Below are positions 1-64,000 of a stretch of DNA of 64,000 bases, piece by piece. Position numbers and translations under genes: made by a program. Numbering within the stretch: position 1 is the stretch's first letter; every line of letters starts with the position of its first letter. The notes below the pieces were generated by a model. That model ran no database searches, was not told where the DNA came from, and saw only the letters and a list, made by a program, of their open reading frames with translations. The stretch covers positions 23,482 through 87,481 of IMG/VR virus record IMGVR_UViG_2609460227_000001; one strand, written 5' to 3'. This DNA is from a virus (Duplodnaviria > Caudoviricetes).

Positions 1-2
1 AG

Positions 3-350
3 GCCACCAGCATTGGCATTCTAGCGGGTAGTTCGGTTCACTTTGACCGTGCATTCATCCGTTGCCAGATGGCAGAGCTAGATAAATTCCTGCATTACCG
101 TTTATTTGATGTAAGCCCGTTTGATATTGCCAGCCGAGCATGGAATCCAGAGCTATCAGCGCAGCATGATAAGCGCCTAAAGCATGAAGCCCTGGCCGAC
201 ATCGAGGACAGCATTAACGAAGCCCGTATTTACCGTGATCTATTCATTGGTAAGGACCGTGGTTCATTTCGCGCCGGTTATGAGCGTGGTGCGTCTGCTG
301 GTGGTGTAGAGAACATGGATCAGCATTGGGTGGATTACCGAAATGCTTGA
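3..350 (+). CDS. orn: Oligoribonuclease (Orn-like DEDDh exonuclease), 5'-truncated by window edge
   Basis: Frame reads GSSVHFDRAFI..MAELDKFLHYRLFDVS..HEALADIEDSINE, matching the Orn motifs GNS..DRRFL..FHYRYLDVS..H.A.DDI.ES. Confidence 0.75.
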   Translation, partial: ATSIGILAGSSVHFDRAFIRCQMAELDKFLHYRLFDVSPFDIASRAWNPELSAQHDKRLKHEALADIEDSINEARIYRDLFIGKDRGSFRAGYERGASAGGVENMDQHWVDYRNA

Positions 351-558
351 TATGGATACGTTGACCGGCCGATTGTCGGTTTACGCAATGCGCCTGGTCG
401 CTGCAGCGGTGGCCGTGACATTGGCTTGCGGCATTGTTGGCGGGACGTATTACGCAACGATGCCCTGGCGTGCAAAACAAGAGGCTAACGCAATACTGAT
501 TGTTGGCCAGGCCCAGGCGATGATTTCCCACCAGGGAACGCAGGCAAAAACAAAGTAA
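343..558 (+). CDS. Small membrane protein
   Basis: 71-aa ORF with one hydrophobic segment, overlapping the upstream stop. Confidence 0.55.
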   Translation: MLDMDTLTGRLSVYAMRLVAAAVAVTLACGIVGGTYYATMPWRAKQEANAILIVGQAQAMISHQGTQAKTK

Positions 559-592
559 TCCGTTGATACAACGGCGAGAGATATACGTAATT

Positions 593-626
593 AACTCTAT
601 CCTAAATTAACCGTTAGGATAGAGTT
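593..626. repeat. Perfect 13-8-13 inverted repeat (AACTCTATCCTAA-attaaccg-TTAGGATAGAGTT)
   Basis: Arms 593-605 and 614-626 are exact reverse complements. Confidence 0.9.
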
Positions 627-638
627 GGAAACAGCAAA

Positions 639-1229
639 ATGGCCATCCTAGTAAAATCAACAACTGCCTTAGCAGAAAAGAACCGCTTATCTACAACATG
701 GAAGGCTTTTCGTGACGCCGAAGCGTTATACGGCAAACCATTCTCTATTGATGTCTGTGCAGAGCCAGAGACAGCTAAGTGCCCAACATTCTTTTGTTCC
801 CCTGACTGGTTTGAATCCGCCCGCTCAAACGTGCTTACCGGATCGGAATTGGTGTCGTTAAAAGGCAAAAAAATTGTAGGGTTCGACGCCCTGCAGTTGG
901 ACTGGCCAAATGATTGGTGGTGCAACCCACCGTTTGACCGCAAACAAGAATTTATCACGCATGCCCATAAGCAGGCTAAGGCTGGCCGCTCCGGCATGAT
1001 GCTATTGCCATACGAGGCGATCACCGGCTGGTGGCGTCGTCTTGTCGAAGGTAAGGCGAACGCCGTCTATATCCCCGATGGCCGTTATCACTTCTATGAA
1101 ATCGACGGAGAAACCGAGCGCGGCGGCGTGAATTTCGGTTCGGTTTTCGTCTTGTTCACACCTCATTTTATCAAAGTTACCCAACGTATCGACTTTGAAC
1201 GCTATTTCGCAACTAAGGACAAAAAGTAA
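639..1229 (+). CDS. Phage N6-adenine DNA methyltransferase (phage Dam family)
   Basis: F.IDVCA..ETAKC and WCNPPF catalytic motif, GRYHF, typical of the phage Dam family. Confidence 0.85.
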   Translation: MAILVKSTTALAEKNRLSTTWKAFRDAEALYGKPFSIDVCAEPETAKCPTFFCSPDWFESARSNVLTGSELVSLKGKKIVGFDALQLDWPNDWWCNPPFDRKQEFITHAHKQAKAGRSGMMLLPYEAITGWWRRLVEGKANAVYIPDGRYHFYEIDGETERGGVNFGSVFVLFTPHFIKVTQRIDFERYFATKDKK

Positions 1230-2147
1230 TGTGGTTTTCTAACGCGATCATCTATCGCCTGACACGCGACATCGAATTTAACCCGGAGACACTAGAGAAG
1301 CAGGCCGCCGAGTTCCCATACGTTGAATGCAGTAGCCAGAGTGTGCAGTCGTTCGGCTGGACTAAACCGCTTGGCACGTTTGGCGAAATGCTAACGCACG
1401 TTGCCGGTGATGCAATTTTCATGTGCGCAATGTCTGAAACGCGTGCCGTACCGGCGCAAGTCCTGAAAAAGCAGTGGATGACACTGTAACGGAAATGGAA
1501 TCAGAGCAAGGCCGCAAGTTGAAGAATGGCGAGAAGGCGGGAATCCGAGAAAATCAGCTAATCAAACTGCTTCCTCGCGCTTTTAGTAAATACACCAGAA
1601 CGCAATTAGTGATCATGCCAAAGGAAGGCCTGATTATCGTTGATGCCGGTAGCTACAAGAAAGCAGAGGATGTGCTTGCCTTGTTACGTAAGACAATTGG
1701 CAGCCTGCCAGTGGTCCCATATTCACCAGAAAACCGTTTGAACTGACGTTAACGGACTGGGTTCGCCATAGCACGCCGCCTTCTGGCTGGGAGATAGGCA
1801 CCAGTTGCAAGCTGGAAGGTGTTTTGGATGGATCCGGTGTGGCGCGATTTAAGGATGAAGACCTAGCCTGCGATGAAGTATTGGCCCATATCGACAATGA
1901 AAAGCTAGTGACTGAGTTGGCAATGAATTGGCGTGGTCAATTTAGCTTTGTTATCGACTCCAAACTTGTCATTAAGCGCCTTAAATTCAGCGATGAACTG
2001 AAAGATAAGAATGACGACATTGGCCGTGATGAAATGGCTCAACGTCTTGATGCTGATTTTATCTTGTTAGCCGGTGAGTTGAGTGCCTTCTATGACAACG
2101 TTGCTGCAGTGATGCCATTAGCGAAGGAAGATGGCCATGATTGCTAA
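1229..2147 (+). CDS. rdgC: Recombination-associated protein RdgC (P1 HrdC homologue), split by two apparent indels
   Basis: [60 protein letters not shown] across ORFs 1229, 1474 and 1824. Confidence 0.9.
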
Positions 2148-2643
2148 TGCCTTTTCTCACACGGATTCGTCTAGCTTGCCTGCGGGATTCGTTACGAAAC
2201 CACAAAGTGAAGAAGCAAAGATTTGGTTATCAAGAGTGAAAAACTTCTGCGCTATTCCGTCAGCCATGAAAGAGCAAGTATTGGCGGCCATGGATGAAAA
2301 ATCCCTGATTGCCCTTAAAAAGCTGGTGGATAAACAGGTGTTGGCCAACAAAGAGAGTTTCCGAGAACGCCTGCATGACCTACTGGCATCGTCTGGCCAG
2401 ACAACAGAAGACCTACTGGCAGCCATTCAAGATGAAGTCAGCAAAAAGACTCCCCTGGTAAGTCCTGAACCTAACGAACTACAGCGCAAAGAGCAGATCG
2501 TGTGGGATTGTTCCATGCCGAACAACTACAAGACGCCTGCAGAGATTGTGGCAGTTATGGAAGGGCTGGGCATCCAATCTACATCGGCCTCAGTCAGTGC
2601 CATCCGTACCCGCCAGCGTAAGACCGGGATGGTGAACAAATGA
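2131..2643 (+). CDS. Hypothetical protein with H-NS-oligomerisation-like middle and possible C-terminal HTH
   Basis: ESFRERLHDLLASSGQTTEDLL resembles the H-NS central dimerisation segment; weak similarity. Confidence 0.45.
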   Translation: MAMIANAFSHTDSSSLPAGFVTKPQSEEAKIWLSRVKNFCAIPSAMKEQVLAAMDEKSLIALKKLVDKQVLANKESFRERLHDLLASSGQTTEDLLAAIQDEVSKKTPLVSPEPNELQRKEQIVWDCSMPNNYKTPAEIVAVMEGLGIQSTSASVSAIRTRQRKTGMVNK

Positions 2644-2987
2644 GTCTTCTTAAGCGAATAGCGCGGCGTCTTGGTTTTATTGATGCCGACGATATTGAAA
2701 AGAAAATGCCAGGCATGGTGCCTTGTGATGGCCGGAAGGTGGATAAAGGCCGGTACCCGATGTTGTTTGAACGCGGATATGTGCCTGCCGATATACCGCC
2801 ACCAAAACGCAATAAGCGGTCCTGCAGTCACACGGTGGTGGTTGGGAAGCCTCAGCGTTCTGAGCCACATTGCCTTTCTCATGCGCACACAATCAACATC
2901 GAATCTGACTATGGCAGTCATTCGCAAGGGCGAGAGCGTTATCAGTACAGCAATGATAACGATAACGGTGGCTGCAATGACGATTGA
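2640..2987 (+). CDS. Hypothetical protein
   Basis: 115-aa ORF, ATGA overlap with upstream gene. Confidence 0.5.
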   Translation: MSLLKRIARRLGFIDADDIEKKMPGMVPCDGRKVDKGRYPMLFERGYVPADIPPPKRNKRSCSHTVVVGKPQRSEPHCLSHAHTINIESDYGSHSQGRERYQYSNDNDNGGCNDD

Positions 2988-3210
2988 TTCAGCCAGCGTT
3001 ACGGCGGTCGCCCTGATTAAGCTATCTGTAGTGTGTTTCATCGGCGGCATCTTGTTTTGGACCGCATTACAGCTTTTCCCCGGTACCAGGCCGAGAATGC
3101 GCAAATTAAAGCAGTATTCAGAGTTTGGGTATCACGCGGGCATGGCTTTGTTGTTTTTGTCGCTGGTGGTTGATCGCTTTTGGGGCGGCATCCAGTGCCA
3201 AATTAACTAG
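2977..3210 (+). CDS. Small two-TM membrane protein
   Basis: Two hydrophobic helices; start overlaps the upstream ORF end. Confidence 0.5.
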   Translation: MTIDSASVTAVALIKLSVVCFIGGILFWTALQLFPGTRPRMRKLKQYSEFGYHAGMALLFLSLVVDRFWGGIQCQIN

Positions 3211-3218
3211 GAGGCGAT

Positions 3219-3449
3219 ATGACCTGGTTAACGAAACTCTTGTCTGAGTTCATCGATGAAAATCCCGGTCACACGATCACATGGTACGCGAAGCGGTTTG
3301 GTTGTTCGCAGCCGACCGCCAGCAAGGTGATACGAGAAAAGAAAATCCAACTTAAAAAGCCCAAACGGCCCGTTGTCCACCTGACGCGCAAAGAGAAGTA
3401 CGCCAGATGGCTAGAGAACGTAGATGATCATCAAACTACGCGAGCGTAA
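3219..3449 (+). CDS. Small HTH DNA-binding protein
   Basis: Strong AGGAGG RBS; TITWYAKRFGCSQPTASKVI HTH pattern. Confidence 0.6.
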   Translation: MTWLTKLLSEFIDENPGHTITWYAKRFGCSQPTASKVIREKKIQLKKPKRPVVHLTRKEKYARWLENVDDHQTTRA

Positions 3450-3561
3450 GACAGATGATTGGCAGCACTGTGGATTGGGAAGCGATGTACAACGACAAGT
3501 TAACGCCAATGCAGGCGTGCCGGAAAGCCGGTGTTAGGTATTGAGAAGAAGGATACAGCCA

Positions 3562-3870
3562 ATGACATCAACTAATAATGAATACCTTCACCGCCAGCTT
3601 ATCCGGTTGGGCGACATGCTTGGTGATGGCGATTGCGATCCATGGGTAGGTAGGGAATACCGTCGTGTTGCTACGGCGTTGGGGGTGATGCCACGCCGCA
3701 AACGGACAAACAACATTAAGTTTATCAATGAGGCCATGGCCACAACGTTAGCGACAACGCGATGCCCGTCCTGCAATGGCCAACTAAAGCAAACGCGGTC
3801 CGGTTCGATGAGAGGCCAGTGTCTTGCCTGCAATAAGAAATATCAATTCAAGTCAGTGAAGGTTAAATGA
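3562..3870 (+). CDS. Zinc-ribbon protein
   Basis: CPSC...CLAC; AAGGA RBS. Confidence 0.6.
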   Translation: MTSTNNEYLHRQLIRLGDMLGDGDCDPWVGREYRRVATALGVMPRRKRTNNIKFINEAMATTLATTRCPSCNGQLKQTRSGSMRGQCLACNKKYQFKSVKVK

Positions 3871-4226
3871 AAAACGAAACACCAACATCCAATGAACATA
3901 GGCATACGTTCGATGGCCATAGGCATTCACTGCCGCTCGGTGTCTATAACGGCAAAGAGGTACTGTCATGGCCCCGGCAGTTTGCCTTTGAAGCGACAGA
4001 TGAAAATAAAATGCTGGTGGTCACATGCGCTCAACTCGGAATGATTGAAAACATCCAATACTTCATTGGCCACCGAGAGTGGCGAACAGTAACAATGATG
4101 CGTGTAGAGCTAAAGCAGCCAAAAGAGGCGCTGTCATTTGCTCACTTTGCCCGTATGGCAGGTAAAACACGTCTGTGTCAGTTGATTGTCAGTGCGTACC
4201 ACAAACTATGGGAGTTAAGATCATGA
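3867..4226 (+). CDS. Hypothetical protein
   Basis: 119-aa ORF translationally coupled on both sides. Confidence 0.55.
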   Translation: MKNETPTSNEHRHTFDGHRHSLPLGVYNGKEVLSWPRQFAFEATDENKMLVVTCAQLGMIENIQYFIGHREWRTVTMMRVELKQPKEALSFAHFARMAGKTRLCQLIVSAYHKLWELRS

Positions 4227-4549
4227 ATGAATTTGCGGTATTGGCGGGATACATCAACTATTTCGCGGAACACTTGGCCAAACTAAGCGCGTTTGACGTT
4301 ATCCAGGTAGTGATCACCTTTACCGGTGCGGTAGCTATATGGGCGGTGAATAACCCAAACCCGCGTATTAGTCGCTTTGGCTGTATCTTTGGCCTGATTG
4401 GCGAACCGTTCTGGCTATACACAAGCTGGACAACCGGCGCATGGGGTATCTTTATCCTGGCATGTATCTATACAGGGTGCTGGGCCATGGGGTGTTATCA
4501 CAATTGGATTGCTGGTTTTGTAAAAAGTGCTTGCGAGCGGCGATTATAG
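4223..4549 (+). CDS. Three-TM membrane protein (PnuC-like fragment)
   Basis: G..FGLIGEPFWLY..W..GAWGIFIL pattern, hydrophobic. Confidence 0.55.
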   Translation: MNEFAVLAGYINYFAEHLAKLSAFDVIQVVITFTGAVAIWAVNNPNPRISRFGCIFGLIGEPFWLYTSWTTGAWGIFILACIYTGCWAMGCYHNWIAGFVKSACERRL

Positions 4550-4801
4550 GCGTATTATTCGCTGCATCCATCCTAACAAGTTTCTGAACCTGCTTGTTAG
4601 GGGTTGTTGACTGCCAACTTCGTGGATGTCTTCTCTTAAGTTACTATTCCTAATCATCGTGGCCAGGCTCAGTCTGGCCCTTTGTTATCAGTAGTCTGGA
4701 TTAGTGACCTTAGCGAATCCTTGAGCAAGCAAATCTTGGTATACCTCCTAAACCTGGGAACACGGTGCCAGCCGTGGGTTATAGACAAATCAGATTTCAT
4801 G

Positions 4802-4829
4802 CCCCGATCTAGACCATCGGGCTTTTTTT
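4802..4829 (+). terminator. Intrinsic terminator
   Basis: cccgat-ctagacc-atcggg followed by a T7 run. Confidence 0.7.
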
Positions 4830-4985
4830 CGTCTGTACATTGCTATTTCGCCCATAATTCCCTGCCTTAAATTTCGTATAACACCACGTTGGATCAGGCC
4901 ATTAGCCTTGCACGTCCACCAGCAATCACGCCTTATTGATCACGTTATGATCGTTCAGTCTCAAAATGGGATGTTTTTGCCTTGT

Positions 4986-5058
4986 GGGTGATAAAGAGGG
5001 GTGACAGGAGTGATAAAAAGGGTAAGATATTGAAATCACCCGTTCCTAACCGGGTGAT
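4986..5058. promoter_or_regulatory. Candidate parC centromere/par promoter with GGGTGAYA-type repeats
   Basis: gggtgata, gggtgaca, gagtgata, gggtaaga direct repeats plus the inverted pair atcaccc..gggtgat directly upstream of parM. Confidence 0.5.
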
Positions 5059-5093
5059 ATTCCTAACTTATGACCATAATGCGAGTAATAACA

Positions 5094-6225
5094 ATGAGCG
5101 ACAAAAAAGCCCTAGAGCAAGGCAAAGTAGTTCCATTCCTTTTCGCCATCGATGACGGTAGCGGTAACATGGAAATCCACTTTGAAGATGCCAAAGGGAA
5201 CGTATTTGAATCTAAATCTGCGTCTTGTGTAGTTGAAGCTGTACTTGCTGACCTTGCTGGTGGCATTTCTAACAACGCATGGGAAACAGAAGGCAAGCAA
5301 TACACTGTAGCTAAGAGCCATACAGACGCGATGGACACCTGCAGTGCTAAATACCAACTATCTCCGGCTAACCGTGTCCTTGTACACAATGCTATTGCTG
5401 AGACTGGCGTAGGTTCGCAGCCTGTTTACCTGGGCGTGACTCTACCAACTGAGCAATTCTATACCGTGGTGCTGGCGCTATCGTTAACCATGAGCGTATT
5501 GAGCAGAAGAAAAAGAACCTTCTAACAGCATGTGAAAACATGACCGGTGCATTTGCCCGTCCTAACATCGCAGGCATCAAGGTGTATCCAGAAGCTATCC
5601 CGGCTTACGTTTACACTAGCTCGCTATCTCCTGAGACATACCCAGCAGAACACACAACGCTTGTTGTTGACCTGGGCCGTTACACTTGTGACCTAGCAAT
5701 TATCTCTACTGGCTACCAAGTAACGTCATTCATGACGACAGAACACGGTGTGCAGAAGTTGGTTGATAAGTTCAAGGTACTTCTACAGCAGAAAAGCAGC
5801 AGCCTGGGCCTAAATGACATTAGCGCATTCAGTGCAACCAACATCGACCAAATCATTGACCTGGGCTACATCGGTTCGACGTTAGAGACAGAACAGGCTA
5901 TCGCAGCACGTAAAGACGTTTCTGACCTGGTACTAGAAGCCAAAGAGTTCCTTAACGCCAAGATCCTTGAGGACGCGATTGCCCTAGCTGGTGGCGATTT
6001 CTCAATGCTAACGCGTATTGTGTTCGTAGGTGGCGGTGCAAACTGGCTAAACGAGCAGGCGCAACAGTGTACCACACTGTAGACGTACCTGCAGAACCAG
6101 AAATGGCTATCGTTCGTGGCGCTTACATGATGCTTAAGAACAGCAAGGCATCAATCCTGGCTGAACTAAACATCGATGAGACACCGGCTGCACCAGCGGC
6201 AGAAGAAGAACCAACAGAGGCATAA
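5094..6225 (+). CDS. parM: Actin-like plasmid segregation ATPase ParM/StbA (two apparent indels)
   Basis: AIDDGSGNM phosphate-1, NRVLVHNA, GVTLP, VYPEAIPA, VVDLGRYTCD, FVGGGA motifs. Confidence 0.88.
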
Positions 6226-6228
6226 TCA

Positions 6229-6675
6229 ATGAGCAAGCCAGTTAATGCGAAGATCAACGTAACCGGTGCGTCAGGTAATGCCCTAGAGCGTTTCTGTGAA
6301 ATGTACCATGGCAGAGTAGGCGGTAAGTCAGAGCTAGTGAATGAGCTACTGTCAGCGGGTGTTGTACTCAAAGAGGCTGGCCTGCTCGATATGATTTTAA
6401 ACCTGGACCAAGACCCGGCATTTCGCAGTGCACCAAATACAGTGAAAACCCGCCGTGTTGTTGGTGAGCTATCCGAGCTATTTAGCATGATGGCACCAGT
6501 TCAAGCGGTACCGGCACAAACGGCAGCAGTCGTTACACCGGCACCAGAGGCCATGCAGCCAATGCCGGAAGTGAAAGCGCCGGTATCAGTTGAAGCAGTG
6601 GAGCAGGCAGCGGCAGCAGTTGCAAAACAGCCGCCAGCACAACCAAATCCCGCAATTCCTGACTTTAGCAGCTAA
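6229..6675 (+). CDS. Putative ParR/StbB-like centromere-binding adaptor
   Basis: Directly downstream of parM; RHH-like N-terminus, ELVNELLSAGVVL, low-complexity P/A/Q tail. Confidence 0.55.
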   Translation: MSKPVNAKINVTGASGNALERFCEMYHGRVGGKSELVNELLSAGVVLKEAGLLDMILNLDQDPAFRSAPNTVKTRRVVGELSELFSMMAPVQAVPAQTAAVVTPAPEAMQPMPEVKAPVSVEAVEQAAAAVAKQPPAQPNPAIPDFSS

Positions 6676-6725
6676 TACAGCTAACATAATATAGACCCAC
6701 CCCCGCGCCTGTTTGAGAGTACCTT

Positions 6726-7052
6726 ATGACAGGCGCAACACTATCTATCCCTGAAAAACTGGCCCATCGTTTAGCTGTAGACGCACGAAAGCAATCTCGC
6801 CGCCGTGAGCGCCTTACTGCTAGTGGACTGGTATGTTCTTCTGCACCTATGACCGCAGCCGCTTACATGCAGTTGGGGGAATTGCTGGTGCACTTCAATC
6901 TGCCAAACTACAACGCAGCACTGACAAAAGTGCTTGAATTGATGTCTGGCCAGACACCTCCTTACCCGAAAGTTAAACCTGGCGACCGGCCGGGGCCAAA
7001 GTGCGCACGTATTGGCTACCAGATGGCGCAATTGAGCGCATCGAGGCGCTAG
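6726..7052 (+). CDS. Small basic protein at the position of P1 lpa (late promoter activator)
   Basis: Immediately upstream of pacA as lpa is in P1; assignment is positional only. Confidence 0.35.
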   Translation: MTGATLSIPEKLAHRLAVDARKQSRRRERLTASGLVCSSAPMTAAAYMQLGELLVHFNLPNYNAALTKVLELMSGQTPPYPKVKPGDRPGPKCARIGYQMAQLSASRR

Positions 7053-7131
7053 GCTACAAAGACCGTCTACACGCCATTACATCCCTTGTAAGTGCTTGCC
7101 ATGAGCAACAGCTAGGGGCTGCGCAGTAACC

Positions 7132-8801
7132 ATGGCAGTAAAAGTTGATTATGAGCTCCACCAGGCTGAATTAACGAGGCTGGTGGAGTTAGACCCGTCG
7201 CTAACGGTTCGTCAGTATTGCGAGCAATCCGGGTTGGTGTACGCCAGTGCCCGCCGTTACTTAAAGAGCCCACGGGCAGGAAAGACAGAAACGGCCAAAA
7301 AGGCCAAGGTAGTGAGAGAGAAGCGGGAGAAGCGCGGCCGTTCTACGGCCCGCGACTGGCCCGCCATCTACCTTGATTACCTCACATCCTGCCAATCACA
7401 TCCCGCCTTATCCATCAATGAATTTGCCACCGACCGTGGGATCCCACCGGCAAGCGCCAGGAAGAACTTTAACGAGCTAAAAAAGGAAGGTGTGCACGCT
7501 GAATTGCAACAGCAAGTCAGTGATGCCCTGGCATTGTTGAAAGATAAGGCCGGAAGCGGGTACCAACGTAAAGAACGCGCCAGGGCACAGGCGGCCGCCT
7601 CGGTCCATATGCCAGGTGATAAACGGGATTGGCCCGCGCTGTATGACGCGTTTCTTGATGGCCAGGTAGAGAATCCCGTGTTGAGCATGAGCATCTTTGC
7701 GAACGCGAACGGATTACCGGCGTCAGTGGTGCGCAGAAACTTTGCCGAACAGCGGAAAAGTGGTGCGCATTGCGAGCGTGAAGATCGCGCACGCCAGGCA
7801 ATTGAGGCGTACCGGGCTAATGCAGCGGCAGAAAAGGTTAGGGCTAAAGCCCTGACGGGACGGCAAAAACGGCCACGGGGCCATGAGCGGGCATTGAGTA
7901 CAGCCGCACCAATTGCTGCGCATAATGGATCGGAACAAGATCAGGGATCAACAGATCGATCCTTGGGTAGTGCGCATGCGCTATATAACGGGCGCGATAG
8001 CGTGGGAGATTCCTACAAGGCCACGACCTATCTGTTATCCATGGTGGCTATGCCAAGCTATCGGGATTGGATCCCGACATCATCCAAGTGGCCACCGAAC
8101 TAGACCCGGCATCCCTGGCGAATGAGTTGGTTGTCGTTCGTTCCCAGTACCTATCGATGATGCAATTCCTGCAGACAGAGCAGGCCGCCATCATTCAGCA
8201 ATACGCCGAAGGCAATCCCAAGCTCGACTATGACGACAACGAGATCCCGCTATCGAAGGCATTGGGGGATCTGATGTTCGGTTGTGCTGGCAAGTTGCGC
8301 AGCCTCGAAGCATCAATTGGGGCCATGGTTGGCACGCAAGCCAAGATAATGACCGACTTTGCGAAGATAGCTCAGAAAGAGCATGAGTTATCACCGGTTG
8401 ACTCACTGACGGCGTTATCTATCCGCAAACGGATCATGGATGACATGGATAAGAAGGGATGGACCGCATTACAGGCCGCCCGTGAATTTGAGCGCCATGG
8501 TATTAAAGTCCCTGAATCTATCCTGGAAGAAGCCAAGCGCGAAATTTCAGAATACGAGCCACCAATTGATGATTCCGGTATTAGCGATGATGAGTTGGAT
8601 CGTCAAACAGCCGAGTATCTGGCCGAACAGCAGCAATTCCATGACGTATGGCTACCTCAACGCCAGGCAGAGTTAGCAAACATCATTGATACGGAAGTAG
8701 AAGACGAGGTAATTAACGACGACGAATTGGAGTTAGACGAAGGGGAGTGGGACGACGACGAGGGAATGGATTTATCGGACTTTGATGGCGATGAGGATTA
8801 A
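7132..8801 (+). CDS. pacA: Terminase small subunit PacA (indel near 8004)
   Basis: N-terminal TVRQYC..GL..ASARRYL as in P1 PacA; restored frame gives GRFLQGHDLSVIHGGY; WTALQAAREFERHGIKVP; acidic tail; upstream of pacB. Confidence 0.85.
7928..7961. promoter_or_regulatory. GATC cluster, candidate pac site
   Basis: Five GATC sites at 7928, 7939, 7946, 7954 and 7958 inside pacA. Confidence 0.55.
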
Positions 8802-8803
8802 TC

Positions 8804-10303
8804 ATGGCCAGAAAATTAAAGTCACTCCGTTCGGATCCTCGCTGGCCTGAACTGGTAAAGAAATATCGCTATAACTGGACACGCTTTGCTGTAGAGCAAA
8901 TAGGCCTACAGCCAACGCCACAACAGCGACAAATCATAGAAGGCACCCAAGAGATAGGGTGTCGCGTTGCGGTCGCGTCAGGGCACGGTACAGGCAAATC
9001 TAGCCTATCTGCCATCATGATCCTGGCATACATGGTGACGTTCCCCGAGTCGCGTATTGTCGTCGTGGCCAACAACGCCCGCCAGGTACAGATCGGTATT
9101 TGGAAAAACCTCCGCAAATATTGGAACGAATTTACTCGGCGCACGCCCTGGATTGAGCAGTATTTCGTCCTGACTGATACACAGTTCTATGAGAGGACAT
9201 GTAAAGGCAGTTGGTCGGTTGGTAGTAAGTCATGCCGATTGGGCCAAGAAGAAGCCCTCGCTGGTGAACACGGCAAATACTATATGGTTATTGTCGATGA
9301 GGCCTCGGGTGTATCCGATAAAGCCATGGGTATCCTATCTGGTGCATTGACCGAAGAAGATAACCGCATGCTCATGCTATCGCAGCCAACGCGGCCGGCC
9401 GGTTTCTTCTATGACGCGCATCATTCCCTGGCAAAGACGCCTGACGGGAAAGGCACCTGGTTATCCATCAAGCTCAACTCAGAAGAATCGCCGCTAGTAA
9501 CGATCAAGTTCATCAAGGAGAAGTTGCTGCAGTATGGCGGCCGTGAGAATCCCGAATACCTAATAAAAATCCGTGGTGAGTTCCCCAAACAGATCTCCGG
9601 TTTCCTATTGGGCCGTGATGAATGTGACCGAGCCGCACGCCGTAAGGTCAAAATTGGCCGTGAGTGGGGCTGGGTGGCGCTGGTGGACGTTGGTAATGGC
9701 CGAGATAGTTCGGTGCTTAATATCTGCCGTGTCAGCGGCTTTGGTCGCCAGCGGCGCGTTGTGTCGTACAAGATCAAGGAAATGGACGGCAGCATAGACC
9801 CGGTGACGTTCGCCGATGTTATCCATGCTGAATGCGGCGGTGACACTTATCCAAACATAACCATAGTGGTCGATAGTGACGGTGTGGGTTATGACACAGC
9901 AACGTGCCTTGAGCGATACGGTATGCGGGTGCAACGCATTAGATGGGGTAAGCGTATGCACTCCACCAGCGATCGCCAGCGTTTCGTTAACCAACGCGCC
10001 TACGCACACATCCAATTGCGTGATGCCATCCGTTCGGGCCGGATTAAGTTAGACCGAGACAGCAAGACAGCCGAACAAATGTCTAAATTGCCATGTGCCA
10101 TTAACGAACAGGGCCAGTGGGCAATGATGCCTAAGAAGGTGATGAGGGAAAAACACAACATCAAGTCGCCCGACCGCTCAGATACTTACTGCTTTTCGTT
10201 CCTGGCCAACTATGTACCAGTCCATATGACGATCACGGATGAAATGCTAGAGCAGCGTAGTGAAGTAGAGGAATGGCTAATGGAGGAAGAAGCGGCAGCA
10301 TAA
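8804..10303 (+). CDS. pacB: Terminase large subunit PacB
   Basis: DPRWPELV..YRYNW, Walker A SGHGTGKS, VDEASGV, DVGNGRD, KSPDRSD; closely P1-like. Confidence 0.95.
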   Translation: MARKLKSLRSDPRWPELVKKYRYNWTRFAVEQIGLQPTPQQRQIIEGTQEIGCRVAVASGHGTGKSSLSAIMILAYMVTFPESRIVVVANNARQVQIGIWKNLRKYWNEFTRRTPWIEQYFVLTDTQFYERTCKGSWSVGSKSCRLGQEEALAGEHGKYYMVIVDEASGVSDKAMGILSGALTEEDNRMLMLSQPTRPAGFFYDAHHSLAKTPDGKGTWLSIKLNSEESPLVTIKFIKEKLLQYGGRENPEYLIKIRGEFPKQISGFLLGRDECDRAARRKVKIGREWGWVALVDVGNGRDSSVLNICRVSGFGRQRRVVSYKIKEMDGSIDPVTFADVIHAECGGDTYPNITIVVDSDGVGYDTATCLERYGMRVQRIRWGKRMHSTSDRQRFVNQRAYAHIQLRDAIRSGRIKLDRDSKTAEQMSKLPCAINEQGQWAMMPKKVMREKHNIKSPDRSDTYCFSFLANYVPVHMTITDEMLEQRSEVEEWLMEEEAAA

Positions 10304-10334
10304 AAGAAAGCCACCAGCATTTACGCTGGTGGCC
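10304..10334. terminator. Hairpin between convergent pacB and c1
   Basis: gccaccagc-atttac-gctggtggc preceded by an A-rich run. Confidence 0.65.
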
Positions 10335-10345
10335 AATATCGAGCA

Positions 10346-11197
10346 TTATCTTTTGTCGTCTGACTTTTTATCGTATATGCCTCGAATCATGTTCTGTTTG
10401 ATCCTGGCCTCAGTCTCAACTATGTCTGAGATTCGATAAAGTTTGCCGTTGTATGGCATGTACGTCGATATAGGCTCAACGTGGTCATATACAGACGCAC
10501 GTTTCTCTTTAGTCTCACTTTGAGTGATATGTAGTTCATTTCTCTTATATCTAACATGCTCATGTTTAGATATAGAACACAGGTAGATACCTGAATCATG
10601 AACTTTGATCTTGTGATCAGCCGTATCACCTTCAAAGCGTAGTTTTAGAATGACTTCATTATAGTTATCCGCTCGAATACGGTATTGCTTATCCAAACCT
10701 TCATCGGTGAATCTTTTAATTTCGTCTTCTATTCTCTTTATTTCGTACTCAAACGAGCCATGATCAGGCTTTATCTTGTAGCCTTTTAACATGCGTTCAA
10801 GTCTTCTTACGTGCATGTGGCCAGTTATGTTTCTTGTAGATGTTGCACGGTTTACATATAGACCACACTTAAACACATCGGTGTATAGCGTTGGTTCTGG
10901 TGTAAACATGACACTATTCATTGGGAATCGAATTGGATCAGCGTTGTGAAGTTCTTCACGCGCAGCCTTCCACTTATCAATTCTTTGTTGAACACCGGCA
11001 CGAGTACGCCCGTCATTAATGACGACAACTGGACGGCGTTTAACCTGAACAGGTTGGCCATCCTCGATAACTTCAACTACTTCATAATATTCTGCGTTAT
11101 CTAAGGTCCATTTTCTTAGTTCAGCAGTGCAGCTATTGAAGTATTTAATTGCTTGTGTGAGAGATTTACTATCACTCATTATCGTTTCAGCCTTCAT
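10346..11197 (-). CDS. c1: Primary repressor C1
   Basis: 283 aa, convergent with pacB as in P1; RPVVV..IDKW..AREEL and SVYDHVEPI..KLYRISDI match P1 C1 motifs. Confidence 0.85.
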   Translation of the reverse strand: MKAETIMSDSKSLTQAIKYFNSCTAELRKWTLDNAEYYEVVEVIEDGQPVQVKRRPVVVINDGRTRAGVQQRIDKWKAAREELHNADPIRFPMNSVMFTPEPTLYTDVFKCGLYVNRATSTRNITGHMHVRRLERMLKGYKIKPDHGSFEYEIKRIEDEIKRFTDEGLDKQYRIRADNYNEVILKLRFEGDTADHKIKVHDSGIYLCSISKHEHVRYKRNELHITQSETKEKRASVYDHVEPISTYMPYNGKLYRISDIVETEARIKQNMIRGIYDKKSDDKR

Positions 11198-11621
11198 CTT
11201 ATTAAGTAGTTAGTTTGGGCGATTTGAGAAACGGTATTCAATGAACTCGGTTTCTCATTTTCCTTGTCATACGGAAAATTGTTAGGACAAGGAGCGTTTC
11301 GCATATGCAATCCATTGTTATTCGCCACCATGTAAATTTATCGCAAAACGACATCCATTAATAGAGATTTCATTATTAGAATGAACATTTATGGCAATAT
11401 AGTGACAGTTACCCATGCTTGCTAGTCCAGTAATATAGTCAAATTATAGGCGTTTTAAGTCAGCGGTAACTTAATGACATTGCGGTGCTATTGTGCCACA
11501 TCCATTTTTTCGTAGTTAGTGTGATCTTATACATAGGTTAGTTTGATTTATAAGCGGGATACAAAAAGAGCGCCAAAGGGCGCTCAGTTTTTAAAGGATA
11601 GGTAATAAGGTTGTTAGGATG

Positions 11622-11837
11622 TCAGTCATCATAAAGAAATTCTGAAATGTATTTCTCAAGTTCGGCCGCACAATCAGGGTGAGAAGATATTTCGTTGGGG
11701 AGTCTATTAATACACTCACGCATTACAAATTGGATATAGCTACGCTTACACTCGATGTCCGATTCACCCGGTGCATTTGCCAAAAAAGGAAGCAGGAAGT
11801 CAGCAGTGATGTTGGCATCGATGTTAATTCTTGTCAT
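11622..11837 (-). CDS. Small acidic protein, possible Coi (C1 inactivator) analogue
   Basis: 71 aa, acidic, upstream of c1 on the same strand like P1 coi; positional. Confidence 0.4.
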   Translation of the reverse strand: MTRINIDANITADFLLPFLANAPGESDIECKRSYIQFVMRECINRLPNEISSHPDCAAELEKYISEFLYDD

Positions 11838-12444
11838 TACGGAAGATCCATTGCCTGTGGTGTAGCGGCTGCAATTTTAATAACAATATTTTGTGACAGT
11901 GTGTTCGCACTGTCATAAAAGCGGTCGCAAAAGTGTATAAATTATCGGGATCGTCGCCAAAATAGCTTATGTATCAGTGACATTGATCCAAAAGTGTAGA
12001 TGGATGGGTTGCAATATTCTATTAAGCCATTTCTTATTTATCAAGTGGCGAATCTATCCCTCCAAAGCATTAAGCGCCTTTGTTGTGCCTGCTAATCTAG
12101 CAAAGACAAGATATTGCGCCCTTGATTTAACAATAATTATTTCCTTTTGGTTTCCATTTCTGGACAGTAGCCGTGTCCTGAGTGTTAACAAAAAGGGAGA
12201 ATACCCCTTAAATGGCATATTCATCAAGAATTGAATTTGGTTTTGTCAGGCCAGCGTTAGGAATGGCTATTCCAGCGGCAAAAGTCGATAAAGTTGGACA
12301 TTGCCAAAGCATGCTTTTATTTGATGAAACATATTGCTTATGTCGATAAATTTTATTTATCGTACAAATAGGAGTGACACGGTAACGTGTCACAAAACGT
12401 GCAACGTCAGGCACGATTACCCTGTTTGTAGAATCATTCCGTAT

Positions 12445-12480
12445 ATTTAGTGTGATCTTTAGATAAAGATAACACTAAAT
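12445..12480. repeat. 36-bp imperfect inverted repeat
   Basis: atttagtgtgatcttt-agat-aaagataacactaaat; 15/16 arm match. Confidence 0.75.
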
Positions 12481-12635
12481 CCAATATTACCGCCCTATCC
12501 TATTGTTGTTTAAGTTGTTGTTTTTAAATGGTTTATTGGCTGGTGGCTTGGTTTATGTTTTCCAGGCGAGGCAATCAAAAAAAGACCGTTAATAACATGT
12601 TAATGCTCATTTTGCAGTCATGCTGTCTACAAGTG

Positions 12636-12664
12636 TTGACAACTATATAGGAAGTGTCTACACT
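12636..12664 (+). promoter_or_regulatory. Sigma70 promoter with overlapping palindromic operator
   Basis: TTGACA-17 bp-TACACT; palindrome aagtgt-ct-acactt overlaps the -10. Confidence 0.7.
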
Positions 12665-12711
12665 TGTATCCAAGGTAAGGGTTTTCCTTGCCCTTCGCAG
12701 TAAAATGCGAT

Positions 12712-12725
12712 TGTTCTTTAACAAT
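12712..12725 (+). promoter_or_regulatory. boxA-like Nus element
   Basis: TGTTCTTTAACAAT versus rrn boxA TGCTCTTTAACA, preceded by hairpin tcgca-gtaaaa-tgcga. Confidence 0.55.
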
Positions 12726-12758
12726 GAGACTTACCAATAACCTTTTGGAGTAAAGCCT

Positions 12759-12992
12759 ATAAAATATCATTCGGATAAGAGCGTAAATGAGTCAATCATT
12801 TATGCCATCGAGAATGGTTGGGTCTACAAGAAGAAAGGCAACGGCCACACGGTCGGCTATCTTCTTTGTACTGGCGATTCAAACGGGGATCACAACGCGG
12901 TTGATTGCATGATCGCCGTGTTTGGTTCACCAAAGAATCCCACCAACCACGCTAAAAAGCTAAGAGCGGCAGTCGACGGCCATTCTTGCTAA
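12759..12992 (+). CDS. HicA-like small toxin (77 aa, ATA start; absent from ORF track)
   Basis: KYHSDKSVNESIIYAIENGWVYKKKGNGHTVG..C..C.IAVFGSPKNPTNHAKKLRAAVD; GGAG RBS 8 nt upstream. Confidence 0.65.
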   Translation: MKYHSDKSVNESIIYAIENGWVYKKKGNGHTVGYLLCTGDSNGDHNAVDCMIAVFGSPKNPTNHAKKLRAAVDGHSC

Positions 12993-13085
12993 TACGATAG
13001 GTTGTCACCGAGTGATCGGTGACATCCTTTATCCCTTTGATTCCAAAGAGTTACAAGTCTCATATGTTGAAGTTTGGAGTATGTA

Positions 13086-13618
13086 ATGAAAGAGTATGAC
13101 TTTGCACTGGTCGTATCCAGCGCGATGCGGTTACAGAGGGCACCATCTGCACTATCGCAGATAACTTATTTGAAGCTGGCGCAGAAGACGCCACGGTTTC
13201 ATCTAAGGGTAATGTCCTTGTTGTAGACTTTGACAGGGAAGCGGATTCGTATGAGGAAGCTGTCGTTAGTGCTATCAAGGAAGTAAACAGCGTAGATGGA
13301 TTGACAGTTAAGAGTGTTGATGCCGGGCAATTCGTCGGCTTATCAGACGCGGCAGAAATGTCGAACTTAACAAGATCCGCGCTATCAAAATTTAGCAAAG
13401 GTGATAGAGGTGACGGAACATTCCCGACCCCATTCCTACGAGTAAGTGGTAAAAACCCACTATTCGATTGGGGTGAAATCGCCAACTGGCTCGAAACCCG
13501 AGGCTTAGTTGAAGATGGGACCGCTCACAATGCCAGAGTAACAGCCAATATCAACATGGCGCTCCGGCTAAAGAATGGCGAACTTGAAGAAGTGTCACGG
13601 ATAGTTGCAGCCATATAA
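13086..13618 (+). CDS. HicB-like antitoxin with C-terminal AlpA-type HTH (indel near 13120)
   Basis: MKEYDFALVV..LFEAGAEDAT..VDFDREADSYEEAVVSAI then VGLSDAAEM..TRSAL..FPTP..PLFDWGEIANW. Confidence 0.7.
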
Positions 13619-13660
13619 GTTACGCACAAGATAATAGATAGGCACAAAAGTCTCATTGAT

Positions 13661-13688
13661 TGCCACCGGTTCGCCGGTGGCTTTTTTT
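13661..13688 (+). terminator. Intrinsic terminator
   Basis: gccaccgg-ttcg-ccggtggc followed by T7. Confidence 0.8.
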
Positions 13689-14111
13689 ATGCCTGAACAA
13701 GTTTAGATCAGCTAGTGGAGATCCAGGGGAGCAAAGGCCACCAGCACAAAAAAAGCGGCCGCGTGTGCGGCCAGCTTGGTGAGTGGGTTAAGCCCACTAC
13801 TCTATTAACTGAAAAAACTAATTACCGTATCGATATTCCCCGCAAATTCACACAGCGTTACAGTGAACGCAAACATGTAGTTGTCATTTATTTTGTTCAT
13901 TACTTTTGTTGCTTTCTTTATTGCACTCACCGCTTTATTTTTAGTTGCGCCAGTGATACGCAAAACAAATGATTTTCTCATTGCTCCTTTGTTTTTTAAA
14001 GGTTAATAACTTTTTCGGGCGAGTGCAAATAAAGTGGCGGCACAAATATGAGAAATTTCAGGATAGTGCTATACTATTTTTACTCATAAGAGAGATAGAG
14101 AAATAAAGCCA

Positions 14112-14368
14112 ATGAAAAACAATGAGATAAGTGTAAATGCAACGCAATTGCTTATCGTTGCTGACCACATTGGGACGCGGATGATGTGATGCGGGCGCTA
14201 CGTTATTGTCTTATTGATGGAATGACGCGTTACGCAGCCGAGAAAAAGGCAGGCATAGCTCACAATTCACTTGGAAAGAAGATTAATAGAGTCCTCGCTG
14301 AGATTGAATATATTAAGTCATTCAATAAAGCTGGCACCGCTGAATTTCAGCATTCACTAGATATTTAA
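14112..14368 (+). CDS. Small HTH regulator (PapB/TrfB-like), apparent indel
   Basis: ALRYCLIDGMTRYAAEKKAGIAHNSLGKKINR. Confidence 0.5.
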
Positions 14369-14377
14369 GGATAAATA

Positions 14378-14998
14378 ATGGCAAGTCCAAAGATGAAAGC
14401 AATCAAGCTGGCAAAGTTAAAAAAATTACTGCCAGTGCTGCGACAAGAAATAAAAGCCAAGATTGATGAGAAGGCCGCTCACGCACAAGTAATGTTACCA
14501 GCCGGTGGCCCTGCTGCCGCCGCCGCTTATAGCTGTTTGGTGATCAACTCGCTGATGACGGATGCGCTAATCGAACATGGGTTTTCCCATGCTCGCATGG
14601 TGGCCGGTAAGGCGGCGTTCGGCGTGAATAAGGGGAAGTTCGGCGTCTTGGACTACGGTTACTCACAGCAAGCTGACACGCTAAACGTCTTGGGACTCGC
14701 CGGTGATGAAAACACATTCTACGGTCATGCTTGGATAGAGATCCCTGACCTGAAAATTATCGTGGATGCCCTGCTTCCAGAGCTACAGACAATCCTAGCA
14801 ATGGATAACAGCATGCGTGGCTTTAATGACAATACGTGCCTACTGAGCAAGGATATGATCGTTGAATCAAGTAACACCATATCATTTGCCAAGATCATCG
14901 ATGAGTTCGCTATAGGCCACCACTACCAAAAGAACGCAGAGCTAACCGAGTCTGCCAATATCCGCATTGATAATTTCAGATCTGTACTCGGGTTGTAA
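14378..14998 (+). CDS. Putative transglutaminase/papain-like Cys protein
   Basis: SCLVINSLMTDALIEHGF ... GHAWIEI ... IIVD gives a candidate C-H-D triad. Confidence 0.5.
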   Translation: MASPKMKAIKLAKLKKLLPVLRQEIKAKIDEKAAHAQVMLPAGGPAAAAAYSCLVINSLMTDALIEHGFSHARMVAGKAAFGVNKGKFGVLDYGYSQQADTLNVLGLAGDENTFYGHAWIEIPDLKIIVDALLPELQTILAMDNSMRGFNDNTCLLSKDMIVESSNTISFAKIIDEFAIGHHYQKNAELTESANIRIDNFRSVLGL

Positions 14999-15000
14999 TC

Positions 15001-15702
15001 ATGAAGTTTTGGAGTTCAGAAGCCGCCAGGGCAACGCAAGCCAAGATGACGCGTATGGCTAATGGCTTAGAAAAGGAAGTGATGAATACACCTCAAGTCT
15101 TGTCTCTACTGTCACAAGATGAGCGTGACGCCATCGCTACAACAATTAAGACGCTGCGAGAGTTGAAAGATAAGGCTGCCAAGCAGAAAGAGGTGCACGC
15201 ACGCAGGGAAAACGAGAAAAAGCGGTTTGTTGAAAACATGAATGCCGCCATTAAGCGTGCTATTAACAAGTCTGGCCTATTGAAGCCTGCCTTCTATATG
15301 GATCGACAGCGTATCCATTTGCTGATGACGGTAGCGGCCATATGCGAGGAACGTGCCTATCACATTTGTTCGTCGGAAGATTTGATGCTAGAGGCCGAGG
15401 TCGAGTGTACGGAAGAACGCCGCGCCGAGATACGCAGAATCCGATATGAACGGCTGTATGAGCATTTTGAAGCGGGGCTGGAAAAGGCGATTAGGTATAA
15501 GAGCCTTCGCTATAACGTAGATACTGACAGCTACAGCGAGATCATGCCACCAGCGCAGGCCTTGCAGGAGATTATGGGGTCTATCACTCCGCAGGTTGAA
15601 GCTAAGTTGGACGCCAGATATGGCAAGTATATCGAGGCGATTGAGGCGTACAACAGAGCGGTTACAGCCAAGAAACTGAGAAGCACATTTAAATCGGTTT
15701 AG
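15001..15702 (+). CDS. Hypothetical helical protein
   Basis: 233-aa ORF, coiled-coil-like N-terminus. Confidence 0.6.
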   Translation: MKFWSSEAARATQAKMTRMANGLEKEVMNTPQVLSLLSQDERDAIATTIKTLRELKDKAAKQKEVHARRENEKKRFVENMNAAIKRAINKSGLLKPAFYMDRQRIHLLMTVAAICEERAYHICSSEDLMLEAEVECTEERRAEIRRIRYERLYEHFEAGLEKAIRYKSLRYNVDTDSYSEIMPPAQALQEIMGSITPQVEAKLDARYGKYIEAIEAYNRAVTAKKLRSTFKSV

Positions 15703-15706
15703 GCAA

Positions 15707-15775
15707 TTACACACGCGTGTGTATTAATGCTTTACACACGCGTGTGTATTAATGCTTTACACACGCGTGTGTATT
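15707..15775. repeat. 25-bp tandem repeat x2.8, each unit with the 16-bp palindrome TACACACGCGTGTGTA
   Basis: Unit ttacacacgcgtgtgtattaatgct at 15707, 15732 and 15757 (partial); overlaps TTTACA-17-TAGGAT promoter at 15756-15784. Confidence 0.9.
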
Positions 15776-15848
15776 GGGTAGGATTAGTCTCGTTGGTTCA
15801 AGGTTGTTACCGACGTACACCCTATCCATTCCAAAGTAAGGTGAATAT

Positions 15849-16279
15849 ATGTTTTTAAGCATTGGTATAGAGTCCCCTAAGCATGACGATGAGGCGTATG
15901 GCATTGCAGTGCCCGCTTTGTGCATCGGTGATTATGGTTGTTTCGGGGCGGCTGATGAGTCGGCGAACATTGCCGAATGCGCTCAGGATGCAATTGACGG
16001 CATTCTATTGGCCATGGCGGAGGATGAGTTCGATATTGATGGCATCGTTGATCTTGGTGCGCTTGAGTATCAAAAAATGAGGACTACGCGCATTGTGATA
16101 GCTGGTTAATGTTGGATGTTGATCTGTCCGAGTATTCCAGCCAGGCAAAGCGTATAAACGTAAGCCTACCGTCGGCGCTAATTAAAGTGATTGATAACGC
16201 GGTTAAGAGTAAAGGCAGCCAGTACAAGGATCGCAGCGACTTTCTTGCCACTGCCGCCCGTTCTGAATTGCGCGGTTAA
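15849..16279 (+). CDS. hicB: HicB family antitoxin with C-terminal RHH (indel in A-run near 16075)
   Basis: YGIAVPAL..GCFGAAD; restored C-terminus KRINVSLP..LIKVID..YKDRSDFLATAAR. Confidence 0.8.
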
Positions 16280-16347
16280 TTGGCTGGTGGCGAATGAGCT
16301 ACGCCACTACAGCAACACATAATCCTAATAACAATGAGAGTAAAGCC

Positions 16348-16977
16348 ATGGCTGGTGCAACTGCATCGTCAGTTCGTAGTAAAGACGAGCTAGTTTCCAT
16401 CTTGCGTAAGATTGACATGATTAACCCGGTGATCCGATTGATGCTTGAGTTTGAAGCACGTACCGGGTTGCGTTATGTCGATGCCTCACAAATCAAATGG
16501 GCTGATGTCATGATTAACGGCGTGTACCGAGAGAGTTTCACGTTAGTTATGTCTAAGTCGTACAACAAACGCCTATCCAATGGCATGAGTGAGGCCAATG
16601 CGCGTCAGGCCTCGCTAAAAACCATTCACCTTAATGATGAAATGGTGGCATTGCTGGATGACCTGAAAGAGTTCACTGGTGGCCTCACCGTGTTGTTTGA
16701 GTCTACTCACCATCACGCCAAGGGCGGCAAGGCGATTACCATTAACTACGTTAACCGCAAACTCAAAGAGGTGGCCATTGAGCTAGGTCTGCCCTATCAA
16801 CTGTCAACTCACAGCATGCGTAAATCATTTTCGATGTTTGTACTTGAGGCTGGTGGCCAAATCCATGACTTACAGCGATTGCTATGCCATTCATCGCTGG
16901 CCGTCACTGATCACTACGTTCGTGGCCTATTGGATAACAGCCGACAGCTAACCGACTCAATCAGTTTTAGCGTGTAA
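16348..16977 (+). CDS. Tyrosine recombinase, catalytic domain only
   Basis: RTGLR, STHSMRKSF, LLCHSSLAVTDHY catalytic R-H-x-x-R-H-Y. Confidence 0.9.
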   Translation: MAGATASSVRSKDELVSILRKIDMINPVIRLMLEFEARTGLRYVDASQIKWADVMINGVYRESFTLVMSKSYNKRLSNGMSEANARQASLKTIHLNDEMVALLDDLKEFTGGLTVLFESTHHHAKGGKAITINYVNRKLKEVAIELGLPYQLSTHSMRKSFSMFVLEAGGQIHDLQRLLCHSSLAVTDHYVRGLLDNSRQLTDSISFSV

Positions 16978-16992
16978 TAGTGAGTTAAGAAA

Positions 16993-17256
16993 ATGACAGA
17001 GCAGGAACGGGAATTAACGGAAAAGCTACGGGCCACACTAGATGGCCATGCCAAGATTATGTATCCGCGATGCGAGGTACAAATTAGGTTTGGGAGTATC
17101 TATAAGGTTCATGACTATTGGTGGTCGAAAGTGACATTCATTAAGCCGTGCGACTATGAGCAAGAACGTCAGTTCGAGGTTGAGCATAAATACGATTATT
17201 TCTATGACCACAAAGATGACACTTGGGGTCCGGCAAAAAATGGGGAGTTCAAATGA
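16993..17256 (+). CDS. Small hypothetical protein (paralogue 1)
   Basis: 87 aa; GSIY..W..VT..YFYD..W. Confidence 0.6.
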   Translation: MTEQERELTEKLRATLDGHAKIMYPRCEVQIRFGSIYKVHDYWWSKVTFIKPCDYEQERQFEVEHKYDYFYDHKDDTWGPAKNGEFK

Positions 17257-17522
17257 CATCGATTGAGCAGCAACTAGAGCAGCAGCTAATCGACGCACTA
17301 CGTAAGGAAGACGCCGCCAACATCAAAAGCGGCGCTTACATGGTAGAGGTTCGCAGCACATTGGATGGCTCAATATACCAAGACGATGACGGGCGCCGCT
17401 ATTGGGGGAACGTTACCCGTCGCTGGGATGGCGAAGACGGTTTCCCCGAAGAAATGACAGCCAAATACTTTTACGATGAGCGCACCGGCAAATGGTACGC
17501 GTACACAAGCCAGTATGATTGA
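17253..17522 (+). CDS. Small hypothetical protein (paralogue 2)
   Basis: 89 aa; GSIY..W..VT..YFYD..W; GGAG RBS. Confidence 0.6.
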   Translation: MTSIEQQLEQQLIDALRKEDAANIKSGAYMVEVRSTLDGSIYQDDDGRRYWGNVTRRWDGEDGFPEEMTAKYFYDERTGKWYAYTSQYD

Positions 17523-18208
17523 TGAAAATCTACATATACGCTCGCGTATCCACTAAGAAGCAGGCCGATCGCGGCCTGTCTATCGATGCCCAGGTGGAGA
17601 ACGCAATCAACATGGCCAGAATGAGCCACCAGCGGGAGCCAGACGGCGTATTCATCGATATGGGTGTATCGGGTTCGGTTGAGTTGGCAGAGCGGCCAGA
17701 GGGCGGCCAGCTATTCAATATCGCCGATGACGGCGACGTGATCATTGCGGTAAAGCTGGATCGTTTATTTAGAGATACCGTGGATGGACTACTGACAGCT
17801 AATGAGCTGGTATTAGATCGCGGCGTGCAGATCATTACTGGCGACTTTGGCGAGTTGGATATTCACAGTCCAATGCGTAAATTCCTATTCACCCAAGCGT
17901 TAGCCATGGCCGAGTTCGAGCGTGCGAAAGCCGTAGAACGGACGCAAGACGTTAAGCGCAAACAGAGCCGCAGTGGTGCCTATTGCGGTGGATACGTACC
18001 AATTGGGAAAGAAGTTATCGAGCAGGATGGCAAGCGGATGCTGGTGGATGATGAAGACGCCGAGCATATGCTGCAGATCATGACCGATTTACGCCAGATA
18101 CGCGGCTTGAGCTACCGCGCTATTGAGCATGCAATGTTAGAGGAACACGGTTACACAGTGTCTTACAAAACGGTCGAACGCCAGTTAAAAGCCCGTGGCA
18201 TTGAGTAG
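17522..18208 (+). CDS. Serine recombinase (resolvase/invertase family)
   Basis: YARVSTKKQ, DMGVSG..ERP, KLDRLFR, AEFER. Confidence 0.92.
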   Translation: MKIYIYARVSTKKQADRGLSIDAQVENAINMARMSHQREPDGVFIDMGVSGSVELAERPEGGQLFNIADDGDVIIAVKLDRLFRDTVDGLLTANELVLDRGVQIITGDFGELDIHSPMRKFLFTQALAMAEFERAKAVERTQDVKRKQSRSGAYCGGYVPIGKEVIEQDGKRMLVDDEDAEHMLQIMTDLRQIRGLSYRAIEHAMLEEHGYTVSYKTVERQLKARGIE

Positions 18209-18404
18209 CAACATTTAACATGCACCTTTCAACGTTTCGCCAAGTGCCCAGCAAACAAGGCACTTCCGATGACGTTTTTCCTAAAAACTTTCACTAATAT
18301 CCTAACAAAACGGGATTTTTACCTGTTTTAAGGTAGACCATTCTATACAGTGGGCGTATATTAACGCCCGTTACTTTCCTAACAACTTTTTTAGAGAGCG
18401 GTAT

Positions 18405-18651
18405 ATGTTACATAACCATTATTCAGCGATTCGCTTCCAGGCAGCACCAGAGACAGTAAATGTAGACATTGATGCCCTAGCTTGAGTGTGTCGCGTCAGA
18501 CATCAAAGAGTGGTTAGAAGACCATAGCAGCAAGCAGGACGAAGCCCGCGCCGCAGTGATGGCGATGCGCTCCGATTGGGGGTTCACCCCATTCAGTATG
18601 GCCAAGTATTTTGGTGTCCCTATGGTTGAGTTAATGGAGATCTTACGATGA
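18405..18651 (+). CDS. Small HTH-like protein (apparent indel)
   Basis: C-terminal FTPFSMAKYFGVPMVELMEIL; RBS-like gagag. Confidence 0.35.
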
Positions 18652-18887
18652 CAGATGCAATGGTTAATCCGGCTGACATTCAAGAGCTAGAACGTCAGTT
18701 AGATGGATTGAAACGGGCCCATCGGGCGATGTTGAAGTTTACCGCCGCCGATATACAGGCCGCTTATATGCAGTCACATCAAGGGCGCAGATCTCACAAA
18801 GAGACTGCAGCCATGTTGGGATGTCGAACAACAGACATTAAGAACATGATCGCCGCCCAGCTATTTATATACGACGGCCACCTTTAA
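18648..18887 (+). CDS. Small HTH-like protein
   Basis: SHKETAAMLGCRTTDIKN. Confidence 0.5.
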   Translation: MTDAMVNPADIQELERQLDGLKRAHRAMLKFTAADIQAAYMQSHQGRRSHKETAAMLGCRTTDIKNMIAAQLFIYDGHL

Positions 18888-18933
18888 TTAATCAGCACCG
18901 TTACACTGTCACGTAAACCAAGAGGATCCCGAT

Positions 18934-19296
18934 ATGTCATTCAGTGAGAAGCTACGCGCCCAACGAGAAAACCATAAGATGTCACAAGTACAGATGGCTA
19001 GAGAAATGGGTGTTGCCCGCCAGACGTATATTGATTTGGAAAATGGAAAAACAGAGCCGCGCCTTTCGGCTATCGAGAAAATCTGCACCATCTTTAATTT
19101 GAAACCTTGTTATTGGTTTGGCGGTACCGAAGAAAGTAAGAATCTGAGAGAAATGCCAAACGACCTATTGCTAATGGAATTACACCGTCGATTGGCTGGC
19201 CAGCGTGAATTACCAGAACTGACTAATTATGCACGCTTAAATATGGGCATGACGCAAACAAGCCAAAACCAAGCAAGAATCAATAACTTACAGTAA
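18934..19296 (+). CDS. XRE/Cro-family HTH transcriptional regulator
   Basis: LRAQRENHKMSQVQMAREMGVARQTYIDLENGKTEP. Confidence 0.88.
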   Translation: MSFSEKLRAQRENHKMSQVQMAREMGVARQTYIDLENGKTEPRLSAIEKICTIFNLKPCYWFGGTEESKNLREMPNDLLLMELHRRLAGQRELPELTNYARLNMGMTQTSQNQARINNLQ

Positions 19297-19419
19297 AAAC
19301 CCGCCGTAAACCGAGTATCGCTAGTGTTATGTTTGAGCAAAGATAACACTAGCGGTGTTCCCTCTTTAAATTACCCAAGTTCGCAGGGTAATTGTGCAGC
19401 CGATTTAAAGGATATAACC

Positions 19420-19803
19420 ATGGAAAAGAAACATCCTATCCAGCCGTTAATTACGGGCGACGATGGCGTTGTTCGATTTCAATCAAACCAGATCGTTAAG
19501 TTCTTATTGGAGAAAGGCGGCTTCAATCTCAATGACCTTGATTGCATTGACTTCCCCAAAGCCGATAGAGAGCAGTTTGCGCAGCTAATCGGTTATAGCT
19601 TGTCTGCGTATGGCGGCCTGGCATGTGTTAGCCGTGAATCTTATGACGCCGCCGAAAGCATGTTCAGCAATCCAGAGCAACAGGAACTAGAAGCAAGATA
19701 TAACGCCGTTTGCCAACAACTCGATGAGGTAAGGCGACATCTACGTTCGGCGGCTTCTGTAGCTTTTAATATCCATCCTGACAACTTGAGTTCTGACGAG
19801 TAA
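19420..19803 (+). CDS. Conserved phage hypothetical protein
   Basis: HPIQPL..DDGVVRF..NQIV..DREQFAQLIGYSLS; AAGGA RBS. Confidence 0.6.
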   Translation: MEKKHPIQPLITGDDGVVRFQSNQIVKFLLEKGGFNLNDLDCIDFPKADREQFAQLIGYSLSAYGGLACVSRESYDAAESMFSNPEQQELEARYNAVCQQLDEVRRHLRSAASVAFNIHPDNLSSDE

Positions 19804-19807
19804 GCAA

Positions 19808-20017
19808 ATGATTAATACAAAGGGCGTCCGGTTCCAAAAGCGCAAGCGCCTATTGCCGGGTGTATGGCTCAATTTCTCCAAAACTGGCGTATCCGTGACG
19901 ATTGGCGGCTCGCTGCTGTCATTCAATATTAGCCGTCGTGGCGTCTTCCTAAATTCCAGCCTTAAGGGCACGGGCCTGTCATACAGGAAGCAAATCAAAG
20001 GTAATAAAAAGCGTTAA
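19808..20017 (+). CDS. DUF4236-like protein
   Basis: RFQKRKRLLPGVWLNFSKTGVSVTIG..GTGLSYRK. Confidence 0.8.
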   Translation: MINTKGVRFQKRKRLLPGVWLNFSKTGVSVTIGGSLLSFNISRRGVFLNSSLKGTGLSYRKQIKGNKKR

Positions 20018-20313
20018 CGTTCGCTGGTGGACGGTGACAGATTGATCAAGGGGGCCGCATGGCTCCCTTTGTTTTATGTCTAATTGATCAGATTATGATC
20101 GTACACAACACATTGAGTAAATCATTGTTGAATAGACAACAAAATGGGTATAACTTTCCTAACAAGTTTTGATGAGTGTCTGTTAAGGCATAAAAAAAGC
20201 GGCCACAATGGGCCGCCTAAAGACTTAATAGATTATTCACAGGAAACGATAAATCGTGTCGAACCTGACTATATTCTTTCCTAACAACTAATTCAACTTA
20301 AGAGAAAAGATTA

Positions 20314-20883
20314 ATGGAAGTATTGAAGCCTGAATATCTGCCATTCGTACAGAATAACCGTTTTATAACCCTATTCAGCCACCCGTTTTGCATCTTGCCG
20401 CTGTCCGGTCCTGACTCGGTTTTCGAGCAAAACGAGAGGAACAAACTAATTAACAGCGTGATTGAGAGCCGCCGCATCAACACTGACAAGTTGATCAGCG
20501 AAGGCAATCAGATCGTGGCGCTTAAGTTCGTAGAGCGCCCATTCCGCTTAACCATGGCAATCAAGTTTGCACACCAAATGCCAGCACTTGAGTCCTGGAA
20601 GATGTTTTCCTGGCTGTTTGATCATGCCGATGCCAACACCTTTGCTGCGACTGACCAATGGGAGGCTATTTTCCGCCGCCCTGGCAATCCATCGCTGAGA
20701 ACTAAGGCATTCCAAGCACTGCCGAACGTGGTAAACGTATATCGCATGCCTACCTTCCCTTTCTGCGTTTACAGCCTAAATCCTGATGATGGCGTGCTAG
20801 TTGGTACCGCAGAGACAACAGACATCGCCCACCATGGCAAAACTCGCGTCTGGATCAGTCCATGCCACATCCACCAGCAATAA
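20314..20883 (+). CDS. Hypothetical protein
   Basis: 189-aa ORF after operator-rich intergenic region. Confidence 0.55.
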   Translation: MEVLKPEYLPFVQNNRFITLFSHPFCILPLSGPDSVFEQNERNKLINSVIESRRINTDKLISEGNQIVALKFVERPFRLTMAIKFAHQMPALESWKMFSWLFDHADANTFAATDQWEAIFRRPGNPSLRTKAFQALPNVVNVYRMPTFPFCVYSLNPDDGVLVGTAETTDIAHHGKTRVWISPCHIHQQ

Positions 20884-21197
20884 GAAAAACTTGGTTGATT
20901 GATGGCCTCAAATACACGATGAGCGCCATCAATCCAGACGGCAATCCATTGGTTAACGTCGAAGTATCCGTGCCGTACAAAGAGATACAGTCTGTCTCTA
21001 TGACATTCCCTACCAAGACGTACCAAGGCGCAATTAAGTTTGTAGAAAACGCGGGCGAAGCTGAATTTATCAGAGCTAAAGAAAAGCTCGATACCGTAAG
21101 CGACGACGTTCGCAAGATTAGAGAGCAACTGGCCAATGGCCAAAAGGCGAAACAAGATAAGTTCGCTGCGCTGTTAAAAGGTAAGAAGTACAAATGA
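20862..21197 (+). CDS. Hypothetical protein
   Basis: 111-aa ORF coupled to neighbours. Confidence 0.55.
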   Translation: MPHPPAIRKTWLIDGLKYTMSAINPDGNPLVNVEVSVPYKEIQSVSMTFPTKTYQGAIKFVENAGEAEFIRAKEKLDTVSDDVRKIREQLANGQKAKQDKFAALLKGKKYK

Positions 21198-21720
21198 ACC
21201 TGAAAGACTTAATTCTCCTGCTACTTAGTGAAACACCGGCGACGGGATACCAACTGCAGAAGGCGATCAAAATGGTCCCTCGCCTATGGACGCGTCCCAC
21301 CAACAGGTTTACAAGTTGTGTAAAGGCATGCGCAAAGAAGGCCTTGTGAACTACGAGCCGATCACACAGGTAGACCGACCAGACTGCAAGATGTACAGAC
21401 TCACCAATGCAGGTATGGCCGCCGTTGAAGCGTTACAGTGTGGCGACCACCTAACAGCCGGTGAAAACAAATATCATGGCGCTGATACGGTAATGCTGTT
21501 TGCCGGTAACAAGGCCTATTTCATAAGTGCGATTGATAAAGTCGAGCGGCAATTGGCAGAAGAACGCGAGGAAGAACGTCGCGTAGTCTGCGAATTGGAA
21601 CGCATGCTAATTCATCGCACCATGCTCCTGAATGAATCCCGCCTGGAATGGTACAAGATGGCCATCGACATGATTGAGAGCGACAAACGCCCAACAATGA
21701 TGGATAAGCTGGAATTATGA
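21194..21720 (+). CDS. AphA-like PadR family transcriptional regulator (indel near 21292)
   Basis: MNLKDLILLLLSETPATGYQL..W(T)ASHQQVY..GLV..DRPDCKMYRLTNAG versus Vibrio AphA ATGYDI..WKASHQQVY..KPDRKVYSITQAG. Confidence 0.8.
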
Positions 21721-22163
21721 TCCCTAAAGCGCAACTGCTGCTGGTGGTTTCGTTAATGGAGGCGATGCCATTGGACGGCACGCATTACAAATATCACCAT
21801 GCCATTACCTATTGCCCTAACGATGAGTGTTACTACGGGTATTTTGACCAGGCAACATTAAACCGACTGCAGGCCGTTGGCGTGATCACCATCCTTGGCC
21901 AACACGATGACGATATGCAGTGCATCAAGCTCATTGAGCGCGATGATTTCCTTGCCAGCTTTGCGGCCGGTGTAAGTGAGGCCCGTAACGGTTCCGACCT
22001 TCACTATGCTGACTACAACTCCAATCAATACGCTTTTACGGCTGGCTACCAGCACTACCAGAACCGAAACAAGAAGAAACGAGCAACGGCATACAGCCTC
22101 GATGGCGAGAATGTTTGTCATGGCTTTGTTTTGGAAGACACCGGCGAGGTATGGAAGCAATGA
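21717..22163 (+). CDS. Hypothetical protein
   Basis: 148-aa ORF, ATGA coupling. Confidence 0.55.
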   Translation: MIPKAQLLLVVSLMEAMPLDGTHYKYHHAITYCPNDECYYGYFDQATLNRLQAVGVITILGQHDDDMQCIKLIERDDFLASFAAGVSEARNGSDLHYADYNSNQYAFTAGYQHYQNRNKKKRATAYSLDGENVCHGFVLEDTGEVWKQ

Positions 22164-22390
22164 ATCAACACTATTATGACCAGTTGGCCAAGCTACACGG
22201 GAAAACGCGCAAAGTACGATTTGATGTAGGTAGCGATGTTTGCCTCTTTTACGCAGAACGCATGCAAGATGGCCACTATGTATTTCTCGGCGATGAGACT
22301 TACAAGGTGATCGATTACTGGGTAACACCAGACAAACACCAGGTTGAATACACCCTACGTGCCGTGTTTAATAACGCCAGATACCATTAA
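22160..22390 (+). CDS. Hypothetical protein
   Basis: ATGA coupling, 76 aa. Confidence 0.5.
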   Translation: MNQHYYDQLAKLHGKTRKVRFDVGSDVCLFYAERMQDGHYVFLGDETYKVIDYWVTPDKHQVEYTLRAVFNNARYH

Positions 22391-22404
22391 GTGACGACAT
22401 AACA

Positions 22405-22820
22405 ATGACTAAACCAACAGAAAAACAGCTAAACGATATGGCCCTTGCCGCCGCCCTTAAATCTCAAGACACGCAACGTGCACTGCAGGCCGCATTCATT
22501 GAACATATGGAAAGTGTGTACCAGAACAACGCCGAAATCTCCCGTCTACAGGGCGAAGATGAAATGCAGCACATTGCGATCAGTGCGAGCCTTTCATTGA
22601 GTACAGCATTAGAAATGGCTTGTATGAAGATGCAGGAGAAAGCCTATCGGTTAATGCAAACCTACTGGCGGCTATCGTTGGGATGTCGTTTGACTCAGTG
22701 ATGGACGTTTCATTTAACAAAGAATGTGATTGTGAGACTGTCTACTGCGAACATCGTCCAGATGTTTCCGAGGTACTAGAGGCATCAATCAATGATCATT
22801 CAAATCTGAGTGTTCACTAA
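22405..22820 (+). CDS. Hypothetical protein (probably one gene split by an indel)
   Basis: Overlapping ORFs 22405-22701 and 22620-22820. Confidence 0.4.
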
Positions 22821-23119
22821 TGCGCGATGTAACTATTTCAGGAATTGACGGGACCGTTATCATCAATGGCCATCGATACCATGGCAAGACGATAGTCTTT
22901 GATGGCGATACGCTGGAAATGGACGGGAACAAGGTTGCTGGGTACGAGGCCAAGACAATCAATATCTCAATATCTGGTGACGTAACCAGGCTGGAAACCG
23001 TGAATGGTAATGTGACATGCCGGGACGCCGACATAGTGAAAACGGTGAATGGTCATGTAACGGCCCATAGAATCAATGGCAGTGCCAAAACCGTTAACGG
23101 CAACATTCAAGGCCTGTAA
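22820..23119 (+). CDS. Small beta-repeat protein (TVNG repeats)
   Basis: ETVNGNV / KTVNGHV / KTVNGNI repeats. Confidence 0.6.
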   Translation: MRDVTISGIDGTVIINGHRYHGKTIVFDGDTLEMDGNKVAGYEAKTINISISGDVTRLETVNGNVTCRDADIVKTVNGHVTAHRINGSAKTVNGNIQGL

Positions 23120-23127
23120 TTCAGGCA

Positions 23128-23156
23128 CAAAAAAAGCCCCTAGTTGGGGCTTATTT
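23128..23156. terminator. Bidirectional terminator-like hairpin
   Basis: A-run-gcccc-tagtt-ggggc-ttattt. Confidence 0.6.
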
Positions 23157-23270
23157 CGTCCAGTTGTGTATCCATAGTCAAGTGAGCTAAAAATGACGGT
23201 CACACAACCAGATTCCTAACAACTCAATGCGAGTATGCGATGATCTTATGTGTAAAATTGGACGATGTAA

Positions 23271-23978
23271 ATGCCACTCACTGCAGAGCAAAAGAGACAA
23301 CGAGCGTTTGAGCGTGCTAAAGCCACACAAGAACGCGCCAGGGCAAAGGCGCGGGCCAAATTAAACGACCCGACTGAAAAAGAAAAAAGACTTCAAAAAC
23401 AAAGAAATGCAGCAGAAAGGATGCGCAGCAAGCAGGTAGCAAGACTGCAGGATCCAGAATATCGAGCCGCCCAACTCGAACGCGCAAAAAATAAACAAAT
23501 AACCAAGCAAAAAACCACCAGCACCCGCCAAAAACCATTAAAAACCAAAACAAAAGCCACCAGCAAAGGGTTAAAAGGACGGGCCCCAACAGCAGCAGAG
23601 CGTGAAGTGATGGATAGCATTGGTAAATTGCCGTGTGTGTGCTGTCTATTGAAAGGAAGATTCACCCCGCTTATCTCGCTACACCATATGGACGGCCGCA
23701 CAAAACCTTATGCCCATATGATGACGTTACCATTGTGTGCCTATCACCACGATACGCCTGCAGATAAATCGACGATTGAGGAATACCCCGACCTCATCCC
23801 ATACCACGCCCGAGGCCTTGCTGGTGGCAAGAAAGCATGGAGCGAACAGAACGGCGACGGGTTTGTATTGTTGGCCATGATTTACCAGGCAATCGGCTTT
23901 AACGCCCCGTTTGTATTGCCAGACATCCCTAATGATTGTTTGCCTGGTATAGATTTAATTCGCAATACATCATCCTAA
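23271..23978 (+). CDS. ref: Recombination enhancement nuclease Ref (RecA-dependent HNH)
   Basis: GLKGRAPTAAE..LPCVCC..SLHHMDGRT..LPLCAYHH..GGKK matches P1 Ref; basic N-terminal extension. Confidence 0.92.
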   Translation: MPLTAEQKRQRAFERAKATQERARAKARAKLNDPTEKEKRLQKQRNAAERMRSKQVARLQDPEYRAAQLERAKNKQITKQKTTSTRQKPLKTKTKATSKGLKGRAPTAAEREVMDSIGKLPCVCCLLKGRFTPLISLHHMDGRTKPYAHMMTLPLCAYHHDTPADKSTIEEYPDLIPYHARGLAGGKKAWSEQNGDGFVLLAMIYQAIGFNAPFVLPDIPNDCLPGIDLIRNTSS

Positions 23979-24047
23979 CGGTTTTTTTAGATAATATTTA
24001 GCGGGTAAAATGACCTCCCACCCCCGCGCTATCAAAGGAGTAATCCT

Positions 24048-24611
24048 ATGGATAAGCGCATATACGCCCTATCGCTATCTAGTCGGCCTATGGAATTGCT
24101 GGCCGGTTACAAAGACGGGACGCTGCACGTCATTGACTGCAAGCCACTTCCACAAAACCTGGAAGCACTGAAAAAGTCACTCCCTAAATCGATGGCCAAG
24201 CACAAGAAAAAAGGCTTTGTTGTGCTGGTGGACGAAGTTATTCCCGTGTTCGCCAAGTACGGCCGTAGTTGCCGCCTGGGCCAAGCCGGTGCCGATGGCC
24301 GCCCGGTACTAATCACCGCGTTGGAAGCCTACCGAAATATGAGCCGGTTGCAGGCGATCTCCTTCCCACCAGGGAAAAGCGGCTTTTTTGATATTTCTGA
24401 ATCCGTGGTTGAAGAACAACGGGACGCTGGTGGCCGTGTCACCTATCACATTGACTGGGCCGAATTGCGACCAGAAGCAACACTGCTACTCATGGCCGTA
24501 TATGGCGCGGTGGCCGACTCAATGCTTGATACAGGGACCATTAAACACCTATTCAACCTCATTGGCGGCAACAAGAAAGAAAGCGAAAGCACCCAGCCTT
24601 TAAAGCCGTGA
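24048..24611 (+). CDS. mat: Particle maturation protein Mat (C-terminus may extend via indel)
   Basis: Follows ref as in P1; MDKRIY, GFVVLVDE, YHIDW. Confidence 0.65.
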   Translation: MDKRIYALSLSSRPMELLAGYKDGTLHVIDCKPLPQNLEALKKSLPKSMAKHKKKGFVVLVDEVIPVFAKYGRSCRLGQAGADGRPVLITALEAYRNMSRLQAISFPPGKSGFFDISESVVEEQRDAGGRVTYHIDWAELRPEATLLLMAVYGAVADSMLDTGTIKHLFNLIGGNKKESESTQPLKP

Positions 24612-24708
24612 CAGTGGGTTATGACCAGGCATTTTTAGGCGCACCAACGCCACCAAATGACGGGCTTTTATTCCTTGGTGATACCGGCATGGTGAAGGTG
24701 AAACGAGT

Positions 24709-25026
24709 ATGAGTACCTTGCACCGCTTATCGGATATGAATATCCCCGATGACCTTCTGCGTGCCGACTTCTACGCGATTGTGATTAAGCACATCAAAGA
24801 CCCGAGCAGCGACGTTGTTACCAGGAGCATTCGCCCGGATGAGCAATACCGCCCGGATCTTGTCTCATACCGCCTATACAGCACCGTAGAACTGCGATGG
24901 CTTGTTAGCCTTGTCTGTGATGTCGAGGATGAATCTGAGCCATTACCGGTAGGCGAAACATACCGATTCCCTACGTCCTCCTGGCTACGACGTGAAATGC
25001 GCCGATTCATTAACGAGTTTTGCTGA
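24709..25026 (+). CDS. Baseplate protein, P1 gp26-like (T4 gp53/LysM-like)
   Basis: EQYRPDLVSYRLY..ELRWLV. Confidence 0.75.
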   Translation: MSTLHRLSDMNIPDDLLRADFYAIVIKHIKDPSSDVVTRSIRPDEQYRPDLVSYRLYSTVELRWLVSLVCDVEDESEPLPVGETYRFPTSSWLRREMRRFINEFC

Positions 25027-26203
25027 TGCCACCGAAGAAATTAGAGGTATCCAAAAACGATAGCGGCCGGTACCTGACTAGCGGATTGAACGAAAAGCAA
25101 TTCATGCAAGCGTTCGACATGATCCGTAAGCAGCAGACAGGGAACAGACGAAGCGCCAAACGGACATTAACGCCAGCACAACTCCGGGCCAAGAAAGCCT
25201 CGGACATGGCCAAGCTGGGGGAAAAGTCCAAAGGTGTGCCGTTTACCGTCGATGACCTGCGCGAGTTTGAGCAGAACCGCAATCAACATAAGACCAAATT
25301 CTCAAGTAAGACGGCAGGCATTACTTACGCGCAGCTAGTGGCGGGATCCCGTGAGATAGACATCAAACGTGCCAATAACCAGGTACAAGATGGATCCGGT
25401 ATTACCAGGGCATCGCTATCCGGGATCAAATCAAACATGGTTGTGGTCCGGGTAAAGGCATCAATGAAATCGGTCCACGAAGAACACATGGTCCGGATTC
25501 GCCTGGAAGAATTTGATGACCTGATACACGAACCGCCTGGCGATAACTTTTCCCTGGCAGCCAAACAGGCATGTAAGGCCGTATCTCTATCGACTGTGAT
25601 TGTGGCCGGCACCAGTATTGGTATCGATACCAGGCGACGGTAGGTAATTACTGTGTGGCCCCGCCTAAAGAGTTCAGCTACCCAAAGATACGAAACCCGC
25701 AGTTAAAGGGTGTTGCATGTAAGCACGTCTTAAAGGCCGCCGTCATGCTGCAGTCTGTAGCCTGGCAAAAGATCATTGGTAAGCAGATGGAACTGGCCGC
25801 CAACCGCGTTTCTTTCGGTGATGACCGCAAATACAGCCACGTCCTCACCAAGCAAGAAGCGAAGGCCGCCGCCAAGAACCGAAGCACCAAGATCGACCCC
25901 GAGAAGGCAAAAGCCGCGTTTCGTAACTATCAGCGTAGCCAGAAGGCCTTTGATAAGAAACTCAAACAGAACCAGAAAGAGATCGACCGCGTTCGCAAGC
26001 AGGCCAATAGGATCCGTAAGCAGTCGAACACCATCAAAAAGCAACAGCAGACCATCGACCAGATGCGCGACATGCTCAAGATGTCGTTTGCCATGTTTTC
26101 CGATGGCATCAAGGCGGCTGGTGGCACACGCGACCAGGCGATCAAACAATTTGCCCAGAAAATGAATATGAGTGAATCCAAGCTGAAAGGGGTATTGAAG
26201 TGA
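25026..26203 (+). CDS. P1 gp25-like tail protein with SWIM-type Zn finger (indel near 25580)
   Basis: Restored DCDCGRHQYWYRY...PKIRNPQLKGVACKHV; synteny gp26-25-7-24-6-5. Confidence 0.75.
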
Positions 26204-26712
26204 CAGCGACCCCAAGAGTCCGATTTAAAGGGCATTCCAAACTAAACACCGGCTTACGTAGTGACTGGATTAAGGCGATCGAGCTATCGCCGGATGCGTT
26301 CGATGCTTTGCTGTATCTGCCAGTGGTTGAAACCGTGCCAGCACAAGCCACCAGCTATTACGAGGACAGTCCTTTCTCAGAGCTGGACGCCACACAAGAA
26401 ACCTTAACCTACGCCCTACCCGAGCCGGTTGTCGTGGTGGATTGTCCCGACGAAAACGAGTCATTCATGATGATGAGCGACGGTGATGGCCAGCTTGGTG
26501 AAGGCGAACTGCCGCTAACGTTACGTATTGGGCGAGAAGTGGTACCCGAAGGCGCGATCCTTGAGTGGGTTGAGGAAGTGACCGAAACAGAAAACCGCCG
26601 CGTCTGGTGGTACGTACAACGCGCTATCGGTTATGGCACGGCTAACGTCGGCTCCCTGTATATCTGTATCCCTGCGCGTAACATTGAAGGCCTGCCAAAT
26701 GACAGTATCTAA
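26200..26712 (+). CDS. P1 gp7-like tail/neck protein
   Basis: 170 aa; DWIKAI..PDAFDALLY, WWYV..GYGT; synteny. Confidence 0.7.
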   Translation: MTATPRVRFKGHSKLNTGLRSDWIKAIELSPDAFDALLYLPVVETVPAQATSYYEDSPFSELDATQETLTYALPEPVVVVDCPDENESFMMMSDGDGQLGEGELPLTLRIGREVVPEGAILEWVEEVTETENRRVWWYVQRAIGYGTANVGSLYICIPARNIEGLPNDSI

Positions 26713-27447
26713 TCCTATTACTGAGCTGGTGGATTTTACCGTCACTCCCACCGGCATCGTTGAATACACCGACCTGACTGACATCGATATTTCCATCCAA
26801 AAGTATTTTGGCCAGATCATCGGGGCCATGGTGGTCACGGACACCAACCGGAAGCAGAACAAAGAATTTGCAGCGTTCCAACAGCGGCCATTGAATAAAA
26901 AACTCTACATTGGCCAGTTTGATGATCCGGTAAGTTTTGTCCAGGCACTAGCAGGCGCAAATGAGGACCGTAAAAACATCCTACCGGCTTGCTACATTTC
27001 CCGCGCCCTGGATGTCGTTTATACCGATGGCGACGACTATAACGACCTCACCAACTACGCGACCATTACAGACAGCACCGGTAAACCAAAAGCCACCGTG
27101 AGTAAATCATTCGTCAAACTGACCTATAGCCTTACTGCTTGTAGCTGGGAAAAAGAAACCTGTACGCGAATTGGCCTGGGCCTGTCTATGTGGATGCGCC
27201 ACCAGCGGAAGAAGCGGGATTTCTGCTTTTCCGCCAAAAGCATGATTGCCGGAACGCCCGTTGATCTGCGTGTCGAGGTGAATCAGCCAAAATTAGCACT
27301 TGTGCGGCAGCCTCAGCGCCTTACAACGATAACAAGGTCAATGCTGTGTCTATTCAGTTCGAGGCCATAGCGGAGGTTTTAGAGGCCAAGGCGGTAGATG
27401 TTGCTTTGACGCGCTTTGTCTTTGATGAGCCGGATCCATCGCTATGA
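26699..27447 (+). CDS. P1 gp24-like tail terminator/stability protein (indel near 3' end)
   Basis: About 250 aa, synteny. Confidence 0.6.
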
Positions 27448-28427
27448 GTAGACAGTATCCGTTTATCCAGAATATCTCTCTTGTTGGTGGCAAAGGCGCG
27501 ATCATGCCGGATCACGTCATGCGGGCCAGCATTATCGAGAATGGCGACCTATCCGGCACTAAATTGATGATGTCGCTAGTGGACCGTAACGCGTATTACC
27601 GCGATGACCTAAAGCTAGGGAACGGCGTTGAGATTGAAGTTACCTACGGCGACCCTGACGGCCGTGGTGATGACGTATTTATCGAAACGTTCGTGATAAG
27701 CAACGCGCCTTACATTGGCGAGCTAATCGAAATCAGTGCATTCGAGAAAAACTGCCTGCAGTTAAAACAGGTATCGAGCCGTACCCAGTTTTTCGTAGAC
27801 CAATCACCGGCCAGCATCATTCGCACGTTAGCACCAAACGTAAAGATCAACGCTGACACTTTCGATAAGCCTGGCACTTATCACCTAAACCCGGGTGCGA
27901 GCCCTTCCCGTCTTATCCGCAACATGGCGAGGGATTACGGTGCCATGGTGTTTTATAGCCGTGGGACGCTGTACTTCAAAGATATAACCAACCTGGCCAA
28001 CCAGGCACCGGTTATGACGTTTGAACACAAAAACCCGCAGGCAGCAATCAACATGGCCAAGTTGAACATCATTAACCAATCGATGATGTACCAACGCACG
28101 CTAAACCGTGAATACATGCAGTGGGATACCGTGGCCGGACTCACCAAGAGCGGTAAACCGGATAACGGCAGTGTCATGATCACGTCTGGCACTGCCGGTG
28201 CGCTCGATAACCAGAACGACGCCATTATTCCAATGATTGATTGCGAGTTGTTTGGTAACAGTTCATTCGCGCCAGGGATCGTCGTTAACGTGGTCCTACA
28301 CCTGGGCATTCCTGACAAGGTGATCGATGAAGCCGTGCCAGAGGTCCAGATCATTAACCGAGTAACACACCACCAGCTAGGAAGTCGCTATTTATGCCGC
28401 GTTGAATTAGGGGTATTGAACAAATGA
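27444..28427 (+). CDS. P1 gp6-like baseplate hub (gpD/T4 gp27-like)
   Basis: 327 aa; GDPDGRG, RGTLYFK, VTHHQ..Y.CRVELG. Confidence 0.75.
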   Translation: MSRQYPFIQNISLVGGKGAIMPDHVMRASIIENGDLSGTKLMMSLVDRNAYYRDDLKLGNGVEIEVTYGDPDGRGDDVFIETFVISNAPYIGELIEISAFEKNCLQLKQVSSRTQFFVDQSPASIIRTLAPNVKINADTFDKPGTYHLNPGASPSRLIRNMARDYGAMVFYSRGTLYFKDITNLANQAPVMTFEHKNPQAAINMAKLNIINQSMMYQRTLNREYMQWDTVAGLTKSGKPDNGSVMITSGTAGALDNQNDAIIPMIDCELFGNSSFAPGIVVNVVLHLGIPDKVIDEAVPEVQIINRVTHHQLGSRYLCRVELGVLNK

Positions 28428-29146
28428 CAGAGCAACAACAACGCCGCAGCAATACGTCTGGCCGGTTATATGGCAGTTACCCGGCTAAAGTGGAAAGCGT
28501 GGAACATCCCAAAGGCCTATTCATGGCCCAAGTTCGTCTTATGGGCCTATGGGATAGCGCCACCCTGGATACATTGCCCTGGGCCGAATTTCTCCTTCCC
28601 CTTGGTTGTAAGCCGGAAGCTGGCCAGCACATCCCTGTAGAGTTGGGCGATATTGTATGGGTGGATTTCCCGCGTTCGGGCGATACCCGGTACCCGCGCA
28701 TTACTGGCAGTTGTTACTACGCGCCAGACTACAAAAGTCATTTGCCTGCAGGCCAACCAGGTAAAGCCGCAGAAGGCGAGCCACCAGCACCGGAAATTAC
28801 ATTGAAAGATGACTTGTATAGCCGGTTCGGGATCAGCGAGTACAAGACACACACCGGCGCATGGGGCATTGTTCATGTGGCCACGGGTACCCGATTGGAG
28901 ATCAGCGAGGCGGGCATTGTGATCCATTCCGAGAAGGACAGTTTTCGTAGTTCAACCGGTAAAACGGTCGAGAAGATTGGCGGTGACTATGAGCAGTCAG
29001 TGAAAGGTGCCGTAAAGATTGCGATTGATGGTGCCGCAGAGCTATCGGCCAGCGCGATTACCTTGAAATCAGGTGGTGCGGTGAGCATCGAGGCTGGTGG
29101 AGCATTCAATGTGAAAGCGACAAAAGCCGACTTTAAGTTAGGGTAA
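28424..29146 (+). CDS. Baseplate spike gp5 (gpV/OB-fold)
   Basis: AKVESVEHPKGL..QVR..LPWAE..GDIVWVDF..GDTRYP and beta-helix C-terminus. Confidence 0.85.
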   Translation: MTEQQQRRSNTSGRLYGSYPAKVESVEHPKGLFMAQVRLMGLWDSATLDTLPWAEFLLPLGCKPEAGQHIPVELGDIVWVDFPRSGDTRYPRITGSCYYAPDYKSHLPAGQPGKAAEGEPPAPEITLKDDLYSRFGISEYKTHTGAWGIVHVATGTRLEISEAGIVIHSEKDSFRSSTGKTVEKIGGDYEQSVKGAVKIAIDGAAELSASAITLKSGGAVSIEAGGAFNVKATKADFKLG

Positions 29147-29310
29147 ATTCTGCCACCAGGTTAAAGCTGGTGGCGTCTTCAACGTGAAGGTGACAACTGA
29201 TTTTCCTTCACGTTAAGGGTTAACAAAGCACACTCCGCATTTGCCAACCTCCCTCCACCAGCCGATAATCCGCAAACATCATTTAGTTGTTAGGATAAAC
29301 AGGCCTTATA

Positions 29311-29596
29311 ATGCCAGGAATAGCAATACAGGGATCAATATGCACCGGTCACGGCGGTTTTCCACCAAGGCCGAGCGTAGAAGGTTCGCCCCTATTTATC
29401 GTGAACGGGGTGCCAGCCATGACGGACGGTAACGCATTCGCTCCACACCGCCGCCCCGAACCAACCACCGCACCCAGGCGTTGCCATGGGTAGTAGCAAA
29501 TTGACCATTAACGGCAAACCGGCCGCTCTCATTGGCGATCCCGTTTCGTGCGGATCAACCATCCTGACCGGTGACGCCACTTTCCAAACCACTTGA
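29311..29596 (+). CDS. PAAR spike-tip protein (indel)
   Basis: CTGHGGFPPRP..VNGVPA..H; restored INGKPAALIGDPVSCGS. Confidence 0.85.
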
Positions 29597-29606
29597 GGGA
29601 ATAACC

Positions 29607-30115
29607 ATGGCTAAAACCATGTATTACGGCGTTGTAGATAAGCGCCATCTAGTAGACATCGCCAAAGCGGTGTGTGAGGTACTGGGGAACGGGAACGGTT
29701 ATGCCGTGCCTATGCTGGTGGAGACATGCGCAGCAGAAACATTGCTGGCCACGTTTAAGGATCCTACGCGTTATGGCGCGGGCACCAGTTGCATGCAAGT
29801 AGATGAAGGTACGTTCGACTGGCTGAAAGATAAATTCAAAGGCCGTATGGACAACGATTTGTTGAAGAAGGCTTCAACATTGACCTGGCCAAAGTGGAAT
29901 ACCGCGAACTTGAACTAAGCCCGGTCCTGGGAATGATTTTTGCTCGCCTACGTTACAAGACGGTACCCGAGTCTATCCCGGCAACGCTGGAAGGTCGCGC
30001 CGCGTACTGGAAACAGCATTACAACTCATACCATCCAAACGCTGCCGGTTCTTCCGATGGCTATATCAGCAAGTGCGCCAAGTGCGACACGGCCACACTA
30101 CTTGGCTCTCTATAA
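29607..30115 (+). CDS. Lysozyme-fold-like protein, candidate endolysin (indel near 29870)
   Basis: ETCAAET..MQVD..TF; ARLRY..IP..GRAAYWKQHYN; close to a holin gene. Confidence 0.55.
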
Positions 30116-30244
30116 TGGCGGCTAATTATGTCTGACTACCTAAAACGCTGCGTGAAAGCAGTGAATTACGCGTGTACGCACGTCAACGTCGTGATTTGAA
30201 GAAACCAAGTACACCACCAGCAACAAAACAGGAGAACGCCACCG

Positions 30245-30664
30245 ATGCGCCTAACCGTTGATAACTACCAGGCACAGTTACCGATCCCGTTGTGTTGTGT
30301 TATCGACCTGGCGGCAAAGTGCGCTTACGAGGCCGTGCGTCACATCCACAATGGAGCATCGCCAGTAGATACCCATAAGCCACCATTCGATGCCAAGTTG
30401 CCGCAGTGTAAGGGCATGATTAATGCCGTGCTGGCGTTCTTTCAAGATCCACCAGCAAGCGAAGCTGATAACCATAACCGCTGGGTTGAATCGAAAGTCT
30501 CTCAGGATTGGATTTACGGCATCGAGTACAGCGAAGACCTAAAGCAATCACCAGACATCATCGACTATCAATCACTATCGCCATTATCCAAAGCGAAGAA
30601 CGCGGCCTTTTACGGCGTGTGTTTGGCGGCGGTGATGCCATTTATTCAAAGTAAGGGCGAGTAA
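30245..30664 (+). CDS. RyR-domain protein
   Basis: HNRWVESKVSQDWIYG..SPDIIDYQSL..KAK. Confidence 0.65.
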   Translation: MRLTVDNYQAQLPIPLCCVIDLAAKCAYEAVRHIHNGASPVDTHKPPFDAKLPQCKGMINAVLAFFQDPPASEADNHNRWVESKVSQDWIYGIEYSEDLKQSPDIIDYQSLSPLSKAKNAAFYGVCLAAVMPFIQSKGE

Positions 30665-31001
30665 TGGGACTGCTAACGGATTTCCTGTTTAAAGATAAAC
30701 GCAAAGAGGCGTCAGGGATCATCGATTCAATTGGTGACACCTGCGATAAGTTGTTCACGTCTGACGAAGAACGCAAGGAAATGCAGGTTAAGCTAGATCG
30801 CCTGCAGGCACTAAACAAAAGCACGTTTGTTGCTGGTGGACGTTCGGCATTGATGTATGCGTGGGTATTGTCCTGGTTTATCAGGCAGTGGTCCGTGACT
30901 GGCTGGCTATCGTGTATGGCGTTGAACATCTACCAAAGGCGGCCATTGACGTTCAAACCATGGCCATGACGCTCATTAAGCTGTTTGCGGGGGCGTTGTA
31001 A
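30664..31001 (+). CDS. Holin, GTA 3-TM type (indel)
   Basis: DKLFTSDEER..STFVAGGRSAL. Confidence 0.65.
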
Positions 31002-31432
31002 TGTTTTCTGCCGTTGTTGTTTGCTGGACTGGGTACCAGCATATCGCCGTTATGACGAGTAACTATGACGAGATCCTGAGTGAAACCCAGTCAAACGAAA
31101 TGAACATTGTCGAACGTCTTCACAAGGCCAACGTTTCTAAAGTGGCCGTGCGTGCGTGCAATGATCATATTGGTATCGTGAATACACTGATTGCTGCCGG
31201 GTTCGATGTCACTGCCTTCAATCCCAACGAAGAAGCGACCCGTCCTGAGTTTGCGAACCGTGCCGCTCAGACCTGGTTTGAACTCACCGGCAATAACTTT
31301 GATGACCGACCATCCGTATCGGTATTGCGTCAATCACAGTCTACTGGACTATGGCGACTCAATAACTCATGCAAACGGAACAACGACATTTGGGTGAGCA
31401 TCATCCAGCATCGCGCCCAAGCCAGCGCATAA
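31001..31432 (+). CDS. Hypothetical protein resembling a degenerate terminase nuclease C-terminal domain
   Basis: IGIVNTLIAAGFDVTAFN..FANRAAQTW. Confidence 0.45.
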   Translation: MFSAVVVCWTGYQHIAVMTSNYDEILSETQSNEMNIVERLHKANVSKVAVRACNDHIGIVNTLIAAGFDVTAFNPNEEATRPEFANRAAQTWFELTGNNFDDRPSVSVLRQSQSTGLWRLNNSCKRNNDIWVSIIQHRAQASA

Positions 31433-31473
31433 ACCGGCACCCCACCCCGCGCCCTAACTTTAAGGGCAAATTA

Positions 31474-32650
31474 ATGCACCAATTAATGCGTGGCGACTGC
31501 TTAGAGCTAATGAAAAGTCTGCCAGATAACTCCGTTGATTCCATTGTGACTGATCCCCCGTATGGGATCTCATTTATGAACAAAAAATGGGATAAAGGTG
31601 TTCCACCAGCAGCCGTATGGCTGAATGCCTACGTGTATTAAAGCCTGGTGGTTATTTACTAGCGTTTGCTGGCACAAGAACTCAACACAGAATGGCGACG
31701 AACATCGAAGATTCTGGATTTGAAATTAAAGATATGATCGCATGGGTGTATGGTTCCGGCTGGCCTAAATCAATGGATATTTCAAAAGCTATTGATAAGC
31801 GGCTAGGTGCCACTCGTGAAGTTATTGGTGAGAACCCCAACGCCAAAGGAAGGAAGTCAAACAAAAGCCAAATTGCAGGCACCGGTGGAACTTATGGCGC
31901 AAATGACGAGAAACGAATTTCCACTTTAACAAAACCAGCAACCGTTGAAGCTGAACAATGGGAAGGATGGGGCACGGCACTAAAGCCCGCGCTTGAACCA
32001 ATCACCGTAGCAAGAAAGCCACACAAAGGGACCATTGCCGCGAATATCCTTACGCATGGTGTCGGTGGTATCAATATTGAAAAATGCCGCGTTGAAGCGG
32101 AGTCCGAATACCTATCACTTAATGTAAAGCAAGGCGGGAAAACGCCTAGCGGTGGATTAATGTCTGAACTCGGCACTGCTCGAAATGACAATTTCACACC
32201 AGCAAGCGGAAGATTCCCGGCAAACCTTATTCATGATGGCAGTGACGAGGTTATTAGGCTTTTCCCCGCAAATGCCGGCGCTGCAGCAAAGGTAAAAGGC
32301 AACGAGCCGAGCAGTGTGCATGGCAATATCTATGGTGCAATGGCCAGGGATGAAGGCAAGTTTTATGGTGATAAAGGTAGTGCGGCCCGTTTCTTCTATT
32401 GCGCAAAAGCATGCCGCTCAGATAGAACGAACAACGGTACGGTTTCAAATAAGCACGTAACAGTTAAACCCACAGATCTCATGCGCTATTTGTGCCGACT
32501 TGTGACGCTCCTGGTGGCGTCGTCTTAGATCCATTTATGGGTTCTGGCAGTACAGGTAAAGCAGCCAAATTGGAAGGATTCAATTTTATCGGGATGGAAA
32601 TTGAGGAAGATTCCTTTAATACCGCAGTGTGTCGTATTGAGGGGGCATAA
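31474..32650 (+). CDS. Site-specific N4C/N6A DNA methyltransferase, beta class (two indels)
   Basis: GDCLELM..SVDSIVTDPPY, RVLKPGG, H.TVKP..LMRYL, VLDPFMGSGSTG. Confidence 0.9.
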
Positions 32651-33414
32651 TGTTAGATACACCCGAGCAAATAGATCAGTTCAACCAATTCCAGGACGCC
32701 GGTGGCTGTCAGTTACCGGCCTCTCATCCTATCGCTATCAAACTGCAGTCAGACGCCCCGGCATTATCGGCGGCGTTCCTGGCCACCATCGATGCCGAGT
32801 TAGATTACACCGCCGACGGTATCCAGGATTTACCTGCAGTGATCACCACCCTGGCCAATGAATGTGACAAAGTAAGCCCGGCCGCTAAAGCATGGACCGA
32901 CTACATAGACCTGGCGGCAAAGCCAGACGATTTAATGCAAGTGTCTATTGGCGTTGATGTCATGTGCAAGGTGGCCAATAAGCCTAATGACAAGCCCGCA
33001 GCCAGTACGATCCCTATTACCGATGGCACAGCAGTAACAACGCTTAAAAACGCCGTGGCGACCATTTCAGGCAAGCAGGCGGGCATACAATCGTTAATGT
33101 CCCAAATTAACGCGGCTATCACCCCTCCTGTTGCTCCTAGCGGCCCCGGTGCTGGTGGCGGTGCAACGTTACCGCCGCCACCATTGCCGGATGACCTAAA
33201 AGATCAAGCCATGGCAATGATCGCAGACCTGGAACCATTGAAAGGCAGCGTGACGGCCACCAGCAATACCGTGGCCAAACAGGCCGCAGATGCCAGCAGT
33301 GAAAGGACCACCGCACTAAAGGCATTTGCTGATGCCGTTAGCGTAACGATTATTGGCACCGGCAAGGACAACGCGGCGATAAAAGATGCAATTAATGCAA
33401 TTTCTCCCATCTAA
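32650..33414 (+). CDS. Hypothetical Ala-rich helical protein, probably virion-associated
   Basis: 254-aa ORF coupled to the MTase stop. Confidence 0.55.
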   Translation: MLDTPEQIDQFNQFQDAGGCQLPASHPIAIKLQSDAPALSAAFLATIDAELDYTADGIQDLPAVITTLANECDKVSPAAKAWTDYIDLAAKPDDLMQVSIGVDVMCKVANKPNDKPAASTIPITDGTAVTTLKNAVATISGKQAGIQSLMSQINAAITPPVAPSGPGAGGGATLPPPPLPDDLKDQAMAMIADLEPLKGSVTATSNTVAKQAADASSERTTALKAFADAVSVTIIGTGKDNAAIKDAINAISPI

Positions 33415-33596
33415 TTTTCAATGCCCTGATAAAACGCGCTTTTAGATAGTGATTCATTAACACAATGGGGTGAAGCGTTAAAAAATCACCCCAATAACAA
33501 CCACTTACGCCGTTAGTGGTCACTATTAAACCGTTTTATTCTCCCTTAAACTCTGTCTGATTTTTTCCTAACAAACCAACAAAGACACAGGTAAAA

Positions 33597-35240
33597 ATGG
33601 ACCAGAAACAACGTTTTCAGGCTCGCGTAGAAGACATTTCAATGCGTGCCCAGCAAATGCGCGAACTATGCGTAAATAGCCAATTCGATAAAGCCAGCGG
33701 TGCCTATATCGACGATCCTGCAGCACGCCTAGCCGCTATCGATGGCGTAGCAGCAACAATGCCAATGTTTGAGTCACTAACAGAAGGCCATCGCCGCGAA
33801 GTTGTATCAGCAATGGCATCGTCTGTTGTTGAATACGAAAAGCAATTCGGTGAGTTACCGCGTGACGAAGTATTCGCAGCCGCACACAAAGCAATGGAAA
33901 ACATGCTGATCCTAGAAGGTGCGAACAAGGCTGGTAACGAAGGCCAGATGATGATGGAGTCAATCGGCTCATCACTATCTGAATCAAGCGGCGTTGAGAT
34001 CCGCGCAAAAATGGTCGGCCTAATCCTTCCAACCATGCTTGCAACGGCAACGTCTGACGCAGTGACTTACATTCCTGGTGCAAACGACGAAGTTGAGATC
34101 TTCAAAGTACGTCGTGTAGCCGGTTCAAACTTTGGCGACCTAAAGCGCGGTGAAGAAATTGACTCAACGACTGTTGGCCAATACTCACAGATGCGCCAGC
34201 GTTACAAATTCCCTGCAGCGCAGCAGCCAGACGGCACTAAGACAGAATTTGCATTCAAGGCAAAAACTGACCTTTCCATGGGTATCGACATTCCTGTTAA
34301 GAAAGGTACTGCCGCTATCTACTACAACCGTCGTCGCGTAGCTACTGACTTTGATCAGAAGAACGGCCGCCTATACGGTGAAGTCCCACAAACTGACGGC
34401 ACCATGATTTCAATCAGCGGTACCGTGGACTACACAAACTGCTCTATCGTTGTTACCCCTGCCACCGCGCTTCCTGCCGGTGAATTGCATGTAATGTTCG
34501 AGATCGACATCGAGGCCTCTCCTGAGTTGATCCCAACCATCGATCACGACATGACATCTTGCAAGCTACGTCCTAGCCAAGCGGCAATTGCTGCAGACGC
34601 GACTATCCAAGCAATGTTTGCAATGAACCGCGAATACAATATCGACCTGAAATCAATGCAGATGTCGCACCTACGCAACTTCCTAGCGAACGAGAAAGCA
34701 GTCCGTCACTTGACTGACATCGACTTTGCGTGTGTGAACGAATCAACGTTCAACCTGTACTGCCCTGCAGACGCAGACTGGAAACTACACCGCGAACTAC
34801 TACGCCAAACACTGCTAAACATCTCCACCAACATTCTTGAGCTAACTAAAACTGTTGGCTTGATCGGTATGTTTGCAGGCCGCCAGGCTTGTACCGTTCT
34901 TAAATCAATGGGCCCAGACTTCTTCCAGCCAGCAGCCGGCTACCAGCAGACCAACAACATCCATTTCGCTGGTACGTTGTTCGGCATGTGGAAGGTGTAC
35001 GAAGCACCGATCGTTATCGGCGAATGGGACGTGCTTTGTTACGGCCGTGGTGCGTCACACTCTGACGCTGGTTATGTGGCTGGCGATGCAATCCCAGCAA
35101 CTATGTACAACCACCCGATCGGTACGAACCTACGTTCACGCAACACCCTATGGGAACTTGCATACGGCGAGGTTCACCCATTCGACGGTGCGAACTACTT
35201 CCACCGCCTACACCTAGTTGACGTTGCGCCAACAAAATAA
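33597..35240 (+). CDS. Major capsid protein (P1 gp23-like)
   Basis: 547 aa, highly expressed codon bias, MMMES processing-type motif, IDIEASPELIPTI, GYVAGDAIP; precedes sheath. Confidence 0.88.
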   Translation: MDQKQRFQARVEDISMRAQQMRELCVNSQFDKASGAYIDDPAARLAAIDGVAATMPMFESLTEGHRREVVSAMASSVVEYEKQFGELPRDEVFAAAHKAMENMLILEGANKAGNEGQMMMESIGSSLSESSGVEIRAKMVGLILPTMLATATSDAVTYIPGANDEVEIFKVRRVAGSNFGDLKRGEEIDSTTVGQYSQMRQRYKFPAAQQPDGTKTEFAFKAKTDLSMGIDIPVKKGTAAIYYNRRRVATDFDQKNGRLYGEVPQTDGTMISISGTVDYTNCSIVVTPATALPAGELHVMFEIDIEASPELIPTIDHDMTSCKLRPSQAAIAADATIQAMFAMNREYNIDLKSMQMSHLRNFLANEKAVRHLTDIDFACVNESTFNLYCPADADWKLHRELLRQTLLNISTNILELTKTVGLIGMFAGRQACTVLKSMGPDFFQPAAGYQQTNNIHFAGTLFGMWKVYEAPIVIGEWDVLCYGRGASHSDAGYVAGDAIPATMYNHPIGTNLRSRNTLWELAYGEVHPFDGANYFHRLHLVDVAPTK

Positions 35241-35295
35241 GCATTTTTATCCTAACGAACGGATAGGTTAACGCCTATCCGTTAATGGTGACGCA

Positions 35296-35571
35296 ATGAT
35301 TACTATCGAAATCACAAACCCAACTAGCGGAAACATCACGGTAATGAACCGTGTGATCCGTCCTACCGGCGATAAGCCGATGCTGGTGGCCATTGAGCCT
35401 GCTCGATTGCATGAGTTCACCGCCACGCTGTCACTTTGCGGCCTTTCTTTCCAGGTGCAAGAGGAAAAGAAAAAAGCCAAGAAAACCACCGCTAACCCGT
35501 CACGTCGTGCCACCAGCACGCAAAAGAACGAAGCGGAACCAGACGTTAATCAATCGGAAGTCACTGAGTAA
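35296..35571 (+). CDS. Small hypothetical protein between capsid and sheath genes
   Basis: 91 aa, coupled to the sheath start. Confidence 0.55.
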   Translation: MITIEITNPTSGNITVMNRVIRPTGDKPMLVAIEPARLHEFTATLSLCGLSFQVQEEKKKAKKTTANPSRRATSTQKNEAEPDVNQSEVTE

Positions 35572-37145
35572 TGGAAATCCCATACACACTAACTAACGTC
35601 GCCGAAACAGTGGTCGCGCCTATCAATGCAGATGCCACGCTATCCACTGGCGGCGCAGGCAACGCCCTGATTTTTGCAGGCGTTGTTATCAGCCAAAAGG
35701 GTAAGCCATTTGAGCCTATCCATATCAGCAAAGACAATTATTCCGCTCTATTGGGTAAGCCATATCACCCAAGCAAGGGCCAGATTGCCGAACCAATGCG
35801 CCATGTTGCCGAGGCGGTACCAGGTGGCACAGGTATTGTTGTTCGCGTTGTTCCTGACACGGCTAAATTCCCACTAATCCGTATCAAATCGGGTGAAGGT
35901 AACGTATTTACGGCCGAAGCTGACGCACTGCCATACTCAACCGCGCTAACGCTAGACGAAGGCGCTAACGAAGTCATGGCCATCTACGTAGACGACGGCG
36001 CTATTGCAGCAAACCGCGCAGTAGAAATTGCTGTTGCTGACGCTGAAATGTTCGGTGCCAACATGCTGCAACTTGTTGTTACTGAAACTGACAGTGCAGG
36101 TAACGACGCACAGATTGAGAAATTCATCGTATCGATGGATCCAGAAGCGACCGACGACATGGGCATGCCTGCTTATATCGAAACCGTGCTTGAATCTCAG
36201 TCTAAAACCATTCGTGCGCTAGTTTCCCCAACTTGCCCGCACACATTGGGTGCCATTGCTAAAACGACGTTTGTGGGCGGTACAGAAGGCGATCTTTCTA
36301 CGCTAACCACTGAGAACTACGCAAAAGCAATTGCCGTGCTAAACGCAAGCGTGATCGGCTACACCAACGTGCTAGGCCTTGGCTGTTACGACGTACCAAC
36401 CATTAAGGCGCTAATCGACATTTGTAACCGTCGCCGTATCGGTGGCTTTTTCGATGTTGATCCTCGCTTGAGCTACGCAGCAGCGTGTACTGCTAAAAAC
36501 GACATGGCGATTGCTGATCACCGTGCTTGTTTCTACCACATGCCATTCGACTGCATTGACCCGACATACCGTTGTCGTGCTGTTTGGGGCTTATCTGGCG
36601 TTGCATTCCGTGCGAAAGCGGCTGGCGTTGCCCTAACGGCACCATATGGCGGCTACCACTACACGCCTGCAGGTGAAACCCGAGCAATCATTTCACGTAC
36701 TGGCCTGCGCCAACTACGTACTGCCGGTGTTCCTGACTACCAGCAGATGTACCGCTCACGCATCAACAAACTAGCAAGCAACCGTGCAGGCTTTTTGTTT
36801 ATCGATGACTCCCTCACTGCGTGTCCTAAAGAGAACTACCTGCGATTTGAGCAGATCGTTTCTGTTGCTGACTCAATCAGCCGCGAGTTTGTACAGCTAT
36901 CCAATGCCCTTAAGCACGAACCAGACGGCGTTACTTACGAAGGCCTAGTTAAAGGCATGACAACGATCCTTGATGGCTACGTGTCGATGAATGCTCTTGT
37001 ACCACCAACGGATCCAACTGACGGCAAAGAACCTTACAAGTTGATTGTCGAGAAGATGGATAAAGACGCATGGCGTATTCGCTGGGCTATCTCCGTTACC
37101 GGTTCGGGCCGCCGATTCTTTGGCGAACCAATTCTTCTTAAGTAA
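35571..37145 (+). CDS. Contractile tail sheath (P1 gp22-like)
   Basis: 524 aa; PINADATL, GLGCYD, HYTPAGE.RA, IDDSLT..NYLRF, HEPDG. Confidence 0.9.
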   Translation: MEIPYTLTNVAETVVAPINADATLSTGGAGNALIFAGVVISQKGKPFEPIHISKDNYSALLGKPYHPSKGQIAEPMRHVAEAVPGGTGIVVRVVPDTAKFPLIRIKSGEGNVFTAEADALPYSTALTLDEGANEVMAIYVDDGAIAANRAVEIAVADAEMFGANMLQLVVTETDSAGNDAQIEKFIVSMDPEATDDMGMPAYIETVLESQSKTIRALVSPTCPHTLGAIAKTTFVGGTEGDLSTLTTENYAKAIAVLNASVIGYTNVLGLGCYDVPTIKALIDICNRRRIGGFFDVDPRLSYAAACTAKNDMAIADHRACFYHMPFDCIDPTYRCRAVWGLSGVAFRAKAAGVALTAPYGGYHYTPAGETRAIISRTGLRQLRTAGVPDYQQMYRSRINKLASNRAGFLFIDDSLTACPKENYLRFEQIVSVADSISREFVQLSNALKHEPDGVTYEGLVKGMTTILDGYVSMNALVPPTDPTDGKEPYKLIVEKMDKDAWRIRWAISVTGSGRRFFGEPILLK

Positions 37146-37154
37146 GGGCAGACG

Positions 37155-37863
37155 ATGAGCAAATCACTATTCACGGCTGGCGCAACGCTGGCACCGACCT
37201 CGCTATCAATGGTGGCGGCGTTATCTGCTCAAGAAGCAGCAAATCGCAGCAGGAACCAAAAGAGCCAAACGAAATCAGCGAAGCCATGTTTTTTGAAAGC
37301 ATGAAAGACGACGTAATGCTTGAAGCAATGAGCAAAGCGGCGGCCACCAGCATGCGCCAGGGTGCGGCTGCGGCCGTGGTCCAGTGGATCGAAGATGGCG
37401 ATTCAGAAGCCGACGCGTTTGAAGCTATGGCCTATGGCCTGGCTGGTGGCGATGACGGCGATGAGCTAACCGACGAGCAGGCAGAAGACTTTAACGAGTA
37501 CCTGGCCTTATGTCTGATTTCTGTTTGCAAGCAGGCGCATCGGCTAATGACGTTCAGGCACTTGTTGACGGTGACGATGACGCATCAGACGCCGTTTTCA
37601 CCTCAGTTGAAAAGGCCATTGGTGGCAAGTCGGAAGACGAATTGATCGCGGAATTTGGCGTTCGTGAAACGCTAATGAACGAAGCGATCAAGAAAGTCGT
37701 GCGTGACGGCAAGGTGGTAACGATCAACACCAATAAGCGTAAGCGCAAGATGACTGCAGCACAGAAAGCAGCCCTTAAAAAAGCACGCCTTAAAGCGCAT
37801 TCAAGCTCGGCTAAGGCAGCCCGTAAGAAGGCGATGAAAACTCGCCATTCTCGCGGCATGTAA
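37155..37863 (+). CDS. P1 gp21-like head/core protein (indels)
   Basis: Acidic middle, MLEA motifs, basic tail KKVVRDG..MTAAQKAALKKARLKAH. Confidence 0.7.
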
Positions 37864-37875
37864 GGGCGTTAACCA

Positions 37876-38488
37876 ATGGCAGCAAAAACAGTAGGCGTGA
37901 CAGGCGATGACGGGGTGCATGACTCCCTGAAAGTGGCCATCACCCAAGACTTAGGCAATGGCCCTATTACTGTCATTGGTTACATGTTGGAAGGCTCGAA
38001 TTTCAGTCTATCTAGCGCCTGGGAAGCACCATTGACGGCGATCACCTGGCAATGCAGGTATCGCCGACAAATTCGTGAAGATCTACCAGCCAACGACGGG
38101 ACCACGTTCAAAACGCAATTTAACTCGCAATCAATCTGGGAAGCACCGAGCCGCCAGAACTATCGCTGACCTTGTATTTTCATGCTTACGCAGACGCGAA
38201 AGCAGAAGTCGATGAGCCAATTAAATACCTCCTTCAATTCGCCAGCCCTGAACTCAAAGAGGGTTCTATCGACGCGATCGTAAGTGAAGGATCATGGGAC
38301 GGGAGCCAATGCCCGCCATGTTCGACATCGGCCGACAATTCAAAATCAGCATGCGCGTTAAAGACGTGAGTTTTGACCTCACGGCCCCTAAAACCGAAGA
38401 CGGCTATTTCGCTTACAACACCGTGACCCTGACCTGCTCACCGAAGCAAATGTACAACCGTTCACAAATCCCTCAGATCTTTAAGTAG
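37876..38488 (+). CDS. pmgG: PmgG-like baseplate/tube initiator (several indels)
   Basis: WEAP, NSQSIWE, FASPEL, SFDLTAP..GYF; synteny before bplB. Confidence 0.55.
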
Positions 38489-38496
38489 GTAAATTT

Positions 38497-39000
38497 ATGT
38501 CTGTTTCTGGACACTTTAACGCACGCGGTGACGTGACGTTTCTAAAGGTCAAACACACCATGAACTTGATGGCTGGCGAGAAGCTGGCAGGCCATGAGTT
38601 TGAATTGACCGTAGACCAATACCCTGACCTATCCGTTGTTGTTCGCTCCGCACAAATGCCTGCAATGGGCCGTAGTGACATGGAAGACTTTGGTCCTATG
38701 GGCCTTAAGTTCAACCAGCACGGCGCACTAGAGAACTCCGGTGAAATTACAGTTACGTGTGTCGAAACCATCGGCGGCCGTGTACTGCAGATGATCCGTG
38801 AAATCGTGAAAGATAAGAAATACATCGACATCACGATCCGTGCGACACCTGAATCACTGTCTGGCGCATCACCTGACGCGCTCAAGTTCAAATTGTCTCA
38901 CTGTAAGCTGCGTTCAGACGTAGTTGAGCTATCGACAGAAGACCAGGCAACACTGGTTAAGCCATCGATGACGATCGTTTACAACTGGGTAGACCTATAA
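38497..39000 (+). CDS. bplB: Tail tube protein BplB
   Basis: 167 aa; GEKL, EDFGPMGLKFNQHG..NSGEI.VTCVET, IVYNW. Confidence 0.8.
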   Translation: MSVSGHFNARGDVTFLKVKHTMNLMAGEKLAGHEFELTVDQYPDLSVVVRSAQMPAMGRSDMEDFGPMGLKFNQHGALENSGEITVTCVETIGGRVLQMIREIVKDKKYIDITIRATPESLSGASPDALKFKLSHCKLRSDVVELSTEDQATLVKPSMTIVYNWVDL

Positions 39001-39009
39001 GGTAAAAAA

Positions 39010-39567
39010 ATGACGCCTGTACAACTGCTAGATAACGTTAAAGCCCGATTTCATACGCTAATGCACGACGAGCCCGCCGCGCTTGAAGCATTGTTACGCC
39101 AGGCTCTAACAGCGTATCAAGACCTAGCAGGCGTCACTAACCGCCATCGATACGAACAGCCTGCAGATAGCGGGATGTTTGATCTTCCTCCGGGCTTTTT
39201 AGCCCGGATTGGCGTTAGCGATGCCAATGGTAATTTCATTTCATCGACTGTCTGGTTTGAAGGCCTGGAACTCAAGTTAACCGGTGCCGAGGTTTACCCG
39301 CTAACTCTTACATACGCGGTATCCCTAACCGACATTGACCTAGATACATTCGAGTTACCGCCTAATGCCATCGGCATGATTAGCGACTATCTCGAAGCGT
39401 TGATCACTATCCCTAACACCGAGCGTATCCGCCGTGTCGCTATGGCCGGGAAAATCGATGTTAGCGACTTACCAACGCAATCTGAGCTGGTGGAGCGCAA
39501 GACAGCGATTGAAGCCACGATTCGATCCGCTCGGTCCATCATTTCGCCGTTTTCTATCCTGGGGTAG
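39010..39567 (+). CDS. pmgC: PmgC-like head-tail adaptor
   Basis: MTPVQLLDNVKARF..LLRQAL..YQD.AG, IPNTERIRR. Confidence 0.65.
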   Translation: MTPVQLLDNVKARFHTLMHDEPAALEALLRQALTAYQDLAGVTNRHRYEQPADSGMFDLPPGFLARIGVSDANGNFISSTVWFEGLELKLTGAEVYPLTLTYAVSLTDIDLDTFELPPNAIGMISDYLEALITIPNTERIRRVAMAGKIDVSDLPTQSELVERKTAIEATIRSARSIISPFSILG

Positions 39568-39570
39568 CCG

Positions 39571-40188
39571 ATGTTCACAAGTAACTTGGGTACCGGAAGC
39601 ATTTATACAACCGCCGATGACGCCTTAGACGGCTTGTTGGATGGCGCAAAAGATGCACTTGGCCTGTCCGAACCAAAGAATCCATATATGGAGAAGGCCA
39701 AAAGCTACGCCTCAAAGATCATGGCCACGCCGTTTCAGCAGGGATGGCAGTGGATTATTGAAGTGACGGGCGACAACGTGCCGATGGATTTTGAAATCTA
39801 CGTTAAAGACTTGGATTTCGGCCTTGGTTCTATCGATGCCGACGTAACAAACATTGGATCCGGCTCTATTGGTAAACCCACCAGCAGCAACGCCGGTGAG
39901 GTGACAATGACCGTGCGCGATCACATCGATGGCCGTGTGCTTAAGTGGTTCCAAACGCAACTTGCGAAGGTGAAGCACCCAAACGGCACCGTCGGCCTGC
40001 CAAAAGATTACGTGTTCACAATGACCGTATGGCTAGTCAGTGACGCCGCCATTAAGACCCCCCTCACATCGATGCAGGTATTCGCCGTGAAATGCGATAC
40101 CACCTTGAGCTACGAAAGCGAAGGTCAGTTCATCGCCTACCCGATGACATTCCAGAAATTTTCAACGCTGGGCGCTAAACCGCTGTAA
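39571..40188 (+). CDS. tub: Tub, tube-fold baseplate protein
   Basis: QGWQW.IEV, AGEVTMTVRD, NGTVGLP. Confidence 0.7.
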   Translation: MFTSNLGTGSIYTTADDALDGLLDGAKDALGLSEPKNPYMEKAKSYASKIMATPFQQGWQWIIEVTGDNVPMDFEIYVKDLDFGLGSIDADVTNIGSGSIGKPTSSNAGEVTMTVRDHIDGRVLKWFQTQLAKVKHPNGTVGLPKDYVFTMTVWLVSDAAIKTPLTSMQVFAVKCDTTLSYESEGQFIAYPMTFQKFSTLGAKPL

Positions 40189-40213
40189 CGCCGGGCGTGT
40201 AGGAGACTAGACA

Positions 40214-41011
40214 GTGATTACTATCGAACCGTTCCCACTACCAAGTGACATGAGCAAGGTCATTCATTTTCGAGCGCCTACGGTGTTCGACTCAATGGCC
40301 ATCGCCGACATTAACCCCAACCTGGAAGAATCGGCCACAACATCGTTTTTAAACCGTCAACAGGACCAAAGCGCCCAGGGTGGCCAGTTGTTCGATTCGC
40401 TTGAATGGACCGGTGAGGACCGCCGAACTGCCTTATGGTGGATCTTTGTCTCTACTCGCCAGGATACGTTAATGCCGTACCAGTTCACGGTAGATGGCAA
40501 AGAGGTGAATATCGACATCGACCTGCGCGAACTAGGCAATACATCATCCGTATTAAGCATCGCGCCAGAAGTGCCGATCGAATTTGAGGTGAACGGCCGC
40601 AAACTGAATGCCAAGGTGGTACCGCTCAACGGTCACGCAATGGAGGCTATCGAAATGGCCCGTGTAAGCCGCAGCAATCACGAACCTAACAGCGTGCCAT
40701 ACCGCAAGCTATCCAACCGCATCGCCATGCTGGAAATGACACACGGAATGCGCATTGACGGTGAACCGCCGTTACTTGAGCCCGCTATTGAGTACCGTGG
40801 CAAGTTGATCATGGAAATGGAAATCGACACAGAATTTCGTGCCTTTTTTGCCGCTATGACAGCCGCACGCCGCAAGCTAACTCATGGCCTGGCCACCGTT
40901 TACAAAGATGGTGTCTATCTCTTGGTGACAATGCGCGAGCTCGCGGAGGGTAAAGGCGAACAGCCGATTATGTTTCCCTTTCAAGCTAACAACTTCCTAC
41001 CAGCAATTTGA
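40214..41011 (+). CDS. pmgB: PmgB-like tail assembly chaperone
   Basis: FPLPS..FRAPTV, WTGEDRRTALWWIF, C-terminal FPF; precedes tape measure. Confidence 0.65.
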   Translation: MITIEPFPLPSDMSKVIHFRAPTVFDSMAIADINPNLEESATTSFLNRQQDQSAQGGQLFDSLEWTGEDRRTALWWIFVSTRQDTLMPYQFTVDGKEVNIDIDLRELGNTSSVLSIAPEVPIEFEVNGRKLNAKVVPLNGHAMEAIEMARVSRSNHEPNSVPYRKLSNRIAMLEMTHGMRIDGEPPLLEPAIEYRGKLIMEMEIDTEFRAFFAAMTAARRKLTHGLATVYKDGVYLLVTMRELAEGKGEQPIMFPFQANNFLPAI

Positions 41012-41153
41012 TACAGCCGGCTGGATGAACCTAGTTGAAAACCTAACTATCTATGGCCACCAGCCCATCGATGCCGTTCTATCATCACCGGCAATCCTGG
41101 CGATGAAAATGGACGAATCACTGAAAGATAAAATCAAGAAACATGGTCTATGA
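40980..41153 (+). CDS. Overlapping +1-frame ORF, putative chaperone frameshift extension (T segment)
   Basis: FKLTTSYQQFDTAGWMNLVENLTIYGHQPIDAV..; overlaps the chaperone 3' end and the sit start. Confidence 0.5.
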   Translation, partial: FKLTTSYQQFDTAGWMNLVENLTIYGHQPIDAVLSSPAILAMKMDESLKDKIKKHGL

Positions 41154-43733
41154 GCAGCGTAAAAGACTATGCCGATAATGCCTCAATTTTACCGATCGTT
41201 GAGGCTATCAGGGCATCAAGCAACAAAGAATTGCGGGCCATCGGTAATTTGCGGTCCGTTGTGGTCGAAATAAAAAAGACCTAAAACAAACCCAAACCAA
41301 CACCAAAAACACCCATCTATGGACCACAAACACCCCTACAGGTGACATCGCGCCACATAACGGGACGCGCATGCCATCACCTCGCATGGCCAAAGGTGAA
41401 ACAAAGACCCCAAAAGGCACCAAAACAGACACCAAACATCACCCACAGGTGACAAAAGGTGACAGCGTTATTCCTGGCCAAATGGAAGGCTCAGAGCGCC
41501 AATTAGAGACAAAAAACCCGGAAAGCCTCACATCAACACCGGCAAAAGTGCAGGGAGAAGATCCCGTTGCTGCCAAGCTGGGAGGTGTAACCAAAGAGCT
41601 GGCCGCCCTGCTCAAAGCGACGGAGAATCTAGCGCATGTTGATCCTGGCCAGGTGGTTAACTCCGTTACGAATAACACCAATACAGTAGCGGCCGGTGAC
41701 GCAAACAGCCATGTAGCCAATAACTCATCATCGACTAACAACCAGGTGAGCCGCATTTCGGGTGATAAGTCAGTTTCTATTGGCGGTACCGAATCAACAA
41801 GCAATCAGTTGGGATCCCAACCAAGCAAGGCAAAGCCTGCCAAACAAGAGGCTTCACCGTTTGAAGGTTATTGGCATGATGAAAAGGGCCAGCTACGTAA
41901 AAGCAATGGCCAGTACGCCAGCAAAGCCGAGAAGGAGGCTTATTCAAGCAGCCAGGATGCCAAAGACCGAAACGCCAAAGAGAAAGAATTATCCCTAATT
42001 GGTAAATTGGTCGGTTACGCAAAAGACGGCGCAACATTGGTATCTGAGAACGGCGGTAAAGCAGAAGAAGCGACAGCCGTTGCCGCTGGTGGATCCTACT
42101 TCTATGCCGCTAAAGAGTTGTTTGACCTGGGACGTGATACCGTTGAACAGTTTGGCAATATCAAAGAGTCCGTAAGCAGCAAGGTTGAATCATTCCGAGA
42201 ATCCCACTCAGGGAAAGACGGCGATAAAGAGTCACAAGGTTCTGAGGTTAAGGTCGGCGATCAAATCAATAAGATTGAGGTCGGCACCAAAGAGGACCAA
42301 GCATCGCAGAAACCGGCCGCACTACATAAGCGAATGGCCAAAATGCTCGGGTTCCCGGTGCCCGTTGGTAAATCTGCTAATCCTGGCCACGGCCAGCAAA
42401 AAGCGCAGCAACCGAAAAAGCCCCGTGGAACATCGATTGAAAGCCAGACGTATGAGGTGTTACGCGAGCAGAGCAGCGAACAACAACAATACCAGGCAAC
42501 CATGCTCAAAGAAGCCGACGACATGATCAAGGCTATCAAGGGCATCGATACACCTGCAAATAGCGGCCTGGCCGGTTCGGTAATGGACAGTATTGGTGAT
42601 CTCTTTGAAGGGAAGCGAGGCGGGCGCCGTAAAACCTTACGTGAAAAGCTAAGTCGCAAACCTAAGCCATCATCGGTAATCGAAGCCGCCAGCGATATTG
42701 CTGACAGCAAAGGTAAGAATCCATCATTTCGCGTTAAGGGCGGCAAACCGAGCATGCTATCTCGCATTGGTGGCAGCCTAAAAGCCTCCGGGGGTGCTGG
42801 GGCATTGGCGGCAGTCTTTGCCGGTTATGATAAATACACCGAAATGCAGCAGCGTACAGACCTAAGCACCACACAGAAAGGCGCACAAGTGGCCAGTACA
42901 GCAGTGGGCGCTGGTGGTGGTGCGATGGCTGGTGGTGCGGCTGGGGCGGCACTAGGTTCCATCATTTTCCCTGGTGTGGGTACCGCCATCGGTGGTGCGA
43001 TTGGTGCCGTTCTTGGTGGTACGGCAGGCCAAAACGTCGGTGATACCATCGGTCAGTCACTATCTAACTTTATCGGTAGTGATAAGACCATTACACAGGT
43101 GATCGGCAATGCGTGGACTACGGCTGTAGAAAGCACCGCAGCGACAGCCTCAAGCGCAGTGGACAGCATTAAAGGCTGGTTTGGGTTCGGTGATGATGAC
43201 GAAACAAAACCGGCTACCGAACGGCTACAGCCGGGATCCACGGAAAGCACCATGGCCGCCGTAAAATCACAACTGGCACTAGGTAAAACCTTTGATCAAG
43301 GTCCAGATGTCACCAAAGGAATGCAACATACCTACAGTGGCGGCACAAATCGAGGTTCCTACACAAACCCAGCAATGGTACGCCAGTTACTCCACCAGCA
43401 CCGGCCATTTCAGCAACCGACAACCAGGTGATACCAGGCTCAGAAACGATCAACAAGGTATCAAACACCCGCATTGAGAGTGACACAGCAATCAACAATG
43501 CCAATAAGCAACGTGAGATCCTGGCAGAACGTAAGCAACAAATGATGGCAGGCCTAGATCCCCGCACTACCGCTGCACTTGAAAGGCTGGCAAAATCAGC
43601 AGAAGCCCATCGCGGCACCCCACCCCAACCTCAAGCCGTTCGGACTCCGGTACCGGCTCGCGGCGAAACAAATAGCATTCCTGCAGATTTCGATGACATG
43701 TATTTGCGCCGTATGGCGCTGGATATGGACTAA
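41150..43733 (+). CDS. sit: Tape measure protein Sit (indels near 41280 and 43380)
   Basis: IVEAIRASSNKEL N-terminus, Gly-zipper GAALGSIIFPGVGTAIGG, C-terminal IPADFDD; synteny. Confidence 0.75.
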
Positions 43734-44078
43734 TGACAACTGCAGACGAATTAGACTTCCTCCTTGCCATTGACCCGTCAGATCATTATCCGTGACGGCA
43801 ATCAGGCAAAACTAGAAAACATCCGTGAATGGCTATCAACGCCAGAAGGCACGATCTACGGTCGCCCCGATTGGGGCCACCCACTTGATCAATTCCGCCA
43901 CGAACCACAATCACCATCAACGGCCTTAGCCATTGAGAATACGTTACTGCTAAAGCTGGCCAGTGACCTACCAGACGTAACCCTATCCCGTATCCTTGTG
44001 TCGCCTATGGGGAAAGATGGCTATTACATCGGGTTTGGTGTTCCCGAGGGTGTTATTGAGGAGGTGAAAGCGTTATGA
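43733..44078 (+). CDS. pmgA: PmgA baseplate protein (T4 gp25/gpW-like), indel near the start
   Basis: EWLSTPEGTIYGRPDWG..FRHEP. Confidence 0.7.
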
Positions 44079-45460
44079 GCCTCCAAGATGACATTAAAAA
44101 GGATTTCGAGGACAGCCTGAAAAAATCGTTATGGTGGTCCCGCTTCATTGGTTCGCAGTTTGTGGACGGGTTTTCCGTCTTCATTTATCAAATTGTTTAT
44201 CGATGCCAGCAGTACGCCAGCCGACGATTACAAGAGTCGTTTCTATCAAAGGCGGTAAAGGATTCTTCTATCCTGGCCGCTGCAGAGGATCGTGGTTATG
44301 TGGGCCTTAAAATCAGTCCATCGACGGGTACCGCCACCATTACCAATAACGGCACTACCCGCGTATCACTGCCGATGAATACCTCACTGGCCAGTAATGA
44401 CCTAGTTGATTACGTGACGATGGCCGCCGTTGAACTACAGCCAGCACAATCGGCTGATATTCCCGTGTTTCAAATGCGCATTGATTCCGTCGTTTCCGTT
44501 GTTACCGAATCCAAAAAATGGATGGAGGTACTACTAAGCCGGGATATGACAGAGAAGGCCCACCAAGTTGACGTGTATGTAAACGGCCAGCTATGGGAGA
44601 AGCGTTTTAAATTCCGAAATACAAACCGAAATTCCAAAGTGTATATGGAGTTTTATAAGTCCACTCGTCAACTAGGTATCCGTTTCGGTAACGGTATTAA
44701 TGGCCGCGTTCCTGCCGTTGGTGATGAGATCCGCTTGAACGTCTGGATGACACAGGGCGAAACAACATTAATCGATAACCAGCCGCTCAAGTTTACCGGC
44801 CGATTTGAGCCACTGAACGATTCAACGAAGATTATCACCAAGACGCCGATCACTGGCGGTGCACCGGGCGAATCGATAGAAGACACACGTAACGGTGCGC
44901 TCTACTCCACCAGCTACGATTACCAATTGGCATGGGACGGTGATTACGTCCAATTTATCACTGATAACGTTGGTGGCGTGATTTGGCTATCTGTTTGGGG
45001 TGAAAAAGACGAAGAAGCTGTTACCGGCAAGAAAGACATTGCCAACATCAACAAAATCTTTATCTCGGCTTACTCAGACCGTAAGGATGGCGACAAGCTG
45101 GAAGGAGAAATTAATGGGCTATTTTCCGGCCGTAGTGGATACAACGAAAGTTACAAGTTTAGACAGCCTGTAATGCAGCCGTACACCGTCAACATTGCGG
45201 GCCGCGTTGTTGCCAACGGTCGCCCGGAAGACGCTGAGATTGTGCTGCGTTCGGCGCTGGTGGAGCGATACGGTATCAACATCAAAGATAAACCATTCCG
45301 CGTGCCGGTCGATGAGATTTGGGATTTCATTCATAGCCTAAAACAGCAGGCGAACATCCGTGAATTTACCGTCACGGCGGACAACCTACCGCAAGAGGTA
45401 ACAGTCGGCCACTATTCCTATCTGGATATTGACGCCTCAACAATTAAATTCACGTACTGA
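44075..45460 (+). CDS. bplA: Baseplate wedge BplA (gpJ/T4 gp6-like)
   Basis: WSRFIGSQFV, SSILAAAEDRGY, IRFGNGINGRVP, ITGG. Confidence 0.85.
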   Translation: MSLQDDIKKDFEDSLKKSLWWSRFIGSQFVDGFSVFIYQIVYRCQQYASRRLQESFLSKAVKDSSILAAAEDRGYVGLKISPSTGTATITNNGTTRVSLPMNTSLASNDLVDYVTMAAVELQPAQSADIPVFQMRIDSVVSVVTESKKWMEVLLSRDMTEKAHQVDVYVNGQLWEKRFKFRNTNRNSKVYMEFYKSTRQLGIRFGNGINGRVPAVGDEIRLNVWMTQGETTLIDNQPLKFTGRFEPLNDSTKIITKTPITGGAPGESIEDTRNGALYSTSYDYQLAWDGDYVQFITDNVGGVIWLSVWGEKDEEAVTGKKDIANINKIFISAYSDRKDGDKLEGEINGLFSGRSGYNESYKFRQPVMQPYTVNIAGRVVANGRPEDAEIVLRSALVERYGINIKDKPFRVPVDEIWDFIHSLKQQANIREFTVTADNLPQEVTVGHYSYLDIDASTIKFTY

Positions 45461-45468
45461 GGCTAACA

Positions 45469-46292
45469 ATGAGTAACTGGATAAAAAACCGATTAACCAA
45501 AGCCAAACAGGAAAGCCCGCTTTGGTCTGACCTGGCAGATTCCATCCAATCCGTTATAGGTACCCACGTAGAAACCTATCTGGACCGACTAAAACGCCGG
45601 GTATCCTTGTTTGATGCAGACAAAGAAGATCTGCAGGTTATCTTGACTGAATTGGGCGACTTCTTTGCATTGGGTGATGTTGAAGACGACGACATTGCAT
45701 TGACAGTGATGCAACGCCAGGATGAGATCCACCAGAAGCGAACGATTTACCCATTAACGAACACAATCAACCGTGAATTTGGCGGTATGAATGTAACTTG
45801 GGAGCCGTTGTATGCGCCGATTGACCAGGTGAAATATCCCTATGGTTCGCGTCTGGTTATCGAATCAGAATTGGAGCAAGAGCTAATCCCTCGGATGAAT
45901 GGTTCCTGACAAGTCGCGGTGCTATCCGTGTCCCACTGAACGAGGTTCACCGGGTATTCAACGCCACCGACGCTGGTATGGGTGAATTTGAGGACCGATT
46001 ACGTCGTGTAATCTACCCATTGATACCGTTGCGCGTCGTGTGTGAAGGCCAGCAATACTACTTGTACTATGACCTGGCAGAGCACATCGAACGACTTAAC
46101 ATTGTGCAGTCGAACATCGAGCAGTATCCTATCGCCACCAGCGAAGCCGATGAAGTCGCAGACATTAACAACAGTGTTGTCTCTAGCGCATTTGATTTAG
46201 GCCTTCCGGTCGGTGAAATCGTCAAAAACACCGAACTTCTTATAGATGAAATTCCAATTGATTCTTTTGCAAGCGACTTTCAATTAGAATAA
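45469..46292 (+). CDS. P1 gp16-like baseplate protein (indel near 45895)
   Basis: WIKNRLT.AKQ.SPLW, QRQDEIH.K, VTWEPLYAP, PLIPLR. Confidence 0.75.
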
Positions 46293-46368
46293 CCATCCTA
46301 ACGACATCCAATGCAGGAATTATGTCGTTAATCCCCACCTCCGGGCTGCGTGCGCTAGAGAGAGCACA

Positions 46369-46800
46369 ATGTCCACCGCCACAATTTCATCGAACTTGCA
46401 GGATGCCAAGCTGCTAAATCGGTACTACGACCGACGCGCACTTTCATCCCTGCCACAAAACAAAGCGACGTTTCAGTTTGGGCGCATTCAATGGGCCTCA
46501 GACCTAGTTGACCTCATCGACGGGAAACCGGTTTTACGCCCTATTCCTAACGACCTTGAACGACTGGAAAACGTATTCCTAACCAATGACGCCGTTTATA
46601 CCTATGCGAACGGCATTATCTATATCCGCTGTACGGTCCAAACCGGCGCACTACCAGAAGGCGAACAGCATTCATTTTCTGCGTGCGGGATCCTTGATGA
46701 TGCTGGTGGTTTGATTGGTGTTGGTATCACGCCGCCCGTTTGGCTGTACAAAGAACGCGGCATGGTTGTCGAGTTTGAAATTCGCACCAACATCGGGTGA
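46369..46800 (+). CDS. Tail fibre attachment protein, P1 gpR-like
   Basis: 143 aa; LLNRYYDRRA; precedes the S fibre. Confidence 0.7.
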   Translation: MSTATISSNLQDAKLLNRYYDRRALSSLPQNKATFQFGRIQWASDLVDLIDGKPVLRPIPNDLERLENVFLTNDAVYTYANGIIYIRCTVQTGALPEGEQHSFSACGILDDAGGLIGVGITPPVWLYKERGMVVEFEIRTNIG

Positions 46801-46806
46801 TCACTC

Positions 46807-48715
46807 ATGGCCAGTGATATTCAAACTACCCGACTCACATACGCCGACCAGGGGGCGTTGCACTTAATTGCCGACTTGGCATTTAACGAGCAATACACCT
46901 CGGCGGCCCTAAACCGAAAATTCTACGGTATAGCACGCCCTGGTATTTACCGAGGCTTTAACTATGCCATCGGTGAAGGCCTGACGATGACCGTCGGTGA
47001 TGATTCAGGTGAAGACACGGCGTATGTAGAACGTGACCGACACTGTATGACCATTCATGGTCAGCATGCCGTCACACTCAACATTCCCGCCGGTGTTAAA
47101 TCTGCGATCGTCATTGAGGGTTTTTATCAGTACGGCGTAGAAACCAAACAAGTCAATTCAAACAGTCAAACCGACGCGGCGACGATGAAGGTTATCCCCT
47201 CATCGGCGATTGAGTCACACCACGTTGTTGTCTGCGAAGTGTCAGTGCCTACGGGCGCAAAGGCAATCACAGCAAACATGATCAGCGAAGATAAACGTAT
47301 CGCTGGCGGTATCGATCTTGCGTCACACATCGATGTCACCAAAGACCCGCACAAGCAATACGCCTTTCGTAAAATCAAGATCAACACGGTTGGCCCGCTA
47401 CGCGGTGGCCATGACCTATCCGAAGACCTAACACTTACCGTGGACCCATCTACCGTGGGTACCGCTGGCGTTGTTCAGTTGGAAGATGGATCGACATCAA
47501 ACAGTATCGTTAAAGCGCCGACCGCCTATGCGCTCACACGCGAGCGTATGCGTGCCGAAGGTGCCGAAGCCGAACTAACGCAAAACCTTGCAGATACAGA
47601 AGTACGCGTAAAAGCCTATGCCGATGGCAAAGCCAACGAAGCAGAAGGCCATGCGCGGGTTTATGCCGATCAGGTTGGTGCAACCACACTGGCCAGTGCA
47701 AAAACCTATGCCGATAACGTGTCACGTCAGGCACAGGCCAATGCAGAAGCCGTCGCCATCCAACAGGGTACCGAAGCCAAACAGCACGCGGATTCCGTTG
47801 CGGCTGACGCAAAGAAAACGGCGATCGCACATGCCGATCAGGTTGGCGTTGATACCCTGGCATCAGCAAAGGCCTTTGCAACATCGGAAGCCAAAGCCGC
47901 CGAAGGCCGAGCGAAAACTTTGCGACCTCAGAAGCACAGGCGGCAGAAGCCCGCGCAAACGCTACAGCACGTCAATATTTCGATGATGTTGTCGCGGTGC
48001 CGGTGATGCCTATGACACCCTGCTCAAGATTCAGCAGGAATTGGTCAGTGATGACAACGCCCAGGCGGCACTAACTGCAGAAGTGGCCAAAAAGCTGGAT
48101 AAGACAGCTACAGCCGTCAACTCCTTAAAGCTGGAAGGTAAATCAAAGTCAGAGGTGATCACCGAGGCCCGTAACGGTTTGGCTACGGTTAGCCAAGCGC
48201 AAAACATGGCCAACTCGGCAGAGAACAACGCCAAAGCTGACGCTGCCTCAAAATACCTACCTAAAGGTGCGACAGCCGTTAACTCGGACAAGCTGGGTAA
48301 CGTTGCGCCGTCTGGCTATCACCGTGCGACCCGTGATCTCCTATCTGGCGGTGTAACCACCACCGAAACGCTAATGAGTTGGCTCCAATCACAAGGTGCA
48401 TTCGACTTTGCGGCGTGGTCATGCCGTTGTTCCTGGTCATACGCAGATAACGGAAACATCCCTGATAGCGAAACAACATGCGGGACTATTCCGCTGGCCG
48501 GTGCCGTTATCGATGTTTACGGCGCACTAGGCCGTTGCACTGTAGTGATCACCACGGCGACCACTAGCTCAGACGCGAACGCGAAGAAGCAATCCAGATT
48601 CACCTATGTGGATAACGGTGATGCCTATTCGCCAGGCTGGGTACGCGATTTCAATACCGCCAATCCACCAAGTACCAGTGATGTAACTGGCCGTATCGAT
48701 TTCGGCCGAATTTAA
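46807..48715 (+). CDS. Proximal tail fibre, P1 gpS-like (indels at 47920-48000)
   Basis: EQYTSAALNRK..PGIYRGF N-terminus, DPHKQY, GVVQL..S, YDTLLKI, WLQSQGAF..SWSYA..LAGAVI repeat; ends IDFGRI. Confidence 0.85.
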
Positions 48716-48771
48716 ACCTCAATCACCGGCTGGTGGTTGAGGCCACCAGCCGGTATGGAAAACCCATACCC
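48716..48771 (+). promoter_or_regulatory. Two-state hairpin element upstream of distal fibre A
   Basis: Stem1 48717-48727/48732-48742 and mutually exclusive stem2 48725-48736/48743-48754. Confidence 0.6.
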
Positions 48772-51124
48772 ATGATCGAAGATGTTCAATTTAAACGAAT
48801 GATCGAACCAGCCGAAAGCCAACTCCGGCAGAGGTCGCGGAAGGTTCATTTGTCGTAAACCTGGCTGACCGTCAAATTTATACGCTGGACCATAATGGCA
48901 AGGTTATTTCCGTTGGTGGCGGCGGTGGCGGCGGCGTTCCCGTTGGTACCGTCTTGGCATTTACTAAGTTGCCATTGCCAAAAGGCTACCTGCAGTGTGA
49001 TGGCCGCGAATTTGACCCGATCCTATATCCAGAACTTCACACCCACCTTGGCGTAAATACAACGCCAAACATGACTGATAAGTACCTAAAAGGCATTGGC
49101 GAGGGTATTTCTCCGCTTACAACCGTGCCATGGATGATCCCGGAACACAGTCACAACGTTTCGTCGTCACTTGGTTCTACTCGCCTACAGAGAAGTTTTA
49201 ATACTGGCGGCGGCGGTACGCACAACCACAGACTTTGGTCATATGACAGTGATGGTGAAGGTAAAGCCGGTGGCTTGGGTACTTGGTCAGCTAAATCAGG
49301 TGTGGGTACAGCACTAAATTCCGGTGGTTTCCCTGGCCAACAATACATGAATGGCGACTCCGCTGGTCACAAGATTGTTGAGGATAGCGGCAACCACTCT
49401 CACTCAATCAATGTGGACTTTGGTTCGCATGGCCACAGCCTGAGCGTTACAGCAAGTGGCATCAAAGAAGCCTTAAACAAAGGCAATACGCTTGACGTTG
49501 ACCACGTAACCGTCGTGTTCGGTATCCAGCAACGCCACAGGTGGATGATCCGCTAAGACTCAACGCCGACAAGGTTGTTGAGGACATGCGCACCATTCAG
49601 TCGGAATTTGAAGACTACAAAAACCGCGCTTCACTGCCGGTTGGTGCCATCGTTCTTTTCCCTAAACTACCTGTCCCTGCCGACTTCCTGCCTTGTGACG
49701 GCCGTAAATTCGATAAAGATTTGATGTCCGATCTTTACGCGTACCTGGGAACGGATACGACGCCGGATTACACCAAGAAATACGTAAAAATGATCAGTGA
49801 TGAGTTGTCACCACTACAGACAGTAGCGTGGATGATCCCTGAGCATACGCACAACTTCTCGGGTAGCGGGAACACGTCACCAGTAACTCTAAATAAACGT
49901 ATAAATACATCTAGTGCAGGTAATCACCACCACTCAATTACAACAAACGGTGACTCAAATACCAGCAATGGTTCAATTTCAGCTTCTCGTGGCAGTTCAG
50001 CAAGCTATACAAGATACACAGGAGATTCAGGAGTCCATTATCACTACATGGACGTAAATTTCGGCAACCACACCCACTCATTTTCTGTTTCTGGCGTATC
50101 AGCCGGTATCAAGGAAGCAATCAGCAAAGGTGACTCACTAGAGGTCGATCACGTTGGCGGTGTGTACGCGATTAAATGTATTGGCCGTATCGATGACGCA
50201 CAGCAAATCGCAGCCAAGGACGTAATCGCAAAGGTAAATGACCTTTCAAATAAAGTAGTAAACCCTAACTTATTTGATAACGCCGACTTCACCGTTTCTC
50301 AACGAGGAAACCTGCGACAAATGTTTCATACCTGTATTTTGCCGACCGTTGGATCCTACGTGGCACTGAGAATACAGGCGGAACATCGGAATATTCGATT
50401 CAAACCCACACTGGCGAACCATACGGCAATTATCTGTACGTTAAGCATAACAATGCCACCGCACATAGTTACGTCATTCAACGCGTGGAATCTAAAACAC
50501 CAAGCGAACTATATGGCGATCTAACATTTAGCTGTTACTTGACTAACAGCCAGCCAGCAAGGCGACTTTGTATATTGATTGGCGTCATGGCGATACGGGT
50601 GTGGTTATTGACGAAACAAGGCTAACCCTACCAGAAAGAACCGTTGAGAATGGATGGTTCCAAGAAACATTTACCTGCCCGAAATTACCAGAAGGGACAT
50701 CATTCTCGAATCTATTCCTTAACGTTGAACTGCGTTATGTAAACGCTGCAGATAATACCTGTAATGGTACTTATCGTTTTTCATGCCCGAAGTTAGAGAA
50801 AGGCACCGTAAGAACAACGTTTGTCCCTGAACGACCTGCAGTAAACCTAGCCAAATGCCAACGTTACTACACGCGTATTCACGCAAGTGGTGAAGCTGGA
50901 CGCACAGGATCCGTTGCCGCTTACAAATTCACAGTCGTATTCCCTACCACCATGCGAACCACCCCGGCAATGAACCTTATAGGTGTAACTGCACTTATGG
51001 GGTGCACATGTACAGCACAAGACATCAATCCTGAATCATTTGCCCACACCATCAGGCCGACAGTTGGCGATAACGCGGCGTTTTACGCAAACCTAGCCTA
51101 TACGAAGCCGACGCGGAGCTTTAA
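48772..51124 (+). CDS. Distal tail fibre A: gp37-like N-terminus, two collar/HxH modules, C-terminal domain (several indels)
   Basis: VQFKRMIEP..AEGSFVVNLADRQIYT; two P(V)GxxxxF..CDG collar domains with HSH/HNH/HTH motifs; ends DAEL. Confidence 0.8.
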
Positions 51125-51129
51125 TCAAC

Positions 51130-51499
51130 ATGAACAACAGCATCATTAAATACGCCGACGAACAGCAACAAGCCGTCTACGTTGGCGATATGTTTATTCC
51201 CCGTGGCCACCGATTTTGGCTGAATACGGCGTAGATACTGCAGAAGAAAACGGCGAGATCTTCCCTCACGATTATGTCGAGAGTGAACAGCTTGCTATGA
51301 ACACTCAATGTCAAATGGAGACAGAGCTTAAATGGTTGATATTCAGCTTAAATACCATGCAACCAACGATACAAAACGCGCAACCATCCCGCTCAATACG
51401 CTGTATGAATACGCCATTGCATGCCGTGACCACGTACAGCTAATCGATAACAAACTGACTATTATCGGCGAGAAACCAACTCGCCCAGTAGCGGAATAA
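51130..51499 (+). CDS. Tail fibre assembly chaperone A (indels)
   Basis: KYADE..FIPRGHRFW..YAIACRD..RP. Confidence 0.6.
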
Positions 51500-51547
51500 G
51501 AAACCTTGATTGCCCAGGCAGTCAAGCCGCCTGGGCCGAGATACAAA
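51500..51547 (+). promoter_or_regulatory. Two-state hairpin element upstream of distal fibre B
   Basis: Stem1 51505-51514/51517-51526 and alternative stem2 51512-51519/51529-51536. Confidence 0.6.
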
Positions 51548-53977
51548 ATGATCGAAGATATTCAATTTAAGCGAATGATTGAGCCAGGCCGGAAACCAAC
51601 TCCGGCCCAAGTTGCAGAAGGCTCATTCGTTATTAACCTGGCAGACCGCCAGATTTACACAAAAGACCACAACGGGAGATTATTTCAGTCGGTGGTGGCG
51701 CTGGTGGCGGTGTACCAGTCGGGACCGTACTGGCATTCACTAAGTTGCCACTCGCAAAAGGTTACTTGCCTTGTGATGGCAGCGAGTTTGACCCAATCCT
51801 TTATCCAGAGCTTTACCGTCACTTAGGCGTCAACACGACGCCAAACATGACCGATAAGTATCTAAAAGGCATTGGTGAGGGCATTTCGCCACTGACAACC
51901 GTGCCATGGATGATCCCGGAACATAGCCACAACGTTTCGGCTAGTGGAACAACCGGAGGCCAAACACTAAACAAGCGTTTTTACTCAAGCAGCGACTCAC
52001 ACAATCACACATTTAGCAGACCAAGAGGTGATAAAGATTACTCTAACGGTGGTTCAAACGGCACTTGGTGGGGGCCATCAGCTAACGTCAAAGTAACCAC
52101 ATCAACAGATACGCATAACCACTATACCGATGTAAATTTCGGCACGCACACGCACTCGTTTTCATTTTCAACCACGTCAGCAGGCATCAAAGAAGCCTTA
52201 AACAAAGGCAACAAACTAGACGTTGACCACGTAACCGTCGTGTTCGGCATCCAGCAACGCCGCAGGTCGATGATCCACTAAAACTCAACGCCGACAAGGT
52301 GGTTGAGGATATGCGCACCATTCAGTCGGAATTTGAAGACTACAAAACCCGCGCATCATTACCGGTTGGTGCTATCGTTCTTTTCCCTAAATTGCCGGTC
52401 CCTGCCGACTTCCTGCCTTGCGACGGCCGCAAATTCGATAAGACGCTATTCGCTGATCTCTATAATTACCTGGGAACGGATACAACACCGGTCTACACGG
52501 CGAAATACGTCAAGATGATCAGTGATACGTTGTCACCGTTACAAACGGTGCCGTGGCAAATCCCCGACCACTCGCACTCAGTTGATGTATCGCATACCCA
52601 CACCGCAACATTCCGAGGAAACCCACTACCAAACCACTATCACCAAACTGGTAATCCATGGTCAAACCTCCATTCCTATAACGTTTCTCGTTTCGGCAAA
52701 GACGTTACTGGCAACGGTTCGGTAGCAACCGAAACGCAAAACTCGCTGCTCGATCGTATCCACGAACAGAAAACAAATCCGCAGGTACACCATCAGGCTC
52801 GGTGTCCGTGACTAACTTTAGCGGGAATAAAGTATCGTCAGGGATCAGAGAGGCCATTAACAAAGGTCAGTCACTAGAAGTTAATCACATCGGTGGTATT
52901 TACGCGATCAAGTGCACTGGGCGCATCGATGACGCCCAACAAATCGCAGCCAAGAACGTGATCGCAACGGTTAACGATTTAACCACCAGCATCGTTAACC
53001 CAAACATTCTAATTAACGGCGGCATGCAGCTATGGCAACGGGCCCTAAACTTTCCCTCACCTGAGTTTGGGACGTACACGGCTGACCGATGGATAGCGGC
53101 AGGTAACGGCTGCAAACAAGAAGTGCGTTACTGGAAGGATGGCCCTGACCGATGGCTCGCCGTGATTGGTGGCTCCAATCAACTTGATGGCTGGTCGCTC
53201 ATCGCCCAGCGTGTTGAGTCTTCACAAGCACGATTACTGATCGGCAAAGAACTGACATTAAGTTTCGATATGTTCGGATCAGAAGGCGCAACATACAACA
53301 AAGCCGTAGCATTCATTGACTATGCCAGCAAAGATAACAATTTTTGGGAACTGGTTAATGGCCAAACATTCGAGCAGCCTTTTGTTTGTGGCGAACGGAA
53401 GCGGCTTGTCTTCAATCTTGGCGTCGTGACAGAAGAAGCATTGAACGGCCTTCAAATCAAACTAGGTGCCTCCGCGCCAGGTAAACAAGAGTCAGAGAAA
53501 AACCTGCTTATCACTAACGTAAAACTGGAAGTTGGGCGCATCGCTACGCCATTTATTGCCGGTGGGTTTGATGACAACTATCAGCAATGCTTACGATATT
53601 TCCAGAAAATCGACATTGGCGTAAACACCTACAAGGGCACACTGTATGGCTCGGCCGGGCAGTCTGCGGGCAATGTTTATGGCGAGTTAATGGCCCTTCC
53701 TCAAATCATGCGCGAATGGCCAACCACGAAATACATTAAAACAAACGGCGAGAGTAATAATTACTGGGTTGTTGTCGGTATCACCCCTCTAACAACGAAC
53801 AACGCTAACGGCTTAACCGTGGAATGCGACGGTAAACACTGGCGATTATTACAGACGCCAGCAACAGCCTTTAAACCATTTCGAGATCCATTCAACGCCA
53901 CTCCCAATACAGTTGAAATGAACCAACAAGGTATCTGGGAGCCTTCATTCCAAATCCAACTAGATGCAGAAATTTAA
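51548..53977 (+). CDS. Distal tail fibre B, paralogue of A (several indels)
   Basis: IQFKRMIEPGRKPTPAQVAEGSFVINLADRQIYTKD; same constant blocks as A, different variable loops; NILINGGMQLWQR..ADRW; ends DAEI. Confidence 0.8.
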
Positions 53978-53986
53978 AAAGGAAAC

Positions 53987-54354
53987 ATGATGTACCGCTT
54001 CACACAAAACAATAACGCTATTACCCACGACGGCATGACAGTGCCGATTGCCATGCTGCACCGTGCTGGCCTTGAATCATTCAAACAGGCATACGAAAAC
54101 GGCGATGTATTACCTTACGAAACAGAATCAGAAGCAAGGAACGCGAATTAGCCATCAAAGCAGGCCGTGAACGCACATGGCGCAATATGGAATTGACGCT
54201 GGTGGACCATGAGATCAACAGAATCATGGATCTTGAGGTGGCCACACAAGAAAGTAAGGCCAAAGAGGGGGAGTTACGGGCATATCGCCGAGCATTACGC
54301 GACTACCCGCAGCAGGCTGAGTTTCCAAACTGCCAGCGACCATCGATTGATTAA
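53987..54354 (+). CDS. Tail fibre assembly chaperone B (indel)
   Basis: ERTWRNMEL..YRRALRDYPQQAEFP..RP. Confidence 0.65.
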
Positions 54355-54372
54355 TCTATCGCTTGTTTTTCA

Positions 54373-54395
54373 AAGGCCGGATTTCCGGCCTTTTT
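54373..54395 (+). terminator. Intrinsic terminator after the fibre operon
   Basis: aaggccgg-attt-ccggcctt-ttt. Confidence 0.7.
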
Positions 54396-54458
54396 ATCCT
54401 AACAATCGATCGAACAGCCGAACAAGTGTTATCATCCTCGCGCCGGAGGTAAGAAAAC

Positions 54459-54790
54459 GTGAAATTCATCATCACGCTTGAGCTGACCATTCTCGTGTCT
54501 GTCCTCGCGATCCTGAGTGGCGTCGGCTCGTACCTCCAAGGGGTGCGAGAAAACCGGCTTAAGGGTGGCGTTATCGACTTTCTAGCAGAGGTCGTTCTGG
54601 CCCTAACAGTAGGCTAGGCATCGCATACACAGGGCACAGCCTGCAATGGAATGAAGCCATGACATGCGCCCTGGTACTCGCATTTGCCAACAATGGGGCC
54701 GATACATTGGCCTGGGCTAAAAAACTAATACGGGAATATTTATCTCGAAAGTTCGGGATAAATGATGACAACAACCAACAACAGAAATAA
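54459..54790 (+). CDS. lydA: Holin LydA (indel)
   Basis: LAILSGVGSYLQGVRE, EVVLALT, ANNG; GGAGG RBS; P1 synteny. Confidence 0.7.
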
Positions 54791-54800
54791 CGGGGCAAAT

Positions 54801-55211
54801 ATGTACCTCACATACACCGGTCTGGCGATCGGCCTAGCTATCATCGATCGCTTTATGCTTGAACGCCGAAAGGTTCACATCGTAGATGTTGAGAAATGTG
54901 AAGACGACGCACGACATATTCGTTTCGCCATGCGATTTCAAACTAAGCACAAGTTACGCGGAAGCCGTGTGAGTTATACGCTGCGTGACAAGAAGGATCC
55001 GACAACTGTCATTAATGGCAAAGAACGCCCGCTTGATTTCTCACACACCGGGGAAAACAACGAATTTTTGCTATTCAACAAAAAGCTACTGACCGAGCCG
55101 GGACGCTGGGTGCTAGACGTAAAAATCACATCGGACGGCTCGCGTATCAATCCGCTATACAAAATCTTCCCTATAGAAACAACATTCACCAAGGAATTTG
55201 AAATTGAGTAA
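54801..55211 (+). CDS. lydB: Antiholin LydB
   Basis: IIDRF, LRDKKDPTTVING..LDFS.GENNEFL, SRINPLYKIFPI. Confidence 0.75.
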   Translation: MYLTYTGLAIGLAIIDRFMLERRKVHIVDVEKCEDDARHIRFAMRFQTKHKLRGSRVSYTLRDKKDPTTVINGKERPLDFSHTGENNEFLLFNKKLLTEPGRWVLDVKITSDGSRINPLYKIFPIETTFTKEFEIE

Positions 55212-55827
55212 GGGCAATGGCCGCCGCCAGACGGCATATACCGTTGTTGATTTCGACAACGTAACAGAGCAAGGCCTAAAGAGCCTATTGGATGACCTAA
55301 AACGCGCCGGTTCGCCGGTATCAGACGTTGAAGCCAATAACCGTAAAGCCAAAAAAGACATGGTGTATGTCAAAAAGGCTAAGTTGTTTTTTGAAAACGG
55401 TCAGACAGCAACGTTATTCATCGGTGATCAGGGCGACATCTATCAGCTAGTCGTGAATGGGAAGAAAACCCCGCTACCGGATGCCAAAAATGAACGCCAG
55501 TTCGCGCAAGGCCTCAATAAGATCTTAGAACGTGGCCAAGAGGCTTTTGATAAGTCACAGCTACGCAAAGCAAAGCAGGTAAAGAACACCTCCACGACAC
55601 AACCAGCCAGCCGCAGCCTAAAGAAGCGAGCAGAAGAAGCCCGTCAGCACATTGCCACACTGCAGCAAAACAAAACTGACATGGACGCCGCCCTATCTTC
55701 CGCACAGGCAGAAAAATCGACTAGCCAGGATCAGGTTAACAAACTGACCGCCACGCTAGAGGCCGAAAAACAAGAAACCAAAGATCTGAAACAGCAGATT
55801 GATAACATGCAGGAGTCAATGCACTAA
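55198..55827 (+). CDS. hdf: Hdf, DarA-like antirestriction accessory protein
   Basis: YTVVDFDNVTEQGLKSL, GDIYQL.VNGK, coiled-coil C-terminus. Confidence 0.8.
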   Translation: MKLSKGNGRRQTAYTVVDFDNVTEQGLKSLLDDLKRAGSPVSDVEANNRKAKKDMVYVKKAKLFFENGQTATLFIGDQGDIYQLVVNGKKTPLPDAKNERQFAQGLNKILERGQEAFDKSQLRKAKQVKNTSTTQPASRSLKKRAEEARQHIATLQQNKTDMDAALSSAQAEKSTSQDQVNKLTATLEAEKQETKDLKQQIDNMQESMH

Positions 55828-58800
55828 TGGCTGTACCATTCAATCGCTACCGTGCAATCCGCGTAGTAAACAAAATCGACCACATGGCCAAAGGGATCCC
55901 TGACGAGGTTTTCGAGTCATTACAAGAGGGTGAACTAGCCGACCTATTGCTCGAATCCGTTACCCTGGAAGACATCGAAAACACGTTGTGTTTTGGTATG
56001 GCCACCACCCAAGACATCATGCTAGAGGCGATTTCCGCCAAGAAAGCCCGCCTATTGGGTACCATGCAGGCATTCACCCGCGCACTAAATACGTCACTAG
56101 CCGGCACCAATATCACTGCAGACAAAGATATTGAGATCAGCAAACCACGTAAGAGCGGCACCGTCGCTGTTATCACTGCAAAGATCAACCTATCTGATGG
56201 CCAGAGTATTTCCGTCGTGTTCCACGCGCCAGATAACGATCCAATGGTTATCAAAGACCAGGACACGCTGATCGCCTTCCGCTTCCTGCTTAACGCACGC
56301 GACGTAACACACTCAGTAGCACCGTCTGGTGGTAATGAGGTATCACTAAAGCAGGTAACAACCGCGCTATCTAATCTAGCCGAACGTAACAGCGCAAAGT
56401 TTGTGGCCAAGCAGACAGAAAACACCGGTTTAAAACAAGAAATCGACCAGGCAGCACAGCTATCTGAGCAATTGGAAGAAGAACTGCGATCCACCAGCGA
56501 CACGATCGAACAAGTAAAAGCGGATACCGAAGACCTCAACAGCAAGATCCAATCACTACAAAGCCGTATTGATCGTGAGAATGCCCTGCAGGAGAAGCTA
56601 CGTTCACAGCTTGACGGCATGAAAGTGGCCCAAACCAAAGGAACGACAGATACCGGCGATTTCATGAATCACGTATCTGGCATGGATATTCTTAAGGTCG
56701 AAGCACTACAGGCTATCGGTTACACGTTCAGCTATGACGATGAAAAGGGCTATAGCATTACAACGCCTGACGGTAAAACCACGGTCAACCGGATGTATGC
56801 AGACTTTATTACGCAAGTTGATTACCTCGACGATAAACGCCTAGCAGCCGCAACCACAGCCCAAAGCGCACAGTCTGGCCACCCGGCAAATCAAATGGAC
56901 CTGCGTAACTACAACCCACCAGCAAAACCAACTAACGGCAATTCATTTAGCAAAATGAAGGCGAGTGATATTGCTAAAGGTCCATACACGATCAAATGGG
57001 GCAACACAGATACCGCCGTTGTGACATTGCTTGATGACGGCCGCTATCAGCTAGACCTATCAATCGATAATGGCCTGCAAACGGATACCGCGTATTTCGA
57101 TAATTTCCGCCAGCTAAAAAATACAGCCAGCAAGAAATACGATGAGCTTTATGATGACCACATGAGCAACCTTAACGCGAACCGATACACGGAAGATGAG
57201 CTAAACCGTGCGGCCAATGCTGGTGGTTCAGATACAAATGGACACAGCCTATCGCCAGAACAGCGTAAGGCGGCACTGGAAAAAATCTGGAAGAAAAAGC
57301 ACAAGGACTTCAAATCAGGCCGTGGTGACAAGCGTACAATCATGGTAAATGGTTCCATTGTTGGTGCCGGTGCAGGTTCAACCATTGTTCCACTTAACAG
57401 CCTAAGCGATGATGAGATCGCCAAACTGCTAAATACCACCGTTGGCGAGCTATCCGGCGCCGTCGCCGGTGTGCAGATTGACCCAAGCATTCCTAAAGGC
57501 AATTCAGTGGCTACAGCCATGGCGGCCGTTGAGGCGGAAGGTAAACGCCAGAGTTTCGATAACGTCATGAAGCACATTCCTGACAGCCCAGCTAAGGCCG
57601 CGATCAAGGAAGCCGTTAGTGATGCCACACCGAAGTATGGGTTTTACCCGTCAATGACCTCGGGATTTGACGAGGCATTACAAATCCTGCTCGATAACAA
57701 TGTCACTGACCATGACACCCTAATGGCCAGCATGTATGACTTCCATAAATTTGGCTATTTGCCTGCAGACTCACGTTCGGCGCGAGCTAACCGTGAACTG
57801 GCCATTGAGAAGCAAAAAGAGCTATCTGACACCATGCGCATTGCGGCCCACCGCAAAACCGATGAACCGTATCGGCTGCAATGAAGATGGCCATTGAGGA
57901 ACTACCGAAATTCCACGCGAAGGCAGGCAGTAACCTTTTATCATTGGTGAATGAAGCGAACGCCGCCATGGCTGGATCGAAAACGGCCGCAGTTGAGTTT
58001 CTTGAAGGTTATAACCGCGTACTCGGCTCAATGGAAATGATCGGCTACGGAGATAGCGCACCGGCTAAAGCAGTACCGGCCCAATCCACCGCACCAGCAC
58101 CAACACCAGCGCCGACACCAGCACCAGCGAAAGAACCAGAGAAAACTATTATCCCGGTAGGTGGATCTTTTGAGTTTGGGGGCGGCACTTTCCGTTACGT
58201 TGGTATGGTAGGTAATGACCATATTAAGGTTTACGATGAAGATGACCGTGAAGAACATGTGATCGGCCGCAATCAGCCTATGACTAATCAGCTAGTGTTC
58301 GCTGGCTTTAATGATGGCGTCAAAGAGAAAGAAGCCGAAGATAATGCCAATGCTGTCATTGGCGGCCTAGACCTATCAGCATTTATCGAAATGCTCCGTG
58401 GCAAGCCATATATGTCATTCGATGGCCAGGATGCGATCTACGATGCTTTGCGAGAAGCGGGATACAATACAACCGATGCCATGACGATTGCGAAGAAGGC
58501 CCGTACCGACTTCAACATGGGTAAAGAAACGGCGATTCAATACACCGCACCAGAAGAACCAAAACTGTATTGGTATGGTATGCGCACGCGTCCGTTTGGT
58601 ATCGCCTCTCAGCCTGATGGCCATGCAGCCTACAAGGACCAGGAAGAAGCGGCCAAGATGTTCCCTGATGCGCCCGAGCAAGCTATCCGTTTTGGTATCG
58701 TAGGCTATCCATCGCCACTATCTGAGCGCGACATTTCTCATTACAGCCTTACCGACATGCAAGCCAAGCCAGTAACCGGTGATGAGGACTATGCAAACGC

Positions 58801-60180
58801 AGCGTTAGAAGATGCCGTTGCCGCTTACATGAAGGCGGCTGGTATTCGTCAAATGAATCCAAGTTTTGCGCAGCAGATCATCGACTCTTATAAGTTGGGT
58901 GCAGGCTCAAACCGTACACACCTACAATCAAGCCTCCTGGGTAAATACCTGAAAGAAGACTTTTTCTATCAAAATCGTAAGACCAATCCTGATGATTATG
59001 AGATTTGGCGTGAATCCCTAGACCTGATCTCAGAGAAAAAGCTAACTGACTACCTGGATTCGATCACGGTACGTCAAACCACGGCGTCAGGCATGGATAA
59101 GAGCATGGCGCGAGAAGTTACCGGGGAACTAAACAAGATTGCTAGTGAGACCGGGTGGCTTATCACAATGAAGGAGGCCAAGGCCCGCATTCAGAAGATC
59201 CTGGATACACATGACATCATTGCAAAAGACATGCTAAAGCGAGCATTAGCGACACGCCGTAAATCTGAGTTCAAAGAGCTTGTTGATAAGGCGGCTGGCA
59301 TTATGCGCGTATCATTAGGCAATGATGACTATTTTGTACCAACCGCTCCGAACCCATTCAATGAGCTAACGCCAGAACAGAAACAGATCATCAACCAGGC
59401 CATCCGTCTTGGTGCGGCAATTACCGTAACAAGAGAGCACGACGGAAGTGCTGTAATTAATGCCGACATTGAAGGCGAGAAATCGAAGGTTTACCTAAGT
59501 GACGATCTTGATGTAGAGAACTTTTTCTCAAAACTCGAAGATTGGATCGAAGATGATGAAGGCCGAGAAAAACGCACTCGCATTCGTGAACTATCAGCGT
59601 TCGTCAAAGGCGCTCGCATGCCAAAAGGCTGGAATCTAAATAAGAGTGACCTAGAGAATGGTGATTCCTATGCGGCCGTATATATCGAGACGCCGTTCTA
59701 TGCTGTAACGGAAGATGAATCAGCGTATTTCCGTATTGGCTATGTGAACGGTGATTTTGAACTTCAATACAACGAAGCAAGCAAGATCAGCAGCATCAAG
59801 TCCGTATCAGAAGCAGTGAAAATCCTCACTGAACAAATGATCGATGGCTCACTTGACACTATCAGCGATTACATCGATAGCAACATGCGTGATGATGATA
59901 AATTGTCACCGGCTGGCATGATTTACTGAATCAATACCAGGAACAACACGGCATTACAGAACAGCCAGAGGGTGATCCAGCATTGGACAATGCAATCCAG
60001 ACAATCAAAGAGCTAATCGATAGCGAGGGTATGGCCTCCGTTGATTATCTTCCTAAATTGGAAGAAGCCTTTGCCGCTATCGAGCGTGCTGACAAGGTGG
60101 ACGAATACGAGCCACTTATGAATGAAGCAGCCGATAAACTTAACGATATTTTAGATATGGAAGCACAGGCAGAGGCATAA
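55827..60180 (+). CDS. darA: Enlarged DarA (defence against restriction A) polyvalent virion protein, about 1450 aa when indels near 57867 and 59920 are joined
   Basis: MLEAI, LSDGQSISVVFHAP, AFRFLLN.RDVTH.VAP, LAERNSAKF N-domain; YGMRTRPFG..P..FGIV.Y..PL domain; NEAADKL C-terminus. Confidence 0.8.
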
Positions 60181-60223
60181 GGTAACGGGCCAGTTTTATA
60201 GCTGGCCCTGTCCTAACATCATT

Positions 60224-61410
60224 ATGAGTCCTATTGAAAAAATTAAACTGCAACGACAGCTTGTTGATATTCGCCAGTCTATTTCTACTGAGCAAAACCC
60301 ACTAAAAAAATGGCCATGCTCCGGGACCGTCTAAAGCTACATAACCTGCTCGGGATTGGTAAGAAAAAGGCCGCTGGTGGCGATTTAACAACGCTTGAAG
60401 GCATGCAGAGTTATGGCAGCAACAAGCTATCAGAGCTATTGGGCGTCAAAGGCGATCTAAGAGCTGACAGCCAAGCCGCTTATCAAAACATGGTTAAAGA
60501 CATAACCAAGAGCAGTAGCTTTTATCTCGCAGTGGTTAAAGATTACCAGGATGTCAATCTCACCCCGCCAGATGATGAAGCGACAGCCTATATTGCCGGG
60601 GTACTGGAAAATACAAACCTACGCGGCGCATTTGACTGCACCCTAATCGGCCGTCACACCTACAACCTGCTCAAACAGGCGAATGACAAGTTATTCACCG
60701 AACGCGGGAAAATTGTTGTTGAGCATGTTCAGCGACTTATCGATGAGTCGCCTATAAGCCATTCTGAGGCGATGAAGGCCGTAAATGGTGTATCGGTATC
60801 AGATGAGGTCACTCAGCAGATTCAGCGCCAGAGGAAGGGCGATTATCGCGGTAAATTTGCCATGCAATCGCTAAAACTTGAATTGGCTAACATCTACCGC
60901 CTAACCAATGGCCTAGCGTTACCTGACATGCTGGTGAAAACCGATCCACGCGCATGCCATTACAATGAATACACCAAGGGTAAAAGCGCAATTAACGTCG
61001 GTTCAGGCCTGACAAAACAAGTTCTTTGGCATGAGGTAGCGCACCGCCTGGAATACGTATCTCAAGATGTCCTGGATGCCAGCAAATCATTCCTTTCTGA
61101 GCGATTGAAGCAGGCAGAAGCGGAAGGCAAAGGGATCCGCCGACTTAAAGACCTTTACCCGCGTTCTAAATACAAACGAAACGAGATCACTATCGACGAT
61201 AGCGCATTCTCGGCCTACGTCACCAAGCTATACACAAAAGACTCAAACTTGCCGATTGGCCCTAACAACATCCGTTCAAGTGAGGTTGTATCTATGGGTA
61301 TTGAGTGCCTTGCGTCACCATCAGCAGCCGGTGCCGCCCTGGCAACAGACCCGGACCATATCGCATACATGTTGGGCCTAATCAAACGACTACAGAGCAG
61401 TAATAAATGA
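60224..61410 (+). CDS. ddrB: DdrB-like zincin metallopeptidase (indel in A-run near 60308)
   Basis: LWHEVAHRLEY (HExxH) and SEVVSMG; ELANIYRLTNG; synteny after darA. Confidence 0.7.
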
Positions 61411-61659
61411 TCACGTTAAAACTGACAGACTTGTTTGTACCACAAGGCTCAGAGCCTAAAACGATAGTGGTCACATTCGACGTTCCTACCATCGATGAGC
61501 CAGCAGCGCCGCAATACATCCAAGGCGAACCGGTTAACTACCAGGCCAGGTAGATCAGTATGGCCATATGCACGACGACATTATCAGTCCAGATTCATTC
61601 GCTCATATCGCTGGCTGCATTGGCTACGAAGTTGAATACGTAAATGAGGGTGTTGAGTA

Positions 61660-62868
61660 ATGGCATTATCACCACTAGAACGAATTAAACTACAGCGCCA
61701 GGTTGTAGACGTTCGCAAACAAATTAAAGAATCAACCAAGCCGCTAGAGAAAATCAAACTCATCAAAGAGCGCATGGCGTTATACCAGCAACTAGGTATC
61801 GGATTGAAGAAACAACCGGCACCAGAAGCACCAGCCGTACAAACAGAGATCGCAAAGTTATCGGTCAAGGCACCGAATAAAAACGTGATCTTTGGTTTCG
61901 ATGGCATCAATGGCGTTAACCATCCATCTTGGGCCAATAAAGGCAGCGATTCATCGCTATACCGCGAGATTATCTATACCGATACTCGGTCAGAGATTGC
62001 CGCCTACGTTGAAATTGACAGTCTGCGTAAAGGCGAAAAACTCAAACCTAACGATGTCTACTTTGGCGATGAATCATTAGCTCAAATCAAAAGGCAAAAA
62101 GTTAACGCTGGTCGATTTGAGCCAACCAAAAGTAAGCGCGAAATTGAACGACTTGAGAATATCGCAGAGCAGGTCGCAGACTATGTAAATGGCATTTTCC
62201 CGCTTGAGTATAAGGGATTCACTATCGACCCAGCAGGTAGCCATTACCTAGTATCCAACCATGTTGGCTCAACAATCACCCCAGCACCATTGGCAGAAGT
62301 GATTGCGAAAATTGATAACGGTGAAATTGAAAAGGCAATCATTGCTCGCAAGCAACAGCTTGAAGATGAGCTGGCAGAAATGCACGCGAACCGCAAAGAC
62401 CGCCAGGCATTATCGATGGCGACAGATGATGATGTTCAATCGGTAATGCACCGTATCCAGAATCCACGTATTCGTGATGATGCGTCAGGTGATGCCATCG
62501 ACTTAACACCAGCAATCAATGCGATGGCTGCGTTGAATGAGCGAAAAGTAAAACTGACAGCAGATCAGGCAGAGGCCATCGAGAATGAGATTAAGAGCTA
62601 TGGCCGACATAATTTCACTCATGCGATGCGCTTAGAACTTGCTGACAATGACAAGCTGACCTTTGGCGGTACCAATACGCAGGCTGATACGGATAACAGT
62701 ACCAATGCTATGTTTGAGAAATATCGAGAAGGTGCCTTTAATGGCGAGGAACCGGAGCAATTCAAACGAGTGATGCACCAGGTGTATGATCTCGGCATGC
62801 CGGTCACTGAGGTTTCTGACGGCATGGTTAGTTGGTTCAAAGCGAACCCTGACCAATTGGCCGCTTAA
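61660..62868 (+). CDS. Hxr-like virion protein with a large internal domain
   Basis: Leader shared with ddrB; C-terminal ..GAF..W..AN..AA resembles the P1 Hxr end; synteny. Confidence 0.5.
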   Translation: MALSPLERIKLQRQVVDVRKQIKESTKPLEKIKLIKERMALYQQLGIGLKKQPAPEAPAVQTEIAKLSVKAPNKNVIFGFDGINGVNHPSWANKGSDSSLYREIIYTDTRSEIAAYVEIDSLRKGEKLKPNDVYFGDESLAQIKRQKVNAGRFEPTKSKREIERLENIAEQVADYVNGIFPLEYKGFTIDPAGSHYLVSNHVGSTITPAPLAEVIAKIDNGEIEKAIIARKQQLEDELAEMHANRKDRQALSMATDDDVQSVMHRIQNPRIRDDASGDAIDLTPAINAMAALNERKVKLTADQAEAIENEIKSYGRHNFTHAMRLELADNDKLTFGGTNTQADTDNSTNAMFEKYREGAFNGEEPEQFKRVMHQVYDLGMPVTEVSDGMVSWFKANPDQLAA

Positions 62869-62869
62869 T

Positions 62870-62896
62870 AAAAAAGCCCGCGTTCTGCGGGCTTTT
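62870..62896. terminator. Bidirectional terminator
   Basis: aaaaaagcccgc-gttct-gcgggctttt between convergent genes. Confidence 0.8.
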
Positions 62897-63446
62897 ACTT
62901 GGCTGGCTTTGGCAATGGCTTGCCTCTCAGCAAATTATGGCAAATTACCCAAAAATTGACTTTTTTCTTACGACCAAGAGGCTCATCTAAAGGGTATGCA
63001 CTCTCCACATGGAAACGCATTTTCCCGTTAGCTTTCCAAACACGATAGACAATTTGATACTCGACCTCATTGCCATCATCTTCAGTAACCCTACAACTAC
63101 AATAACGGCTATATCCGCCATGAAAACAAAAGTGTTCAGGTAATGTTTCAATTATCTGAGGTAACTGACGGGACAGAGAGTAGCGTCTTAGATCAAATAC
63201 CCTGCGATCTTTGGGGTATGGGTAAATAGATGACAAGTCAGGGCGCTCATCATCTTTAATGCTGCGAGTAAAACAATGATTAGAAAACGTAAAATAAATG
63301 GTGTAACACTCCTCTCTTTCCGGGTGCTGAAAAGAGACTTTTAAAGCATCAAGATGACCTAATTCATACTCGCTATCATCAACTTTATAGTTGATCCAGC
63401 TTTGTACTTCATTATCGGAGAGATTAAAAAGGCGGCGGGGGGCCAT
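62895..63446 (-). CDS. Low-GC accessory protein, possible BECR/RelE-like RNase
   Basis: FSNHCFTR, RVFDLRRYSLS..LPQII, FHVESAY; opposite strand, moron-like. Confidence 0.55.
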   Translation of the reverse strand: MAPRRLFNLSDNEVQSWINYKVDDSEYELGHLDALKVSFQHPEREECYTIYFTFSNHCFTRSIKDDERPDLSSIYPYPKDRRVFDLRRYSLSRQLPQIIETLPEHFCFHGGYSRYCSCRVTEDDGNEVEYQIVYRVWKANGKMRFHVESAYPLDEPLGRKKKVNFWVICHNLLRGKPLPKPAK

Positions 63447-64000
63447 TTGTCGCTATTTTCCTTTAGCCAGATGTAACAAAGGCTCCATCTAGGGAGCCTT
63501 CGCCAAGAGAAAATCTTGGAAATCGGAACGTCATTACCGGGCACAGCCTCGACCAACTAGAATTATATCCATAGCGTGGTTACGCGATGTCATAATTACC
63601 CCTGACACTTCACTTCTATGCCAATAGCACTTAAGCAAGCGATTTGACAATAAGACAATCCACATATTGTGTTTTGTGCAAATCATCCAGCAATTATGTC
63701 CGCTGCATCGTCAGTATTACTTTAGATGAGCAATCAATTGGTTGTCAACGAGTTTAATAACTTTTTGTATAACTTTTTTATTAACTTTTTTAGTAGGTTT
63801 CCCTTCTAAAAATCTTTAATCATTTGTTTAAAAACAAAAAAAGCGCCCGAAGGCGCTAAATTTGGGTACCGAGGTACCATTCAGAAATTCACCTCAAGCC
63901 AGGCAAGGCTTTTGGCTGGTGGCAGTATCTCGATTATTCACTGGCAGGTCAACAGTCAGGTAAAAACACGGGGTATTTGCCATAACACACCCAACTAAAA

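Follow-up and report, generated by a model that had tools for sequence, protein, structure and literature searches.

Phages with two receptor-binding fibres must set the amount of each, and how they do so within one operon is poorly understood. The locus studied here raises this question through two short spacers, each ahead of a distal fibre gene and each able to fold into hairpins, and we asked what these hairpins are and what they might do. The window, a stretch of 64,000 nt of viral DNA, belongs to a P1-like phage with two tandem distal tail-fibre genes, each with its own leader. The genes of the fibre operon are as follows.

46807..48715, + strand: proximal (P1 S-like) tail-fibre gene, split in the record into 46807-48006 and 48041-48715; stop codon TAA at 48713-15
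48772..51124, + strand: distal fibre gene A (fibA), with a T4 gp37-like N-terminus and collar domains; frameshifted in the record
51130..51499, + strand: putative fibre A chaperone (tail-fibre assembly) gene, assigned by inspection and position; frameshifted, stop codon TAA at 51497-99
51548..53977, + strand: distal fibre gene B (fibB), paralogue of fibA; frameshifts near ~51673 and ~52253 in the record
53987..54351, + strand: putative fibre B chaperone gene, C-terminal end ...RAYRRALRDYPQQAEFP; frameshifted in the record
54372..54397, + strand: intrinsic terminator, GGCCGGA/TCCGGCC followed by a T-run, closing the fibre operon

The proximal fibre gave PHROG tail-fibre matches, and tblastn aligned it to the P1, D6 and P2 fibres at 37-41% identity. 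Its two reading frames overlap at 47987-48006, which fits the G-run deletion type found at other sites of the record, and we infer that the two pieces are one gene. The record carries single-base G/C deletions. In fibA, an extra G after 48810 was present in all three runs examined, and an extra C after 51096 in runs X2 and X3; with that C the protein ends in ...ADAEL, as in the homologue P0001. Runs X2 and X3 show one more G at two sites of chaperone gene A (after 51217 and 51333) and one more C in chaperone gene B (after 54134); all three runs add a G to fibB at two sites (after 51673 and 52253). The pseudogene look of the fibre genes in the record is a sequencing artefact. Pieces of chaperone gene A found no match in PHROGs, and a family scan of the first 54 residues encoded by chaperone gene B returned 0 families; we take the latter gene to be of the Tfa-type family. 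The fibA/fibB region is a duplicated leader-fibre-chaperone cassette, and the cistron directly before leader B is the small putative chaperone gene, not a fibre gene.

The two leaders, which as intercistronic spacers measure 56 nt (A) and 48 nt (B), contain the following elements.

48716..48771, + strand: leader A, between the upstream stop codon TAA (48713-15) and the fibA ATG (48772)
48714-48754, + strand: leader A module, AAACCU followed by segments alpha (48717-27), beta (48732-42) and gamma (48743-54)
48717-48727 / 48732-48742, + strand: leader A helix 1 (alpha:beta), 11 bp with one U.G at 48723.48736 and the loop GGCU
48725-48736 / 48743-48754, + strand: leader A helix 2, 12 perfect bp
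51500..51547, + strand: leader B, between the upstream stop codon TAA (51497-99) and the fibB ATG (51548), with the module starting AAACCU from 51501
51505-13 / 51518-26, + strand: leader B helix 1, 9 bp in the record, with a U.G at the place homologous to that in A
51512-19 / 51529-36, + strand: leader B helix 2, 8 bp

The initial annotation had stated that both leaders begin with AAACCT and can form the same two mutually exclusive, overlapping hairpins, and the coordinates together with shuffle controls confirmed this. In leader A, the first two A's of AAACCT are part of the upstream stop codon. The same annotation placed the hairpins just past the upstream stop codon, and helix 1 was indeed found to start 2 nt after it in A and 5 nt after it in B; relative to the T of this codon, alpha starts at +4 in A and at +7/+8 in B. 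Stem 1 of leader B had been drawn with ten pairs; the helix does form, with 9 bp, while the tenth pair would close a 2-nt loop. The letters common to both leaders are short, namely the flanking AAACCU and AGGCC in the loop of helix 2, and the loops of helix 1 differ (GGCU in A vs CCAG in B). AU-rich single-stranded runs lie directly 5' of both modules. A search of the whole genome with the module consensus found matches with 0 mismatches at 48714 and 51501 only; all other matches had 2-3 mismatches or were Chi words.

Both leaders were much more stable than shuffled sequences, with z-scores of -4.93 (A) and -4.05 (B) and 0 of 200 shuffles equally stable. The best fold, and the best fold with no pair in common with it, were each matched by 0-1 of 500 dinucleotide shuffles. 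The two leaders were then compared in a manual, structure-fitted alignment, using leader B with an extra G after 51525 that was seen in two metagenome runs (X2 and X3) and not in the probable source run. Judged from these reads, leader B of the record probably lacks this G; with it added, the two copies align better and their folds become near-isoenergetic. Twelve substitutions separate A from B in this alignment. Helix 1 kept 11 of 11 pairs through 4 double changes with no break, in agreement with the four compensatory pair changes first noticed in stem 1, and the U.G reported at the same position proved homologous. In helix 2, one of the 10 pairs is broken and 9 are kept; 3 double changes fall in it, and a 2-nt deletion in one arm is matched in the other. 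When the same substitutions were placed randomly and both helices were scored jointly, a Monte Carlo test gave P = 0.0015 with G.U allowed and, with Watson-Crick pairs only, 4 hits in 400,000 trials (P = 1e-5).

As for the strand, both copies have the wobble at the homologous position, and the complementary strand would show it as an A.C mismatch; the + (mRNA) strand alone tolerates this pair as U.G, and the element reads as mRNA-sense. The leaders differ in their stem letters yet have the same shape. A conserved structural element, with both exclusive helices kept by compensatory changes on the mRNA-sense strand, is supported by the comparison of the two copies. On the sequence evidence, the two-helix leader is probably a real regulatory RNA structure. 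The covariation comes from two paralogous copies in one genome plus one near-identical relative, and with only two paralogous copies the element is for now a well-founded hypothesis rather than an established motif. A resemblance that arose by chance, or that is left over neutrally from the duplication with no structure under selection, would have in its favour that just two sequences were compared through an alignment fitted by hand. Against such an origin stand the shuffles, at most 1 in 500 of which was as stable, the Monte Carlo P values of 1e-5 to 0.0015, and the persistence of both helices through the 12 aligned differences, so we regard it as highly improbable.

Energies of the two folds were near-isoenergetic when the extra G was included in B (-29.7 vs -30.6 kcal/mol for A, -21.0 vs -21.9 kcal/mol for B), and helix 2 was dominant at equilibrium in the sequences of the record. 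Wider sequence context altered the fold, and B then formed a helix of ~20 bp with an asymmetric internal loop, none such being seen in A. The dominance of helix 2 at equilibrium suits a static punctuation mark, in which a stable stem-loop after each cistron would help to process or stabilise the mRNA, either by forming a 3' barrier or by capping the 5' end left when the AU-rich stretch near the stop codon is cleaved, and the alternative pairing would carry no regulatory meaning. GC-rich hairpins also occur directly after stop codons elsewhere in this genome (10310-33 and 29151-75), the start sites are not sequestered, and AU-rich single-stranded runs precede both modules, all of which would agree with punctuation. 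However, were helix 2 alone of importance, the 4 double changes in helix 1, its lack of any break and its kept wobble would be difficult to account for, and the near-isoenergetic folds of both copies with the extra G also speak against punctuation. We therefore consider punctuation possible, though doubtful, as the whole explanation.

Helix 2 of leader A has a further property at the DNA level.

48729..48750, no strand assigned: inverted Chi octamer pair, GCTGGTGG on the + strand at 48729-36 and its complement at 48743-50

The octamer GCTGGTGG is the Chi recombination hot spot, and the pair makes up most of leader A helix 2. Chi is the commonest 8-mer of this genome, with 89 sites against ~2.4 expected, and it also occurs in the arms of other intergenic hairpins of this genome. 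P1 itself has reportedly been described as rich in Chi, and the present genome resembles it in this respect; the likeness to a Chi hot spot lies in the exact octamers that leader A carries on both strands. Leader B contains no exact GCTGGTGG, the nearest Chi being at 51700, inside fibB, and thus Chi cannot be the function common to both leaders. The Chi pair is best regarded as superimposed on the RNA module of leader A, and the case shows that a Chi pair can overlay an RNA helix. Being a Chi palindrome nonetheless gives helix 2 of A a reason to exist on the DNA alone, which counts against a purely RNA-based reading.

The abundance of Chi, with one site per strand in leader A and others in the arms of further intergenic hairpins, together with the location of the modules exactly at the 5' edge of the duplicated cassette, could also point to a function of the DNA. 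The nested palindromes would then mark a cassette junction, a hot spot of recombination or duplication, and the compensation would come from palindrome-templated repair and not from RNA-level selection. Several observations speak against it: leader B is without Chi; the T.G mismatch, which templated repair would be expected to remove, is kept at the same position in both copies; neither more module copies in the genome nor a long-range inverted partner was found; and in a relative ~95-97% identical, part of fibre A has been swapped inside the gene (~49500-50850) and not at the leader. Such a junction is improbable as the explanation of the modules.

A different proposal is that the leaders are operators for a translational repressor of phage or host that binds RNA, or for RNase III, with the shape and AAACCU ... 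AGGCC being recognised. Shape is kept while the stem letters vary, the short letters AAACCU and AGGCC are common to both copies, and the helix of ~20 bp with its asymmetric internal loop that B forms in wider context would be a fitting target. Nevertheless, A has no counterpart of this long helix, the loops differ, no candidate protein was identified, and the keeping of two exclusive helices would be unexplained. We consider this proposal improbable as well.

How far the leaders of other genomes agree was examined by sequence searches. Megablast and blastn searches of phages and plasmids with the region gave nothing usable. The fibre N-terminal piece in tblastn matched 30 phage records, all by the collar domain only and at <30% identity, and no plasmid. 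HMMER against 1.8 billion representatives returned 774 matches, mostly collar domains; among them the fibre N-terminus was common only to P0001, P0003, P0004, P0043, P0028 and P0092. Single proteins and a protein alignment searched in viral, genome and metagenome contigs yielded no independent homologous locus, and of the searches with degenerate DNA patterns for the fibre N-terminus, one hit 6 loci (L001-L006), all of them chance on inspection, and two gave 0. The module consensus, searched in viral contigs, hit one sequence on two contigs (L007 and L008), an 11-bp look-alike hairpin with T.G at the same position; it was rejected as belonging to an unrelated context, since it is flanked by convergent genes where a PDDEXK-nuclease-like gene ends and lacks both a second helix and a neighbouring fibre gene. 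Rfam searched over 46000-55000 with E up to 10 gave 4 matches and 0 at the gathering threshold, and the only match within a leader was P26 (17.4 bits vs a threshold of 36, E 7.4). The comparison with homologous leaders that had been proposed produced the near-identical relative in runs X2 and X3, which for leader A has no change at 48635-48835 among the 23/25 differences listed for the contig piece, and no independent homologue in the collections searched.

With these results, we tentatively read each leader as a two-state element that acts in cis on the polycistronic late mRNA and is reset by ribosomes; its trigger and its effect on fibre translation we infer. The module would span ~40 nt and consist of AAACCU and, 3' of it, three segments complementary to one another, and would have been duplicated along with the fibre-plus-chaperone cassette. 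In growing-chain folding, helix 1 was complete at 32 nt, and alpha:beta would thus be paired ahead of the transcription of gamma, so that helix 1 would form first. A ribosome terminating at the stop codon, 2-5 nt upstream of helix 1, would then open part of it, and beta would be free to pair with gamma as helix 2. Given similar fold energies and a high barrier, the element would behave as a two-state device reset by ribosomes rather than an equilibrating one. Its output would likely be to tie or to throttle initiation at the weakly signalled fibre gene through translation of the preceding cistron.

The modelled barrier from helix 1 to helix 2, taken from a direct-path heuristic and hence an upper bound throughout, was 18.5 (A) and 20.1 (B) kcal/mol in free RNA, and fell to 2.5-8.0 (A) and 6.7-13.9 (B) kcal/mol when the ribosome footprint at the stop codon was masked. 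The path of the upstream ribosome overlaps one arm of the structure in both leaders. The suggestion in the initial annotation that the terminating ribosome flips the fold is thus plausible in the model, though in leader B such a ribosome would mask only ~2-6 nt of alpha. The module might even be a portable cassette header acting as a memory written by ribosomes, with state 1 locked kinetically until the first finishing ribosome flips it near-irreversibly to state 2. This stronger version is unlikely; if true, each fibre cassette would record the translation of the message ahead of it, licensing or limiting the fibre, and it would represent a new class of translation-history sensor within phage structural operons.

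We also considered access to the start sites. The SD region and the AUG lie outside both helices in A and B, and across all modelled states the AUG was unpaired with a probability of 0.62-0.82. The element had been placed ahead of the RBS, and neither helix covers the SD; the RBSs themselves are weak, with anti-SD duplex energies of -3.3 (fibA) and -3.0 (fibB) vs a genome median of -4.3. For leader A, opening the start site was modelled to cost 10.6 with helix 1 vs 6.9 with helix 2, ~3.7 kcal/mol apart, whereas for B this cost was unchanged or shifted in the direction opposite to A, since helix 2 adjoins the 30S footprint there. Neither fold consistently hides the start site. The proposal of the initial annotation that the element fixes how much of the two fibres is made relative to each other was unsupported.

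According to a review that covers translational coupling, unfolding of inhibitory structure by the ribosome couples rpmI to rplT over +52 nt, and structure just after a stop codon correlates negatively with coupling (PMC12548453). The coupled pairs treated there (E. coli rpmI-rplT, phage f1 VII/IX, MS2 coat-lysis) resemble the present leaders in spacer length, in having structure in the path of the upstream ribosome, and in the weak initiation signals of the downstream genes; there, however, the structure covers the downstream RBS, whereas here neither helix does so and two exclusive ones are kept (PMC12548453).

The two-state reading also has parallels in other leaders, and several identities could be set aside. 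For the two-state idea, a likeness in arrangement is one of overlapping alternative helices with a stop codon at the foot of the first, so that ribosome position would select the fold, as it does in the model used here. In trp-type attenuators (1:2/2:3/3:4) and in the plasmid repY-repZ and tap-repA leaders, which have this arrangement, a terminating ribosome remodels the RNA. Unlike these, the present leaders have no U-tract terminator, a full structural gene lies upstream, and no pseudoknot or activated start was identified. The leader of the maturation gene of phage MS2 is kinetically controlled; the likeness is in the idea that folding order and slow refolding, rather than equilibrium, set ribosome access, but it is the 5' untranslated region of an RNA phage and not an internal spacer of a DNA-phage operon. 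REP elements, T7 RNase III sites and T4 promoter-early stem-loops are intercistronic and stabilise or punctuate operon mRNA. They share GC-rich hairpins right after stop codons within operons, whereas they are multi-copy and conserved in sequence, and the module here has two copies and a second exclusive helix.

An intrinsic terminator was rejected: helix 2 supplies a GC-rich stem (12 bp in A, 8 bp in B), but the letters after it, ATGGAAAACC in A and CGAGATACAA in B, are not a U-tract, and a terminator scan found no site in either leader. No promoter-like site and no TCCTAACA box were found in the leaders. A transcription attenuator with a leader peptide does not fit either, the upstream ORFs being fibre and chaperone genes with no terminator following. 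Readthrough of the stop codon into a fusion was also rejected: the frames do not match in A, and in B they match only if the extra G is left out, as in the record. If both helices were combined in an H-type pseudoknot, its 1-nt loops could not bridge 7 + 11 bp. Invertase crossover sites of the cix/gix/hix type consist of two inverted 12-bp half-sites (..AAACC / GGTTT..), with inverted copies flanking a segment; the leaders have only the AAACC half, no inverted partner was found in 44000-56000, and the sole serine recombinase gene is at 17519-18208, ~30 kb off. In the bypass of T4 gene 60, take-off and landing codons match and the gap begins with a stop codon and a hairpin. Candidate codons were GAA...GAA in B and ATT...ATC in A; bypass of this type was judged unlikely, since the fibre N-terminus is as in free-standing homologues (P0001, P0003, P0004, P0043) and also because the ORF before B is a chaperone gene.

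If selected, two exclusive folds in a small module that travels with each fibre cassette would offer a compact candidate for such control that lends itself to testing, and would also give an example, from a DNA phage, of the kinetics of RNA folding being linked to the traffic of ribosomes. Leader A has two further elements of its own.

48755..48775, + strand: mini-ORF of six codons (MENPYP), whose TGA overlaps the fibA ATG (ATGA)
48752-58 / 48764-70, + strand: third hairpin of leader A, adjoining the fibA ATG

The mini-ORF has no counterpart in leader B and hence may be due to chance; the GAGG upstream of it gave an anti-SD duplex energy of -5.6. The third hairpin did not appear in the initial annotation.

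The window makes up the final 64 kb of an 87,481-bp virus record, and its PHROG matches include tape measure, baseplate (44075-45460), tail tube and fibre genes, followed by lysis-determinant, Hdf-like and Dar-like genes. Judged by sequence resemblance, the record's phage is a distant relative among the P1-like phages. The identity of its fibre proteins to those of P1, D6 and P2 was only 37-41%, and megablast of the region gave 0 matches in 50,697 phage and 72,556 plasmid records. The fibre operon was arranged as follows.

46807-48715, + strand: proximal fibre gene, P1 S-like
48716-48771: leader A, after the proximal fibre gene and before fibA
ATG at 48772, + strand: distal fibre gene A (fibA)
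51130-51499, + strand: small gene, fibre-assembly (chaperone-like) by inspection
51500-51547: leader B, after the small gene and before fibB
ATG at 51548, stop at 53977, + strand: distal fibre gene B (fibB)
53987-54351, + strand: second small chaperone-like gene
54372-97, + strand: canonical terminator with T-run, end of the fibre operon

The gene upstream of leader B was the small chaperone-like gene and not fibre A, and the gene order indicated that the repeated unit is leader, fibre and chaperone. Two genes of the region were each in two pieces, probably through a single-base error: the S-like fibre gene (46807-48006 and 48041-48715; break at 47987-48006) and the tail-tube gene (45469-45909 and 45978-46292; break at 45909-45978).

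Frameshifts break fibA, fibB and the two chaperone-like genes in the record. Contigs of three public runs were compared over 48000-54400, namely X1, the probable source run, and X2 and X3, which represent one metagenome sample with a related phage. All three runs, X1 included, had one G more than the record after each of 48810, 51673 and 52253, and X2 and X3 alone had a further extra base after 51096, 51217, 51333, 51525 and 54134, every such site being in or beside G or C runs. Reading frames were restored by four of the five X2/X3-only insertions, and the C inserted after 51096 gave fibre A the end ...ADAEL, as in P0001, an intact fibre homologue of 1051 residues. These results suggested that the fibres are most likely intact, the record carrying single-base deletions and the broken fibre and chaperone genes being sequencing artefacts; the break in fibre A near 49528 had no cover by the relative. 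The fifth X2/X3-only insertion, a G after 51525, falls within leader B. By analogy with the other insertions it is probably missing from the record too; since it is absent from X1, the two phages may instead really differ here.

Both leaders start with AAACCT and can form two overlapping hairpins, helix 1 and helix 2, which were all present as first proposed.

48717-27 / 48732-42: leader A helix 1, 11 bp, U.G at 48723.48736
48725-36 / 48743-54: leader A helix 2, 12 bp
48752-58 / 48764-70: leader A third hairpin, one base short of the ATG
51505-13 / 51518-26: leader B helix 1, 9 bp, U.G homologous to that of A
51512-19 / 51529-36: leader B helix 2, 8 bp

In helix 1 of leader B, the stem proposed initially holds for 9 bp with the U.G at the same position, but the tenth proposed pair would leave a loop of just 2 nt; once the extra G is included, C51504 gains a partner. 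Compared with dinucleotide shuffles, the z-scores of the folding energies were -4.93 (A) and -4.05 (B), with 0 of 200 shuffles as stable. The alternative fold, defined as the best one sharing no pair with the minimum-energy fold, was matched by one shuffle in 500 for A and likewise for B, and by none in 500 when B carried the extra G. These results confirmed that the structural observation is real and beyond chance, and the corrected sequence strengthens it. As a separate feature of leader B, the last codons of the chaperone gene (51484-94) are a possible second partner for the 3' arm of helix 2; the resulting helix of ~20 bp (51484-51536) encloses helix 1 and holds the stop codon in an asymmetric internal loop, with no counterpart in A.

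The two modules, which are paralogues, were aligned by hand, with the extra G in B and the alignment fitted to the structure, and the alignment shows 12 substitutions (10 transitions, 2 transversions) and two gaps of 2 nt. All 11 pairs of helix 1 were kept, 4 of them through double changes and none with a single change, bearing out the compensatory changes claimed for it, and the U.G wobble was indeed at the same position in both copies. Of the 10 pairs of helix 2, 9 were kept, 3 of them through double changes, and one was broken (G-C to A.C). B lacks 2 nt in the loop of helix 1, with a corresponding loss of 2 nt in its helix-2 3' arm. Since a base can have one partner in helix 1 and another in helix 2, several positions show three-way covariation. 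In a Monte Carlo analysis, in which the same substitutions were placed at random and both helices scored jointly, both held up as well as in the actual leaders in 0.15% of 200,000 trials when G.U was counted as a pair, and in 4 of 400,000 trials with Watson-Crick pairs only. For helix 1, MAFFT on the record's sequences agreed with the register of the hand alignment.

On the opposite strand the conserved T.G would read as an A.C mismatch, which points to mRNA-sense RNA. Palindrome-templated DNA repair as the source of the compensatory changes is disfavoured: such repair would erase the T.G mismatch, yet it was retained. At the DNA level, Chi (GCTGGTGG) was the commonest 8-mer of the genome (window plus the preceding 23.5 kb), with 89 copies (53 on +, 36 on -) vs ~2.4 expected. 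In leader A, helix 2 is built from a Chi on each strand (48729, 48743), Chi arms also occur in hairpins that follow other genes (10310-33, 29151-75), and leader B contains no Chi. In our reading the Chi pair was superimposed on the RNA module and is not a shared function of the leaders: Chi would have arisen in the central segment of module A, and retention of helix 2 would then have yielded the complementary Chi. The relative in X2 and X3 retains leaders A and B, the N-terminal adaptor, the chaperone gene and fibre B, and does not cover fibre A from ~49500 to 50850, suggesting that the receptor-binding part was swapped there, within the gene and not at the leader; this also speaks against the leaders as recombination joints. 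The relative had no difference at 48635-48835, a stretch that takes in leader A, among the 23 of 25 listed for that contig piece; for leader B the listing (40 of 183 rows) did not extend to substitutions. The palindromic hexamer TGGCCA was also frequent in the whole genome (126 copies vs ~20 expected), and ATGGCCA occurred 53 times, several at ORF starts (639, 2131, 8804, 46807, 60310).

Other readings of the leaders were rejected. They have no U-tract, and a terminator scan found none there; they have no promoter-like site, and the box TCCTAACA, which may be a promoter or operator in this phage, is absent from both. This box has 16 copies on the + strand and 4 on the - strand, nearly all intergenic and ahead of + strand operons (for example 33566, 54397 and 60211), one of them straight after the fibre terminator. 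The module occurs only twice in the genome, so it is not a dispersed repeat. An invertase site would have only the AAACC half-site without an inverted partner within 44000-56000, and the sole serine recombinase gene is 30 kb away. That gene (17519-18208, Resolvase family, E 4.9e-27) lies ~1.8 kb downstream of three tandem copies of a 16-bp palindrome, TACACACGCGTGTGTA, at 15708-15773 with a 25-bp period, which may be a resolution or partition site. Fusion through readthrough or bypass was judged unlikely because the frames of A are unsuited and homologues begin with the same N-terminus as free proteins. Rfam gave no match to the leaders at the gathering threshold, and no independent homologue of leaders or cassettes was found in phage, plasmid, viral, genome or metagenome sequence searches. 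An 11-bp hairpin in IMG/VR contig L007 (1501-1529; also in L008) matched the module consensus, including the T.G position, and was rejected for its unrelated context and lack of helix 2; it is part of a longer hairpin (MFE -32.9, z -6.35) located where a PDDEXK-nuclease-like gene ends, with convergent genes on either side.

In a 96-nt context of A, the helix-1 and helix-2 conformers had energies of -29.7 and -30.6, a difference of ~1 kcal/mol, which is small because helix 1 permits the full third hairpin. For B, helix 2 was favoured in the record's sequence (-17.6 vs -21.4), and with the extra G the two were near equal (-21.0 vs -21.9), with ensemble shares of 0.30 and 0.61. In growing-chain folds, helix 1 was complete at 32 nt, ahead of the 3' arm of helix 2, and the direct-path barrier from helix 1 to helix 2, an upper bound, was 18.5 kcal/mol (A) and 20.1 kcal/mol (B), suggesting that helix 1, once formed, would persist in the model. 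Counted from the first base of the upstream stop codon, helix 1 starts at +4 (A) and +7/+8 (B). Going by its footprint and helicase positions, a terminating ribosome should hide 8-12 nt. Masking these left 2-6 helix 1 pairs in A and 4-8 in B, made helix 2 a much better fold, and lowered the barrier to 2.5-8.0 kcal/mol (A) and 6.7-13.9 kcal/mol (B). A terminating ribosome on the upstream stop codon could thus open part of helix 1 and let helix 2 form; the flip proposed initially is physically plausible in the fold model, more so for A than for B.

The Shine-Dalgarno region and start codon are left uncovered by both helices in both leaders. The anti-SD duplexes were weak, -3.3 (fibA) and -3.0 kcal/mol (fibB), the genome median being -4.3 for the best starts of 126 open frames, and the modelled unpaired probability of the AUG was 0.62-0.82 in every state. 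In A the modelled opening of the 30S footprint cost 10.6 kcal/mol when helix 1 was formed and 6.9 when helix 2 was, since the latter disrupts part of the third hairpin, whereas in B helix 2 reaches into the footprint and the effect would be opposite. With uncovered start sites and opposite effects, no common output can be named, and the part in setting the A:B fibre ratio proposed initially is hypothetical. When either leader is folded locally, the minimum-energy structure pairs helix 1's 5' arm with the first codons (UGAUCGA); this short helix vanishes with wider sequence context.

The leaders fit the class of intercistronic RNA structures, and a pair of helices both selected and mutually exclusive is unusual and matches no known family. 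A review of translational coupling describes coupling by unfolding across a spacer of similar length in rpmI-rplT (+52 nt), and a negative correlation between coupling and structure just past the stop codon (PMC12548453). Tentatively, the most likely reading is that each fibre cassette carries a cis-acting two-state mRNA element, which would interact with ribosomes finishing the upstream cistron; the main rival is a static hairpin for processing or stability. As a two-state element, the leader module is a neat, testable hypothesis based on two paralogous copies. An ORF like MENPYP is absent from leader B; in leader A this six-codon ORF (48755-48775) has a TGA overlapping the fibA ATG, and a GAGG exposed in the helix 2 loop lies 12 nt upstream.
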